Assembly (NCBI GenBank): GCA_964057225.1
Contig: OZ059896.1
Span: forward strand, 6,324,001 to 6,388,000
Length of the DNA stretch: 64,000 nucleotides
Origin: Auanema rhodensis
Lineage: Eukaryota > Animalia > Nematoda
Direction: 5' to 3'
Positions within the stretch are counted from its first letter, which is position 1. Each line of letters opens with the position of its first letter. The translations under genes were made by a program, and so were the position numbers. Positions 1 through 64,000 of the stretch are shown piece by piece. The notes below the pieces were generated by a model that was not told where the DNA came from, made no database searches, and saw only the letters and a list, made by a program, of their open reading frames with translations.

Positions 1-489
1 ATTTTAGGTTTTTAAATATTTTTATTGCTTTAATCTCATTTTTTTTGAAGTTAAATCGACTAATATTCTATATTATTGAAAATCTAGTTTTTTTTTTATT
101 TTATATTAGTTTATTGAAGGATTTATTTTAGAATTGTTCCTATCTTTCAATACTTTCAATGTTTTTTTTTTTCAAATAAAAAAAATAGTTTTGGTCAGAA
201 ATATGTTGTTCTACTCTAATATCTTATACTTATACAAAAACCTTAAAAATTTTTCAATATTTTTGACAAAAAATTTAAAATTTTACGATACCCTCAAGTT
301 TCATTTTGAGCTCATTTTACACTAATTTCTGAGCACTGCTTATCTCAGTGCAACAGAAATCTCTTTACTTCACCTATATGAAACCTATTTGAAACGTTTT
401 CTGTTTTAAAATATTCAATTGATTAATAAATTTTATTATTTTTTACTATTTAAAGAAATATTAGTGTTGGGTAATTCAGTTTCCTAATC

Positions 490-2415
490 ATGGAAACAGT
501 CACTGTTCGAATGGCACGTGGCGAACGCCATATTCCATGGGGCTTTGGAGTAACTGAAGGTCCAAAAGGAGAATCTATTATAGTAAATGTAAGTTTGAAC
601 ACTAATTATATGAACTAAATATGTGAAGTAAAATATTTTATTTTATTGTTGAACATCTGGATTTAATTAGTTTTTCCTCTTATTTATTCCTTTATGTCAA
701 TTAGCTATTTGAGATTTTTTTAAACCCAAAGAGAATTATCTAGATTTTGAAAACTTTATAAACAAATGAATAATTTTTATTTTTTAAAATTATTTGTTAA
801 ACAGAAATGTTTAATAGTTTCTTCAAGTTTTTTTTTTCATTTGTTTTATTTTAAAGAAAAATGGAGAGAACAGATATAAAGATTACTGATAAAAAGATAT
901 TAAGAAGAGATAGAATAGTGATTGAACACAAAAAAAAAAGAAAAAGAAGCAATTACTTCAATTTCAATCAGTGATTAGATTGTATTGAAATTTCATTTTT
1001 TAAATTACAATATTAAAAACTTTAAACATTTTCTTTTATTTTAATATTATTAAAATATAATAATTATATTTTATTCAGGTTGTTGGAGGATCTTTAGCTG
1101 ATAGAGCAGGATTGAGAAATGGTGACGAAATTGAACAACTTGAAGGATTAAACAACTTGGATATTAATGCTGTTGATCGCCTTCTTGTAACATCAAGAGA
1201 ACGTATTGAGCTTATCGTACACAGGTATGTGATTTAAAGAATCAACATATCCATGTAATATACATATGTATCTATCGTAAAATCTAATCGGTTCCGAAGA
1301 ATTATGAAATATGGTTTAAACCTTTTCCCGGATATAGTAGAATTATAAAAATATATTTAAATAATCATTGAAATTATTCATTAACTATATTTCGTATGAT
1401 TAATCAATTTAACTCAATATTCCCTTCTTTTCTCTTTCTCACTTTCATTTGATTCATTCAATTATAAATTTCACTTTCTATTAATGAATATTAAAAGCAT
1501 TTATCTTACCTTATAAACAGTTGAAGAATTGAAGAATGAAAGAGAATCTTAATTATTCCTTTTATGAACTGTTCGTATTTTCTTTTTCGATCTCTTTACC
1601 ATCAAATTGTAGTTCATTTCTCTTTCTCTCTTTCTTTCTTTTTCTTTATCTCTCTTATTCAATACATATCTTTATCTATATCTTTATATTCTCTAACCCC
1701 CCTTTTTCTATTTTCCTATAATGTATATGAAAACATTTTAGAAGTCATGTAGAGAGATATATACATACATATATGTACATATATCTATCTATCTATATAC
1801 ATATATACATATATAGATATTATAGATAATTTTCTCTTTTTGATTGGAATGAATGATAATATGTAAATTAGGCCACACATGGTATACACCCTAAGGCGTT
1901 TCTTCAACAACCTTTTCTTCAACACCCATCCTTCCTCTTTCAAATTGGGTGGAGCTGACTTTCGACGATTAACCTTTCTATATCTTCTATATTCTATCAA
2001 CTTCTATACATACATATCTTCGATTCAAATATAAAACTAAAAATTTATTTACTATTTTTATTTTTTTATTAAAATAATAAAATTATTATGGTTGTATTAA
2101 CTTCAACTCCGAAGCCATGGTATATTTAAAAAATTTTTTTTTAATATTTTCAAATACTATTAATTGATTTGATTAAACATTTGATTTTAGGCAATCAGGA
2201 GCAACATCGCAAGCTCATCATTTGGCTCATCATCATCAAGAACAGCAACAAGCACGTGTTTGGAGACCAGATGTTAAAGAATCTGGTGATGAACAGCGTC
2301 CTTATCATGTATCACTTGAACATAGCAGTGATGTAAGTGTATTAACGATAGATGTTGAATTTTAAATTTAAAAAACAAAATAAAAAAATAATTACATATC
2401 GTTATAAATAAATAA

Positions 2416-2446
<31 letters not shown>

Positions 2447-5400
2447 GAAAGTTATGATAAGTTAGGATCTTTCTATTTCGAATAACATTGATTATCATCC
2501 AATTGTGTCTGATAATTGGCCTTATTTTTCTCAAATCTCATTATCTGTCTTATATTTTCTCTTTTTCTTGTTCAAATGAATTAGAAAGATAAAAAACTTT
2601 ATCAATTAAGAGATTAATGAACATTTGACGATTTATTACAACTTTTTCAACATATTCAGATTATTTTTTCTTTTTAGTCAAGACCACCTGAAGGTTTTAA
2701 CTCATCGGCTTTACCTTTCCAAGCTGATCCCAGAGTTAAACATCTCCAATATAATTCTCCAATGGGATTATATTCCAATGCTAATGTTGCTGAAAGTTAT
2801 AATCAGCAAACTGCAGGATATGTTGATTCTCAAGCGTAAGTTAAAACTTTCTTTTTCTTTTCACTTTCAAACGTATAATTATTAAAAATATTTTTATATG
2901 AATACAGTACATTTACAATTTTTATTATAATTTTCATAAAATAATGAGATAGTTATATGTATATTCATGAGTTATCATCAAAAGGCATATCAATTATATT
3001 TATCATTTCATCCTATTTCTTAATTTTTCTGAAAATAAAAATATAACTTATAAGAAAATAATAAAGAAAATCAAAAAATAATACCTCTTCCGGTTTTATT
3101 GCTTCTTCTTCTTCTACTTTTGGTTCATTTGTATCTTTTTGAATTTCTTGTTTTATTTCATTATTATCAATCATTTCATCTGGTTTTGTTACTTCAATCA
3201 TATCCTTACCAAGATCATTTGTAACTTCTTTTAAATTAGCATTATTAACTTTATCTTCTGATTCCTCTGATTCAGAGACTATTTCACTAGAATCAGCAGG
3301 TTTCAAATTTCTGAATTCTTTTGAAAATTTAACTTCGAAATCTTCAGCAAGACGATTTAAAATATCTTTTTCGTCTGTTGTCAGATCTTTTAATGCTTTT
3401 GCAATCTGAAAATTTAAAAAAAAAATCAACAATTAATAATTAAATTCACATATTCTCTGACAATGTCTCGATTCTCAAATAGTCCACCTTCTTTAAAAAA
3501 GTCAAAAAATGATTGAGCAGCTTCTTTCGTCTAAAATATTTATATATAAATTATATAAGTTATTAGCTACTATTCCTATAATTTTGAAACTCAACTTATA
3601 TACATATGAAAGAAATTTTATACGAACTTTGCAACTTGTGAAATTAAAATTTACCTTTCCGTTTAATTTTTCAATAGACTTCTTAACATCATCAACAATT
3701 TTTATAAAAGATTCCTATAAATAAATATTAAATTAATTATAATTAAAATATAATATAATACCTTATAATTTCCTCTTAAACTATCTAATGTTTGATTAAA
3801 TGCTTTTACCTTTTCTACACTATCTATTCCAGAATCTTGTAAAATATTTTTGAGCTAAATATCAATTTAGTGTTCCTCTTTTTATAAAATAATCTTACAT
3901 CTGTAACCATTTTTTGATTATATACTCTATCTTCCATAGGAAGTTCTGAATCATTATCAGCTGGACGAGCATAGACGGATGAAATGAAAAACAGAATACA
4001 GATTAAGATTTGCATTTTTTTCCTTAAAATTATAAAAAATAAAAACAAATTGCAAATTAAAGTTTGAATAGAATAAGAAAACTAAAAATAATTTTTTTTC
4101 CATTAAACATATGTATATGTATGTATCTAGAATACCTTTTATACTTATTTCATATAATCTCTTATAGATAGACTATCCCATTTTATCCTTTTTTTTGTTC
4201 AAAAACGAGAATTATGATGATTCATTGAAAATTTAAATTAATCTCTACTTATATTACTTTATAATAGATTTTAAAATATTTTAAAATCAATTAGAAAACA
4301 ACTATGTTGTTTCTTAACATTTTTTTATTTTAATTAATATATTTTATTCAGTTCCCATTGAATATTCCTATTTCAGTGCTCAACATGCTCAAGATCAACC
4401 CAGCTATCTTCGTAGCGAAACATTACGTCTCGTAAAAGAGCAGGAAGCTCAAAGAGGTTTGTTTGATTTTCAAATTTCTTTTTAATATTTAAGAAGAAAA
4501 ATATTTTAACGAAAGCCATCATCATCTCATCTTTCAATTGATTTGTAAATCAAACCCAACGATAGAAGAAAGAAAAAATAGAAATTATATACATACGTCA
4601 ATATGAATGAATAGTATTATTCAAAAAATTTGGTTATATTCTAAAAATTTAAACAAGATTAGAATTGAGGTCGCCAAGAGATTACGCAAGATTTCTACTC
4701 TTAAATCTCTATTTCATTTCTCATTTCAACAAATTCTACAATACAAGTGAAAGAGGGGAGGAAGGTTTCAGAAGGAAATAGAAGAGAAATATGATTTTTA
4801 CAATTAAATCAACCGGTTACTCTAGATCTCATGATGGTAAAGATTATGATGACGATGATAAACCTTATAAACTATATACAAATATTGTTTGGAAGTTTTA
4901 AAATTAATATTTCGGTTCAATTTTATTGTGCGGGAATATAAATTTAAATAAAAAAAAAGAATATTTATATTTAATATTTATTGATAAATGTAAATTCCAT
5001 AAAATAAAAATATAATTTTAAGGTCCTCCAACACTTTCACAGCATCCAAATCCTGCTGGTCTTCCTCTATGCTTTGTGTGCAATCGTAAAATCTTGTAAG
5101 TTCAATTTTCACTTCTTTCCATTGAAATCAAATGTAAAGTAGAAAAGTTTGTGATGTTCTATAAGAAATTACAAAGAATATTATATTTAGATATATATAT
5201 ATATTCATATATGTATATTGTATAATATTTATAAGACAAACTTGTAATACAAATACTAAAACAGAAGATTATCTATGTTTTTCAAAGCAATATTATCTTA
5301 ATATTATCTTAATGATATTAATATGAAAAACAAATAGGAAAATAGCTTTTTCTTACTGCTGGGGAAAATAAGAATTGCTCTCTTTCTCTCACACACGCAT

Positions 5401-5531
5401 ACTCAAAGTTTTTTTTTAATATGAAATAATTTAGATGTCACTCACTCTTCTACTCTCGCTCCCTCTTAATTAATATTTAAGAATCACAATCTATATATGT
5501 AACTGTCTTTCATATATCATCTTGTAACCAC

Positions 5532-5586
<55 letters not shown>

Positions 5587-6365
5587 CACACCTCTCTCTC
5601 TCTCTCTCATTCATTGAGATTGCTCTGATTGCTTATAAGCCTTAACAATGTTCATCCAAGTAGAATAGTGCCTCCTGTTCTGTAGTACCGTATGCGACGA
5701 GGAGGAATTGCTACAGCAGCTTCACCTTCGAATAATGGCTCTGAGGCAGAATAGCCTTAATTATAAAATCAATGCTTCAAATATAATGTAAGTATTTACG
5801 GGCATTATCAATGAAATCTTCAGATCTACGAAGACGGCCCTCGAAGGCGCTTACAGCCATAGAAATCTGAAGACAACCCCTACCATATAGTTAACATATA
5901 ATGTATTACCTGTACAAGACTGATAACCAGTACAAAGAGCAAAACTCGCACGTTCATTTTCCTATAAATAATTCAATTTCGAAATTGAAATACACTATGT
6001 TATGAGATATATTAAGAATATCAAGTAATGTAATATGAAATCCATGAGAAGATAGGAGGGGGGAGGAGGTTTCCTATCCTCTAAATTTTTCATCTGATTA
6101 CGAAGGAATGCTATATGATGAGAATATTTAGAAATTCTTCTTTGGCCATTCAACACATCTTTTCATAAAACTCACGAATAACTCATTGAATTTATGTGGA
6201 AAAAAGGTGATAATCGTTTTTGATTCACTTGAAATATCGAAAGACGTCAGGTGACATATAAAATTAGAAAGATAATCAAATTTCTTCTTTTTATATAAAT
6301 AGAAAAGAATTTTTTATGCAAAATCATAATAGCCTTGTATTAAAAAAAGTTAAAAGGTGAGATAG

Positions 6366-6434
<69 letters not shown>

Positions 6435-8797
6435 AATAAAAAGTGAAAAAGAAAGAAAGAAACATAAATTAAGAATTAATAACTGAAAGATAGTAAAAAT
6501 ATCAACCATTCTAAATTTCAAACTTTTGGAAAATAAGATGTAGTCACGTAAAAGTTCACGTAAAATGAGAATGAACATAAATGGAAAATGCGATATTCGA
6601 GAAATTATTCCGGATATATCATCATCGAAAGAGAAACTTCAAGTAAATATATAAAAAAAATAAATATATGTATATATATTTATATAAGTTATATTACTAT
6701 ACATTATAGTTAATTTAGTTTTATATAATATTCTAATATTTATGTTTATTCAAAAGAAATTTTCTTTTTTTGATGCGGAGGTGACGATAAGACGGATGGT
6801 AAAATGAACATCATCCGGTTTCTACTAAAACATAGTTGGTTTCATGGCAAATGAATATGAGTTATCTTATATATAGTTATATATCTATCTATATATTGTA
6901 AAATAAGAAGAAAATAACTAGTAAAATAACTTTTTTATACTTTTATATATAAAAATATGTTAAAAATGAAATAAAAAAGAACAACAATTAAAAATAAGAT
7001 TAAAAAATGATAAGATCAATCTTATTTCAATAAAAGAAGTATATAAAAGATATACTACTTATTTTTATTTATTATAATACAAAGAATATTTATTAAAAAT
7101 GAAAAATAATAATATTATATTAAACTTTAATCAAAAATGAATGATTATCAAAGAATTATATCTATAGCTATAAGATTTCTTTAAATATACTTATAGTATA
7201 GTTATATAGTTATATGTATTCAATTCATAGAGCATTTATACATAAATCTGAATCGAAAAACTTCTGGAAAAAACAACAAAAAACTTTTTTTCAGAGGAGT
7301 TATGGCTAGAGCTGCTGGGCATGACCTGCATGCGGATTGTTTCCAATGCGCTACTTGCGGCAATAGCTTAAAGAATGTTGGACATCATTTTGTTGAACGT
7401 AAGCTTGTTTTTACTGTTTTATTTTACATTTTTAGTTGAAAATTAAAATTAAAATCCGATGAAAACAGAAGAATGAACAAATGAACAAAGTGAATTCGTT
7501 ACATTCGGGAAAAAAACAGAAAAATCCATCGTGAATTTAAACATTTAATCGTGGAAGAAAATACCAATGAAACAACATTTTGAATATTTAACATATTCTT
7601 GAAAATTATTTGTATTTTTTTATAAAACTGACAATAATTTTTATTTGAAATGAAAATGTAAGAGAGAGAAAAAGAGAGAGAAAGATAGAGAGAGAAAGAA
7701 AGAGGGAAAGAAAGAGAGAGTCAACACGATTGAACGAAGAAGGAAAAGATGAATGAATAACGGTTATGATGAAGTGAAATGAAATAATTTAATGTGCCAG
7801 TTAAAATGAGTTTTAAGTTGATTAGGTTTCTAAGCTTCAAATGAGCTTTCTTAAACTTGTGAATTTGAACTGAAACTAACAAAAGCGGAAGAAGTTTCAT
7901 TGCTTTATGAAGATGTAAAGACATCGTAATGTAAATTGGTCATTCCTTTAAGAGAGAAAAGTTGAAAGAAAAGAGGTTCAGGAGAACTAAAGGGGATAAA
8001 GATAAAATTACATTGAAGCTAAGAGAATGAATAAGAAGTTGGAGATGAAGGGTTAAATGAAAGTCAAGTTTGTTAGGAGGTAATATGAAATAAAGAAAAG
8101 GGAGGGGGTGGTAGGGGTGGAGCTGAGCTAATAGGAGGAGCTTGTGAGAGCTCTAATACTAGTTTACGTACATATTCAGCTTAATATTGACTATATACGG
8201 TAATAAGAAAATAAGAAAAAGCAATAAGAAGAGTAAGAGAAGAAGAGAAATGATGTCATCACTTGTTAAAAGATACTTGTATTATAATAAAAAATCTTTT
8301 AATGAAATTTTATAAAAAATTGATTATATTTTAATAAATATAAATAATCTATATATTATAAAAAGATTAAAAAAATAAATTTATTAAATTTTGAATGAAA
8401 ATCTAAAATGATATTCTATAGAATGATATTTAAGATAAATTCTATTGTGATATCCATGGACGTCAAAAGAAAGGTTTGACTTCAGCTGGTGGACCAGGAA
8501 TAGATCCCAATTTGGTTGTGTAAGTATATTCATTTGTTACTAAACTATTCTTAAATAAACACATAGTTTATATACATAAATATATAACTAAGTAGATGTT
8601 TAATATTGTATTGTCTGAGTTCTCATTTGTTTATAATTAAAATAGAACTTATGAACTTTTAATGAGAACGACAACAAAACTTTTGAAATAATTAAAAAGA
8701 TAACAACATTCGTAGTACATAAGTTTATACTTACTTACTTACTTATATCATATAACTTTATCTAATTTTCATTTATATTTAAAAATATCTGACTATA

Positions 8798-8843
<46 letters not shown>

Positions 8844-11800
8844 TATATGTATAATAGGTTCAGAAAAATAAGTAAAAAAACAATTTGAACTGAGTCTTTT
8901 GTATTAAATTGCTTTTCAAATCATAAATCTTTTCATAAATAAGGTAATTTTGATGAAATGTTCAAGATCGATTCAAATATTCAATATTTGGCTAAGGTCA
9001 TTCTTTTTATTTTTTTGAATATAACAGTAATGTGATCTATATCTTCGAACAAAACTAAAGATTGGAAAAATATTTCAAAAAGCTTATGAATGAGATCATA
9101 AAAGGATGTATGAAGTGAAGATGTAAGAAAAAAACTTTATAAATTCAGTATTACTCCTATTCTACAGATCAAAAATGAAAATTTTTATGAGAGTACGATG
9201 AAGCATATAAAGTTTTTGAATTAGAACTTGAAGTTTTATGATTAAGTACATGATGTAATCATAATCCTCTTCTTCTTTTTTTAATTAAAAGATACTGATG
9301 TCATTACTATCTTGTAAAAAAGTAAGAATATTCTATTCAATATTTTTAATTTTATATATTATAATATTAAGAAGAAAACTATAATAATTATTTACATATA
9401 TAGATATATATAAATATATTTTAATATATAAATTATACTTATATACTTATTTTATAATATTCAAATTTTTTCAATATATTTCAGTTATATGATGCGAAAT
9501 TTAAATTTTCGTATTAACCTAAAAACTAATATTTATGAAAAATAATGTTTATTTCCAGACAAACACCACCAACTGCAGCTCATCCTGTACGAGTACAGGA
9601 GAATGTTCAATCATTCTATCAGCCAAATATTCTTACCAGACGTCAACCGACAACACCAATTCAAACTAATAGTTATACATCTAATCATCAGATTAATGTA
9701 AATCTTACAAATCCAAAAACACAAGGACCAATCAGGTAATTTTTGAAATATTCTTTTCCAAAAAAAACAACAAAAGAAAAAACTGGAATTATTATTTTAT
9801 AATAAATAGAAAATAATATCTTAAACTATATTAATTTACTAAAAATTAATTTTCAAAATAAATTAATGAAACAAAGAAAAAAAATCAAATTTCAAAAATT
9901 GTCATTTATTTTTTTAATAAATACTATAAAATTAAAAGAATTTTTGTTATTTAAATGTATAAATTCATATTATTTTGTCAAAATAAAAGCACAACTAAAA
10001 TACAATTTAAGTAATTGCTTTGTGAACTGAACTTCAATTTTTAGTTTAAAATTCTAAGAAAAATATCTCGGACTATTATTCTTAGTCTGGTCATTTGTTA
10101 CCAGTCTTCATCAAATATTAAAAGAAAAAATATTAAAATACTATTGCAGTACTACATTATAGATTAAAAAAAACTATTTGTAAACTAATAATAGTAAATG
10201 AATTAGTTTAAGAAATAAGAAACTGATCTTTAAAGCTCTAATTATGTAGCTTCTTTTATGACTTTGAAGCTTAATTATGTTGTTGAAAACGTCCTTCAGA
10301 TCATCAATTTTGAAATTCAATTGCATAGTAGTACTGAGAAAGAAAGAAAAGTTCAATAAAGGTCTTAGAATTCAATTACCTTAACAGAATTAATGTTTTT
10401 TTTTTTGTATTAAAAATGTATTAAATGATTTTGAACTTTGAAGACAAAATTCAGAGAAATATTTGTAAATGCATGACAATTTTGAATAAAATGAGAACAT
10501 TAAGAAATAAAAATAATTTATGAAATTATATTTTTTAACTATTTTATATAATTATTCATAATGTCATTTATTTAATCTGTTGTAGTCCTGCTCAACGAGG
10601 GGTACCAACCAATAATATCTATGCTGGTGATCATGGTAGCTCTTCCAATGTGTCTCCACGAAGCTCGTCTTTCAACTACCAGCATCAGAATAGCTCTGCT
10701 CAACCTCAGATACAGCAGCAGCATCAACAGCATCAGCATTTGGAAAACTCTCGACCTCAATATGGTGGCAACACTGGAGTTACATCAACTAATTATAGCT
10801 ACAACTCCACTTCAACAGCTACTTCGGGAGCTGTACCAGCCCCACCAACTCAAGCACCACCACCTTTGCCAACAAATAATCAACGTGAGTTGTCTAGTTT
10901 TATACAAACCATAGATTTATGTGCATTTGCTTTGCTTTATGTTTGAGTTTTGCATGATTTTGTCGTTTAATTTCTATTTTTATTTGTTAAGAAGGGCTTG
11001 AAGTCAACACATGTCAACCTCTTCAACACCCGCATCATCTAGAAGTTATACAATCAGATGCTGTCTATGTCTCACCACGTCCACACGGTACTGTCTAGTT
11101 TCCTTGTCCTTCGTATGAAAACACTTATTTATGAAAACAAAAATATAATTTTTATCAAATATTCAATTAATAATCTATGTCCATTTGTCTATTGTCTGTT
11201 CTCTTTTAGAATCTCGTGTACCTGCCTCAGTTCGAAGCGCTGTCTCGCCCCGTCCGGGACGAGCGCCACGTAACTGGCCACCAGCGCCATCAAACCCTAC
11301 ATTGAATCGTTATTGGATTATTGATCCCGTTGGACAAGCAAACACTGAAAAGAATATCAATAATCAACCGAAATCGTTGCAAGAGCTTATACAACAAGAA
11401 GAACAAGCTCAACCATCTCGTTATGTCGAATCATACATAGTGCCTTCCAAAGAGAAACCGAAACAAGATAATACCAATCAGATTGATGCAAAAGAACCAA
11501 AAATTCATGATGGAATTCATTGGACAGTAATATCTGGTCCAGTCAAAGTGCTTCCAGATACAATACCACCAGCTACTCCTATACCATCTCCCAGATTGAA
11601 ATCACCTGCCCAGGATTCAATGCCTCCTCTGTTACCACAACTAAAGGTTTCAGAAGTATTAAGTAAAGATATTTCTGAAGTTGTTTCTAGTACAACAAAT
11701 TCAAGAACAAATATATTATGTAATAGATCTACTGCAAATAATTTACCAGTTCGTTCAATTGGAGAAATAGCAACAGATAAAAACGTCATTCCGAAAATAG

Positions 11801-14322
11801 AAGTGAGCGCCCAAGCGACTCATTCATCACCGATAGCTACATCAACACCCATTATATCGGATGCAAAAAATGTTGCTGAACATTCTATGTCATCATCATC
11901 TTCATTGAAAGTCATAACTCGCCAAGATAGTAGTACATCTCCAATTCCAGTAATTCGATTCGAACGTCATTCTTCTATTGTTAAAGCCAAACCATCAGTA
12001 CCAGATTCAACAAGTGATGCTTCATTGAAAACTGAAGTACACATCAATACATCTGAGTATTCTGGTTGTAATTACGGTAATCCAACATTCGTCTTCAATT
12101 CATCACCCCGACCATTTGAGTCCGGCGAATGTCGTGGTTCCAGTGGAAAAAAAGTTGACTTCCTCCCATCTCCGATCACAATTGAATCAGATAATCGATG
12201 GATCGAGTCCGATCATATAGTTGATGAATCGGATATATTAACTGATCATTCTAAACGAAGTGATGATAGTATTGATGGTTCGTCAGTAGCACCAATTGAA
12301 TATGGTTTAACAACTAGTGCTGGACCATATGATGGTGATATATCGGAACAGTTATGTGATGATAAAACATATTTGGATGAGCAAGATGAATGGATGAGAG
12401 AAGAAGTTGAACAAGCTCGTCTTGAACAGCTTGAATTACTATCCATTAAAGGTGTTTCCAAAGTTGCTACTCAATCAACTGACAAACGTTCAATAGCTTT
12501 GAAAAAACAATCTTCTATTTCAAAAGCTGATCAAAGTTCAGATGAAGAGAATTGGATACAAAACCCTATACCTGTCAAAGAGAATGAGGAAGAACAACGA
12601 GATAATGATCTTGCTATAGTGGCAGCTTTGCATGATCGCCTTCATGATATCCGAGAAATGGAAGAACAGGATCGTTTGAGAGCTATTGAATGCATAGAAC
12701 GCCATCAACAAAGCTTAGAAGATCAACAAGATCAGTTATCATATCTTCTTAACTCAGCTATTCAATATCTGAAATCATTCGGCTCCGATGATGAACAGCA
12801 TGCTATAAACCTTTCTCGTTTAATGGCTCCACATTCCATGTCCTCTCATTCTCCCATTTCGGATACTATGACACCATCTCTTCATATACAAAGCCAATAC
12901 AACGAAGATTTCAATGATATTAGTGTTCAAAACAAGGCAATTGCTCCACCCACTCCTCCACCTCGAGAAGAACCTAAAGGACCTCCAACTCCACCAGTGC
13001 GACGTCATTTTCTAACATCTTCAACATTACCAACACATAGGTAAAATCAGTTTTTATTCAAAAAAAAAACCTTATGAATGTCCAGTGATATAATTTGTTG
13101 TGTTAAGCTTTTGTTCTATGTTTTGTAACCTTACAGCTCATCTGGTGGGGTATTGGACAAAGATCAGTCGATCAATGTTCCATCATCAGTATCTCCAACG
13201 TTTACCCATGGAATATCATCTCAACAAGACGTAACTGAACGACTCACAGCCCAACTATCACGACGACAAGCCCAAGAAGAGGGTGTGTCAGCTTATTGTT
13301 TTTATGTTGCCCAATGTTTCTAACGCTTCTTTTGCTTTAATTGCTTTATTTTTGAAATTTTTTTTATTATTAACAGTTCTATAACTATATAATTCTTCTA
13401 AATTAACTCGATATTCAGATCAAAACTATTCTCAATCATCCTTTTCACGAACGGAAACATTTTCAAATAATGCTTCTAAGCCAAGTGCTCAAATTAGTAC
13501 CAACAGCGCTAATGTAAATTTATATTTCAACTTCATCCTAAATGCATGATTCTTCAGATCAGTCAACAGCAAGCCGGTGGCCGTATTCCATATTGTGAAG
13601 CATGCAAGCAGCAAATCAGGTTTAGGGTTTTACCAATTATTTCCAAAGTTGTACGTTTTGAATTGTTTTCAGAGGTGCTTTCATATTAGCTTCTGGTCTT
13701 AGTTGGTGCCCTGAACACTTTGTATGTGCAAATGCACGATGTGGTCGTCGATTATTGGAATGCGGTTTCGTAGAGGAGCGTGGACAGAAGTACTGTGAGG
13801 GTTGCTTTGAAGCTCATATTGCTCCCAGGTGTTCCAAATGCACTAAACCGATAATCAGCGTAAGTGAAAGAAATTTATTCCTTGTTGAGTATAATAAGAA
13901 TATGTACTTGTTGCAGGATTGTTTAAATGCATTGCAAAAGAAATGGCACCCCACTTGCTTTACTTGCACCCATTGCCAGAAACCATTCGGAAGCAGCGCT
14001 TTTTATTTGGAAAATGGACAAGCTTATTGCGAAGCTGGTCAGATTTTGATTTAAGTATGAATTTTATTTCTGTTTTATTTTCAGATTGGAATACTCTTTT
14101 TACAACAAAATGCGTGAGCTGCAAATTTGCCATTGAAGCTGGTGATCGATGGGTTGAAGCTTTAGGAAATGCTTATCATTCGAACTGTTTCAACTGTTGG
14201 GTAAGTCGCTTTGCATAGATTTTATTCTTATATTCTTCATTTTCCAGCGTTGTCACGTCAACCTAGAAGGCGAAAGCTTCTTTGCTAAAGATGGTCAACC
14301 ATTCTGTAAACTTCATGCCTAG
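490..14322 (+). CDS. alp-1: ALP/Enigma family PDZ-ZM-LIM protein (PDZ, ZASP-like motif, 1+3 LIM domains), multi-exon
   Basis: Exons spliced in frame at GT-AG sites: 490-588, 1079-1224 (PDZ: METVTVRMARGERHIPWGFGV..VVGGSLADRAGLRNGDEI), 2191-2332, 2678-2835 (ZM motif VKHLQYNSPMGLYS), 4377-4456, 5023-5095, 7295-7398, 8435-8519 (LIM1 CFVC..HADCFQCATC..FYCDIH), 9559-9735, 10586-10884, ~10992-11087, 11210-13040, 13137-13282, 13419-13513, 13558-13619, 13673-13859, 13917-14037, 14085-14200, 14248-14322 (three C-terminal LIMs ending FCKLHA*). Confidence 0.93.
3020..4015 (-). CDS. Nested secreted helical protein with acidic tail (possibly SXP/RAL-2/DUF148-like), inside an alp-1 intron
   Basis: Signal peptide MQILICILFFISSVYA-RP. 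Six exons joined by short GT-AG introns give an open frame: ..LKNILQDSGIDSVEKVKAFNQTLDSLRGNYK|ESFIKIVDDVKKSIEKLNGK|TKEAAQSFFDFFKEGGLFENRDIVREY|IAKALKDLTTDEKDILNRLAEDF..EEEAIKPEE|KN*. The family assignment is only a resemblance. Confidence 0.8.
5531..5608. repeat. Imperfect (CT)n microsatellite
   Basis: Directly visible CT dinucleotide run. Confidence 0.95.
5652..5957 (-). CDS. Nested neuropeptide-like precursor, 72 aa, predicted C-terminal amidated peptide
   Basis: Exons 5957-5910, 5866-5800 and 5755-5652, with 43- and 44-nt GT-AG introns: MNVRVLLFVLVISLVQ|ISMAVSAFEGRLRRSEDFIDNAR|YSASEPLFEGEAAVAIPPRRIRYYRTGGTILLG*. It has a hydrophobic signal peptide, two RR sites, a terminal Gly, and TTTATAG-GAAA-ATG upstream. 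Confidence 0.85.
6370..6431. repeat. (GA)n microsatellite, ~31 units
   Basis: Directly visible perfect GA run. Confidence 0.97.
8802..8840. repeat. (TA)n microsatellite
   Basis: Directly visible TA run. Confidence 0.95.
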
Positions 14323-14546
14323 AAAAAAAAACTTTTTTCTGAGAATAACAACCTTCATGATATGCGCTACGTAGAACCTTTATCTGTTTTTTTTTCAGTT
14401 TGACAGGCATCAATATCTATTTCTCATAATAATTCGCTCATTAAAATGCTATTCTTTAGAAAGAATCATGTAATCCTTAAAAAAGATTTCATTTAAAGAT
14501 ATATTTCATTTCTACATTGTTTACATTCTATTGTATTCTGGAAATT

Positions 14547-14552
14547 AATAAA
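14547..14552 (+). terminator. Probable polyadenylation signal of alp-1
   Basis: AATAAA ~225 nt after the TAG stop. The AT-rich context makes a chance match possible. Confidence 0.45.
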
Positions 14553-14999
14553 AAAATTTTAAAAATTAAAGAATAAGTTTTCTTTTCACTTACAGCTATC
14601 AACTATATAAACATATAACATTAAGAAATGGAAAGTAGTAATGGCAAAGCAATAATATATATAATAGTAAACAATTTTAGAAACTTTTAAACCGTATAAA
14701 ACTTATTTTAAAGAAAAAAACTAATACAACAATCTATTAAGGAATGAGTATTAGAAGAAACGGCGTCGATGCTCTTTGATGCAACCTCTCAGCGCCTCGT
14801 ACAACCATATAATTTGATTAAGAACATAAATAATATGATAAATCTAACACAGATTAAATAACTAATAAAGACTAAAGAAAATCACGGTTCATTATTTGTA
14901 TTTTTAAGTATTTTTCTGAGAAATATACAAAATGGTGGAATCAGAGCGCTGAGCATAGTATTGTGGAAAAGAAATTAAAGGAAACCTGTTGTTTTGCTT

Positions 15000-16019
15000 T
15001 TAACTATTGTTAATAACAGTTCCATTCTTCTCAACTTCTGGTGTCCTGAAGAAAAATAAAAAATAAAACAATGAATCAAGAATGTTTTTCTTTCTTATTT
15101 TAGATTGAGAAAGCCAGATTCCATTGTCACTACTAAGAATCAAAAATAAATTGGAACAAAATTTTTCAATCTGTACTTCTTTTCTCTTTATTTTTTCTAA
15201 ACTTAAAATTTAGTTAGTAATATAAGACATGATATTTGATAAAATACTGAGAAATTTATCTGAAGAATGAAAGCAGAATTTTTTAAGACGTTTTGAGTGA
15301 GCACACATGTTTAGTCGATTACAACATTCTATTGTCAAACATTGATATCTAGCTTAGAGCACACCAGACGAATTTCAAGAAACCTATTAATTTGAAAAAA
15401 AATATCGAAACCTACCTTCGTGGAGAAGGAGAAGTTCGAACGGATCGCTCATCTATATACCCAAGATACTTCTTTCCGCGTGAAAGAAGAAAGATGCTCA
15501 GAACAGCCGCCAATGTAGTTTTTGCCCAAGCTGGAGTTCTGTAACACAAACATCAAAAATACAAGATTATCTTCTTTTCATACTTATGTGGAAGAAGAGC
15601 TTTTATAAGAACTGCTCCAAGTAAGCTGCCAAAATTGAATATGGTTGAAGCGAAAACACTAGAAACCAGAATATTTGAAGGTCATGCTGATCATTCAAAA
15701 CCTGAATTCAACTCTATCCCAAGAGTTCAAACGATGTAGGTGTTGACGGAAATAAATATAGAAGCCTATTCCCAAGTTAGCATTGAATAAGATACTGTTG
15801 CTTACTGCCAAGTCACCAACTGGGAATATTCTATAACACATGAAATAAAGATTAAATACAATGAGAAGTTATAAACCTGGAGACACAGGTGGGATTGAAG
15901 ATATGGACAGCAAACATAGTGTGAGACAAAGCACCACTAGCTGGTAAATAATGTCCAAGAAAAGATTTAGAAGTTAAGGGAGGAAAATAAGATTTCCAAT
16001 TGATTTTTCCGGATAACAT
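15000..16019 (-). CDS. Small multipass membrane protein of unknown function
   Basis: Spliced frame MLSGKINWKSYFPPLTSKSFLGHYLPASGALSHTMFAVHIFNPTCVSR|IFPVGDLAVSNSILFNANLGIGFYIYFRQHLHRLNSWDRVEF..VFASTIFNFGSLLGAVLIKALLPHK|TPAWAKTTLAAVLSIFLLSRGKKYLGYIDERSVRTSPSPR..TPEVEKNGTVINNS*. About 4 hydrophobic segments; TTTGCAG acceptor upstream of the ATG. Confidence 0.8.
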
Positions 16020-17080
16020 TGGTTCGAATTCTCTGTATATATCGCTGCAAAAGGTTAGACATTGTGAAGAATCAATGTTAAGAGAATAAACAAATAGAAA
16101 CACTGGAATGCTATAAGAGAAATCGATATGAAATATGAAACTGATTTTGCAGCTGAAAATGAAAACTACAAGTTATACTTTGAGAAATGAGCATCTTGAA
16201 TGCCATGAAGTCGCTTGAAATAGGAAAAATTAACACTGGAAGTCAATAACTGATGCGAAGACAACAGAATTCGTGTTTGAAAACCAACATAAGTACGAAC
16301 AGAAAAAAACAATGTAAAGTAAATCGATAGCTTAGGTACTTGAACCAATCAAATGAGCTGAGCAAAAGATGAGTACACAAACCATTTATCACGGAAATAA
16401 TTGTAAGATGTACACGCATGTATTATGAATGTGGACAACAAAGTTCGGGAAAACACTTTTTTTTAATATGAAAGGTAATTACCGAGAGAATCTGAGAAAA
16501 ATAATAATCAGAGAAAAGGTGACGAGATTGTATAAAGAAATTAAGAAGAGAACATTACCCGTCTTAAGAAAACAAACATTACAAAATTGGATTGGATTTG
16601 GAACAGAATTTAGATGTTTAACCCAATAAATAACTGAAACAAAGAAGATATAGAAAAGTAGTAGTACCAAAAAAAGAAAGAGATAGAAAAGAGAAAAACA
16701 ACAACAAATTCTCATATGAAACGAAACGGAAGAAAGAGGATACGCGAAGCGGCGTTTGCTGAAATGATAAGTGATCATGCTAGATGATATATGATAGAAA
16801 GGGCGCTTGGAGTTGGAACAGATGTCAAAAATCTTGACGTAGAGAGGAGGTTAGAAGCAACACAATTTCAAAAATCAACAAGATATAAGGCAGGATGAGC
16901 AGAGTCAAAGAAAATGTTCAATTCTTGAGTCTTGTTAGAAACTTTAAGATAAATAGACAAATTTAAGGTATGTATTCGAATATATCTTGAGCTGATGATG
17001 AAACATTAAGTAAACAAGGAGTTCCAAACTAAAAAAAATCAAAACTACCTATGAAATATTTTTATATTTGGAAAACCACG

Positions 17081-18760
17081 TTAAGTGGATGATATTGGGA
17101 AAGAAACATTTTCAAATGTTGCAATTGACATCATATCAAAAGCAGCAACAATATTTTTGGCGACAATATGAAAGCCATAAACTCCTCCAAACGTTTTATT
17201 GCTTAAATAAAAATATCATATAGTGAGCGTATTGAAAAAAAAGTTTTACCGAAGACTGTTCAGCTGAACTGCGTCCCCTAAGCGATCATTAGTCCACACT
17301 GAGGTTCTACTCAAAGCAGAAGCTCTGAAACAAAGTTGTGTTTCGTTGGTTTAATATCATAAATCAAAATTAATTTATGTTGATATAAGAGTTATTTTCG
17401 TTTAAAGAATTCAAGGACACGTCACTAGTATTAGATTATGCGATATTAAGATTTGAATTAATGAATATATTGATAAAATCAATAAATTAAATCGTGATTT
17501 ATAATTATTATAATTTAGTTGATCTGTACAAATTTTCACCTGAATCCACCCATATTTACGTGGGAAGCATCCCAATGAATTATGCTACCATCAGTAGATG
17601 AGCAAACCATATGTTCTCCGCATTGAGGATGGAACACAATCTATGAAATATTAAGGATAGAATTACTTAAGAAATATTCTTACTTGAGTAATAGTGGAAC
17701 TGCAAACATCAAAGGATTGGGGTAAAAGCTCAGCACCTGCACCTCTTACATCACAAAATCCAACGGCACCATCATCAGTTCCAAATGACAACTTTAAGAA
17801 AAAATAACACAAACAATTTTTCAATTTCAAACCAAATTTGACTGTGCTGGATGAGATGCAACAGCAGTAATAGCGTCCAATGACCGTTTTGAAGGAGTTG
17901 CAGCTGAAGGGCGAGCACTGCAGGCAGGATCTCGAATATCCCACACAAGTAATTGTCCTGCTTCATGTCCAGATGCCAAAAGAGTACCCCCAGCGAGAAC
18001 AGCAAGAGAGCATACACCAGAGAAATCCTTAATAAGAGTATTTTTTTGTAATCTTCTAGAAATATGAACATACTGATCCTAGCTTAACCTTAGATCCACT
18101 TTCAATATCCATGACAATAATAGATCCTGAAGATGAACCACTGCAAAATTAATTCAAGTAAATTACATTTGCAAAGCAATCAAACCTAATCAATTTTCCA
18201 TCACATAATGTTAAGACACGGGAATTACCGTCACCATGAACCTGTTGTCTTCTGCCTATCTAAATCATCGAATACTATTTCAAAAAAAATAATACACAAA
18301 CCTCGTTCACTCTTCCGTTACATGTATCTACAAAAGCAATATCTCCATTTGCGAATGATACTGCATATTTATCTTCAGAAATTTCACTAAAACAATAATT
18401 GGTATACAAAATTTTTTAGTAACTATTAGTTTTCAAAACTTCAAACACAAACCACATATCAAAAGGGTCCGAGTTGACTAATAATCTATCAGTTTCCTCA
18501 AAAGGATCACAGCCGTCACTTCTCCTCCACTGGGAAACACAACGACCTGTTGAATATCCAAGCCATATAATTCTTGAAATATCTTTCCCGATGAACATAG
18601 CCTATAAAAGGTAAACAGTACAAGGCATGCCCCATGAACCAACTTTTCTTGTTTTCACATCAGTAGATTGAGAGTTAAAATCAAATGGTATACCAACAAC
18701 ATCATCATTAGCTTGTTTTAATAAGGAAGATTGATTTAGATCATACAGAGCTCTTGTCAT
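17081..18760 (-). CDS. npp-23: WD40 nucleoporin Nup43-like
   Basis: Exons encode FIGKDISRIIW, LASGHEAGQLLVWDIRD, AITAVASHPAQSNL|LSFGTDDGAVGFCDVRG and IVFHPQCGEHMVCSSTDGSIIHWDAS. These match Nup43 motifs as I recall them (FVSQKISKTRW; HP..Q..GG.DG...WDVR; FHPSNPEHLFTCSEDGSLWHWDAS). Ends ..ATFENVSFPISST*. The start codon is less certain. Confidence 0.75.
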
Positions 18761-19771
18761 TTTCTTAAATTGTAAAAATAAATTATTATTAAAATGATTA
18801 AAATTAAAAACAAAAACAATAAACAAAGAAGTTTGAACTTAATTACGTAAAGCTGGTTTAAATTCGTATAGTCGTGGGCATAAAAATATACAATACATGT
18901 AGAAGACAAATAGTTTAAAATGTTTTCTCCCCGTTTATTATAATTGACCGTGAAATGATCAATTAGGAAAACTAAATCCATTTAAAATGTTATCTGTTCA
19001 TTCAAGTAATATTAAGACCAATAAAACACTTTGACTATTCTTCTCATAAAGTTGTATTAGAACTTCATAATGGTCTTGTTATCTTAGCGAAAGATTTGTT
19101 CTTTCAAAGTATCTGTATGAATATTGCAATTTTGATGAATATAATTATGAATTGCTTTCATAAGAGCATTTAATACGAGTGAACTTTACTTGAATAGATT
19201 AATTTGAATATGATTCGGTATTGCTCGAAGGAATTTAAAACTATATATGCATAGCACTTAATTAGCAATTACTTTTCACTGTTTATTTACTTCTTATGCT
19301 TTTTCACTACAGTGCATCGCATGCAATTCTGCAAAACTAAAAAATTAGGCAACAAAATTTGAAGACACCTTCTGCCCATATGAAAAAATAATTTATTAGT
19401 TAACTAATTGGATATTCTACATGAATACCTTGTAATTAAAAATATTGGATCTATCACAAAATTGTTTAATTGCACATCGGCATCTTAAGTTTAAACACCA
19501 AAAAAAACAAGATACGGATCTACAAAGATATGCACATTATTATGAAAGAGCAATTGCAACGTTCTGAGAATTTCTATCAATATAATTTGTATAATTAAAA
19601 ATCTTTTCAAACATTAGAAACATAAAGTTAAAAAAATGAATTGAATTCAAACTTAAATTGGAAGTGAGATCGAAAGCCCTGTGTTGACAGGAATAATATA
19701 TGAGAATTCTATATCAATATCTAAGTGAGGTAATTGCAAATACCAGTATATATAATAATATACAAAAAAAG

Positions 19772-21890
19772 TTATGGTATTTGTTCAGAATAATTGTAAA
19801 CATTTCCTTTGCATATATCTTCAAACATTCTATCCTTCGCAATTAACTGAAAGGTGTTCAGTAGATGCATATTTTCTGAAGTCTTTATAGCGTGTGTCTG
19901 AAAAATAATATTAATGATTTTCTTAATATATATTGAGCAACCTTAATAGCCCCCAACGTCATAAATAGTTCAGCCATACGAATTTCGGGATCTCTCCCAG
20001 GTTCTTTCGACGAACTATCTTGATTGTAATATACAAAAATATCTTTAATTAGCTGATCTCGAATACTCCAAATAATTTCTTTTGTTTCATGTTTTAAAGT
20101 AGCAACAGCTGAAAAATATTCGTTAGAAATACGGTTATTAAAAGTGAAAAGATGTACTTGGATCTAATAGAGTAAGTCCACATAGTGCAATCATTTCAGT
20201 ATCTGATATATTAAGATCTTTCATTTGAACACTTATAGTTGACATTGCTGATTCAAATGACGAAACAAACAAACTTCAACAATGATATATAGATTTGAAA
20301 ATGAATAAATTAAAATACCTTTTAGCATCATTGTAACTCAGCTTGAGCGTATTCATAACACCATCATTCCAATATTTTTGAGCTTCTAGTATATTAATAT
20401 AAATTCTATAAATCGAAAGCTTAGAAAAGAATGAGATGAAAAATAGCTCCCTAACCTATTAGGCATTACCCAACATCTCTTCTCTAACCCGCCAAATTTC
20501 CACGTCAAATAGGGCTCTTCTATTGCTTGACGTAAAATTACAAAATTACGGAATAACTTTGCCTAAAATTCAATTAAATAGCTACAAAATTATGTGAAAT
20601 TCGTACTTTCTCACGAGGTTCCACTGAAACTAAAAATTTGTTTTCTGAAACAAATTCTGCAGCTAGTCTTGGTTCTACTTTCCATATTTGATACATACAT
20701 TCATGAAAGTCAGTAATCTCGACAATTTCCTTAAAGAAAAGTGAAAAATTTTAACTATGATTTTCATAACTTACTAATTCATTGGGTTCAAAAAGATTTT
20801 CACATACTCCATTAGTATAAAAAAGTTTACGTTTTTTCATTAAACATTCCTGCCTGTCTAACAATTCATCCAATATACGGGGCTCATGTTGAGGTATCAC
20901 TGAGAATGGACTAGCAGGACTATCGCTTTTGGTCTGATCAACTTCAATAAGAAAAACATTAAGAACAAAAGAAACAATATAATAGTACTTGGAGAATATT
21001 CCCTTTTTACACCAGCTGCATACTTGCCAATAGCATCTCTACGATGTTGCACAGCTTAAAACAAAATCAAAATAATAAAAAAGTTATTGTAAAAAATATA
21101 AATGAAAAAAAAAAGGTGTTGAAATGTGAGATATAACGTTTTCATTACGATTGTCAGAAAGCTTAAAAAATTGAAATAATGAATACCAGTTTTATCCATT
21201 CCAGCAGATTCACATTTTTTAAAACGACAGGAACGACATTTTTGTCCACCCTGAACATCTGAAATAAAGATATTCAATATTTATTTGTTAGGATAAATCG
21301 GGACTCTTTAATACAAATTTTCGGATTATGACAAAAAAAAACATCAAAAATCAAAGATGAAAAAAAATATATATCATAAAGCTGAACCAGAAGGAAGAAG
21401 AACAAATTTACTTTTACTGTAGAAAACGGTAAAATGTTAAAATATCGAATATAAATAAAAATTATGGCAATAAAGTGTATACTGATTTTAAATCAAATTC
21501 TTTATACGGTAAAATTGTAAGAGCAGCAAACCTTTTGAAACTGTACATGTTCCTTTCTTAGGACAGTCATATTCTTTATTGAGTACTACTGTTCTTCGGA
21601 AAAAAGCTGAACAAGCTGCACATGCATCAACCCCAAAATGAATCCCTGTTGAATCAGCACCACAAATCGCACATGGGACCTTGAATTTAAGCAGTTCAAA
21701 AAAGAAAAAAATGTCAGGAAAGTACGCAAAAGTACTAAAGAACTTTTAAGAAATAACAAAATGAAAAGAAAAAACTAACTCTGCGATCTGCGTGTTGCGG
21801 TGTGCTCGGAGGAGAATCTGACAATATGGGTTCTTCCTTGGGTACCACACAACTAGATATTTGTGAATCTGAAGAGGAAGTGCTAGGCAT
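19772..21890 (-). CDS. Nematode-expanded (HNF4-derived) nuclear hormone receptor, C4 zinc finger plus ligand-binding domain
   Basis: DBD: [43 protein letters not shown]..|..[19 protein letters not shown]|[13 protein letters not shown]: ..[62 protein letters not shown]. Multiple short introns; an extra upstream exon is possible. Confidence 0.92.
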
Positions 21891-24409
21891 TATAATATCG
21901 CCGGCATCGATTCTGTAAAAAAAAACAATTTTTCAACAATTCAATGATTTAAAGAAAACAAGAAGTACAGGAAAAATAAGTTTTATAGAATGACAGCTGG
22001 GTGACTTTTTTAAATTTAAAAAAGAATGACAATAAACTGACCCTGATAAAAAGAGAGACGATTGTAAAGACAGTGTAGAATGTGTGTTTGGCACAATCAC
22101 ATGACCTGAACCCATTGGAGCTGTAATATCTTTGATAAGTCAAGATCAAGTAGAAGTTAAAGCGTATTTGCTCCAATAAATATAAAATGCAACAAAAACA
22201 GCGATGAACTATACCTATAGATATCAGGCCATGACTTGACATATTACGATGATCAGGGCAATTACCCGAAATATGACGCTAAAAAGAAGTATACGATAGA
22301 TGAATTAAATCTTGATATCAAAGAACAAGAACAAAATACTGATGATTTCTAGACAATACAAATGACGTATATGTACCCAAAACTGTTTCAATCTAGAAAC
22401 GATGAAAAGATAGCAAATGACGTCAAATCAAATGAGATACAATACGAAAAATATTGGTTAATCTACATATATGATGTCACACATAAGTTAAAATAAGTAT
22501 ACAACCAAGAAAGTTTGAAATGAGAAGAGATAATGCAACACTTTATAGTAAATGTGTCTTATCATATAATAGGTATACCAACCAGATAGCGAATGGAAGG
22601 ACTCTTACTCGGTGTATGCGCAAGCGAATGCCTATTATTTAATCGAATACATATTATATTATAATAATATATATAATTATTAAGAAAATTAAAATATGAT
22701 TAACCAATATGTAGAAGTAATATTTCGATCTCACTTAACTCATGCTTAAAAAAAGACAAAGACGTATTCATCATGAATTTATTTGCCTTCGAAATGTCAA
22801 TTGTAACATTAAGATAGACGAATACAATTCAGAAGAAAAGTGACATTAATCAGCCATCGAGATGAATTTTCATGTGATATACGAGAAGCCACGTGAAAAG
22901 TACAAAATGAAACAGATTAACGACATGAAAGAAAAATGAAAAATTAAGTGAATACAGCTAAATCAGGCCAAAATGTGGTCGCATTCATGTTCATTTTAAT
23001 GTTATTTATTCAATTTAATAGCATAATATTGTTTTGAAACAAGAATATACTTATCTTCTATTTCAAACTAAAAAAAGTAAACGATGAAAGAGCTAAAAGC
23101 ACTGTTCTTCATTATTCTCTTTGGTTGGTTAGTGGCTGACTGGCAGAGCTAGACAAGAGAGATTCCAACCTGCAACATAGGGGGTGGACAGCAAGGGGCT
23201 AACACTGCGTCTCTGCCCGTTCGATGTATACTATGCTCTCGCAATTTTCTTTTTGTCTCATAATACCTCTCTCTATCTCTCTTTTATGGTTATTCTTTAT
23301 TTATCTCTCTTTTAACTTTTCAGTGTTAGGCCTAATTCGGGGCAGTACACATACTTGAATATGGAGAGAGTAGAAGTAGCATAGAGACGGGTAGAGGCAT
23401 TAGAAGAGGGTAAGACAAGAAAAAGTACACGAAAAGCACGCCTCCTAACTACAAATTCGAGCATACATACCAGGTGTCGGGTGACTATGAGCAAAATGGA
23501 GACAACGCGAAAGAGCGACGTTTCATTTGCATCAAGTTGTTGTCATCAACGCCTCTCACTGTGTTTTACTTCTATATTTAACAACGAATATATCCAATGT
23601 GTGCATATGATGACCTATACTGTTCCAGATCAAACAACTTGAGACGTGTTGAAAACTTTTTGTCTCATAGCAAAAGGTCATCTAACTTTCTATCCACAGT
23701 CATTCATATTTGAGAAAATATTATTAAAAATATATGTAAACCAATTATCTATAGAATTAAGTTCAAAATATTTCAAAAGGTTCATGTTTTATTTGAAAAT
23801 TAATTTATTAAACTAGTTTGATTATATCTGACTTTAATTTATTCAAAATATTCACTTATGAGAGAGGTTCAATAAGTTTGGAATTGAATTAAATTTATAA
23901 TTCATCAGAAAACGACTAAATGTATGAAAAATATCTAAAATTTGAAAGAAAACGGATTTTTAATGATCTATATAATGAGAATTTGTTGAAAGAAGTTGAC
24001 CATTAAACTATATTAGGATGAACTTTAGAGCTCAGACCTCCTCCATAGAACAATGTTTATTTTGAAAACATTTTACTTTCCTGATAACATATGACCAGAA
24101 GATATGACTTTCAGAAATGTTTTAGAAACTTAGAATGACCAACTAAAGTTTAAGCTACTTTGTACATTAATCATACCTGTAATAATAATTATTATAAGTA
24201 TCTATGACCCGATAAGGATTTGATCATAATGATCATAATCCTGTCTATATTAGCAAACACAATATATTATATAAACATAATGTTTTATTCAATTGTTTGT
24301 GACAGAATGAGTTATACAAAACAAAATTTTGTATATATCTCTTACAACATAATAGAACAAACATTTTCATTTTATCCATTGCCATGTGCTGATTGAGCTA
24401 ATTCGTCAA

Positions 24410-25483
24410 TTACACAGCTCTACGTAAATATACAAGAGAACGTGGAGGGCATGGGCAATATTCAGCATCGTGTCCTGGGAACCCGGCCTCTCCTTGACGC
24501 CCAGATAGACCGGAGTCACCGTTAGCACCTGGGTTACCAGATTCTCCCATTTCTCCCTGAGGTCCTTGTCTTCCTGGTTGTCCATCGGAACCAGGTACTC
24601 CAGGCTTTCCAGGTGCACCAGCAGAACCTTGGGGTCCAGGTTGTCCAGAAGTACGCTTATAAACGGTTCCATCTTTTCCGGGTAAGCCTGGCTTGCCATC
24701 TAATCCAGGTCTTCCAGGTGTACCAGCATCTCCAGCAGGTCCCTGCGGTCCAGGAGCTCCAGATCGAGTAGATGGAATTCCGGGTGGTCCAGGTCTTCCA
24801 TCAGGTCCAGCTGGTCCATGTGGTCCATCGGGGCCTGGTGGTCCAGCAGGTCCTGCAGGGCATTGAATGCAACCAGTATCAGCTACAGCACAAGATACGG
24901 AATATCCCGTATCCGAGTTATCAAGACCACGTGGTCCGGGAAGGCCAGGTGCTTAAATATTTTTTAAAAAATTGTATGTAAATTCTATCTTACTTCCTGG
25001 CTCTCCGGCTATTCCTGGTGGTCCTGGAGGTCCAGGTGGACATTGAGGCATTGAATCACATTGACACCAATCAGGAAGCTCAGCAAAACTGAAGAAACAG
25101 TGCTCATCATTACCTTGTTCATAGACACATACCGTTTTTCACGTCTTAACAATGGATTCTCACGTCTATTTGATGCTTGAGATCTAGCAGGACCAAACAC
25201 AAATTGAAGATCCATTAAATCGCTCCATGATGAATCAGTATCAACCTTGAGAAAAATTTCATATCTCAGTTATTTCAATGTTTAGGAAAAATTTTTAATG
25301 TTAAGCTCAGCTTTTTGTTGTAGCATGAGAGAATGTTACCTTGAATTGCTCAACAGCACCACTGATTTCCAGCTGGAGATCAGCCATGTCCCAGTATAAA
25401 CGTGGCAAGAAAATTGTAGCCATTAGAAGAGATAAAGCTGCTCCACATGATGATATACTAACAACCACCGATAATGGTGACAT
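24410..25483 (-). CDS. Nematode cuticle collagen (Col_cuticle_N plus interrupted Gly-X-Y)
   Basis: [48 protein letters not shown]|[16 protein letters not shown] (furin-type site), [33 protein letters not shown].. Gly-X-Y blocks, C-terminal [19 protein letters not shown]. Confidence 0.95.
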
Positions 25484-27071
25484 CTGGAATGATTAAATTT
25501 CATGTTCAATTTGGGTAATATGAGCAATGCAATTTGAAATTGAACTTTGGTATAAAAAGTACACGATTTCTTATTTTTAAATATATTAAACGGAATATTT
25601 ATAAGAATATTAAAAATATAATATATAATTATAAATATATATATATATATATGCAACATGAATTAGACTAATATTCTGAGATCAACGGATTCAACTACTA
25701 TACATGTCTGATGTAGGATTCAGGCTGTTGAAAATCAGAATAAACATTTGATCAAAACGAAAATTGGATTCCAACTAGAAGTAACGATTCGAAACTGTTC
25801 TTATATGGCCTATCAGAAAGAGGAGGTACCATCATTTGCATTTTGACATGAAAAACGTTGAATAAGAAGATGAGAATGGTGATTGTTAGAGGCAACAAGC
25901 AATTAAACAGGAAAAGTTATTGGAAGAAACTAGAGAGGAAATAGAAATGAAAATACATTGTAGGAAAAGAAAGAGAAAGAGTGAGAGAGAGAGAGAGAGA
26001 GGAATAGAAAGAAATAAGAAATTGAGAAATAAAAAGAGATTGAAAATGATACAAGAACTTCTTCAAATCTATTTACGCAATAAGAAATCCTCGTAACTTT
26101 TTTCATTTGAAAGACAAGCGGAAAAACGCGTGTGTATGTTGACCAAGATAAGTAGTTCTATCCTCTTTATGCAACATGAATCATATATAGCAACATGAAA
26201 GCAAAAAAACTATATGTTGATATATAATTTATAATTCAACAACTTTCTTTCTCCTCAAACTCTATACTGATCAGAACTTATGTTTTCCGATCATGTAAGG
26301 GTTTATATCCATCTTCAACTACAAGTAAATACATATATGATTTTTATAAATTTTAATTTTTCATGGAAATGAAATACTTCACTTATCTTACTTCATTATT
26401 TTAACAAAAAAAAACGATCAAGGTCAATATTTCATAAAAAAAAACAAAAATTAAAACAATCTTCTTGTTATGTGTTTTTTCTTCTTTATAATTCAATAGA
26501 AAACTACTACTATTTCTTTTACGAAAAGAAGAAGAAAAAAGAAATCGTTTCGCTCATCTGTAAATCGTTGATGATGCATTTGAAATGAATTGCCACATAA
26601 AGCAGCATCGTTTTGAGTTTCAAAAAATATGAAGGACATTCGAGAAAATTTATAAAAATATCTTGTAAACCTTCATTCATTCCATCTATCTATAAACCTT
26701 CTAAGCTATTCCTTTTTCAGTTGTCGCTTATTTTTTTTGAAATGTTACCACTGTTCAATAACCGGACACCTTTTTTTGTTCTACCTGCTTGACTATGCAT
26801 TTATACAATTTGGAATTGAATTAATCATTAAAAAATCTTGTATTTCATCTTTTTCTTTCTTTTTTTAATAATATAATTTAATAATATTTTTAGATATTTA
26901 TTTTATGATATCAGATAAATATACTTTATAAATAATAACAAGTATATTATAATATATATTTTTTTATTTTAAGATTTATTTCTGAAAAAAAAAATATAAT
27001 ATAAAATATGTTATATAAGATTTGAATACAGCATATTTTTAATTGAATATATTTCATGATCGGGGAGAAAT

Positions 27072-27396
27072 AGTCCAGGAACAAAATAGTCGAGAGCAGA
27101 ACCGAGGAAGAACCGAAGAGTCGAGGAAGAACCAAGAAGTCCAGAAGGAACCAGATTAGGTCCGTGAACCAAAGCCGAAGAGCCGAGGAAGAACCAACAA
27201 GTCGAAAGCAGAGTCGAGGAAGAACCAACGAGTCGAAAGCAGAGTCGAGGAAGAACCACTGAGTCGAGGAAGAACCGAAGAGTCGAGGAAGAACCAAGAA
27301 GTCCAGAAGGAACCAGATTGGGTCCGTGAATCAAAGCCGAAGAGTCGAGGAAGAACCTAAGAGCCGAGGAAGAACCAAGAAGTCCAGAAGGAACCA
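27072..27396 (-). repeat. Short copy of degenerate ~19-bp repeat (GAGTCGAGGAAGAACC..), reverse complement of 35149-38460
   Basis: GAAGTCCAGAAGGAACCAGATTAGGTCCGTGAACC and GAGTCGAGGAAGAACC units are reverse complements of units in the right-hand block. Confidence 0.9.
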
Positions 27397-30060
27397 GAGT
27401 AGGTCCGTGGTCCAGAAGATCCATGATTGGAAGTAGCCATCAAGGCGTAACGTCGTACACGTTGCTCAATCCTATGAATTTCAAGAATACAAATAGATTA
27501 TAATTTCGAATTCTTACCTAAAATTAGAAATACGAAGAGAGAGTAGGTCCGAGGTCCAGAAGATCCATGGTTGGAAGCAGCTATCGTACCGTCGTACACG
27601 TTGCTCAATCCTATGAATTTCAAGAATACAAATAGATTATAATTTCAAATTCTTACCTAAAATCAGAAATACGAAGAGAGAGTAGGTCCGAGGTCCAGAA
27701 GATCCATGATTGGAAGCAGCTATCGTACCGTCGTACACGTTGCTCAATCCTATGAATTTCAAGAATACAAATAGATTATAATTTCAAATTCTTACCTAAA
27801 ATCAGAAATACGAAGAGAGAGTAGGTCCGAGGTCCAGAAGATCCATGATTGGAAGCAGCTATCGTACCGTCGTACACGTTGCTCAATCCTATGAATTTCA
27901 AGAATACAAATAGATTATAATTTCAAATTCTTACCTAAAATCAGAAATACGAAGAGAGAGTAGGTCCGAGGTCCAGAAGATCCATGGTTGGAAGCAGCTA
28001 TCGTACCGTCGTAAACGTTGCTCAATCCTATGAATTTCAAGAATACAAATAGATTATAATTTCAAATTCTTACCTAAAATCAGAAATACGAAGAGAGAGT
28101 AGGTCCGTGGTCCAGAAGATCCATGATTGGAAGTAGCCATCAAGGTGTAACGTCGTACACGTTGCTCAATCCTATGAATTTCAAGAATACAAATAGATTA
28201 TAATTTCAAATTCTTACCTAAAATCAGAAATACGAAGAGAGAGTAGGTCCGTGGTCCAGAAGATCCATGATTGGAAGTAGCCATCAAGGTGTAACGTCGT
28301 ACACGTTGCTCAATCCTATGAATTTCAAGAATACAAATAGATTATAATTTCAAATTCTTACCTAAAATCAGAAATACGAAGAGAGAGTAGGTCCGTGGTC
28401 CAGAAGATCCATGATTGGAAGTAGCCATCAAGGTGTAACGTCGTACACGTTGCTCAATCCTATGAATTTCAAGAATACAAATAGATTATAATTTCAAATT
28501 CTTACCTAAAATCAGAAATACGAAGAGAGAGTAGGTCCGAGGTCCAGAAGATCCATGGTTGGAAGCAGCTATCGTACCGTCGTACACGTTGCTCAATCCT
28601 ATGAATTTCAAGAATACTAATAGATTATAATTTCAAATTCTTACCTAAAATCAGAAATACGAAGAGAGAGTAGGTCCGAGGTCCAGAAGATCCATGGTTG
28701 GAAGCAGCTATCGTACCGTCGTAAACGTTGCTCAATCCTATGAATTTCAAGAATACAAATAGATTATAATTTCAAATTCTTACCTAAAATCAGAAATACG
28801 AAGAGAGAGTAGATCCACTGTCCAGAAGATCCATGATTGGAAGTAGCCATCAAGGCGTAACGTCGTACACGTTGCTCAATCCTATGAATTTCAAGAATAC
28901 TAATAGATTATAATTTCAAATTCTTACCTAAAATCAGAAATACGAAGAGAGAGTAGATCCACTGTCCAGAAGATCCATGATTGGAAGTAGCCATCAAGGC
29001 GTAACGTCGTACACGTTGCTCAATCCTATGAATTTCAAGAATACTAATAGATTATAATTTCAAATTCTTACCTAAAATCAGAAATACGAAGAGAGAGTAG
29101 GTCCGAGGTCCAGAAGATCCATGGTTGGAAGCAGCTATCGTACCGTCGTAAACGTTGCTCAATCCTATGAATTTCAAGAATACAAATAGATTATAATTTC
29201 AAATTCTTACCTAAAATCAGAAATACGAAGAGAGAGTAGGTCCGAGGTCCAGAAGATCCATGGTTGGAAGCAGCTATCGTACCGTCGTACACGTTGCTCA
29301 ATCCTATGAATTTCAAGAATACTAATAGATTATAATTTCAAATTCTTACCTCAAATCAGAAATACGAAGAGAGAGTAGGTCCGAGGTCCAGAAGATCCAT
29401 GGTTGGAAGCAGCTATCGTACCGTCGTACACGTTGCTCAATCCTATGAATTTCAAGAATACTAATAGATTATAATTTCAAATTCTTACCTAAAATCAGAA
29501 ATACGAAGAGAGAGTAGGTCCGAGGTCCAGAAGATCCATGGTTGGAAGCAGCTATCGTACCGTCGTAAACGTTGCTCAATCCTATGAATTTCAAGAATAC
29601 AAATAGATTATAATTTCAAATTCTTACCTAAAATCAGAAATACGAAGAGAGAGTAGATCCACTGTCCAGAAGATCCATGATTGGAAGTAGCCATCAAGGC
29701 GTAACGTCGTACACGTTGCTCAATCCTATGAATTTCAAGAATACTAATAGATTATAATTTCAAATTCTTACCTAAAATCAGAAATACGAAGAGAGAGTAG
29801 ATCCACTGTCCAGAAGATCCATGATTGGAAGTAGCCATCAAGGCGTAACGTCGTACACGTTGCTCAATCCTATGAATTTCAAGAATACTAATAGATTATA
29901 ATTTCAAATTCTTACCTAAAATCAGAAATACGAAGAGAGAGTAGATCCACTGTCCAGAAGATCCATGATTGGAAGTAGCCATCAAGGCGTAACGTCGTAC
30001 ACGTTGCTCAATCCTATGAATTTCAAGAATACTAATAGATTATAATTTCAAATTCTTACC
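27397..30060 (-). repeat. Tandem array of 139/144-bp monomers, 19 copies (left arm)
   Basis: TCCAGAAGATCC recurs at 27411, 27555, 27694, 27833 and so on (periods 144 and 139). The two monomer types differ by a 5-bp indel. Confidence 0.97.
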
Positions 30061-30555
30061 AGGTAATGAGCACTTTTACAATAACAGAGTGACTATAACA
30101 GAGTGAGCTTGGTCGTTTGTTGAATAGATATAATTATCTGGACATTAGATATATTAAAACATGTTACACAGATCATCTCCGTTTTCGAATTATCGGAGTT
30201 ATACAATAATGAAATCAAAAATTATAAACTCACGTACTCTTTATAATATCTGTAATTTTAAAATGAATAGTTAGAACAAGAACTGAAACTTAGGTATGTG
30301 GCTTGTTGAAGCCATATTACAGCTGCAGTTGTTCTAGTCTTCGTTTTGCAGAACTATTATATATAAATTATGTTCTCGGTTAATCTTGTCGACTTTGCTC
30401 TCTGAGAATGAGCTTAGATAAAAAGGGTTCAAGGTAAATACTAAATTACCTAGCTCATACATTTGTTTTTCCACAAGTTCTTCAGAGCTGACAAGAGACT
30501 TTGGGGTCTGAAGAGCTCAGGAGCTGTCGACCTATTCGGATGGCGACAATTGGAC

Positions 30556-30623
30556 AAATGACTGTCAACTGAAAAATAATTAGCTTATATACCCCTTGAC
30601 GAGCAGACCACGTAAACCACGTT
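30556..30623 (-). promoter_or_regulatory. Mirror copy of the putative core promoter, facing leftward
   Basis: Reverse complement of 31140-31207 (TATA at 30584-30591). Confidence 0.55.
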
Positions 30624-31139
30624 TGCGTGAAATTTTAAAAATTCTAAAAACAAAAACCGGCTGTACATGATTTGAAAATCATAGGAAATGAATGAGAATT
30701 GTGTTTAACTAATGTTTTTATTTTTATTTTAAGGAATGATATTATATTTTTAAGGTTCGTATTGTTATTGATATTGTTTTATATTGTTTGAAAATAACAA
30801 ATATTTTTATATAATAATAATTTTCACCTAAATATTTGGGTTTTTTCATTTATTTCAAGTTGGTTAGTACTAACAAATATTTAAATTATTTGAAACATAT
30901 AAATGTTATGAGAATTTAGTATAATTTAATATTTATGCAACACAGACTAAGGCAAATTTATTCTAATTTGGTCTTAAGTTCGGCATTATTGAAATTATAA
31001 GAAAACCGAATATTATCAAAATAGATTCAAAAATATCTCTAGTTATTAGTTTATTTCAAAAAATTTTGTGTTCATTTCCTATGATTTTCAAATCATGTAC
31101 AGCCGGTTTTTGTTTTTAGAATTTTTAAAATTTCACGCA

Positions 31140-31207
31140 AACGTGGTTTACGTGGTCTGCTCGTCAAGGGGTATATAAGCTAATTATTTTTCAGTTGACA
31201 GTCATTT
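31140..31207 (+). promoter_or_regulatory. Putative Pol II core promoter facing outward (2x ACGTGG, TATATAAG, Inr-like TCATTT)
   Basis: GGGGTATATAAGC with TATA at 31172-31179; TCATTT with its A at 31204, 32 nt from the TATA start; tandem ACGTGG motifs just upstream. Confidence 0.55.
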
Positions 31208-31702
31208 GTCCAATTGTCGCCATCCGAATAGGTCGACAGCTCCTGAGCTCTTCAGACCCCAAAGTCTCTTGTCAGCTCTGAAGAACTTGTGGAAAAACAA
31301 ATGTATGAGCTAGGTAATTTAGTATTTACCTTGAACCCTTTTTATCTAAGCTCATTCTCAGAGAGCAAAGTCGACAAGATTAACCGAGAACATAATTTAT
31401 ATATAATAGTTCTGCAAAACGAAGACTAGAACAACTGCAGCTGTAATATGGCTTCAACAAGCCACATACCTAAGTTTCAGTTCTTGTTCTAACTATTCAT
31501 TTTAAAATTACAGATATTATAAAGAGTACGTGAGTTTATAATTTTTGATTTCATTATTGTATAACTCCGATAATTCGAAAACGGAGATGATCTGTGTAAC
31601 ATGTTTTAATATATCTAATGTCCAGATAATTATATCTATTCAACAAACGACCAAGCTCACTCTGTTATAGTCACTCTGTTATTGTAAAAGTGCTCATTAC
31701 CT

Positions 31703-34700
31703 GGTAAGAATTTGAAATTATAATCTATTAGTATTCTTGAAATTCATAGGATTGAGCAACGTGTACGACGTTACGCCTTGTTGGCTATTTCCAATCATGG
31801 ATCTTCTGGACCACGGACCTACTCTCTCTTCGTATTTCTGATTTTAGGTAAGAATTTGAAATTATAATCTATTTGTATTCTTGAAATTCATAGGATTGAG
31901 CAACGTGTACGACGGTACGATAGCTGCTTACAACCATGGATCTTCTGGACCACGGACCTACTCTCTCTTCGTATTTCTGATTTTAGGTAAGAATTTGAAA
32001 TTATAATCTATTAGTATTCTTGAAATTCATAGGATTGAGCAACGTGTACGACGGTACGATAGCTGCTTCCAACCATGGATCTTCTGGACCTCGGACCTAC
32101 TCTCTCTTCGTATTTCTGATTTTAGGTAAGAATTTGAAATTATAATCTATTTGTATTCTTGAAATTCATAGGATTGAGCAACGTGTACGACGGTACGATA
32201 GCTGCTTCCAACCATGGATCTTCTGGACCTCGGACCTACTCTCTCTTCGTATTTCTGATTTTAGGTAAGAATTTGAAATTATAATCTATTTGTATTCTTG
32301 AAATTCATAGGATTGAGCAACGTGTACGACGTTACGATAGCTGCTTCCAACCATGGATCTTCTGGACCACGGACCTACTCTCTCTTCGTATTTCTGATTT
32401 TAGGTAAGAATTTGAAATTATAATCTATTTGTATTCTTGAAATTCATAGGATTGAGCAACGTGTACGACGGTACGATAGCTGCTTCCAACCATGGATCTT
32501 CTGGACCTCGGACCTACTCTCTCTTTGTATTTCTGATTTTAGGTAAGAATTTGAAATTATAATCTATTAGTATTCTTGAAATTCATAGGATTGAGCAACG
32601 TGTACGACGGTACGATAGCTGCTTCCAACCATGGATCTTCTGGACCACGGACCTACTCTCTCTTCGTATTTCTGATTTTAGGTAAGAATTTGAAATTATA
32701 ATCTATTAGTATTCTTGAAATTCATAGGATTGAGCAACGTGTACGACGTTACGCCTTGATGGCTACTTCCAATCATGGATCTTCTGGACAACGGACCTAC
32801 TCTCTCTTCGTATTTCTGATTTTAGGTAAGAATTTGAAATTATAATCTATTAGTATTCTTGAAATTCATAGGATTGAGCAACGTGTACGACGGTACGATA
32901 GCTGCTTCCAACCATGGATCTTCTGGACCTCGGACCTACTCTCTCTTCGTATTTCTGATTTTAGGTAAGAATTTGAAATTATAATCTATTTGTATTCTTG
33001 AAATTCATAGGATTGAGCAACGTGTACGACGGTACGATAGCTGCTTCCAACCATGGATCTTCTGGACCTCGGACCTACTCTCTCTTCGTATTTCTGATTT
33101 TAGGTAAGAATTTGAAATTATAATCTATTTGTATTCTTGAAATTCATAGGATTGAGCAACGTGTACGACGGTACGATAGCTGCTTCCAACCATGGATCTT
33201 CTGGACCTCGGACCTACTCTCTCTTCGTATTTCTGATTTTAGGTAAGAATTTGAAATTATAATCTATTTGTATTCTTGAAATTCATAGGATTGAGCAACG
33301 TGTACGACGGTACGATAGCTGCTTCCAACCATGGATCTTCTGGACCTCGGACCTACTCTCTCTTCGTATTTCTGATTTTAGGTAAGAATTTGAAATTATA
33401 ATCTATTTGTATTCTTGAAATTCATAGGATTGAGCAACGTGTACGACGTTACGCCTTGATGGCTACTTCCAATCATGGATCTTCTGGACAACGGACCTAC
33501 TCTCTCTTCGTATTTCTGATTTTAGGTAAGAATTTGAAATTATAATCTATTTGTATTCTTGAAATTCATAGGATTGAGCAACGTGTACGACGGTACGATA
33601 GCTGCTTCCAACCATGGATCTTCTGGACCTCGGACCTACTCTCTCTTCGTATTTCTGATTTTAGGTAAGAATTTGAAATTATAATCTATTTGTATTCTTG
33701 AAATTCATAGGATTGAGCAACGTGTACGACGGTACGATAGCTGCTTCCAACCATGGATCTTCTGGACCTCGGACCTACTCTCTCTTCGTATTTCTGATTT
33801 TAGGTAAGAATTTGAAATTATAATCTATTTGTATTCTTGAAATTCATAGGATTGAGCAACGTGTACGACGGTACGATAGCTGCTTCCAACCATGGATCTT
33901 CTGGACCTCGGACCTACTCTCTCTTCGTATTTCTGATTTTAGGTAAGAATTTGAAATTATAATCTATTTGTATTCTTGAAATTCATAGGATTGAGCAACG
34001 TGTACGACGGTACGATAGCTGCTTCCAACCATGGATCTTCTGGACCTCGGACCTACTCTCTCTTTGTATTTCTGATTTTAGGTAAGAATTTGAAATTATA
34101 ATCTATTAGTATTCTTGAAATTCATAGGATTGAGCAACGTGTACGACGGTACGATAGCTGCTTCCAACCATGGATCTTCTGGACCTCGGACCTACTCTCT
34201 CTTTGTATTTCTGATTTTAGGTAAGAATTTGAAATTATAATCTATTAGTATTCTTGAAATTCATAGGATTGAGCAACGTGTACGACGGTACGATAGCTGC
34301 TTCCAACCATGGATCTTCTGGACCACGGACCTACTCTCTCTTCGTATTTCTGATTTTAGGTAAGAATTTGAAATTATAATCTATTTGTATTCTTGAAATT
34401 CATAGGATTGAGCAACGTGTACGACGTTACGCCTTGATGGCTACTTCCAATCATGGATCTTCTGGACAACGGACCTACTCTCTCTTCGTATTTCTGATTT
34501 TAGGTAAGAATTTGAAATTATAATCTATTTGTATTCTTGAAATTCATAGGATTGAGCAACGTGTACGACGGTACGATAGCTGCTTCCAACCATGGATCTT
34601 CTGGACCTCGGACCTACTCTCTCTTCGTATTTCTGATTTTAGGTAAGAATTTGAAATTATAATCTATTTGTATTCTTGAAATTCATAGGATTGAGCAACG

Positions 34701-35148
34701 TGTACGACGGTACGATAGCTGCTTCCAACCATGGATCTTCTGGACCTCGGACCTACTCTCTCTTCGTATTTCTGATTTTAGGTAAGAATTTGAAATTATA
34801 ATCTATTTGTATTCTTGAAATTCATAGGATTGAGCAACGTGTACGACGGTACGATAGCTGCTTCCAACCATGGATCTTCTGGACCTCGGACCTACTCTCT
34901 CTTCGTATTTCTGATTTTAGGTAAGAATTTGAAATTATAATCTATTTGTATTCTTGAAATTCATAGGATTGAGCAACGTGTACGACGTTACGCCTTGATG
35001 GCTACTTCCAATCATGGATCTTCTGGACAACGGACCTACTCTCTCTTCGTATTTCTGATTTTAGGTAAGAATTTGAAATTATAATCTATTTGTATTCTTG
35101 AAATTTATAGGATTGAGCAACGTGTACGACGGTACGATGGCTGCTTCC
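31703..35148 (+). repeat. Tandem array of 139/144-bp monomers, ~25 copies, inverted relative to 27397-30060
   Basis: Unit GTAAGAATTTGAAATTATAATCTATTTGTATTCTTGAAATTCATAG-GATTGAGCAACGTGTACGAC..TTTCTGATTTTAG, the reverse complement of the left-array unit. Confidence 0.97.
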
Positions 35149-38100
35149 TTCTGGAGTTCTTTTTTCTTCCTTGACTCGTCGGTTCTTCCTCGGCTCTTTG
35201 GTTCTTCCTCTAATCTTCGGTTCTTCCTCGGTTCTGCTCTCGACTCGTCGGTTCTTCCTCGGCTCTTTGGTTCTTCCTAGACTCTTCGGTTCTTTCTCGC
35301 CTGTTCGAGTTTTCCTCTACTCGTCGGTTCTTCCTCGGCTCTTTGGTTCTTCCTCTAATCTTCGGTTTTGGTTCACGGACCTAATCTGGTTCCTTCAGGA
35401 CTTCTTGGTTCTTCCTTGACTCGTCGGTTCTTCCTCGATTCTTCGGTAATTCCTCGGTTCTGCTCTCAACTCGTCGGTTCTTCCTCGGCTCTTTGGTTCT
35501 TCCTAGACTCTTCGGTTCTTTCTCGCCTGTTCGAGTTTTCCTCTACTCTTCGGTTTTGGTTCACGGACCTGATCTGGTTCATTCTGGACTTCTTTCCCCT
35601 TCCTCGACTCTCCGTTCTTCCTCGACTCTTCGGTTCTTCCTCGACTCTGCTCTCGACTCGTCGGTTTTTCCTCGGCTCTTTGGCTCTTCTTCGACTCTTC
35701 GGTTTTGGTTCACGGACCTAATCTGGTTTCTTCTGGACTTCTTGGTTCTTCTTCGACTCGTCGGTTTTTCCTCGACTCTGCTCTCGACTCGTCGGTTCTT
35801 CTTCTACTCTTCGGTTTTGGTTCACGGACCCAATCTGGTTTCTTCTGGACTTCTTGGTTCTTCCTTGACTCGTCGGTTCTTCCTCGGCTCTTTGGTTCTT
35901 CCTCTAATCTTCGGTTTTGGTTCACGGACCTAATCTGGTTCCTTCAGGACTTCTTGGTTCTTCCTTGACTCGTCGGTTCTTCCTCGATTCTTCGGTTCTT
36001 CCTCGGTTCTGCTCTCGACTCGTCGGTTCTTCCTCGGCTCTTTGGTTCTTCCTCTAATCTTTGGTTTTGGTTCACGGACCTAATCTGGTTCCTTCGGGAC
36101 TTCTTGGTTCTTCCTTGAGTCGTCGGTTCTTCCTCGGTTCTTCGGTTCTTCCTAGACTCTTCGGTTCTTTCTCGCCTGTTCGAGTTTTCCTCTACTCTTC
36201 GGTTTTGGTTCACGGACCTGATCTGGTTCATTCTGGACTTCTTGCCCCTTCCTCGACTCTCCGTTCTTCCTCGACTCTTCGGTTCTTCCTCGACTCTGCT
36301 CTCGACTCATCGGTTTTTTCTCGACTCTGCTCTCGGCTCTTTGGTTCTTCTTCGACTCTTTGGTTCTTCTTCGACTCTTTGGTTCTTCTTCGACTCTTTG
36401 GTTCTTCTTCGACTCTTTGGTTCTTCTTCGACTCTTTGGTTCTTCTTCGACTCTTTGGTTCTTCTTTGACTCTTCGGTTTTCGTTCACGGACCTAATCTG
36501 GTTTCTTCTGGACTTCTTGGTTCTTCCTCGACTCTTCGGTTTTTCCTCGACCCTGCTCTCGACTCGTCGGTTCTTCTTCGACTCTTTGGTTCTTCTTCGA
36601 CTCTTTGGTTCTTCTTCGACTCTTTGGTTCTTCTTTGACTCTTCGGTTTTCGTTCACGGACCTAATCTGGTTTCTTCTGGACTTCTTGGTTCTTCCTCGA
36701 CCCTGCTCTCGACTCGTCGGTTCTTCTTCTACTCTTCGGTTTTGGTTCACGGACCCAATCTGCTTTCTTCTGGACTTCTTGCTTTTTCCTTGACTCGTCG
36801 GTTCTTTCTCGCCTGTTCGAGTTTTCCTCTACTCTTCGGTTCTGGTTCACGGACCTAATCTGGTTTCTTCTGGACTTCTGACCCTTCCTCGACTCTCCGT
36901 TCTTCCTCGACTCTGCTCTCGACTCGTCGGTTTTTCCTCGGCTCTTTGGTTGTTCTTCGACTTTTCGGTTTTGGTTCATGGACCTAATCTGGTTCCTTCA
37001 GGACTTCTTGGTTCTTCCTTGACTCGTCGGTTCTTCCTCGATTCTTCGGTTCTTCCTCGGTTCTGCTCTCGACTCGTCGGTTCTTCCTCGGCTCTTTGGT
37101 TCTTCCTCTAATCTTTGGTTTTGGTTCACGGACCTAATCTGGTTCCTTCGGGACTTCTTGGTTCTTCCTTGAGTCGTCGGTTCTTCCTCGGTTCTTCGGT
37201 TCTTCCTAGACTCTTCGGTTCTTTCTCGCCTGTTCGAGTTTTCCTCTACTCTTCGGTTTTGGTTCACGGACCTGATCTGGTTCATTCTGGACTTCTTGCC
37301 CTTCCTCGACTCTCCGTTCTTCCTCGACTCGTCGGTTTTTTCTCGACTCTGCTCTCGACTCGTCGGTTTTTCCTCGGCTCTTTGGTTCTTCTTCGACTTT
37401 TCGGTTTTGGTTCATGGACCTAATCTGGTTCCTTCAGGACTTCTTGGTTCTTCCTTGACTCGTCGGTTCTTCCTCGATTCTTCGGTTCTTCCTCGGTTCT
37501 GCTCTCGACTCGTCGGTTCTTCCTCGGCTCTTTGGTTCTTCCTCTAATCTTTGGTTTTGGTTCACGGACCTAATCTGGTTCCTTCGGGACTTCTTGGTTC
37601 TTCCTTGAGTCGTCGGTTCTTCCTCGGTTCTTCGGTTCTTCCTAGACTCTTCGGTTCTTTCTCGCCTGTTCGAGTTTTCCTCTACTCTTCGGTTTTGGTT
37701 CACGGACCTGATCTGGTTCATTCTGGACTTCTTGCCCTTCCTCGACTCTCCGTTCTTCCTCGACTCGTCGGTTTTTTCTCGACTCTGCTCTCGACTCGTC
37801 GGTTTTTCCTCGGCTCTTTGGTTCTTCTTCGACTCTTTGGTTCTTCTTCGACTCTTCGGTTTTGGTTCACGGACCTAATCTGGTTTCTTCTGGACTTCTT
37901 GGTTCTTCCTCGACTCTTCGGTTTTTCCTCGACCCTGCTCTCGACTCGTCGGTTTTGGTTCATGGACCTAATCTGGTTCATTCTGGACTTCTGACCCTTC
38001 CTCGACTCTCCGTTCTTCCTCGACTCTTCGGTTCTTCCTCGACTCTGCTCTCGACTCGTCGGTTTTTCCTCGGCTCTTTGGTTGTTCTTCGACTTTTCGG

Positions 38101-38460
38101 TTTTGGTTCATGGACCTAATCTGGTTCATTCTGGACTTCTGACCCTTCCTCGACTCTCCGTTCTTCCTCGACTCTTCGGTTCTTCCTCGACTCTGCTCTC
38201 GACTCGTCGGTTTTTTCTCGACTCTGCTCTCGACTCGTCGGTTTTTCCTCGGCTCTTTGGTTGTTCTTCGACTTTTCGGTTTTGGTTCATGGACCTAATC
38301 TGGTTCATTCTGGACTTCTGACCCTTCCTCGACTCTCCGTTCTTCCTCGACTCTTCGGTTCTTCCTCGACTCTGCTCTCGACTTGTCGGTTCTTCCTCGA
38401 CTCTTCGGTTATTCCTCAACTCTTCGGTTCTTCCAGGGCACTTTGATTCTTCCTTTGACT
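35149..38460 (+). repeat. Pyrimidine-rich degenerate minisatellite (~19-bp TTCTTCCTCGACTCTTCGG core) with internal block duplications
   Basis: The core is interspersed with GGTTCACGGACCTAATCTGGTT modules. Identical 95-aa ORF translations at 35944, 36998 and 37434 mark duplicated blocks. Confidence 0.93.
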
Positions 38461-38513
38461 CGTTGGTTTTTCCTACCCCATCCACAAGATTTCTTCCGTG
38501 GTCCAGCAGATCC

Positions 38514-41500
38514 TTTGTGAACGAACTTTTTTTCAGAAAAACGACTTTTTTGTGAACAATTCTTGGGGATGGGGTCGATATAAACCGTTTTTCCGGAAAC
38601 ACGAGAATTCCTAGCCAAATCTGACTTGAAAATTCCGATTCTACACATCTGAATACCCAACCTCAAGGTGTTTTTGTTTTATTTTAGTTGATGATCTTGG
38701 AGTAAATCGGACATTCACCGGGCACAACGTGCCTACAGCCTGAACTTTTTTGTGAACAAATCTTCTGAATTGGGTCGATATAAACCTTTTTTTCGGAAAA
38801 AGGAGAATTCCTAGCCAAATCTGACTCGGAAATTCCGATTCTACACATCTGAATACCCAACCTCGGGGTGTTTTTGTTTTATTTAAGTTGATGATCTTGA
38901 AGTAAATAGCAGATTCACCGGGCACAACGTGCCTACAGCCTGAACTTTTTTGTGAACAAATCTTCTGAATTGGGTCGATATAAACCTTTTTTTCCGAAAA
39001 AGGAGAATTCCTAGTCAAATCTGACTTGGAAATTCCGATTCTACACATCTGAATACCCAACCTCGAGCTGTTTTTGTTTTATTTTAGTTGATGATCTTGG
39101 AGTAAATAGCAGATTCACCGGGCACAACGTGCCTACAGCCTGAACTTTTTTGTGAACAAATCTTGTGGATGGGGCCGATATAAACCTTTTTTTCGGAAAA
39201 AGGAGAATTCCTAGTCAAATCTGACTTGGAAATTCCGATTCTACACATCTGAATACCCAACCTCGAGGTGTTTTTGTTTTATTTTAGTTGATGATCTTGG
39301 AGTAAATCGGACATTCACCGGGCACAACGTGCCTACAGCCTGAACTTTTTTGTGAACAAATCTTCTGAATTGGGTCGATATAAACCTTTTTTTCGGAAAA
39401 AGGAGAGTTCCTAGCCAAATCTGACTCGGAAATTCCGATTCTACACATCTGAATACCCAATCTCGGGGTGTTTTTGTTTTATTTTAGTTGATGATCTTGG
39501 AGTAGATAGCAGATTCACCGGGCACAACGTGCCGACAGCCTGAACTTTTTTGTGAACAAATCTTGTGGATGGGGCCGATATAAACCTTTTTTTCGGAAAA
39601 AGGAGAATTCCTAGTCAAATCTGACTTGGAAATTCCGATTCTACACATCTGAATACCCAACCTCGAGCTGTTTTTGTTTTATTTTAGTTGATGATCTTGG
39701 AGTAAATAGCAGATTCACCGGGCACAACGTGCCTACAGCCTGAACTTTTTTGTGAACAAATCTTGTGGATGGGGCCGATATAAACCTTTTTTTCGGAAAA
39801 AGGAGAATTCCTAGCCAAATCTGACTCGAAAAATTCCGATTCTACACATCTGAATACCCAACCTCGGGGTGTTTTTGTTTTATTTTAGTTGATGATCTTG
39901 GAGTAAATATCAGATTCACCGGGCACAACGTGCCTACAGCCTGAACTTTTTTGTGAACAAATCTTGTGGATGGGGCCGATATAAACCTTTTTTTCAGAAA
40001 AAGGAGAATTCCTAGTCAAATCTGACTTGGAAATTCCGATTCTACACATCTGAATACTCAACCTCGAGGTGTTTTTGTTTTATTTTAGTTGATGATCTTG
40101 GAGTAAATCGGACATTCACTGGGCACAACGTGCCTACAGCCTGAACTTTTTTGTGAACAAATCTTGTGGATGGGGCCGATATAAACCTTTTTTTCAGAAA
40201 AAGGAGAATTCCTAGTCAAATCTGACTTGGAAATTCCGATTCTACACATCTGAATACTCAACCTCGAGGTGTTTTTGTTTTATTTTAGTTGATGATCTTG
40301 GAGTAAATCGGACATTCACCGGGCACAACGTGCCTACAGCCTGAACTTTTTTGTGAACAAATCTTCTGAATTGGGTCGATATAAACCTTTTTTTCGGAAA
40401 AAGGAGAATTCCTAGTCAAATCTGAGTTGGAAATTCCGATTTTACACATCTGAATACTCAACCTCGAGGTGTTTTTGTTTTATTTTAGTTGATGATCTTG
40501 GAGTAAATCGGACATTCACCGGGCACAACGTGCCTACAGCCTGAACTTTTTTGTGAACAAATCTTCTGAATTGGGTCGATATAAACCTTTTTTTCGGAAA
40601 AAGGAGAATTCCTAGTCAAATCTGAGTTGGAAATTCCGATTCTACACATCTGAATACTCAACCTCGAGGTGTTTTTGTTTTATTTTAGTTGATGATCTTG
40701 GAGTAAATCGGACATTCACCGGGCACAACGTGCCTACAGCCTGAACTTTTTTGTGAACAAATCTTCTGAATTGGGTCGATATAAACCTTTTTTTCGGAAA
40801 AAGGAGAATTCCTAGTCAAATCTGAGTTGGAAATTCCGATTTTACACATCTGAATACTCAACCTCGAGGTGTTTTTGTTTTATTTTAGTTGATGATCTTG
40901 GAGTAAATCGGACATTCACCGGGCACAACGTGCCTACAGCCTGAACTTTTTTGTGAACAAATCTTGTGGATGGGGCCGATATAAACCTTTTTTTCGGAAA
41001 AAGGAGAATTCCTAGCCAAATCTGACTTGGAAATTCCGATTCTACACATCTGAATACCCAACCTCGGGGTGTTTTTGTTTTATTTAAGTTGATGATCTTG
41101 GAGTAAATCGGACATTGACCGGGCACAACGTGCCTACAGCCTGAACTTTTTTGTGAACAAATCTTCTGAATTGGGTCGATATAAACCTTTTTTTCGGAAA
41201 AAGGAGAATTCCTAGTCAAATCTGACTTGGAAATTCCGATTCTACACATCTGAATACTCAACCTCGGGGTGTTTTTGTTTTATTTTAGTTGATGATCTTG
41301 GAGTAAATCGGACATTCACCGGGCACAACGTGCCTACAGCCTGAACTTTTTTGTGAACAAATCTTGTGGATGGGGTCGATATAAACCTTTTTTTCGGAAA
41401 AAGGAGAATTCCTAGCCAAATCTGACTCGGAAATTCCGATTCTACACATCTGAATACCCAACCTCGGGGTGTTTTTGTTTTATTTTAGTTGATGATCTTG

Positions 41501-44500
41501 AAGTAAATAGCAGATTCACCGGGCACAACGTGCCTACAGCCTGAACTTTTTTGTGAACAAATCTTCTGAATTGGGTCGATATAAACCTTTTTTTCCGAAA
41601 AAGGAGAATTCCTAGTCAAATCTGACTTGGAAATTCCGATTCTACACATCTGAATACCCAACCTCGAGCTGTTTTTGTTTTATTTTAGTTGATGATCTTG
41701 GAGTAAATAGCAGATTCACCGGGCACAACGTGCCTACAGCCTGAACTTTTTTGTGAACAAATCTTGTGGATGGGGCCGATATAAACCTTTTTTTCGGAAA
41801 AAGGAGAGTTCCTAGCCAAATCTGACTCGGAAATTCCGATTCTACACATCTGAATACCCAATCTCGGGGTGTTTTTGTTTTATTTTAGTTGATGATCTTG
41901 GAGTAAATAGCAGATTCACCGGGCACAACGTGCCTACAGCCTGAACTTTTTTGTGAACAAATCTTCTGAATTGGGTCGATATAAACCTTTTTTTCCGAAA
42001 AAGGAGAATTCCTAGCCAAATCTGACTTGGAAATTCCGATTCTACACATCTGAATACCCAACCTCGAGCTGTTTTTGTTTTATTTTAGTTGATGATCTTG
42101 GAGTAAATCGGACATTCACCGGGCACAACGTGCCTACAGCCTGAACTTTTTTGTGAACAAATCTTGTGGATGGGGCCGATATAAACCTTTTTTTCGGAAA
42201 AAGGAGAGTTCCTAGCCAAATCTGACTCGGAAATTCCGATTCTACACATCTGAATACCCAATCTCGGGGTGTTTTTGTTTTATTTTAGTTGATGATCTTG
42301 GAGTAAATAGCAGATTCACCGGGCACAACGTGCCTACAGCCTGAACTTTTTTGTGAACAAATCTTGTGGATGGGGCCGATATAAACCTTTTTTTCGGAAA
42401 AAGGAGAATTCCTAGCCAAATCTGACTCGAAAAATTCCGATTCTACACATCTGAATACCCAACCTCGGGGTGTTTTTGTTTTATTTTAGTTGATGATCTT
42501 GGAGTAAATATCAGATTCACCGGGCACAACGTGCCTACAGCCTGAACTTTTTTGTGAACAAATCTTGTGGATGGGGCCGATATAAACCTTTTTTTCAGAA
42601 AAAGGAGAATTCCTAGTCAAATCTGACTTGGAAATTCCGATTCTACACATCTGAATACTCAACCTCGAGGTGTTTTTGTTTTATTTTAGTTGATGATCTT
42701 GGAGTAAATCGGACATTCACTGGGCACAACGTGCCTACAGCCTGAACTTTTTTGTGAACAAATCTTGTGGATGGGGCCGATATAAACCTTTTTTTCAGAA
42801 AAAGGAGAATTCCTAGTCAAATCTGACTTGGAAATTCCGATTCTACACATCTGAATACTCAACCTCGAGGTGTTTTTGTTTTATTTTAGTTGATGATCTT
42901 GGAGTAAATCGGACATTCACCGGGCACAACGTGCCTACAGCCTGAACTTTTTTGTGAACAAATCTTCTGAATTGGGTCGATATAAACCTTTTTTTCGGAA
43001 AAAGGAGAATTCCTAGTCAAATCTGAGTTGGAAATTCCGATTTTACACATCTGAATACTCAACCTCGAGGTGTTTTTGTTTTATTTTAGTTGATGATCTT
43101 GGAGTAAATCGGACATTCACCGGGCACAACGTGCCTACAGCCTGAACTTTTTTGTGAACAAATCTTCTGAATTGGGTCGATATAAACCTTTTTTTCGGAA
43201 AAAGGAGAATTCCTAGTCAAATCTGAGTTGGAAATTCCGATTCTACACATCTGAATACTCAACCTCGAGGTGTTTTTGTTTTATTTTAGTTGATGATCTT
43301 GGAGTAAATCGGACATTCACCGGGCACAACGTGCCTACAGCCTGAACTTTTTTGTGAACAAATCTTCTGAATTGGGTCGATATAAACCTTTTTTTCGGAA
43401 AAAGGAGAATTCCTAGTCAAATCTGAGTTGGAAATTCCGATTTTACACATCTGAATACTCAACCTCGAGGTGTTTTTGTTTTATTTTAGTTGATGATCTT
43501 GGAGTAAATCGGACATTCACCGGGCACAACGTGCCTACAGCCTGAACTTTTTTGTGAACAAATCTTGTGGATGGGGCCGATATAAACCTTTTTTTCGGAA
43601 AAAGGAGAATTCCTAGCCAAATCTGACTTGGAAATTCCGATTCTACACATCTGAATACCCAACCTCGGGGTGTTTTTGTTTTATTTAAGTTGATGATCTT
43701 GGAGTAAATCGGACATTGACCGGGCACAACGTGCCTACAGCCTGAACTTTTTTGTGAACAAATCTTCTGAATTGGGTCGATATAAACCTTTTTTTCGGAA
43801 AAAGGAGAATTCCTAGTCAAATCTGACTTGGAAATTCCGATTCTACACATCTGAATACTCAACCTCGGGGTGTTTTTGTTTTATTTTAGTTGATGATCTT
43901 GGAGTAAATCGGACATTCACCGGGCACAACGTGCCTACAGCCTGAACTTTTTTGTGAACAAATCTTGTGGATGGGGTCGATATAAACCTTTTTTTCGGAA
44001 AAAGGAGAATTCCTAGCCAAATCTGACTCGGAAATTCCGATTCTACACATCTGAATACCCAACCTCGGGGTGTTTTTGTTTTATTTTAGTTGATGATCTT
44101 GAAGTAAATAGCAGATTCACCGGGCACAACGTGCCTACAGCCTGAACTTTTTTGTGAACAAATCTTCTGAATTGGGTCGATATAAACCTTTTTTTCCGAA
44201 AAAGGAGAATTCCTAGTCAAATCTGACTTGGAAATTCCGATTCTACACATCTGAATACCCAACCTCGAGCTGTTTTTGTTTTATTTTAGTTGATGATCTT
44301 GGAGTAAATAGCAGATTCACCGGGCACAACGTGCCTACAGCCTGAACTTTTTTGTGAACAAATCTTGTGGATGGGGCCGATATAAACCTTTTTTTCGGAA
44401 AAAGGAGAATTCCTAGTCAAATCTGACTTGGAAATTCCGATTCTACACATCTGAATACCCAACCTCGAGGTGTTTTTGTTTTATTTTAGTTGATGATCTT

Positions 44501-47500
44501 GGAGTAAATCGGACATTCACCGGGCACAACGTGCCTACAGCCTGAACTTTTTTGTGAACAAATCTTGTGGATGGGGCCGATATAAACCTTTTTTTCGGAA
44601 AAAGGAGAGTTCCTAGCCAAATCTGACTCGGAAATTCCGATTCTACACATCTGAATACCCAATCTCGGGGTGTTTTTGTTTTATTTTAGTTGATGATCTT
44701 GGAGTAAATCGGACATTCACCGGGCACAACGTGCCTACAGCCTGAACTTTTTTGTGAACAAATCTTCTGAATTGGGTCGATATAAACCTTTTTTTCGGAA
44801 AAAGGAGAGTTCCTAGCCAAATCTGACTCGGAAATTCCGATTCTACACATCTGAATACCCAATCTCGGGGTGTTTTTGTTTTATTTTAGTTGATGATCTT
44901 GGAGTAAATAGCAGATTCACCGGGCACAACGTGCCGACAGCCTGAACTTTTTTGTGAACAAATCTTGTGGATGGGGCCGATATAAACCTTTTTTTCGGAA
45001 AAAGGAGAATTCCTAGTCAAATCTGACTTGGAAATTCCGATTCTACACATCTGAATACCCAACCTCGAGCTGTTTTTGTTTTATTTTAGTTGATGATCTT
45101 GGAATAAATAGCAGATTCACCGGGCACAACGTGCCTACAGCCTGAACTTTTTTGTGAACAAATCTTGTGGATGGGGTCGATATAAACCTTTTTTTCGGAA
45201 AAAGGAGAATTCCTAGCCAAATCTGACTCGGAAATTCCGATTCTACACATCTGAATACCCAACCTCGGGGTGTTTTTGTTTTATTTTAGTTGATGATCTT
45301 GAAGTAAATAGCAGATTCACCGGGCACAACGTGTCTACAGCCTGAACTTTTTTGTGAACAAATCTTCTGAATTGGGTCGATATAAACCTTTTTTTCCGAA
45401 AAAGGAGAATTCCTAGTCAAATCTGACTTGGAAATTCCGATTCTACACATCTGAATACCCAACCTCGAGCTGTTTTTGTTTTATTTTAGTTGATGATCTT
45501 GGAGTAAATCGGACATTCACCGGGCACAACGTGCCTACAGCCTGAACTTTTTTGTGAACAAATCTTGTGGATGGGGCCGATATAAACCTTTTTTTCGGAA
45601 AAAGGAGAATTCCTAGTCAAATCTGACTTGGAAATTCCGATTCTACACATCTGAATACCCAACCTCGAGGTGTTTTTGTTTTATTTTAGTTGATGATCTT
45701 GGAGTAAATCGGACATTCACCGGGCACAACGTGCCTACAGCCTGAACTTTTTTGTGAACAAATCTTGTGGATGGGGCCGATATAAACCTTTTTTTCGGAA
45801 AAAGGAGAATTCCTAGTCAAATCTGACTTGGAAATTCCGATTCTACACATCTGAATACCCAACCTCGAGGTGTTTTTGTTTTATTTTAGTTGATGATCTT
45901 GGAGTAAATAGCAGATTCACCGGGCACAACGTGCCTACAGCCCGAACTTTTTTGTGAACAAATCTTGTGGATGGGGCCGATATAAACCTTTTTTTCGGAA
46001 AAAGGAGAATTCCTAGTCAAATCTGACTTGGAAATTCCGATTCTACACATCTGAATACCCAACCTCGAGGTGTTTTTGTTTTATTTTAGTTGATGATCTT
46101 GGAGTAAATCGGACATTCACCGGGCACAACGTGCCTACAGCCTGAACTTTTTTGTGAACAAATCTTGTGGATGGGGCCGATATAAACCTTTTTTTCGGAA
46201 AAAGGAGAGTTCCTAGCCAAATCTGACTCGGAAATTCCGATTCTACACATCTGAATACCCAATCTCGGGGTGTTTTTGTTTTATTTTAGTTGATGATCTT
46301 GGAGTAAATCGGACATTCACCGGGCACAACGTGCCTACAGCCTGAACTTTTTTGTGAACAAATCTTCTGAATTGGGTCGATATAAACCTTTTTTTCGGAA
46401 AAAGGAGAGTTTCTAGCCAAATCTGACTCGGAAATTCCGATTCTACACATCTGAATACCCAATCTCGGGGTGTTTTTGTTTTATTTTAGTTGATGATCTT
46501 GGAGTAAATAGCAGATTCACCGGGCACAACGTGCCGACAGCCTGAACTTTTTTGTGAACAAATCTTGTGGATGGGGCCGATATAAACCTTTTTTTCGGAA
46601 AAAGGAGAATTCCTAGTCAAATCTGACTTGGAAATTCCGATTCTACACATCTGAATACCCAACCTCGAGCTGTTTTTGTTTTATTTTAGTTGATGATCTT
46701 GGAGTAAATAGCAGATTCACCGGGCACAACGTGCCTACAGCCTGAACTTTTTTGTGAACAAATCTTGTGGATGGGGCCGATATAAACCTTTTTTTCGGAA
46801 AAAGGAGAATTCCTAGCCAAATCTGACTCGGAAATTCCGATTCTACACATCTGAATACCCAACCTCGGGGTGTTTTTGTTTTATTTTAGTTGATGATCTT
46901 GGAGTAAATAGCAGATTCACCGGGCACAACGTGCCTACAGCCTGAACTTTTTTGTGAACAAATCTTGTGGATGGGGCCGATATAAACCTTTTTTTCGGAA
47001 AAAGGAGAATTCCTAGCCAAATCTGACTCGGAAATTCCGATTCTACACATCTGAATACCCAACCTCGGGGTGTTTTTGTTTTATTTTAGTTGATGATCTT
47101 GGAGTAAATAGCAGATTCGCCGGGCACAACGTGCCTACAGCCTGAACTTTTTTGTGAACAAATCTTGTGGATGGGGTCGATATAAACCTTTTTTTCGGAA
47201 AAAGGAGAATTCCTAGTCAAATCTGACTTGGAAATTCCGATTCTACACATCTGAATACCCAACCTCGGGGTGTTTTTGTTTTATTTTAGTTGATGATCTT
47301 GGAGTAAATAGCAGATTCACCGGGCACAACGTGCCTACAGCCTGAACTTTTTTGTGAACAAATCTTGTGGATGGGGCCGATATAAACCTTTTTTTCGGAA
47401 AAAGGAGAATTCCTAGCCAAATCTGACTCGGAAATTCCGATTCTACACATCTGAATACCCAACCTCGGGGTGTTTTTGTTTTATTTTAGTTGATGATCTT

Positions 47501-50500
47501 GGAGTAAATAGCAGATTCGCCGGGCACAACGTGCCTACAGCCTGAACTTTTTTGTGAACAAATCTTGTGGATGGGGTCGATATAAACCTTTTTTTCGGAA
47601 AAAGGAGAATTCCTAGTCAAATCTGACTTGGAAATTCCGATTCTACACATCTGAATACCCAACCTCGGGGTGTTTTTGTTTTATTTTAGTTGATGATCTT
47701 GGAGTAAATAGCAGATTCACCGGGCACAACGTGCCTACAGCCTGAACTTTTTTGTGAACAAATCTTGTGGATGGGGTCGATATAAACCTTTTTTTCGGAA
47801 AAAGGAGAATTCCTAGTCAAATCTGACTTGGAAATTCCGATTCTACACATCTGAATACCCAACCTCGGGGTGTTTTTGTTTTATTTTAGTTGATGATCTT
47901 GGAGTAAATATCAGATTCACCGGGCACAACGTGCCTACAGCCTGAACTTTTTTGTGAACAAATCTTGTGGATGGGGCCGATATAAACCTTTTTTTCAGAA
48001 AAAGGAGAATTCCTAGTCAAATCTGACTTGGAAATTCCGATTCTACACATCTGAATACTCAACCTCGAGGTGTTTTTGTTTTATTTTAGTTGATGATCTT
48101 GGAGTAAATCGGACATTCACTGGGCACAACGTGCCTACAGCCTGAACTTTTTTGTGAACAAATCTTGTGGATGGGGTCGATATAAACCTTTTTTTCGGAA
48201 AAAGGAGAATTCCTAGTCAAATCTGACTTGGAAATTCCGATTCTACACATCTGAATACCCAACCTCGGGGTGTTTTTGTTTTATTTTAGTTGATGATCTT
48301 GGAGTAAATATCAGATTCACCGGGCACAACGTGCCTACAGCCTGAACTTTTTTGTGAACAAATCTTGTGGATGGGGCCGATATAAACCTTTTTTTCAGAA
48401 AAAGGAGAATTCCTAGTCAAATCTGACTTGGAAATTCCGATTCTACACATCTGAATACTCAACCTCGAGGTGTTTTTGTTTTATTTTAGTTGATGATCTT
48501 GGAGTAAATCGGACATTCACTGGGCACAACGTGCCTACAGCCTGAACTTTTTTGTGAACAAATCTTGTGGATGGGGTCGATATAAACCTTTTTTTCGGAA
48601 AAAGGAGAATTCCTAGTCAAATCTGACTTGGAAATTCCGATTCTACACATCTGAATACCCAACCTCGGGGTGTTTTTGTTTTATTTTAGTTGATGATCTT
48701 GGAGTAAATATCAGATTCACCGGGCACAACGTGCCTACAGCCTGAACTTTTTTGTGAACAAATCTTGTGGATGGGGTCGATATAAACCTTTTTTTCGGAA
48801 AAAGGAGAATTCCTAGTCAAATCTGACTTGGAAATTCCGATTCTACACATCTGAATACCCAACCTCGGGGTGTTTTTGTTTTATTTTAGTTGATGATCTT
48901 GGAGTAAATATCAGATTCACCGGGCACAACGTGCCTACAGCCTGAACTTTTTTGTGAACAAATCTTGTGGATGGGGCCGATATAAACCTTTTTTTCAGAA
49001 AAAGGAGAATTCCTAGTCAAATCTGACTTGGAAATTCCGATTCTACACATCTGAATACTCAACCTCGAGGTGTTTTTGTTTTATTTTAGTTGATGATCTT
49101 GGAGTAAATCGGACATTCACTGGGCACAACGTGCCTACAGCCTGAACTTTTTTGTGAACAAATCTTGTGGATGGGGCCGATATAAACCTTTTTTTCAGAA
49201 AAAGGAGAATTCCTAGTCAAATCTGACTTGGAAATTCCGATTCTACACATCTGAATACTCAACCTCGAGGTGTTTTTGTTTTATTTTAGTTGATGATCTT
49301 GGAGTAAATAGCAGATTCACCGGGCACAACGTGCCTACAGCCTGAACTTTTTTGTGAACAAATCTTGTGGATGGGGCCGATATAAACCTTTTTTTCGGAA
49401 AAAGGAGAATTCCTAGCCAAATCTGACTTGAAAATTCCGATTCTACACATCTGAATACCCAACCTCAAGGTGTTTTTGTTTTATTTTAGTTGATGATCTT
49501 GGAGTAAATCGGACATTCACCGGGCACAACGTGCCTACAGCCTGAACTTTTTTGTGAACAAATCTTGTGGATGGGGCCGATATAAACCTTTTTTTCGGAA
49601 AAAGGAGAATTCCTAGCCAAATCTGACTCGGAAATTCCGATTCTACACATCTGAATACCCAACCTCGGGGTGTTTTTGTTTTATTTTAGTTGATGATCTT
49701 GGAGTAAATAGCAGATTCACCGGGCACAACGTACCTACAGCCTGAACTTTTTTGTGAACAAATCTTGTGGATGGGGTCGATATAAACCTTTTTTTCGGAA
49801 AAAGGAGAATTCCTAGTCAAATCTGACTTGGAAATTCCGATTCTACACATCTGAATACCCAATCTCGGGGTGTTTTTGTTTTATTTTAGTTGATGATCTT
49901 GGAGTAAATAGCAGATTCACCGGGCACAACGTGCCTACAGCCTGAACTTTTTTGTGAACAAATCTTCTGAATTGGGTCGATATAAACCTTTTTTTCGGAA
50001 AAAGGAGAATTCCTAGCCAAATCTGACTCGGAAATTCCGATTCTACACATCTGAATACCCAATCTCGGGGTGTTTTTGTTTTATTTTAGTTGATGATCTT
50101 GGAGTAAATAGCAGATTCACCGGGCACAACGTGCCTACAGCCTGAACTTTTTTGTGAACAAATCTTGTGGATGGGGTCGATATAAACCTTTTTTTCGGAA
50201 AAAGGAGAATTCCTAGCCAAATTTGACTCGGAAATTCCGATTCTACACATCTGAATACCCAATCTCGGGGTGTTTTTGTTTTATTTTAGTTGATGATCTT
50301 GGAGTAAATAGCAGATTCACCGGGCACAACGTGCCTACAACCTGAACTTTTTTGTGAACAAATCTTCTGAATTGGGTCGATATAAACCTTTTTTTCGGAA
50401 AAAGGAGAATTCCTAGCCAAATCTGACTCGGAAATTCCGATTCTACACATCTGAATACCCAATCTCGGGGTGTTTTTGTTTTATTTTAGTTGATGATCTT

Positions 50501-53500
50501 GGAGTAAATAGCAGATTCACCGGGCACAACGTGCCTACAGCCTGAACTTTTTTGTGAACAAATCTTGTGGATGGGGCCGATATAAACCTTTTTTTCGGAA
50601 AAAGGAGAATTCCTAGCCAAATTTGACTCGGAAATTCCGATTCTACACATCTGAATACCCAACCTCGGGGTGTTTTTGTTTTATTTTAGTTGATGATCTT
50701 GGAGTAAATAGCAGATTCACCGGGCACAACGTGCCTACAGCCTGAACTTTTTTGTGAACAAATCTTCTGAATTGGGTCGATATAAACCTTTTTTTCGGAA
50801 AAAAGAGAATTCCTAGCCAAATCTGACTCGGAAATTCCGATTCTACACATCTGAATACCCAATCTCGGGGTGTTTTTGTTTTATTTTAGTTGATGATCTT
50901 GGAGTAAATAGCAGATTCACCGGGCACAACGTGCCTACAACCTGAACTTTTTCGTGAACAAATCTTCTGAATTGGGTCGATATAAACCTTTTTTTCGGAA
51001 AAAGGAGAATTCCTAGCCAAATCTGACTCGGAAATTCCGATTCTACACATCTGAATACCCAATCTCGGGGTGTTTTTGTTTTATTTTAGTTGATGATCTT
51101 GGAGTAAATAGCAGATTCACCGGGCACAACGTGCCTACAGCCTGAACTTTTTTGTGAACAAATCTTGTGGATGGGGCCGATATAAACCTTTTTTTCGGAA
51201 AAAGGAGAATTCCTAGCCAAATTTGACTCGGAAATTCCGATTCTACACATCTGAATACCCAACCTCGGGGTGTTTTTGTTTTATTTTAGTTGATGATCTT
51301 GGAGTAAATAGCAGATTCACCGGGCACAACGTGCCTACAGCCGGAACTTTTTTGTGAACAAATCTTGTGGATGGGGCCGATATAAACCTTTTTTTCGGAA
51401 AAAGGAGAATTCCTAGCCAAATTTGACTCGGAAATTCCGATTCTACACATCTGAATACCCAATCTCGGGGTGTTTTTGTTTTATTTTAGTTGATGATCTT
51501 GGAGTAAATAGCAGATTCACCGGGCACAACGTGCCTACAGCCTGAACTTTTTTGTGAACAAATCTTCTGAATTGGGTCGATATAAACCTTTTTTTCGGAA
51601 AAAGGAGAATTCCTAGCCAAATCTGACTCGGAAATTCCGATTCTACACATCTGAATACCCAATCTCGGGGTGTTTTTGTTTTATTTTAGTTGATGATCTT
51701 GGAGTAAATAGCAGATTCACCGGGCACAACGTGCCTACAGCCTGAACTTTTTTGTGAACAAATCTTGTGGATGGGGCCGATATAAACCTTTTTTTCGGAA
51801 AAAGGAGAATTCCTAGCCAAATTTGACTCGGAAATTCCGATTCTACACATCTGAATACCCAATCTCGGGGTGTTTTTGTTTTATTTTAGTTGATGATCTT
51901 GGAGTAAATAGCAGATTCACCGGGCACAACGTGCCTACAGCCTGAACTTTTTTGTGAACAAATCTTGTGGATGGGGCCGATATAAACCTTTTTTTCGGAA
52001 AAAGGAGAATTCCTAGCCAAATTTGACTCGGAAATTCCGATTCTACACATCTGAATACCCAATCTCGGGGTGTTTTTGTTTTATTTTAGTTGATGATCTT
52101 GGAGTAAATAGCAGATTCACCGGGCACAACGTGCCTACAGCCTGAACTTTTTTGTGAACAAATCTTCTGAATTGGGTCGATATAAACCTTTTTTTCGGAA
52201 AAAAGAGAATTCCTAGCCAAATCTGACTCGGAAATTCCGATTCTACACATCTGAATACCCAATCTCGGGGTGTTTTTGTTTTATTTTAGTTGATGATCTT
52301 GGAGTAAATAGCAGATTCACCGGGCACAACGTGCCTACAGCCTGAACTTTTTTGTGAACAAATCTTGTGGATGGGGCCGATATAAACCTTTTTTTCGGAA
52401 AAAGGAGAATTCCTAGCCAAATTTGACTTGGAAATTCCGATTCTACACATCTGAATACCCAACCTCGGGGTGTTTTTGTTTTATTTTAGTTGATGATCTT
52501 GGAGTAAATAGCAGATTCACCGGGCACAACGTGCCTATAGCCTGAACTTTTTTGTGAACAAATCTTGTGGATGGGGCCGATATAAACCTTTTTTTCGGAA
52601 AAAGGAGAATTCCTAGCCAAATTTGACTCGGAAATTCCGATTCTACACATCTGAATACCCAATCTCGGGGTGTTTTTGTTTTATTTTAGTTGATGATCTT
52701 GGAGTAAATAGCAGATTCACCGGGCACAACGTGCCTACAGCCTGAACTTTTTTGTGAACAAATCTTCTGAATTGGGTCGATATAAACCTTTTTTTCGGAA
52801 AAAAGAGAATTCCTAGCCAAATCTGACTCGGAAATTCCGATTCTACACATCTGAATACCCAATCTCGGGGTGTTTTTGTTTTATTTTAGTTGATGATCTT
52901 GGAGTAAATAGCAGATTCACCGGGCACAACGTGCCTACAACCTGAACTTTTTTGTGAACAAATCTTCTGAATTGGGTCGATATAAACCTTTTTTTCGGAA
53001 AAAGGAGAATTCCTAGCCAAATCTGACTCGGAAATTCCGATTCTACACATCTGAATACCCAATCTCGGGGTGTTTTTGTTTTATTTTAGTTGATGATCTT
53101 GGAGTAAATAGCAGATTCACCGGGCACAACGTGCCTACAGCCTGAACTTTTTTGTGAACAAATCTTGTGGATGGGGCCGATATAAACCTTTTTTTCGGAA
53201 AAAGGAGAATTCCTAGCCAAATTTGACTCGGAAATTCCGATTCTACACATCTGAATACCCAACCTCGGGGTGTTTTTGTTTTATTTTAGTTGATGATCTT
53301 GGAGTAAATAGCAGATTCACCGGGCACAACGTGCCTACAGCCTGAACTTTTTTGTGAACAAATCTTCTGAATTGGGTCGATATAAACCTTTTTTTCGGAA
53401 AAAAGAGAATTCCTAGCCAAATCTGACTCGGAAATTCCGATTCTACACATCTGAATACCCAATCTCGGGGTGTTTTTGTTTTATTTTAGTTGATGATCTT

Positions 53501-56500
53501 GGAGTAAATAGCAGATTCACCGGGCACAACGTGCCTACAACCTGAACTTTTTTGTGAACAAATCTTCTGAATTGGGTCGATATAAACCTTTTTTTCGGAA
53601 AAAGGAGAATTCCTAGCCAAATCTGACTCGGAAATTCCGATTCTACACATCTGAATACCCAATCTCGGGGTGTTTTTGTTTTATTTTAGTTGATGATCTT
53701 GGAGTAAATAGCAGATTCACCGGGCACAACGTGCCTACAGCCTGAACTTTTTTGTGAACAAATCTTCTGAATTGGGTCGATATAAACCTTTTTTTCGGAA
53801 AAAAGAGAATTCCTAGCCAAATTTGACTCGGAAATTCCGATTCTACACATCTGAATACCCAATCTCGGGGTGTTTTTGTTTTATTTTAGTTGATGATCTT
53901 GGAGTAAATAGCAGATTCACCGGGCACAACGTGCCTACAGCCTGAACTTTTTTGTGAACAAATCTTGTGGATGGGGCCGATATAAACCTTTTTTTCGGAA
54001 AAAGGAGAATTCCTAGCCAAATTTGACTCGGAAATTCCGATTCTACACATCTGAATACCCAATCTCGGGGTGTTTTTGTTTTATTTTAGTTGATGATCTT
54101 GGAGTAAATAGCAGATTCACCGGGCACAACGTGCCTACAGCCTGAACTTTTTTGTGAACAAATCTTCTGAATTGGGTCGATATAAACCTTTTTTTCGGAA
54201 AAAAGAGAATTCCTAGCCAAATCTGACTCGGAAATTCCGATTCTACACATCTGAATACCCAATCTCGGGGTGTTTTTGTTTTATTTTAGTTGATGATCTT
54301 GGAGTAAATAGCAGATTCACCGGGCACAACGTGCCTACAGCCTGAACTTTTTTGTGAACAAATCTTCTGAATTGGGTCGATATAAACCTTTTTTTCGGAA
54401 AAAGGAGAATTCCTAGCCAAATCTGACTCGGAAATTCCGATTCTACACATCTGAATACCCAATCTCGGGGTGTTTTTGTTTTATTTTAGTTGATGATCTT
54501 GGAGTAAATAGCAGATTCACCGGGCACAACGTGCCTACAGCCTGAACTTTTTTGTGAACAAATCTTGTGGATGGGGCCGATATAAACCTTTTTTTCGGAA
54601 AAAGGAGAATTCCTAGCCAAATTTGACTCGGAAATTCCGATTCTACACATCTGAATACCCAATCTCGGGGTGTTTTTGTTTTATTTTAGTTGATGATCTT
54701 GGAGTAAATAGCAGATTCACCGGGCACAACGTGCCTACAGCCTGAACTTTTTTGTGAACAAATCTTCTGAATTGGGTCGATATAAACCTTTTTTTCGGAA
54801 AAAAGAGAATTCCTAGCCAAATCTGACTCGGAAATTCCGATTCTACACATCTGAATACCCAATCTCGGGGTGTTTTTGTTTTATTTTAGTTGATGATCTT
54901 GGAGTAAATAGCAGATTCACCGGGCACAACGTGCCTACAGCCTGAACTTTTTTGTGAACAAATCTTCTGAATTGGGTCGATATAAACCTTTTTTTCGGAA
55001 AAAGGAGAATTCCTAGCCAAATCTGACTCGGAAATTCCGATTCTACACATCTGAATACCCAATCTCGGGGTGTTTTTGTTTTATTTTAGTTGATGATCTT
55101 GGAGTAAATAGCAGATTCACCGGGCACAACGTGCCTACAGCCTGAACTTTTTTGTGAACAAATCTTGTGGATGGGGCCGATATAAACCTTTTTTTCGGAA
55201 AAAGGAGAATTCCTAGCCAAATTTGACTCGGAAATTCCGATTCTACACATCTGAATACCCAACCTCGGGGTGTTTTTGTTTTATTTTAGTTGATGATCTT
55301 GGAGTAAATAGCAGATTCACCGGGCACAACGTGCCTACAGCCTGAACTTTTTTGTGAACAAATCTTGTGGATGGGGCCGATATAAACCTTTTTTTCGGAA
55401 AAAGGAGAATTCCTAGCCAAATTTGACTCGGAAATTCCGATTCTACACATCTGAATACCCAATCTCGGGGTGTTTTTGTTTTATTTTAGTTGATGATCTT
55501 GGAGTAAATAGCAGATTCACCGGGCACAACGTGCCTACAGCCTGAACTTTTTTGTGAACAAATCTTCTGAATTGGGTCGATATAAACCTTTTTTTCGGAA
55601 AAAAGAGAATTCCTAGCCAAATCTGACTCGGAAATTCCGATTCTACACATCTGAATACCCAATCTCGGGGTGTTTTTGTTTTATTTTAGTTGATGATCTT
55701 GGAGTAAATAGCAGATTCACCGGGCACAACGTGCCTACAGCCTGAACTTTTTTGTGAACAAATCTTCTGAATTGGGTCGATATAAACCTTTTTTTCGGAA
55801 AAAGGAGAATTCCTAGCCAAATCTGACTCGGAAATTCCGATTCTACACATCTGAATACCCAACCTCGGGGTGTTTTTGTTTTATTTTAGTTGATGATCTT
55901 GGAGTAAATATCAGATTCACCGGGCACAACGTGCCTACAGCCTGAACTTTTTTGTGAACAAATCTTGTGGATGGGGCCGATATAAACCTTTTTTTCGGAA
56001 AAAGGAGAATTCCTAGTCAAATCTGACTTGGAAATTCCGATTCTACACATCTGAATACTCAACCTCGAGGTGTTTTTGTTTTATTTTAGTTGATGATCTT
56101 GGAGTAAATATCAGATTCACCGGGCACAACGTGCCTACAGCCTGAACTTTTTTGTGAACAAATCTTGTGGATGGGGCCGATATAAACCTTTTTTTCAGAA
56201 AAAGGAGAATTCCTAGTCAAATCTGACTTGGAAATTCCGATTCTACACATCTGAATACTCAACCTCGAGGTGTTTTTGTTTTATTTTAGTTGATGATCTT
56301 GGAGTAAATCGGACATTCACCGGGCACAACGTGCCTACAGCCTGAACTTTTTTGTGAACAAATCTTCTGAATTGGGTCGATATAAACCTTTTTTTCGGAA
56401 AAAAGAGAATTCCTAGCCAAATCTGACTCGGAAATTCCGATTCTACACATCTGAATACCCAATCTCGGGGTGTTTTTGTTTTATTTTAGTTGATGATCTT

Positions 56501-59500
56501 GGAGTAAATCGGACATTCACCGGGCACAACGTGCCTACAGCCTGAACTTTTTTGTGAACAAATCTTGTGGATGGGGCCGATATAAACCTTTTTTTCAGAG
56601 AAAGGAGAATTCCTAGTCAAATCTGACTTGGAAATTCCGATTCTACACATCTGAATACTCAACCTCGGGGTGTTTTTGTTTTATTTTAGTTGATGATCTT
56701 GGAGTAAATATCAGATTCACCGGGCACAACGTGCCTACAGCCTGAACTTTTTTGTGAACAAATCTTGTGGATGGGGCCGATATAAACCTTTTTTTCGGAA
56801 AAAGGAGAATTCCTAGTCAAATCTGACTTGGAAATTCCGATTCTACACATCTGAATACCCAACCTCGGGGTGTTTTTGTTTTATTTTAGTTGATGATCTT
56901 GGAGTAAATATCAGATTCACCGGGCACAACGTGCCTACAGCCTGAACTTTTTTGTGAACAAATGTTGTGGATGGGGCCGATATAAACCTTCTTTTCCGAA
57001 AAAGGAGAATTCCTAGTCAAATCTGACTTGGAAATTCCGATTCTACACATCTGAATACTCAACCTCGAGGTGTTTTTGTTTTATTTTAGTTGATGATCTT
57101 GGAGTAAATAGCAGATTCACCGGGCACAACGTTCCTACAGCCTGAACTTTTTTGTGAACAAATCTTCTGAATTGGGTCGATATAAACCTTCTTTTCCGAA
57201 AAAGGAGAATTCCTAGCCAAATCTGACTCGGAAATTCCGATTCTACACATCTGAATACCCAACCTCGGGGTGTTTTTGTTTTATTTTAGTTGATGATCTT
57301 GGAGTAAATATCAGATTCACCGGGCACAACGTGCCTACAGCCTGAACTTTTTTGTGAACAAATCTTGTAGATGGGGCCGATATAAACCTTTTTTTCGGAA
57401 AAAGGAGAATTCCTAGCCAAATCTGACTCGGAAATTCCGATTCTACACATCTGAATACCCAACCTCGGGGTGTTTTTGTTTTATTTTAGTTGATGATCTT
57501 GGAGTAAATATCAGATTCACCGGGCACAACGTGCCTACAGCCTGAACTTTTTTGTGAACAAATCTTGTAGATGGGGCCGATATAAACCTTTTTTTCGGAA
57601 AAAGGAGAATTCCTAGCCAAATCTGACTCGGAAATTCCGATTCTACACATCTGAATACCCAATCTCGGGGTGTTTTTGTTTTATTTTAGTTGATGATCTT
57701 GGAGTAAATATCAGATTCACCGGGCACAACGTGCCTACAGCCTGAACTTTTTTGTGAACAAATCTTGTGGATGGGGCCGATATAAACCTTTTTTTCGGAA
57801 AAAGGAGAATTCCTAGTCAAATCTGACTTGGAAATTCCGATTCTACACATCTGAATACTCAACCTCGAGGTGTTTTTGTTTTATTTTAGTTGATGATCTT
57901 GGAGTAAATATCAGATTCACCGGGCACAACGTGCCTACAGCCTGAACTTTTTTGTGAACAAATCTTGTGGATGGGGCCGATATAAACCTTTTTTTCAGAA
58001 AAAGGAGAATTCCTAGTCAAATCTGACTTGGAAATTCCGATTCTACACATCTGAATACTCAACCTCGGGGTGTTTTTGTTTTATTTTAGTTGATGATCTT
58101 GGAGTAAATATCAGATTCACCGGGCACAACGTGCCTACAGCCTGAACTTTTTTGTGAACAAATCTTGTGGATGGGGCCGATATAAACCTTTTTTTCAGAA
58201 AAAGGAGAATTCCTAGTCAAATCTGACTTGGAAATTCCGATTCTACACATCTGAATACTCAACCTCGAGGTGTTTTTGTTTTATTTTAGTTGATGATCTT
58301 GGAGTAAATAGCAGATTCACCGGGCACAACGTGCCTACAGCCTGAACTTTTTTGTGAACAAATCTTCTGAATTGGGTCGATATAAACCTTCTTTTCCGAA
58401 AAAGGAGAATTCCTAGCCAAATCTGACTCGGAAATTCCGATTCTACACATCTGAATACCCAACCTCGGGGTGTTTTTGTTTTATTTTAGTTGATGATCTT
58501 GGAGTAAATAGCAGATTCACCGGGCACAACGTGCCTACAGCCTGAACTTTTTTGTGAACAAATCTTCTGAATTGGGTCGATATAAACCTTCTTTTCCGAA
58601 AAAGGAGAATTCCTAGCCAAATCTGACTCGGAAATTCCGATTCTACACATCTGAATACTCAACCTCGAGGTGTTTTTGTTTTATTTTAGTTGATGATCTT
58701 GGAGTAAATAGCAGATTCACCGGGCACAACGTGCCTACAGCCTGAACTTTTTTGTGAACAAATCTTGTAGATGGGGCCGATATAAACCTTTTTTTCGGAA
58801 AAAGGAGAATTCCTAGCCAAATCTGACTCGGAAATTCCGATTCTACACATCTGAATACCCAACCTCGGGGTGTTTTTGTTTTATTTTAGTTGATGATCTT
58901 GGAGTAAATAGCAGATTCACCGGGCACAACGTGCCTACAGCCTGAACTTTTTTGTGAACAAATCTTGTAGATGGGGCCGATATAAACCTTTTTTTCGGAA
59001 AAAGGAGAATTCCTAGCCAAATCTGACTCGGAAATTCCGATTCTACACATCTGAATACCCAACCTCGGGGTGTTTTTGTTTTATTTTAGTTGATGATCTT
59101 GGAGTAAATAGCAGATTCACCGGGCACAACGTGCCTACAGCCTGAACTTTTTTGTGAACAAATCTTGTGGATGGGGCCGATATAAACCTTTTTTTCGGAA
59201 AAAGGAGAATTCCTAGCCAAATTTGACTCGGAAATTCCGATTCTACACATCTGAATACCCAATCTCGGGGTGTTTTTGTTTTATTTTAGTTGATGATCTT
59301 GGAGTAAATCGGACATTCACCGGGCACAACGTGCCTACAGCCTGAACTTTTTTATGAACAAATCTTGTGGATGGGGCCGATATAAACCTTTTTTTCGGAA
59401 AAAGGAGAATTCCTAGCCAAATCTGACTCGGAAAATCCGATTCTACACATCTGAATACCCAACCTCGGGATGTTTTTGTTTTATTTTAGTTGATGATCTT

Positions 59501-62500
59501 GGAGTAAATCGGACATTCACCGGGCACAACGTGCCTACAGCCTGAACTTTTTTGTGAACAAATCTTGTGGATGGGGTCGATATAAACCTTTTTTTCAGAA
59601 AAAGGAGAATTCCTAGTCAAATCTGACTTGGAAATTACAATTCTACACATCTGAATACCCAACCTCGGGATGTTTTTGTTTTATTTTAGTTGATGATCTT
59701 GGAGTAAATCGGACATTCACCGGGCACAACGTGCCTACAGCCTGAACTTTTTTGTGAACAAATCTTGTGGATGGGGCCGATATAAACCTTTTTTTCGGAA
59801 ACAGGAGAATTCCTAGTCAAATCTGACTTGGAAATTCCGATTCTACACATCTGAATACCCAACCTCGAGATGTTTTTGTTTTATTTTAGTTGATGATCTT
59901 GGAGTAAATAGCAGATTCACCGGGCACAACGTGCCTACAGCCTGAACTTTTTTGTGAACAAATCTTGTGAATTGGGTCGATATAAACCTTTTTTTCGGAA
60001 ACAGGAGAATTCCTAGTCAAATCTGACTTGGAAATTCCGATTCTGCACATCTGAATACCCAACCTCGAGATGTTTTTGTTTTATTTTAGTTGATGATCTT
60101 GGAGTAAATAGCAGATTCACCGGGCACAACGTGCCTACAGCCTGAACTTTTTTATGAACAAATCTTGTGGATGGGGCCGATATAAACCTTTTTTTCGGAA
60201 AAAGGAGAATTCCTAGTCAAATCTGACTTGGAAATTCCGATTCTACACATCTGAATACTCAACCTCGAGGTGTTTTTGTTTTATTTTAGTTGATGATCTT
60301 GGAGTAAATAGCAGATTCACCGGGCACAATGTGCCTACAGCCTGAACTTTTTTGTGAACAAATCTTCTGAATTGGGTCGATATAAACCTTTTTTTCCGAA
60401 AAAGGAGAATTCCTAGCCAAATCTGACTCGGAAATTCCGATTCTACACATCTGAATACCCAATCTCGGGGTGTTTTTGTTTTATTTTAGTTGATGATCTT
60501 GGAGTAAATCGGACATTCACCGGGCACAACGTGCCTACAGCCTGAACTTTTTTGTGAACAAATCTTCTGAATTGGGTCGATATAAACCTTTTTTTCCGAA
60601 AAAGGAGAATTCCTAGCCAAATCTGACTCGGAAATTCCGATTCTACACATCTGAATACCCAATCTCGGGGTGTTTTTGTTTTATTTTAGTTGATGATCTT
60701 GGAGTAAATCGGACATTCACCGGGCACAACGTGCCTACAGCCTGAACTTTTTTGTGAACAAATCTTGTGGATGGGGTCGATATAAACCTTTTTTTTCGGA
60801 AAAAGGAGAATTCCTAGCCAAATCTGACTTGGAAATTCCAATTCTACACATCTGAATACCCAACCTCGGGGTGTTTTTGTTTTATTTTAGTTGATGATCT
60901 TGGAGTAAATAGCAGATTCACCGGGCACAACGTGCCTACAGCCTGAACTTTTTTGTGAACAAATCTTGTGGATGGGGCCGATATAAACCTTTTTTTCAGA
61001 AAAAGGAGAATTCCTAGCCAAATCTGACTTGGAAATTCCAATTCTACACATCTGAATACCCAACCTCGGGGTGTTTTTGTTTTATTTTAGTTGATGATCT
61101 TGGAGTAAATATCAGATTCACCGGGCACAACGTGCCTACAGCCTGAACTTTTTTGTGAACAAATCTTGTGAATTGGGTCGATATAAACCTTTTTTTCGGA
61201 AAAAGGAGAATTCCTAGTCAAATCTGACTTGAAAATTCCGATTCTACACATCTGAATACCCAACCTCGAGGTGTTTTTGTTTTATTTTAGTTGATGATCT
61301 TGGAGTAAATCGGACATTCACCGGGCACAACGTGCCTACAGCCTGAACTTTTTTGTGAACAAATCTTGTGGATGGGGTCGATATAAACCTTTTTTTTCGG
61401 AAAAAGGAGAATTCCTAGCCAAATCTGACTTGGAAATTCCAATTCTACACATCTGAATACCCAACCTCGGGGTGTTTTTGTTTTATTTTAGTTGATGATC
61501 TTGGAGTAAATAGCAGATTCACCGGGCACAACGTGCCTACAGCCTGAACTTTTTTGTGAACAAATCTTGTGAATTGGGTCGATATAAACCTTTTTTTTCG
61601 GAAAAAGGAGAATTCCTAGCCAAATCTGACTTGGAAATTCCAATTCTACACATCTGAATACCCAACCTCGGGGTGTTTTTGTTTTATTTTAGTTGATGAT
61701 CTTGGAGTAAATATCAGATTCACCGGGCACAACGTGCCTACAGCCTGAACTTTTTTGTGAACAAATCTTGTGAATTGGGTCGATATAAACCTTTTTTTCG
61801 GAAAAAGGAGAATTCCTAGTCAAATCTGACTTGAAAATTCCGATTCTACACATCTGAATACCCAACCTCGAGGTGTTTTTGTTTTATTTTAGTTGATGAT
61901 CTTGGAGTAAATAGCAGATTCACCGGGCACAACGTGCCTACAGCCTGAACTTTTTTGTGAACAAATCTTGTGAATTGGGTCGATATAAACCTTTTTTTTC
62001 GGAAAAAGGAGAATTCCTAGTCAAATCTGACTTGAAAATTCCGATTCTACACATCTGAATACCCAACCTCGAGGTGTTTTTGTTTTATTTTAGTTGATGA
62101 TCTTGGAGTAAATAGCAGATTCACCGGGCACAACGTGCCTACAGCCTGAACTTTTTTGTGAACAAATCTTGTGAATTGGGTCGATATAAACCTTTTTTTC
62201 AGAGAAAGGAGAATTCCTAGTCAAATCTTACTTGGAAATTCCGATTCTACACATCTGAATACCCAACCTCGAGGTGTTTTTGTTTTATTTTAGTTGATGA
62301 TCTTGGAGTAAATAGCAGATTCACCGGGCACAACGTGCCTACAGCCTGAACTTTTTTGTGAACAAATCTTGTGAATTGGGTCGATATAAACCTTTTTTTT
62401 CGGAAAAAGGAGAATTCCTAGCCAAATCTGACTTGGAAATTCCAATTCTACACATCTGAATACCCAACCTCGGGGTGTTTTTGTTTTATTTTAGTTGATG

Positions 62501-64000
62501 ATCTTGGAGTAAATAGCAGATTCACCGGGCACAACGTGCCTACAGCCTGAACTTTTTTGTGAACAAATCTTGTGAATTGGGTCGATATAAACCTTTTTTT
62601 CAGAGAAAGGAGAATTCCTAGTCAAATCTTACTTGGAAATTCCGATTCTACACATCTGAATACCCAACCTCGAGGTGTTTTTGTTTTATTTTAGTTGATG
62701 ATCTTGGAGTAAATAGCAGATTCACCGGGCACAACGTGCCTACAGCCTGAACTTTTTTGTGAACAAATCTTGTGAATTGGGTCGATATAAACCTTTTTTT
62801 TCGGAAAAAGGAGAATTCCTAGCCAAATCTGACTTGGAAATTCCAATTCTACACATCTGAATACCCAACCTCGGGGTGTTTTTGTTTTATTTTAGTTGAT
62901 GATCTTGGAGTAAATAGCAGATTCACCGGGCACAACGTGCCTACAGCCTGAACTTTTTTGTGAACAAATCTTGTGAATTGGGTCGATATAAACCTTTTTT
63001 TTCGGAAAAAGGAGAATTCCTAGCCAAATCTGACTTGGAAATTCCAATTCTACACATCTGAATACCCAACCTCGGGGTGTTTTTGTTTTATTTTAGTTGA
63101 TGATCTTGGAGTAAATAGCAGATTCACCGGGCACAACGTGCCTACAGCCTGAACTTTTTTGTGAACAAATCTTGTGGATGGGGCCGATATAAACCTTTTT
63201 TTCGGAAAAAGGAGAATTCCTAGCCAAATCTGACTCGGAAATTCCGATTCTACACATCTGAATACCCAACCTCGGGGTGTTTTTGTTTTATTTTAGTTGA
63301 TGATCTTGGAGTAAATAGCAGATTCACCGGGCACAACGTGCCTACAGCCTGAACTTTTTTGTGAACAAATCTTGTGGATGGGGCCGATATAAACCTTTTT
63401 TTCGGAAAAAGGAGAATTCCTAGCCAAATCTGACTCGGAAATTCCGATTCTACACATCTGAATACCCAACCTCGGGGTGTTTTTGTTTTATTTTAGTTGA
63501 TGATCTTGGAGTAAATAGCAGATTCACCGGGCACAACGTGCCTACAGCCTGAACTTTTTTGTGAACAAATCTTGTGGATGGGGCCGATATAAACCTTTTT
63601 TTCGGAAAAAGGAGAATTCCTAGCCAAATCTGACTTGGAAATTCCAATTCTACACATCTGAATACCCAACCTCGAGGTGTTTTTGTTTTATTTTAGTTGA
63701 TGATCTTGGAGTAAATAGCAGATTCACCGGGCACAACGTGCCTACAGCCTGAACTTTTTTGTGAACAAATCTTGTGAATTGGGTCGATATAAACCTTTTT
63801 TTCGGAAACAGGAGAATTCCTAGTCAAATCTGACTTGGAAATTCCGATTCTACACATCTGAATACCCAACCTCGAGGTGTTTTTGTTTTATTTTAGTTGA
63901 TGATCTTGGAGTAAATAGCAGATTCACCGGGCACAACGTGCCTACAGCCTGAACTTTTTTATGAACAAATCTTGTGGATGGGGCCGATATAAACCTTTTT
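38514..64000. repeat. 200-bp satellite DNA array, ~127 copies, running off the window end
   Basis: 200-bp periodicity (e.g. GGCACAACGTGCCTACAGCCTGAAC), with a few recurrent variant sites and rare 1-bp indels. The first monomer is degenerate. Confidence 0.99.

Follow-up and report, generated by a model that had tools for sequence, protein, structure and literature searches.

What is the mirror-symmetric block of DNA that lies between the last gene and a large satellite in this nematode sequence, and does its symmetry reflect function, mobility or a history of duplication? The window, by which we mean the whole stretch of 64,000 nucleotides that was analysed, places the 11.4-kb cassette where a preliminary description had put it, between a collagen gene and more than 25 kb of satellite (Table 1). 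Proteins of this genome are absent from the protein database, where the best match of the collagen gene was 56% identical. The published FISH probes AT-1, XR-1, XT-1 and XT-2 did not match the 200-bp satellite at up to 3 mismatches, and the matches found within the junction between cassette and satellite were short and weak. No similarity was found between the cassette and the rest of the window, and exact look-ups of 18 ORFs of the window found none of them in the protein and contig collections.

Table 1. Features of the cassette and its surroundings, in positions of the window.
Feature	Position	Strand	Description
Nematode cuticle collagen gene	24413–25483	-	start 1.5 kb beyond the left cassette edge; transcription directed away from it
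Left outer layer	27072–27409	-	short degenerate 19/31/81-bp repeats; TRF rows 27103–27409
Left 139/144-bp array	27410–30060	-	19 units, oriented leftward; TRF 27396–30060, 18.8 copies
Left unique arm	30061–30692	-	632 bp
Spacer	30693–31070	.	378 bp, 19% GC
Right unique arm	31071–31702	+	632 bp; TATATAA 31174–31180; GT..AG candidates including 31314–31361
Right 139/144-bp array	31703–35148	+	25 units; TRF 24.6 copies
Right outer layer	35149–38474	+	3.3 kb of 19/31/50-bp repeats, higher-order periods up to 436 bp; TRF from 35164
Satellite junction	38475–38543	.	messy; short inverted satellite-like piece and 19-nt array-like piece in opposite orientation
200-bp satellite	38544–64000 (window end)	+	more than 127 copies; TRF

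The cassette had been described as three nested layers mirrored on either side of the spacer. Their order and opposite orientation are real, but exact mirror symmetry is confined to the unique arms. When one arm was compared with the reverse complement of the other, there were 0 mismatches in 632 positions, and a longer inverted pair (29844–30712 and 31051–31919; 869 nt) was 98% identical. The spacer is not symmetric with itself, based on an alignment score of 34 against its own reverse complement and a shuffle mean of 36. A gene-converting palindrome is expected to have inverted arms that are nearly identical and, between them, a unique spacer; the cassette has both.

Outward from the arms, the symmetry decays. 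The first array unit beside each arm already carries 8 differing sites, and the two arrays have neither the same number of units nor the same succession of 139- and 144-bp units: the left array has 8 full 144-bp units, and in the right array the 144-bp units are numbers 1, 8, 13, 20 and 24. Three private variants of the left array (ACAGTGGATC, TTACACC and CGTTTACG) are absent from the right. The outer layers are unequal in length by about tenfold (0.3 kb on the left versus 3.3 kb on the right), and the best right-side match of the left outer layer (35855–36141, 85% identity) lies 700 bp out of mirror register. Array and outer layer also meet at different monomer positions on the left and on the right. 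The 3' part of the exon-like segment of the array monomer, described below, is homologous to a composite unit of the outer layer, which suggests that the layers are derived from each other.

We hold with moderate confidence that the cassette is a genuine, foldback-like, non-protein-coding palindrome of a layered repeat locus, either young or homogenised by conversion. The starting locus would have consisted of short repeats of the 19-bp type, followed by a 139/144-bp array and then by unique sequence. This locus would have been duplicated in inverted orientation around the 378-bp spacer, probably by fold-back or template-switch repair at the edge of the satellite block. The identity of the arms closest to the centre would reflect either a very recent event or the exchange of sequence between arms by gene conversion. 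Unequal exchange and slippage may afterwards have rearranged the tandem layers, independently on the two sides.

A foldback transposon with eroded ends would show layered inverted repeats as well. Such a non-autonomous element, of the FB, Galileo, Tetris or Tm1 type, would have terminal inverted repeats built from tandem repeats and a short non-coding middle, and we consider this an unlikely identity for the cassette. Published foldback elements have terminal inverted repeats with tandem-repeat and inner unique domains and a non-coding middle domain (Tetris, PMC4079207; Tm1, PMC3169594); they also show unequal repeat numbers at their ends, a location at heterochromatin borders and a link to the birth of satellites (PMC4079207, PMC3169594). 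The architecture of the cassette fits these elements, including the unequal tandem-repeat inverted repeats (19 versus 25 units in the arrays, 0.3 versus 3.3 kb in the outer layers). The Tm1-HH elements of the nematode Meloidogyne, which lack obvious protein-coding potential and one of which carries the spliced Cg-1 transcript (PMC3169594), provide a further precedent. However, transposon termini are absent from the cassette. Foldback elements are expected to be flanked by TSDs of 7–10 bp, and no direct k-mer of at least 8 bp is shared between 26960–27130 and 38380–38580; the outermost 65–70 nt of the two ends align with a score of 16, the same as the shuffle mean of 16. There is no transposase, no further copy was found in the window or in the metagenome and prokaryote contigs scanned, and 11.4 kb is large for such an element. 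The sequence CCTACCC at 38473 equals Motif A2 of Tm1; its orientation is wrong, and we therefore take the match as a coincidence.

The array monomer combines a 46-nt intron-like module with a 93- or 98-nt "exon". All 42 full units keep the sequence GTAAGA...ATAG, and GC content is 20% in the intron-like module versus 47% in the "exon". The real introns of the collagen gene are 42–44 nt long and have a GTAAGA donor, so that the module resembles them in length, donor and composition. In addition, the right unique arm terminates exactly at the first GTAAGAAT donor. Since every monomer carries a module with the exact appearance of a local intron, the array is probably the descendant, or even a surviving part, of a spliced non-coding transcription unit. 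If so, the duplication proposed above would automatically have produced two identical copies facing outward.

Array monomers are 96–99% identical, with varying sites at 1 of 46 positions in the "intron" and 8 of 93 in the "exon". With the "intron" the less variable of the two, nothing hints at constraint specific to the "exon", and the splice sites are identical among units because the monomers are near-identical copies.

The intron-like module bears on a second reading, under which the cassette is one functional unit of two divergent, multi-exon lncRNA genes built from repeats, with TATA and Inr promoters at the inner ends of the arms, serving as a border element or a source of RNA. We regard this reading as doubtful. 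The transcription starts first proposed, 31204(+) and 30559(-), do occupy exact mirror positions, each with a TATATAA box 30 nt upstream, and the site 30 nt downstream of the box is YYANWYY-like in each arm. The arm ending at a consensus donor and the retention of GTAAGA...ATAG in modules of local-intron size and AT-richness are consistent with spliced transcription, as is the non-coding nature of the locus, and the unique arms, unlike the layers that flank them, show perfect conservation. Arms at 100% identity beside outer layers at 85% could mean selection on the arms, as for a functional promoter or RNA.

Several of these signals carry less weight than they first appear to. TATATAA is common, with 38 occurrences in the flanking 27 kb. 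Splice-like signals do lie on the strand of the putative promoter on both sides, as had been claimed, but this and the mirror layout reduce to a single inverted duplication and one 50:50 coincidence of orientation. Because a single inverted duplication explains the mirror layout, the two sides are dependent evidence and their layout is no evidence for function. The constancy of the splice sites likewise follows from the identity of the monomers. An Rfam search at E<=1 over 26000–39500 returned nothing; the RNA fold of 31204–31702 is just mildly structured (z = -2.1), and folds of array units are no better than shuffles (z above 0). A known RNA family was rejected, based on the lack of an Rfam match and the folds of the units.

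A more ambitious form of the lncRNA reading is a long shot. Here, an identical pair of outward-facing lncRNA genes, whose bodies consist of arrayed exon-intron modules, would be expressed in the germline or embryo and kept identical by conversion between the arms. In a nematode with programmed DNA elimination (PDE), the pair would mark or insulate the border between genes needed in the soma and a megabase-scale satellite block, independently of the cutting motif SFE (Sequence For Elimination), for example by seeding small RNAs or chromatin states that distinguish retained from discarded DNA. SFE break sites are 29-bp degenerate palindromes with a conserved GGC-N3-GCC core (10.64898/2026.08.27.747507; PMC13060919). 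We scanned by this described GGC/GCC core rather than by the published A. rhodense weight matrix, and GGCNNNGCC occurred zero times in the whole 64-kb window, including the spacer. One GGC/GCC match with a 4-nt spacer was found at position 520, far from the cassette, and a relaxed scan that allowed one mismatch gave a sole site at 20452, with 7 of 14 pairs. The spacer of the cassette holds GGC half-sites only, plus an 18-bp near-palindrome, TTGGTTAGT/ACTAACAAA, estimated to be at chance level. A PDE break site was thus rejected on motif, and the option raised in the preliminary description, that the cassette marks chromosome breakage, is unsupported.

The cassette has no protein-coding capacity, which bears out the non-coding status first given to it. 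No ORF runs through the conceptually spliced right array because the 98-nt variant shifts the frame and brings in a stop in the other one (frame 3); reading stays open for 383 codons at most. The unique arm has no ORF longer than 46 aa, no ATG leading into the array and neither an initiator nor a signal peptide. There is no ORF of note in the spacer. ORFs in the right outer layer are fragmentary and lie on both strands, and no homologue was found for the 264-aa ORF among them. A phmmer search against 1.84 billion representatives returned low-complexity junk only, word-index searches for protein relatives were blank, and Pfam gave no match to the cassette (the 31-residue repeat frames themselves were compared against Pfam only). 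DNA patterns scanned against metagenome and prokaryote contigs gave no hit, and the repeat sequences were not found in the literature either. A protein-coding cassette was rejected on the missing through-ORF together with the blank, junk-only and Pfam-negative searches.

It is very improbable, for related reasons, that the cassette is a decayed pair of protein-coding genes with tandem exon-intron modules, for example encoding a secreted repeat protein. The 93-nt "exon" equals 31 codons, two frames are open across spliced 93-nt units, and an ATG in each 144-bp unit gives spliced ORFs of 218, 156, 218 and 125 codons. However, the frame-shifting 98-nt "exons" and their stop leave no ORF that spans the array, the arm offers no start for a secreted product, there is no homologue or Pfam family, and the "intron" shows no excess variation.

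The perfect complementarity of the arms would also allow a source of hairpin RNA or small RNA, in which read-through of the whole palindrome would yield a long perfect duplex to be diced into siRNAs. The geometry is suitable, with 632-bp perfectly complementary arms and a 378-nt loop followed by arrays of about 2.6 kb that are about 98% complementary. No external promoter was identified, though, and would-be transcripts would cover one arm each because the sole promoter-like and splice-like signals point outward; we give this reading very little credence. An assembly artefact, whether from a long read that is chimeric or has a missed adapter or from two repeat copies wrongly joined, would account for arms that are 100% identical, and the edge of a huge satellite is where assembly is least reliable. 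This is just as improbable, since artefactual palindromes are perfect and spacer-free and this one has a unique, asymmetric spacer of 378 bp, arrays that differ in unit counts and private variants, and outer layers tenfold unequal.

Even as a mere palindrome, the cassette is a base-resolved example of layered repeats and inverted duplications accumulating at a satellite edge, in a genome from which most satellites are discarded. It is also an example of an intron-bearing module turned satellite monomer. If the arms do drive spliced repeat RNAs, the cassette would be a candidate cis-acting, non-SFE element placed where genes meet satellite in a nematode that eliminates DNA. The lack of an SFE core over 27 kb of gene-side and 25 kb of satellite-side sequence is worth comparing with the published table of break sites. 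The study of these sites reports HiFi coverage of about 236x for retained and about 29x for eliminated DNA, and describes the gene model nxAuaRhod_g826 as an expressed orphan located at an elimination boundary of chromosome 6 (10.64898/2026.08.27.747507).

Among known systems, rhabditid SFE sites share with the cassette a position at a gene/satellite transition, but the palindrome core that defines them is missing from the window. FB, Galileo, Tetris and Tm1 elements resemble it more closely in form, sharing inverted repeats built of tandem repeats, unit complexity that changes from outside in, an inner unique domain, a short non-coding middle, unequal sides and a position at a satellite border. 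The cassette differs from them in having no detectable TSD, shared terminal motif, transposase or second copy, and in a repeat monomer that includes an intron-like module.

A different comparison is with lncRNA loci built from repeats, for example hsr-omega of Drosophila and the macrosatellite lncRNAs. In these as in the cassette, a unique 5' region leads into a long co-oriented array, and coding capacity is lacking. The cassette differs in that an intron-like module is part of each monomer, the locus is a mirror pair, and its transcription is only putative.

The palindromes of primate Y chromosomes, which Rozen and colleagues are said to have found in 2003 to be maintained by arm-to-arm gene conversion, likewise combine near-perfect arms with a unique, non-symmetric spacer, and concerted evolution of the arms is possible in the cassette. 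The cassette is far smaller, and its arms hold no protein-coding genes. Its identity also drops outward, unlike that of the Y palindromes, because the arms give way to rapidly evolving tandem arrays. The remaining comparison is with inverted duplications made by fold-back or template switching where replication ends have broken or stalled: as in these, the cassette consists of inverted copies around a short single-copy spacer, here at a satellite border, and its satellite junction likewise contains small inverted snippets.

The cassette at 27072-38460, an ~11-kb mirror-image repeat block between a collagen gene and a 200-bp satellite, carries the same layers on both sides of a central spacer: a 632-bp unique arm, an array of 139/144-bp units, and an outer layer of 19-bp-type repeats. 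We confirmed this mirror-symmetric layering by inverted-repeat search, Tandem Repeats Finder, and base-by-base comparison, and the coordinates of the preliminary description proved accurate, including the mirror pair of putative transcription starts at 31204 (+) and 30559 (-). The 869-nt inverted arms are 98% identical and are accompanied by many further array-to-array pairs. Base-by-base comparison placed all mismatches of these arms in the array part and the final 20 nt beside the spacer, and the unique arms match at 632 of 632 positions. The consensus units of the two arrays are reverse complements of each other. The spacer (378 bp, 19% GC) lacks self-symmetry, as its own reverse complement scores 34 versus a shuffle mean of 36. 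Elsewhere in the window, the microsatellites (CT)39 at 5531-5608 and (GA)31 at 6370-6431 form an inverted pair ~760 bp apart.

Coordinates of the cassette layers and neighboring features
Feature	Coordinates	Strand	Copies	Source
Nematode cuticle collagen gene, neighbor of cassette	25483 -> 24413	minus
19-bp-type repeats, left	27103-27409			Tandem Repeats Finder
139-bp array, left	27396-30060		18.8	Tandem Repeats Finder
869-nt inverted arm, left	29844-30712			Inverted-repeat search
Unique arm, left	30061-30692			Base-by-base comparison
Spacer	30693-31070
869-nt inverted arm, right	31051-31919			Inverted-repeat search
Unique arm, right	31071-31702			Base-by-base comparison
139-bp array, right	31703-35148		24.6	Tandem Repeats Finder
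19-bp-type repeats, right	35164-38474			Tandem Repeats Finder
200-bp satellite	38544 -> window end			Tandem Repeats Finder

Mirror symmetry weakens with distance from the center. Cut at the GTAAGAAT donor, the right array resolves into 25 units and the left array into 19, with 144-bp units at positions 1, 8, 13, 20, and 24 (right) versus 1-3, 8-9, 12-14, and the final unit (left), and each array has private variants missing from the other. The outer layer spans 3.3 kb on the right versus ~0.3 kb on the left, and the best right-side match of the left layer (35855-36141, 85% identity) lies 700 bp from the array. On the left, the array gives way to the outer layer past "exon" nt ~76; on the right, the switch comes past nt ~35. 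Homology connects the 3' portion of the "exon" (GGACC[AT]CGGACCTACTCT) with the outer layer's composite unit (CACGGACCTAATCTGGTTCCTTCTGGAC); thus, array and outer layer share an evolutionary origin, and the junction can shift when they recombine.

We lean toward reading the cassette as a structural palindrome without a dedicated function. Fold-back or template-switch repair would have created an inverted duplicate of a layered repeat locus at the satellite edge, with a 378-bp loop between the copies. The tandem layers, in which unequal exchange outpaces point substitution by orders of magnitude, would later have diverged in organization, and the substitution-free unique arms would reflect either a recent event or arms converting each other. 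At the cassette/satellite junction (38475-38543), a 22-nt piece resembles the 200-bp satellite in reverse complement, and a 19-nt piece (TCCGTGGTCCAGCAGATCC) matches the array "exon" at 17 of 19 positions in the opposite, left-arm orientation; these short inverted snippets hint at a template-switching environment.

The preliminary description proposed a divergent pair of spliced lncRNA genes. The monomer of the array consists of a 46-nt segment (GTAAGAAT...TTCATAG, 20% GC) and a 93- or 98-nt segment (47% GC). Read against protein relatives, the introns of the collagen gene are AT-rich and 42-44 nt long, with donors GTAAGA and GTATGT and acceptors including TTTAAG and TTCTTCAG, so the 46-nt module fully fits the intron profile of this genome. 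The unique arm stops precisely at the first donor. These two points support the view that the array derives from a spliced transcription unit or still is one; provided that the ancestor was transcribed and spliced, two identical outward copies would now lie in the palindrome, as proposed. Among 42 full units, 1 of 46 "intron" sites varies, along with 8 of 93 and 7 of 98 "exon" sites; constant splice sites mirror array homogeneity only and are no evidence for present function. The 27 kb left of the cassette contain 38 copies of TATATAA. Promoter-like and splice-like signals point outward on both sides, but their mirrored occurrence does not count as independent evidence, since a single inverted duplication of a locus with three layers yields the shared order, the opposite orientation, both "promoters," and the outward splice strand. 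All that is left as an independent coincidence is the common strand of TATA/Inr and splice signals inside a single arm, a chance of about 1 in 2. Functional lncRNA genes are an unlikely reading.

We consider a foldback transposon similarly improbable. The cassette is strongly reminiscent of one in architecture, but no direct repeat of at least 8 bp flanks it. Aligned with each other, the outermost sequences of its ends score no higher than shuffles, the cassette has no transposase, and nothing in the rest of the window resembles any part of it. CCTACCC at the right edge (38473-38479) is identical to Motif A2 in the terminal inverted repeats (TIRs) of the Meloidogyne foldback element Tm1 (PMC3169594); given its wrong orientation and the missing target site duplication, this is probably coincidence.

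The suggestion that the cassette marks chromosome breakage found no support. In Auanema rhodense, 28 of 28 internal break sites of programmed DNA elimination bear a 29-bp palindromic Sequence For Elimination (SFE) resembling that of Oscheius tipulae, and autosomal gene/satellite transitions coincide with break sites (10.64898/2026.08.27.747507). The O. tipulae core is GGC-N3-GCC (PMC13060919). This core (GGCNNNGCC) does not occur in the 64-kb window, spacer included, so the cassette is not a recognizable break signal. A one-mismatch scan of the window with a palindrome requirement gave no convincing SFE-like site, and the 200-bp satellite contains no match to the published FISH probes AT-1, XR-1, XT-1, and XT-2. 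For a gene/satellite transition lacking the core over 64 kb, either the break lies >25 kb away or the satellite is kept in the soma. Between an NHR-like gene and the collagen gene, 23326-23335 is a perfect 10-bp telomere-seed palindrome, TTAGGCCTAA; of even length and without 29-bp symmetry, it is not SFE-like.

Spliced 93-nt units have two open frames; the 98-nt variant shifts the frame by +2 and puts a TGA in the other open frame. Conceptual splicing gives longest open stretches of 383 (right) and 197 (left) codons, and no ATG in the unique arm reads into the array. The outer layers are stop-free by composition, with merely fragmentary open reading frames (ORFs) on both strands. Homologue searches with the unique-arm ORF and a 264-aa outer-layer ORF found none, Pfam matched none of six ORFs, both "exon" frames among them, and Rfam gave no match at E<=1 (26000-39500). 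These results support the non-coding nature claimed earlier; the locus is non-coding, or at most a decayed gene, an origin we rate as very improbable. In the conceptually spliced right array, each 144-bp unit gives an ATG (ALMATSNHG) and the following one a stop, making four tandem ORFs (218, 156, 218, and 125 codons) of a 31-residue repeat ending LFVFLIL, with no Pfam match. At the left junction, a low-complexity 137-aa ATG ORF (27011-27424, minus strand) runs from the last array unit through the entire outer layer into unique DNA, with AATAAA ~40 nt past its stop; phmmer against 1.84 billion representatives returned four matches, all other-repeat translations or low-complexity proteins, and no homologues.

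That the arms serve as a hairpin-RNA source seems remote. A chimeric-read or false-join palindrome made in assembly is equally hard to credit, given the unique, asymmetric spacer, the differing unit counts and private variants of each side, and the tenfold length difference between outer layers.

The cassette's architecture strongly recalls the foldback elements Tetris (PMC4079207) and nematode Tm1, the parallels being tandem-repeat domains within the TIRs, a unique domain on the inner side, a middle domain that is non-coding, and unequal ends. The cassette belongs to known kinds: a foldback-like palindrome and a satellite with an intron-bearing monomer.

Follow-up and report, generated by a model that had tools for sequence, protein, structure and literature searches.

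A 139/144-bp "satellite" of Auanema rhodense is a gene segment whose 46-nt introns are cut out of RNA

The window analysed, a stretch of 64,000 nucleotides of the nematode Auanema rhodense, holds a 139-bp tandem array at 31703-35148 (24.6 copies with 96% matches in TRF) and, at 27396-30060, an inverted twin of it (18.8 copies, likewise 96% matches). Both arrays form part of what are very probably two genes placed head to head, and the features of the locus as modelled are the following.

27072-27395, minus strand: remainder of the left terminal exon, a short CU-rich tail of degenerate 19-nt repeats (TRF, RNA contig)
27396-30059, minus strand: left array, 19 introns of 46 nt and 18 internal exons of 93 or 98 nt
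30060-30401, minus strand: left exon 2, an AT-rich leader of 342 nt with the same sequence as right exon 2
30402-30449, minus strand: left intron 1, 48 nt, identical to right intron 1
30450-30562, minus strand: left exon 1, the conserved leader, with a TATA box at 30584-30591 (placed by mirror identity and family alignment)
30693-31070, no strand: asymmetric spacer between the two genes, with the perfect mirror identity of the arms stopping at 30692/31071
31071-31200, plus strand: right promoter, conserved (about 85-100%) across 15 or more copies in the genome, with TATATAAG at 31172-31179
31201-31313, plus strand: right exon 1, the leader, conserved in 12 copies; the first base covered by RNA contigs is 31218, or 31224 in run X3
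31314-31361, plus strand: right intron 1, 48 nt, GT..AG, absent from RNA in four of four runs
31362-31703, plus strand: right exon 2, an AT-rich leader of 342 nt that holds several short upstream ORFs; contigs unbroken from 31360 to 31702
31704-35110, plus strand: right array, 25 introns of 46 nt and 24 internal exons (19 of 93 nt and 5 of 98 nt)
35111-38474, plus strand: right terminal exon, a partial unit followed by a stretch of some 3.3 kb made of degenerate, CU-rich repeats of 19 nt

The right terminal exon abuts a 200-bp satellite at 38544, and on the plus strand past the right gene there is no AATAAA before 45103; beyond the left tail, on the minus strand, AATAAA is found at 26975 and 26963. 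A. rhodense eliminates DNA in its soma (bioRxiv 10.64898/2026.08.27.747507), and the break site of that elimination, SFE, is palindromic, 29 nt long and conserved in its GGC..GCC core (PMC13060919; bioRxiv 10.64898/2026.08.27.747507). The spacer was considered as such a site and on this criterion the idea is unsupported, there being no SFE-like core in the cassette: a search with the core pattern, as distinct from an A. rhodense matrix, found no GGC(N3-4)GCC within 27072-38474, and its sole match in the window is at 520.

An earlier, sequence-only reading of this DNA had taken the monomer for an exon-intron unit, and script checks bear out its anatomy in all 25 right and all 19 left units, each a 46-nt GT..AG segment joined to a segment of 93 or 98 nt, with GT at the start and AG at the end of the short segment in 44 of 44 copies. 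Unit lengths in the right arm are 139 (19 units) and 144 (5 units), from which the two exon sizes follow. The array does begin at a donor, CCTG/GTAAGA at 31703/31704, and the splice-site variants that had been pointed out are present, the last right unit having TTTATAG (35104-35110) and left unit L4 TTTGAG/GT. The monomers are near-identical and head to tail, as in a classical satellite, and the array is not of the large, many-locus, non-genic kind: close copies occur only at the window locus and in a 3.2-unit fragment at C4:7.84 Mb.

How far the pattern itself speaks for introns was gauged with dinucleotide shuffles of the monomer, 48% of which contain a loose GT..AG of intron size and 1.5% a strict donor plus acceptor consensus, so that, judged from the sequence alone, the probability of a chance resemblance would be only moderately low. 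Comparing substitutions within the array is without power here, with 1 of 46 intron sites variable as against 7 of 93 in the exon (Fisher p=0.27). The same reading had likened the segment to introns of 43-48 nt in other genes of the window; for one neighbouring 48-nt intron this is verified by RNA, while on the other genes an ORF-joining heuristic proved too noisy for use. A candidate 43-nt intron at 17683-17641 on the minus strand (GTAAGAA..TTTCATAG) has the same ends as the 46-nt segment.

RNA evidence was taken from assembled contigs, as opposed to reads, of four public runs of one study (X1-X4), with run type labelled only 'RNA? (a guess)' and strand read from GT..AG alone. The contigs total only 8-20 Mb per run and their placement covered 30900-32960, that is the first 9 units of the right arm; rare variants are dropped by contig assembly, and some intron retention is possible. 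In all four runs contigs begin at about 31218, some 40 nt after the TATA box, and none lies over the right promoter or in the asymmetric spacer. A 48-nt GT..AG joint, 31311>31360 (cut +2), is present in four of four runs. A 46-nt joint leading from the unique arm into the first array exon, 31702>31749, is found in X1 and X2, and another from array exon to array exon, 32822>32869, has a depth of 380 in X1 and 168 in X4. Cyclic contigs of 123 nt (X2 record 8 and X3 record 12) correspond to one 93-nt period plus a 30-nt overlap. No contig piece covering any 46-nt segment was listed, and sampled words were present in the runs at a fraction of 0.29-0.40, less than the 0.49 expected if only exonic words occur.

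The junction of exon end to exon start, set beforehand as the decisive test, is present in RNA contigs and absent from the genome, with no match to the spliced exon-exon string at one mismatch or fewer in the 181-Mb germline assembly. The short segment is thus precisely missing from RNA with its flanks joined, and the proposal of an intron-exon cassette within a transcript is upheld by 46-nt GT..AG joints in contigs of the four runs, some lying within the array and others leading into it from the unique arm. This supports the view that the 139/144-bp "satellite" is a segment of a gene, with its 46-nt introns cut out of RNA. The left arm is expressed, because a contig passes from the last left array exon into the left tail, with a loose-end string unique to 27369-27406 on the minus strand; the left-specific array variant GGACCACGG is also present in RNA contigs. 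The right arm is probably expressed too, given a promoter and leader identical to those of the left.

The locus belongs to a family of at least 15 copies with a conserved promoter, a leader exon, one 46-nt intron and a CU-rich repeat tail. Promoter and exon 1, with 85-100% identity, recur in at least 15 places, 5 head-to-head pairs among them, and there are single non-palindromic members (L002, L008). The minimal member has one 46-nt intron followed by a CU-rich exon, while other members have amplified modules of their own (160 bp long on C1, 209 bp long on C3). A metagenome scan for the invariant leader pattern gave no match and so no cross-species evidence for the leader.

From these data we consider it highly probable that the locus is a pair of head-to-head RNA polymerase II genes in which every array intron is spliced, the mature RNA is most likely non-coding, and the exon-intron module has been amplified. 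The two copies would be transcribed outward from their TATA promoters, the right one on the plus strand and the left one on the minus strand, with polymerase II and use of the TATA box presumed. The spliceosome would remove the 48-nt first intron and then all 25 (right) or 19 (left) of the 46-nt introns, leaving a mature RNA with a run of 93/98-nt exons and then the CU-rich repeat tail. The array itself probably arose by tandem amplification, through unequal exchange, of a module made of the single ancestral 46-nt intron of the family and flanking exon sequence, each new copy then inheriting working splice sites.

It is conceivable, though we think it unlikely, that splicing itself is selected, the mini-intron of each repeat loading splicing marks on the RNA that would shield a repetitive germline transcript from small-RNA/Argonaute silencing or boost its expression. 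The hypothesis of the sequence-only reading, that dense splicing might keep the repeats transcribed, is of this kind. C. elegans offers precedents, as splicing there marks transcripts against silencing by germline Argonautes, and lacZ with 12 small synthetic introns is expressed more strongly than with 1-4 introns (PMC12055998). Among members W, C1, C6a and C6b the length of the 46-nt intron does not change and its sequence is 83-91% identical, as against 54-63% for the adjoining exon, which ranges from 93 to 131 nt; in a decayed copy that has no promoter (L005:2620-2740) the GT is lost and the sequence reads CTAAGA. However, W and C1 are also about 81% identical in intron 1 and exon 2, a presumably unconstrained background, and so the 46-nt intron is not clearly above neutral conservation and it is rather the exon core that is unusually variable; moreover, young arrays retain splice sites without selection. 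The fuller proposition, that the family is a dedicated transcription module, often in head-to-head arrangement at the margins of 200-bp satellite blocks, whose mini-introns are kept as splicing licenses germline repeat RNA, and whose right copy, which has no poly(A) signal, may read into the satellite, is a speculative one that we hold to be rather improbable. The worm in which such licensing would take place later discards two thirds of its genome.

Whether the RNA encodes protein needs weighing against the proposed non-coding transcript. In the spliced model no ORF that begins in the leader reaches the array, and those of the first eight ATGs are at most 27 aa long, all lying upstream of the array. 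The sequence-only reading had noted that the 93-nt exon is open in two frames, which hand translation confirms (and the ORF script for the first of them), and that 98-nt exons stop or shift the frame, which the script also finds. Internal ORFs of 156, 218, 125 and 78 aa are bounded by 98-nt exons, each starting at the ATG of one and ending at the TGA of the next, and the repeat ORF has the N-terminus MATSNHGSS. It could be imagined on this basis that each 93-nt exon specifies one 31-aa repeat unit (LSNVYDG...FVFLIL), that a hydrophobic stretch spans each exon junction and that initiation occurs at the ATG of a 98-nt exon. The first frame does align with the ATG-initiated frame of paralogue L002 and fits the open frame of the C1 unit, a few of the differences between W and C1 looking synonymous by eye, and the 93-nt exon may have an ancestral or residual coding role. 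A repeat gene translated today is nevertheless quite improbable: the ORFs are internal ones, preceded by at least 8 upstream ATGs, and no single frame stays open from a start codon across the repeated exons; R0, the first of the 98-nt exons, has no ATG; and the frame is not conserved among paralogues, broken as it is by 1- and 5-nt indels (units of 159 as well as 160 nt in the C1 array, and a 5-nt indel between L002 and L005, with a stop at the junction in the latter). Single-exon and tail ORFs on both strands have no Pfam domain. The spliced repeat RNA is therefore most likely non-coding, as had been proposed, and with its own conserved TATA promoter, a spliced transcript and no conserved ORF the locus has the attributes of an lncRNA gene. 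Rfam covariance models gave no match at E<=1 across 26900-39000. Thermodynamic folding, applied to the intron, to the exon by itself, to spliced exons and to unspliced units, showed no signal (z between -0.9 and +1.05), and folding of the leader alignment revealed no covariation.

The palindromic layout invites the thought that the whole is a foldback-type mobile element with arms of tandem repeats, the RNA being a by-product. Its arms are inverted, the repeat period goes from 19/31/50 nt outside to 139/144 nt inside, and the copy number and head-to-head pairs noted above would fit; but L002 and L008 are single and non-palindromic, the outer ends of three members inspected by eye share no terminal sequence, neither target duplications nor a transposase were seen, and the copies resemble segmental duplicates, all of which makes such an element very improbable. 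Least tenable, and largely refuted, is an ordinary untranscribed or unspliced satellite with GT..AG by chance and joined forms derived from DNA (unassembled processed copies or somatic excision), for though shuffled monomers often carry a loose GT..AG, the RNA type of the runs is a guess and the species has somatic DNA elimination (bioRxiv 10.64898/2026.08.27.747507), the contigs amount to few Mb, start just past the TATA box with promoter and spacer uncovered, lack a second and unrelated intron of 48 nt in unique sequence and contain a junction that the germline assembly does not, and elimination is described as proceeding by breakage and telomere addition, not by small internal excision.

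With two spliced repeat genes as the preferred reading, a sequence that any repeat finder would class as a satellite turns out to consist of 44 working mini-introns and the exons of a transcript, a case backed by RNA. The genome is about 61% tandem repeat, and repeat masking would conceal both an RNA of fair abundance and a family of 15 or more genes. That three different exon-intron modules have been amplified within one family gives a direct view of genes seeding satellites, and the family lends itself to natural tests of a notion derived from C. elegans transgenes, namely that repetitive germline transcripts are shielded from silencing by splicing.

Centromeric non-coding RNAs with introns are known from fission yeast (dg) and Xenopus (fcr1), and there too a tandem array gives rise to RNA and the splicing machinery is involved; in contrast to these, the A. 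rhodense array is a small one of 44 units at a single locus, besides a 3-unit fragment elsewhere, lies inside a gene with its own promoter and is spliced at every unit. Several lncRNAs are composed of repeated exons or units, among them FIRRE with its RRD repeats, NORAD, and PNCTR with pyrimidine-rich short tandem repeats. The likeness to these is that of a spliced polymerase II RNA with a body of repeat units and no convincing ORF, and the CU-rich tail is reminiscent of pyrimidine-rich repeat RNAs; there is no sequence relation, we know of no protein partner of the A. rhodense RNA, and its repeats, unlike theirs, are near-identical and contiguous with a mini-intron between each, in a gene duplicated head to head. 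Intragenic tandem arrays of exon plus intron are also familiar from protein genes, as with the kringle IV-2 repeat of human LPA and the spider silk gene Flag, whose introns resemble each other more closely than its exons do. The repeated exon 2 of Schistosoma SmPoMuc is a further such array (PMC2576457). What all three share with the A. rhodense locus is a module of exon and intron amplified head to tail within one transcription unit, with all copies spliced and the introns homogenised together with the exons. Yet they keep one frame and make protein, whereas the A. rhodense array mixes 93- and 98-nt exons without a leading start codon and its paralogues break the frame; and its unit, only 139 bp with an intron of 46 nt, has, unlike theirs, the look of a classical satellite.

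In the window, each monomer of the tandem array behaves as a small intron followed by a short exon, in two inverted copies.
27103-27409, minus strand: degenerate 19-nt CU-rich repeats on the outer side of the left array (TRF)
27396-30060, minus strand: inverted twin of the array (TRF)
30060-30692, minus strand: left unique arm
31071-31703, plus strand: right unique arm
31703-35148, plus strand: 139-bp array (TRF)
35164-38474, plus strand: degenerate 19-nt CU-rich repeats on the outer side of the right array (TRF)

As the sequence-only reading had claimed, monomer dissection finds a 46-nt intron-like segment in every unit (25 in the right arm, 19 in the left), with GT..AG in each copy and either a 93-nt exon (139-type unit) or a 98-nt exon (144-type unit) in between. 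The array starts exactly at a donor (CCTG/GTAAGA, 31703/31704), also as claimed, and the variants described near the splice sites, TTTATAG in the last unit and TTTGAG/GT in one left unit, are correct. Shuffled monomers contain GT..AG at intron size, a loose criterion, in 48% of cases; requiring strict donor and acceptor sites lowers this to 1.5%. Taken by itself the sequence would place an intron-exon structure only moderately beyond chance, and so RNA evidence had to decide. Within the array each unit type varies at 8 sites, of which one falls in the intron (p=0.27), too few for statistical power.

The RNA data are four public runs (X1 to X4) of a single 2019 study, typed only 'RNA?' (the run type being a guess), and consist of assembled contigs, 8-20 Mb per run, rather than reads. 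That they are RNA and not DNA follows from the small contig total, from coverage that begins just past the TATA box and from the removal of two kinds of canonical intron. Of the words sampled from 31060-35300, the runs contain a fraction of 0.29-0.40, for which the exon-only ceiling is 0.49. Contigs were compared over 30900-32960, which takes in 9 of the 25 right-arm units, and in that comparison spacer and promoter are free of contigs in all four runs. The first position with a contig is 31218, or 31224 in X3, some 40 nt past TATATAAG (31172-31179). A 48-nt GT..AG intron, 31314-31361, is skipped in all four runs, and beyond it contigs are unbroken up to 31702-31703, where in X1 and X2 46 nt are skipped and the sequence resumes at 31749-31750, joining the first array exon to the unique arm. 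Further in, the joint 32822>32869 is present in X1 (depth 380) and X4 (depth 168), and a 98-nt exon is found in RNA at 32727-32821. Two 123-nt contigs (X2 record 8, X3 record 12), each holding a full 93-nt exon and the start of the next, are a closed 93-nt cycle, the ladder that had been predicted. Retention of the 46-nt segment, named beforehand as the observation that would count against splicing, is not seen: among the contig pieces listed for 30900-32960 in the four runs, none covers such a segment. The exon-exon junction string had been noted as absent from the genomic array, and it has no match with up to 1 mismatch in the 181-Mb assembly; such joints are present in the RNA contigs. Transcript strand was inferred from GT..AG. 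One contig carries on beyond an array exon with a sequence found only at the left-array end (27369-27406, minus strand), and therefore the left copy is also expressed, into its CU-rich tail. Array-exon contigs have 11-27 times the depth of unique exons, roughly the expectation from about 21 repeat exons per leader, contig depth being a poor measure.

The best reading, which we hold with considerable confidence, is that two identical promoters would drive Pol II transcription outward, that every mini-intron would be removed to leave a non-coding RNA made of repeat exons and followed by a CU-rich tail, and that unequal exchange would have built the array, each copy simply inheriting working splice sites. 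The further idea of the sequence-only reading, that dense splicing keeps a repeat transcript expressed, is possible though doubtful; it has a basis in C. elegans, where splicing marks germline transcripts against Argonaute silencing and many small introns increase expression (PMC12055998).

Copies of the promoter and exon 1 (31060-31320), 85-100% identical, occupy 15 or more genomic places, with five head-to-head pairs on contigs C4, C1 and C3 (three on C3) and single copies on C6, C3, C1 and C4. Two stretches hardly vary within the family: some 140 nt on the upstream side of the TATA box, and roughly the first 70 nt of the leader. Related loci carry the following.
L013: minimal member, with promoter, leader exon, one 46-nt intron ending CTTGAAATTTACAG, then a CU-rich repeat exon
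L002 and L005: two incipient units
C1 loci: 160-bp unit (46-nt intron, 114-nt exon) in 10 and 9 copies, palindromic
L003:3456-5037 and 7501-8920, L004:3722-4491: this C1 palindromic paralogue, with 160/159-bp units and exons of 114/113 nt
L011:992-1632 and L012:1214-2083 (C3, 18.70 and 19.03 Mb): 209-bp module, 3-4 tandem copies

In the C3 pairs the 209-bp module spans intron 1 (48 nt) together with a part of exon 1 and the beginning of exon 2, which gives the family another type of exon-intron array. Counting the window array, exon-intron modules have been amplified independently at least three times in this one gene family. Fragments also occur. A promoterless 3.2-unit piece of 144-type array (L001:2855-3322; C4:7836854-7837321) is flanked on either side by a small gene whose protein looks secreted, the two gene copies being inverted, and a promoterless inverted partial unit (L005:2560-2740) adjoins an intact family member; the donor GT of the latter has become CT (CTAAGA), a single case. 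The L004 array directly adjoins a 350-bp satellite (L004:1-3718).

Among the window array, C1, C6a and C6b, the intron is exactly 46 nt throughout and 83-91% identical, and the adjoining exon (93-131 nt) is 54-63% identical. A fair statement from these alignments is that the intron appears to change about as fast as the family background, or slightly slower, since intron 1 and exon 2 are also about 81% identical between window and C1, and that the exon core seems unusually variable. Such freedom fits a non-coding exon and is agnostic on selection for splicing. Rfam gave no match, and neither thermodynamic folding nor covariation analysis showed a signal. A hairpin-capable stretch in the leader exon (31214-31239, and its mirror), CTGTCGCC..GGTCGACAG, is invariant in 12 of 12 aligned copies and, for want of variation, is neutral on structure.

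The spliced model was joined for ORF analysis only, homology searches being made exon by exon. The ORFs that begin at its first eight ATGs do not exceed 27 aa, and none reaches the array. As had been noted, two frames of the 93-nt exon are open; this exon has no ATG. In four of the five 98-nt exons (the first lacks the ATG) a TGA and an ATG overlap, and the internal ORFs that result, four in all, measure 156, 218, 125 and 78 aa; 98-nt exons delimit them, and they lie far downstream of many ATGs. Frame is not kept among paralogues: units of 160 and 159 nt occur together in the C1 array, and a candidate ORF has a 5-nt indel between L002 and L005 and, in L005, a stop at the splice junction. Pfam has no domain for single-exon or tail ORFs on either strand. 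Because leader ORFs miss the array, internal ones lie behind upstream ATGs, paralogue frames are broken and no Pfam domain is found, the RNA is apparently non-coding, as the sequence-only reading held, and a protein-coding function is unlikely. An ancestral coding frame may have existed, as the 93-nt exon frame aligns with the ATG frame of L002. The unique arms are inverted copies with 100% identity around a 378-nt spacer. A foldback-element reading of the locus is a shade less likely than a protein-coding one. Chance, or a DNA artefact, is barely credible.

A 200-bp satellite (127 copies) extends from 38544 to the window end, starting 70 nt past the right CU-rich tail, and where the two meet (38474-38544) there are inverted pieces of this satellite and of array exon. 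No AATAAA lies on the plus strand between 26033 and 45103, and so the right-hand transcript might read on into the satellite. About half of the family loci (L006, L007, L008, L010, L011, L012) lie within 10 kb of blocks of this satellite, in both relative orientations, and the C3 pairs have it on both sides, within larger palindromes. The germline genome of A. rhodense is 180 Mb with 19,554 tRNAs, and about 61% is eliminated from the soma (bioRxiv 10.64898/2026.08.27.747507); the text of that paper contains neither the term spliced repeats nor lncRNAs. GGC(N3-4)GCC occurs once in the whole window, at 510-539 with partly palindromic flanks (9/13 positions), and a window-wide motif search finds none in the palindrome spacer, 30693-31070. 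The occurrence is a weak look-alike of SFE, the elimination break-site motif reported from Oscheius and Auanema.

Protein genes with exon-intron modules in tandem are known, among them LPA (KIV-2), spider Flag silk and SmPoMuc, and so are lncRNAs built from repeats, for example FIRRE and PNCTR, and transcribed satellites. New in kind here is a satellite-like 139-bp unit that contributes, in each of its copies, one mini-intron and one exon to an RNA that is apparently non-coding, with a duplicate placed head to head; new also is that one family has undergone three such amplifications, each of a different module.
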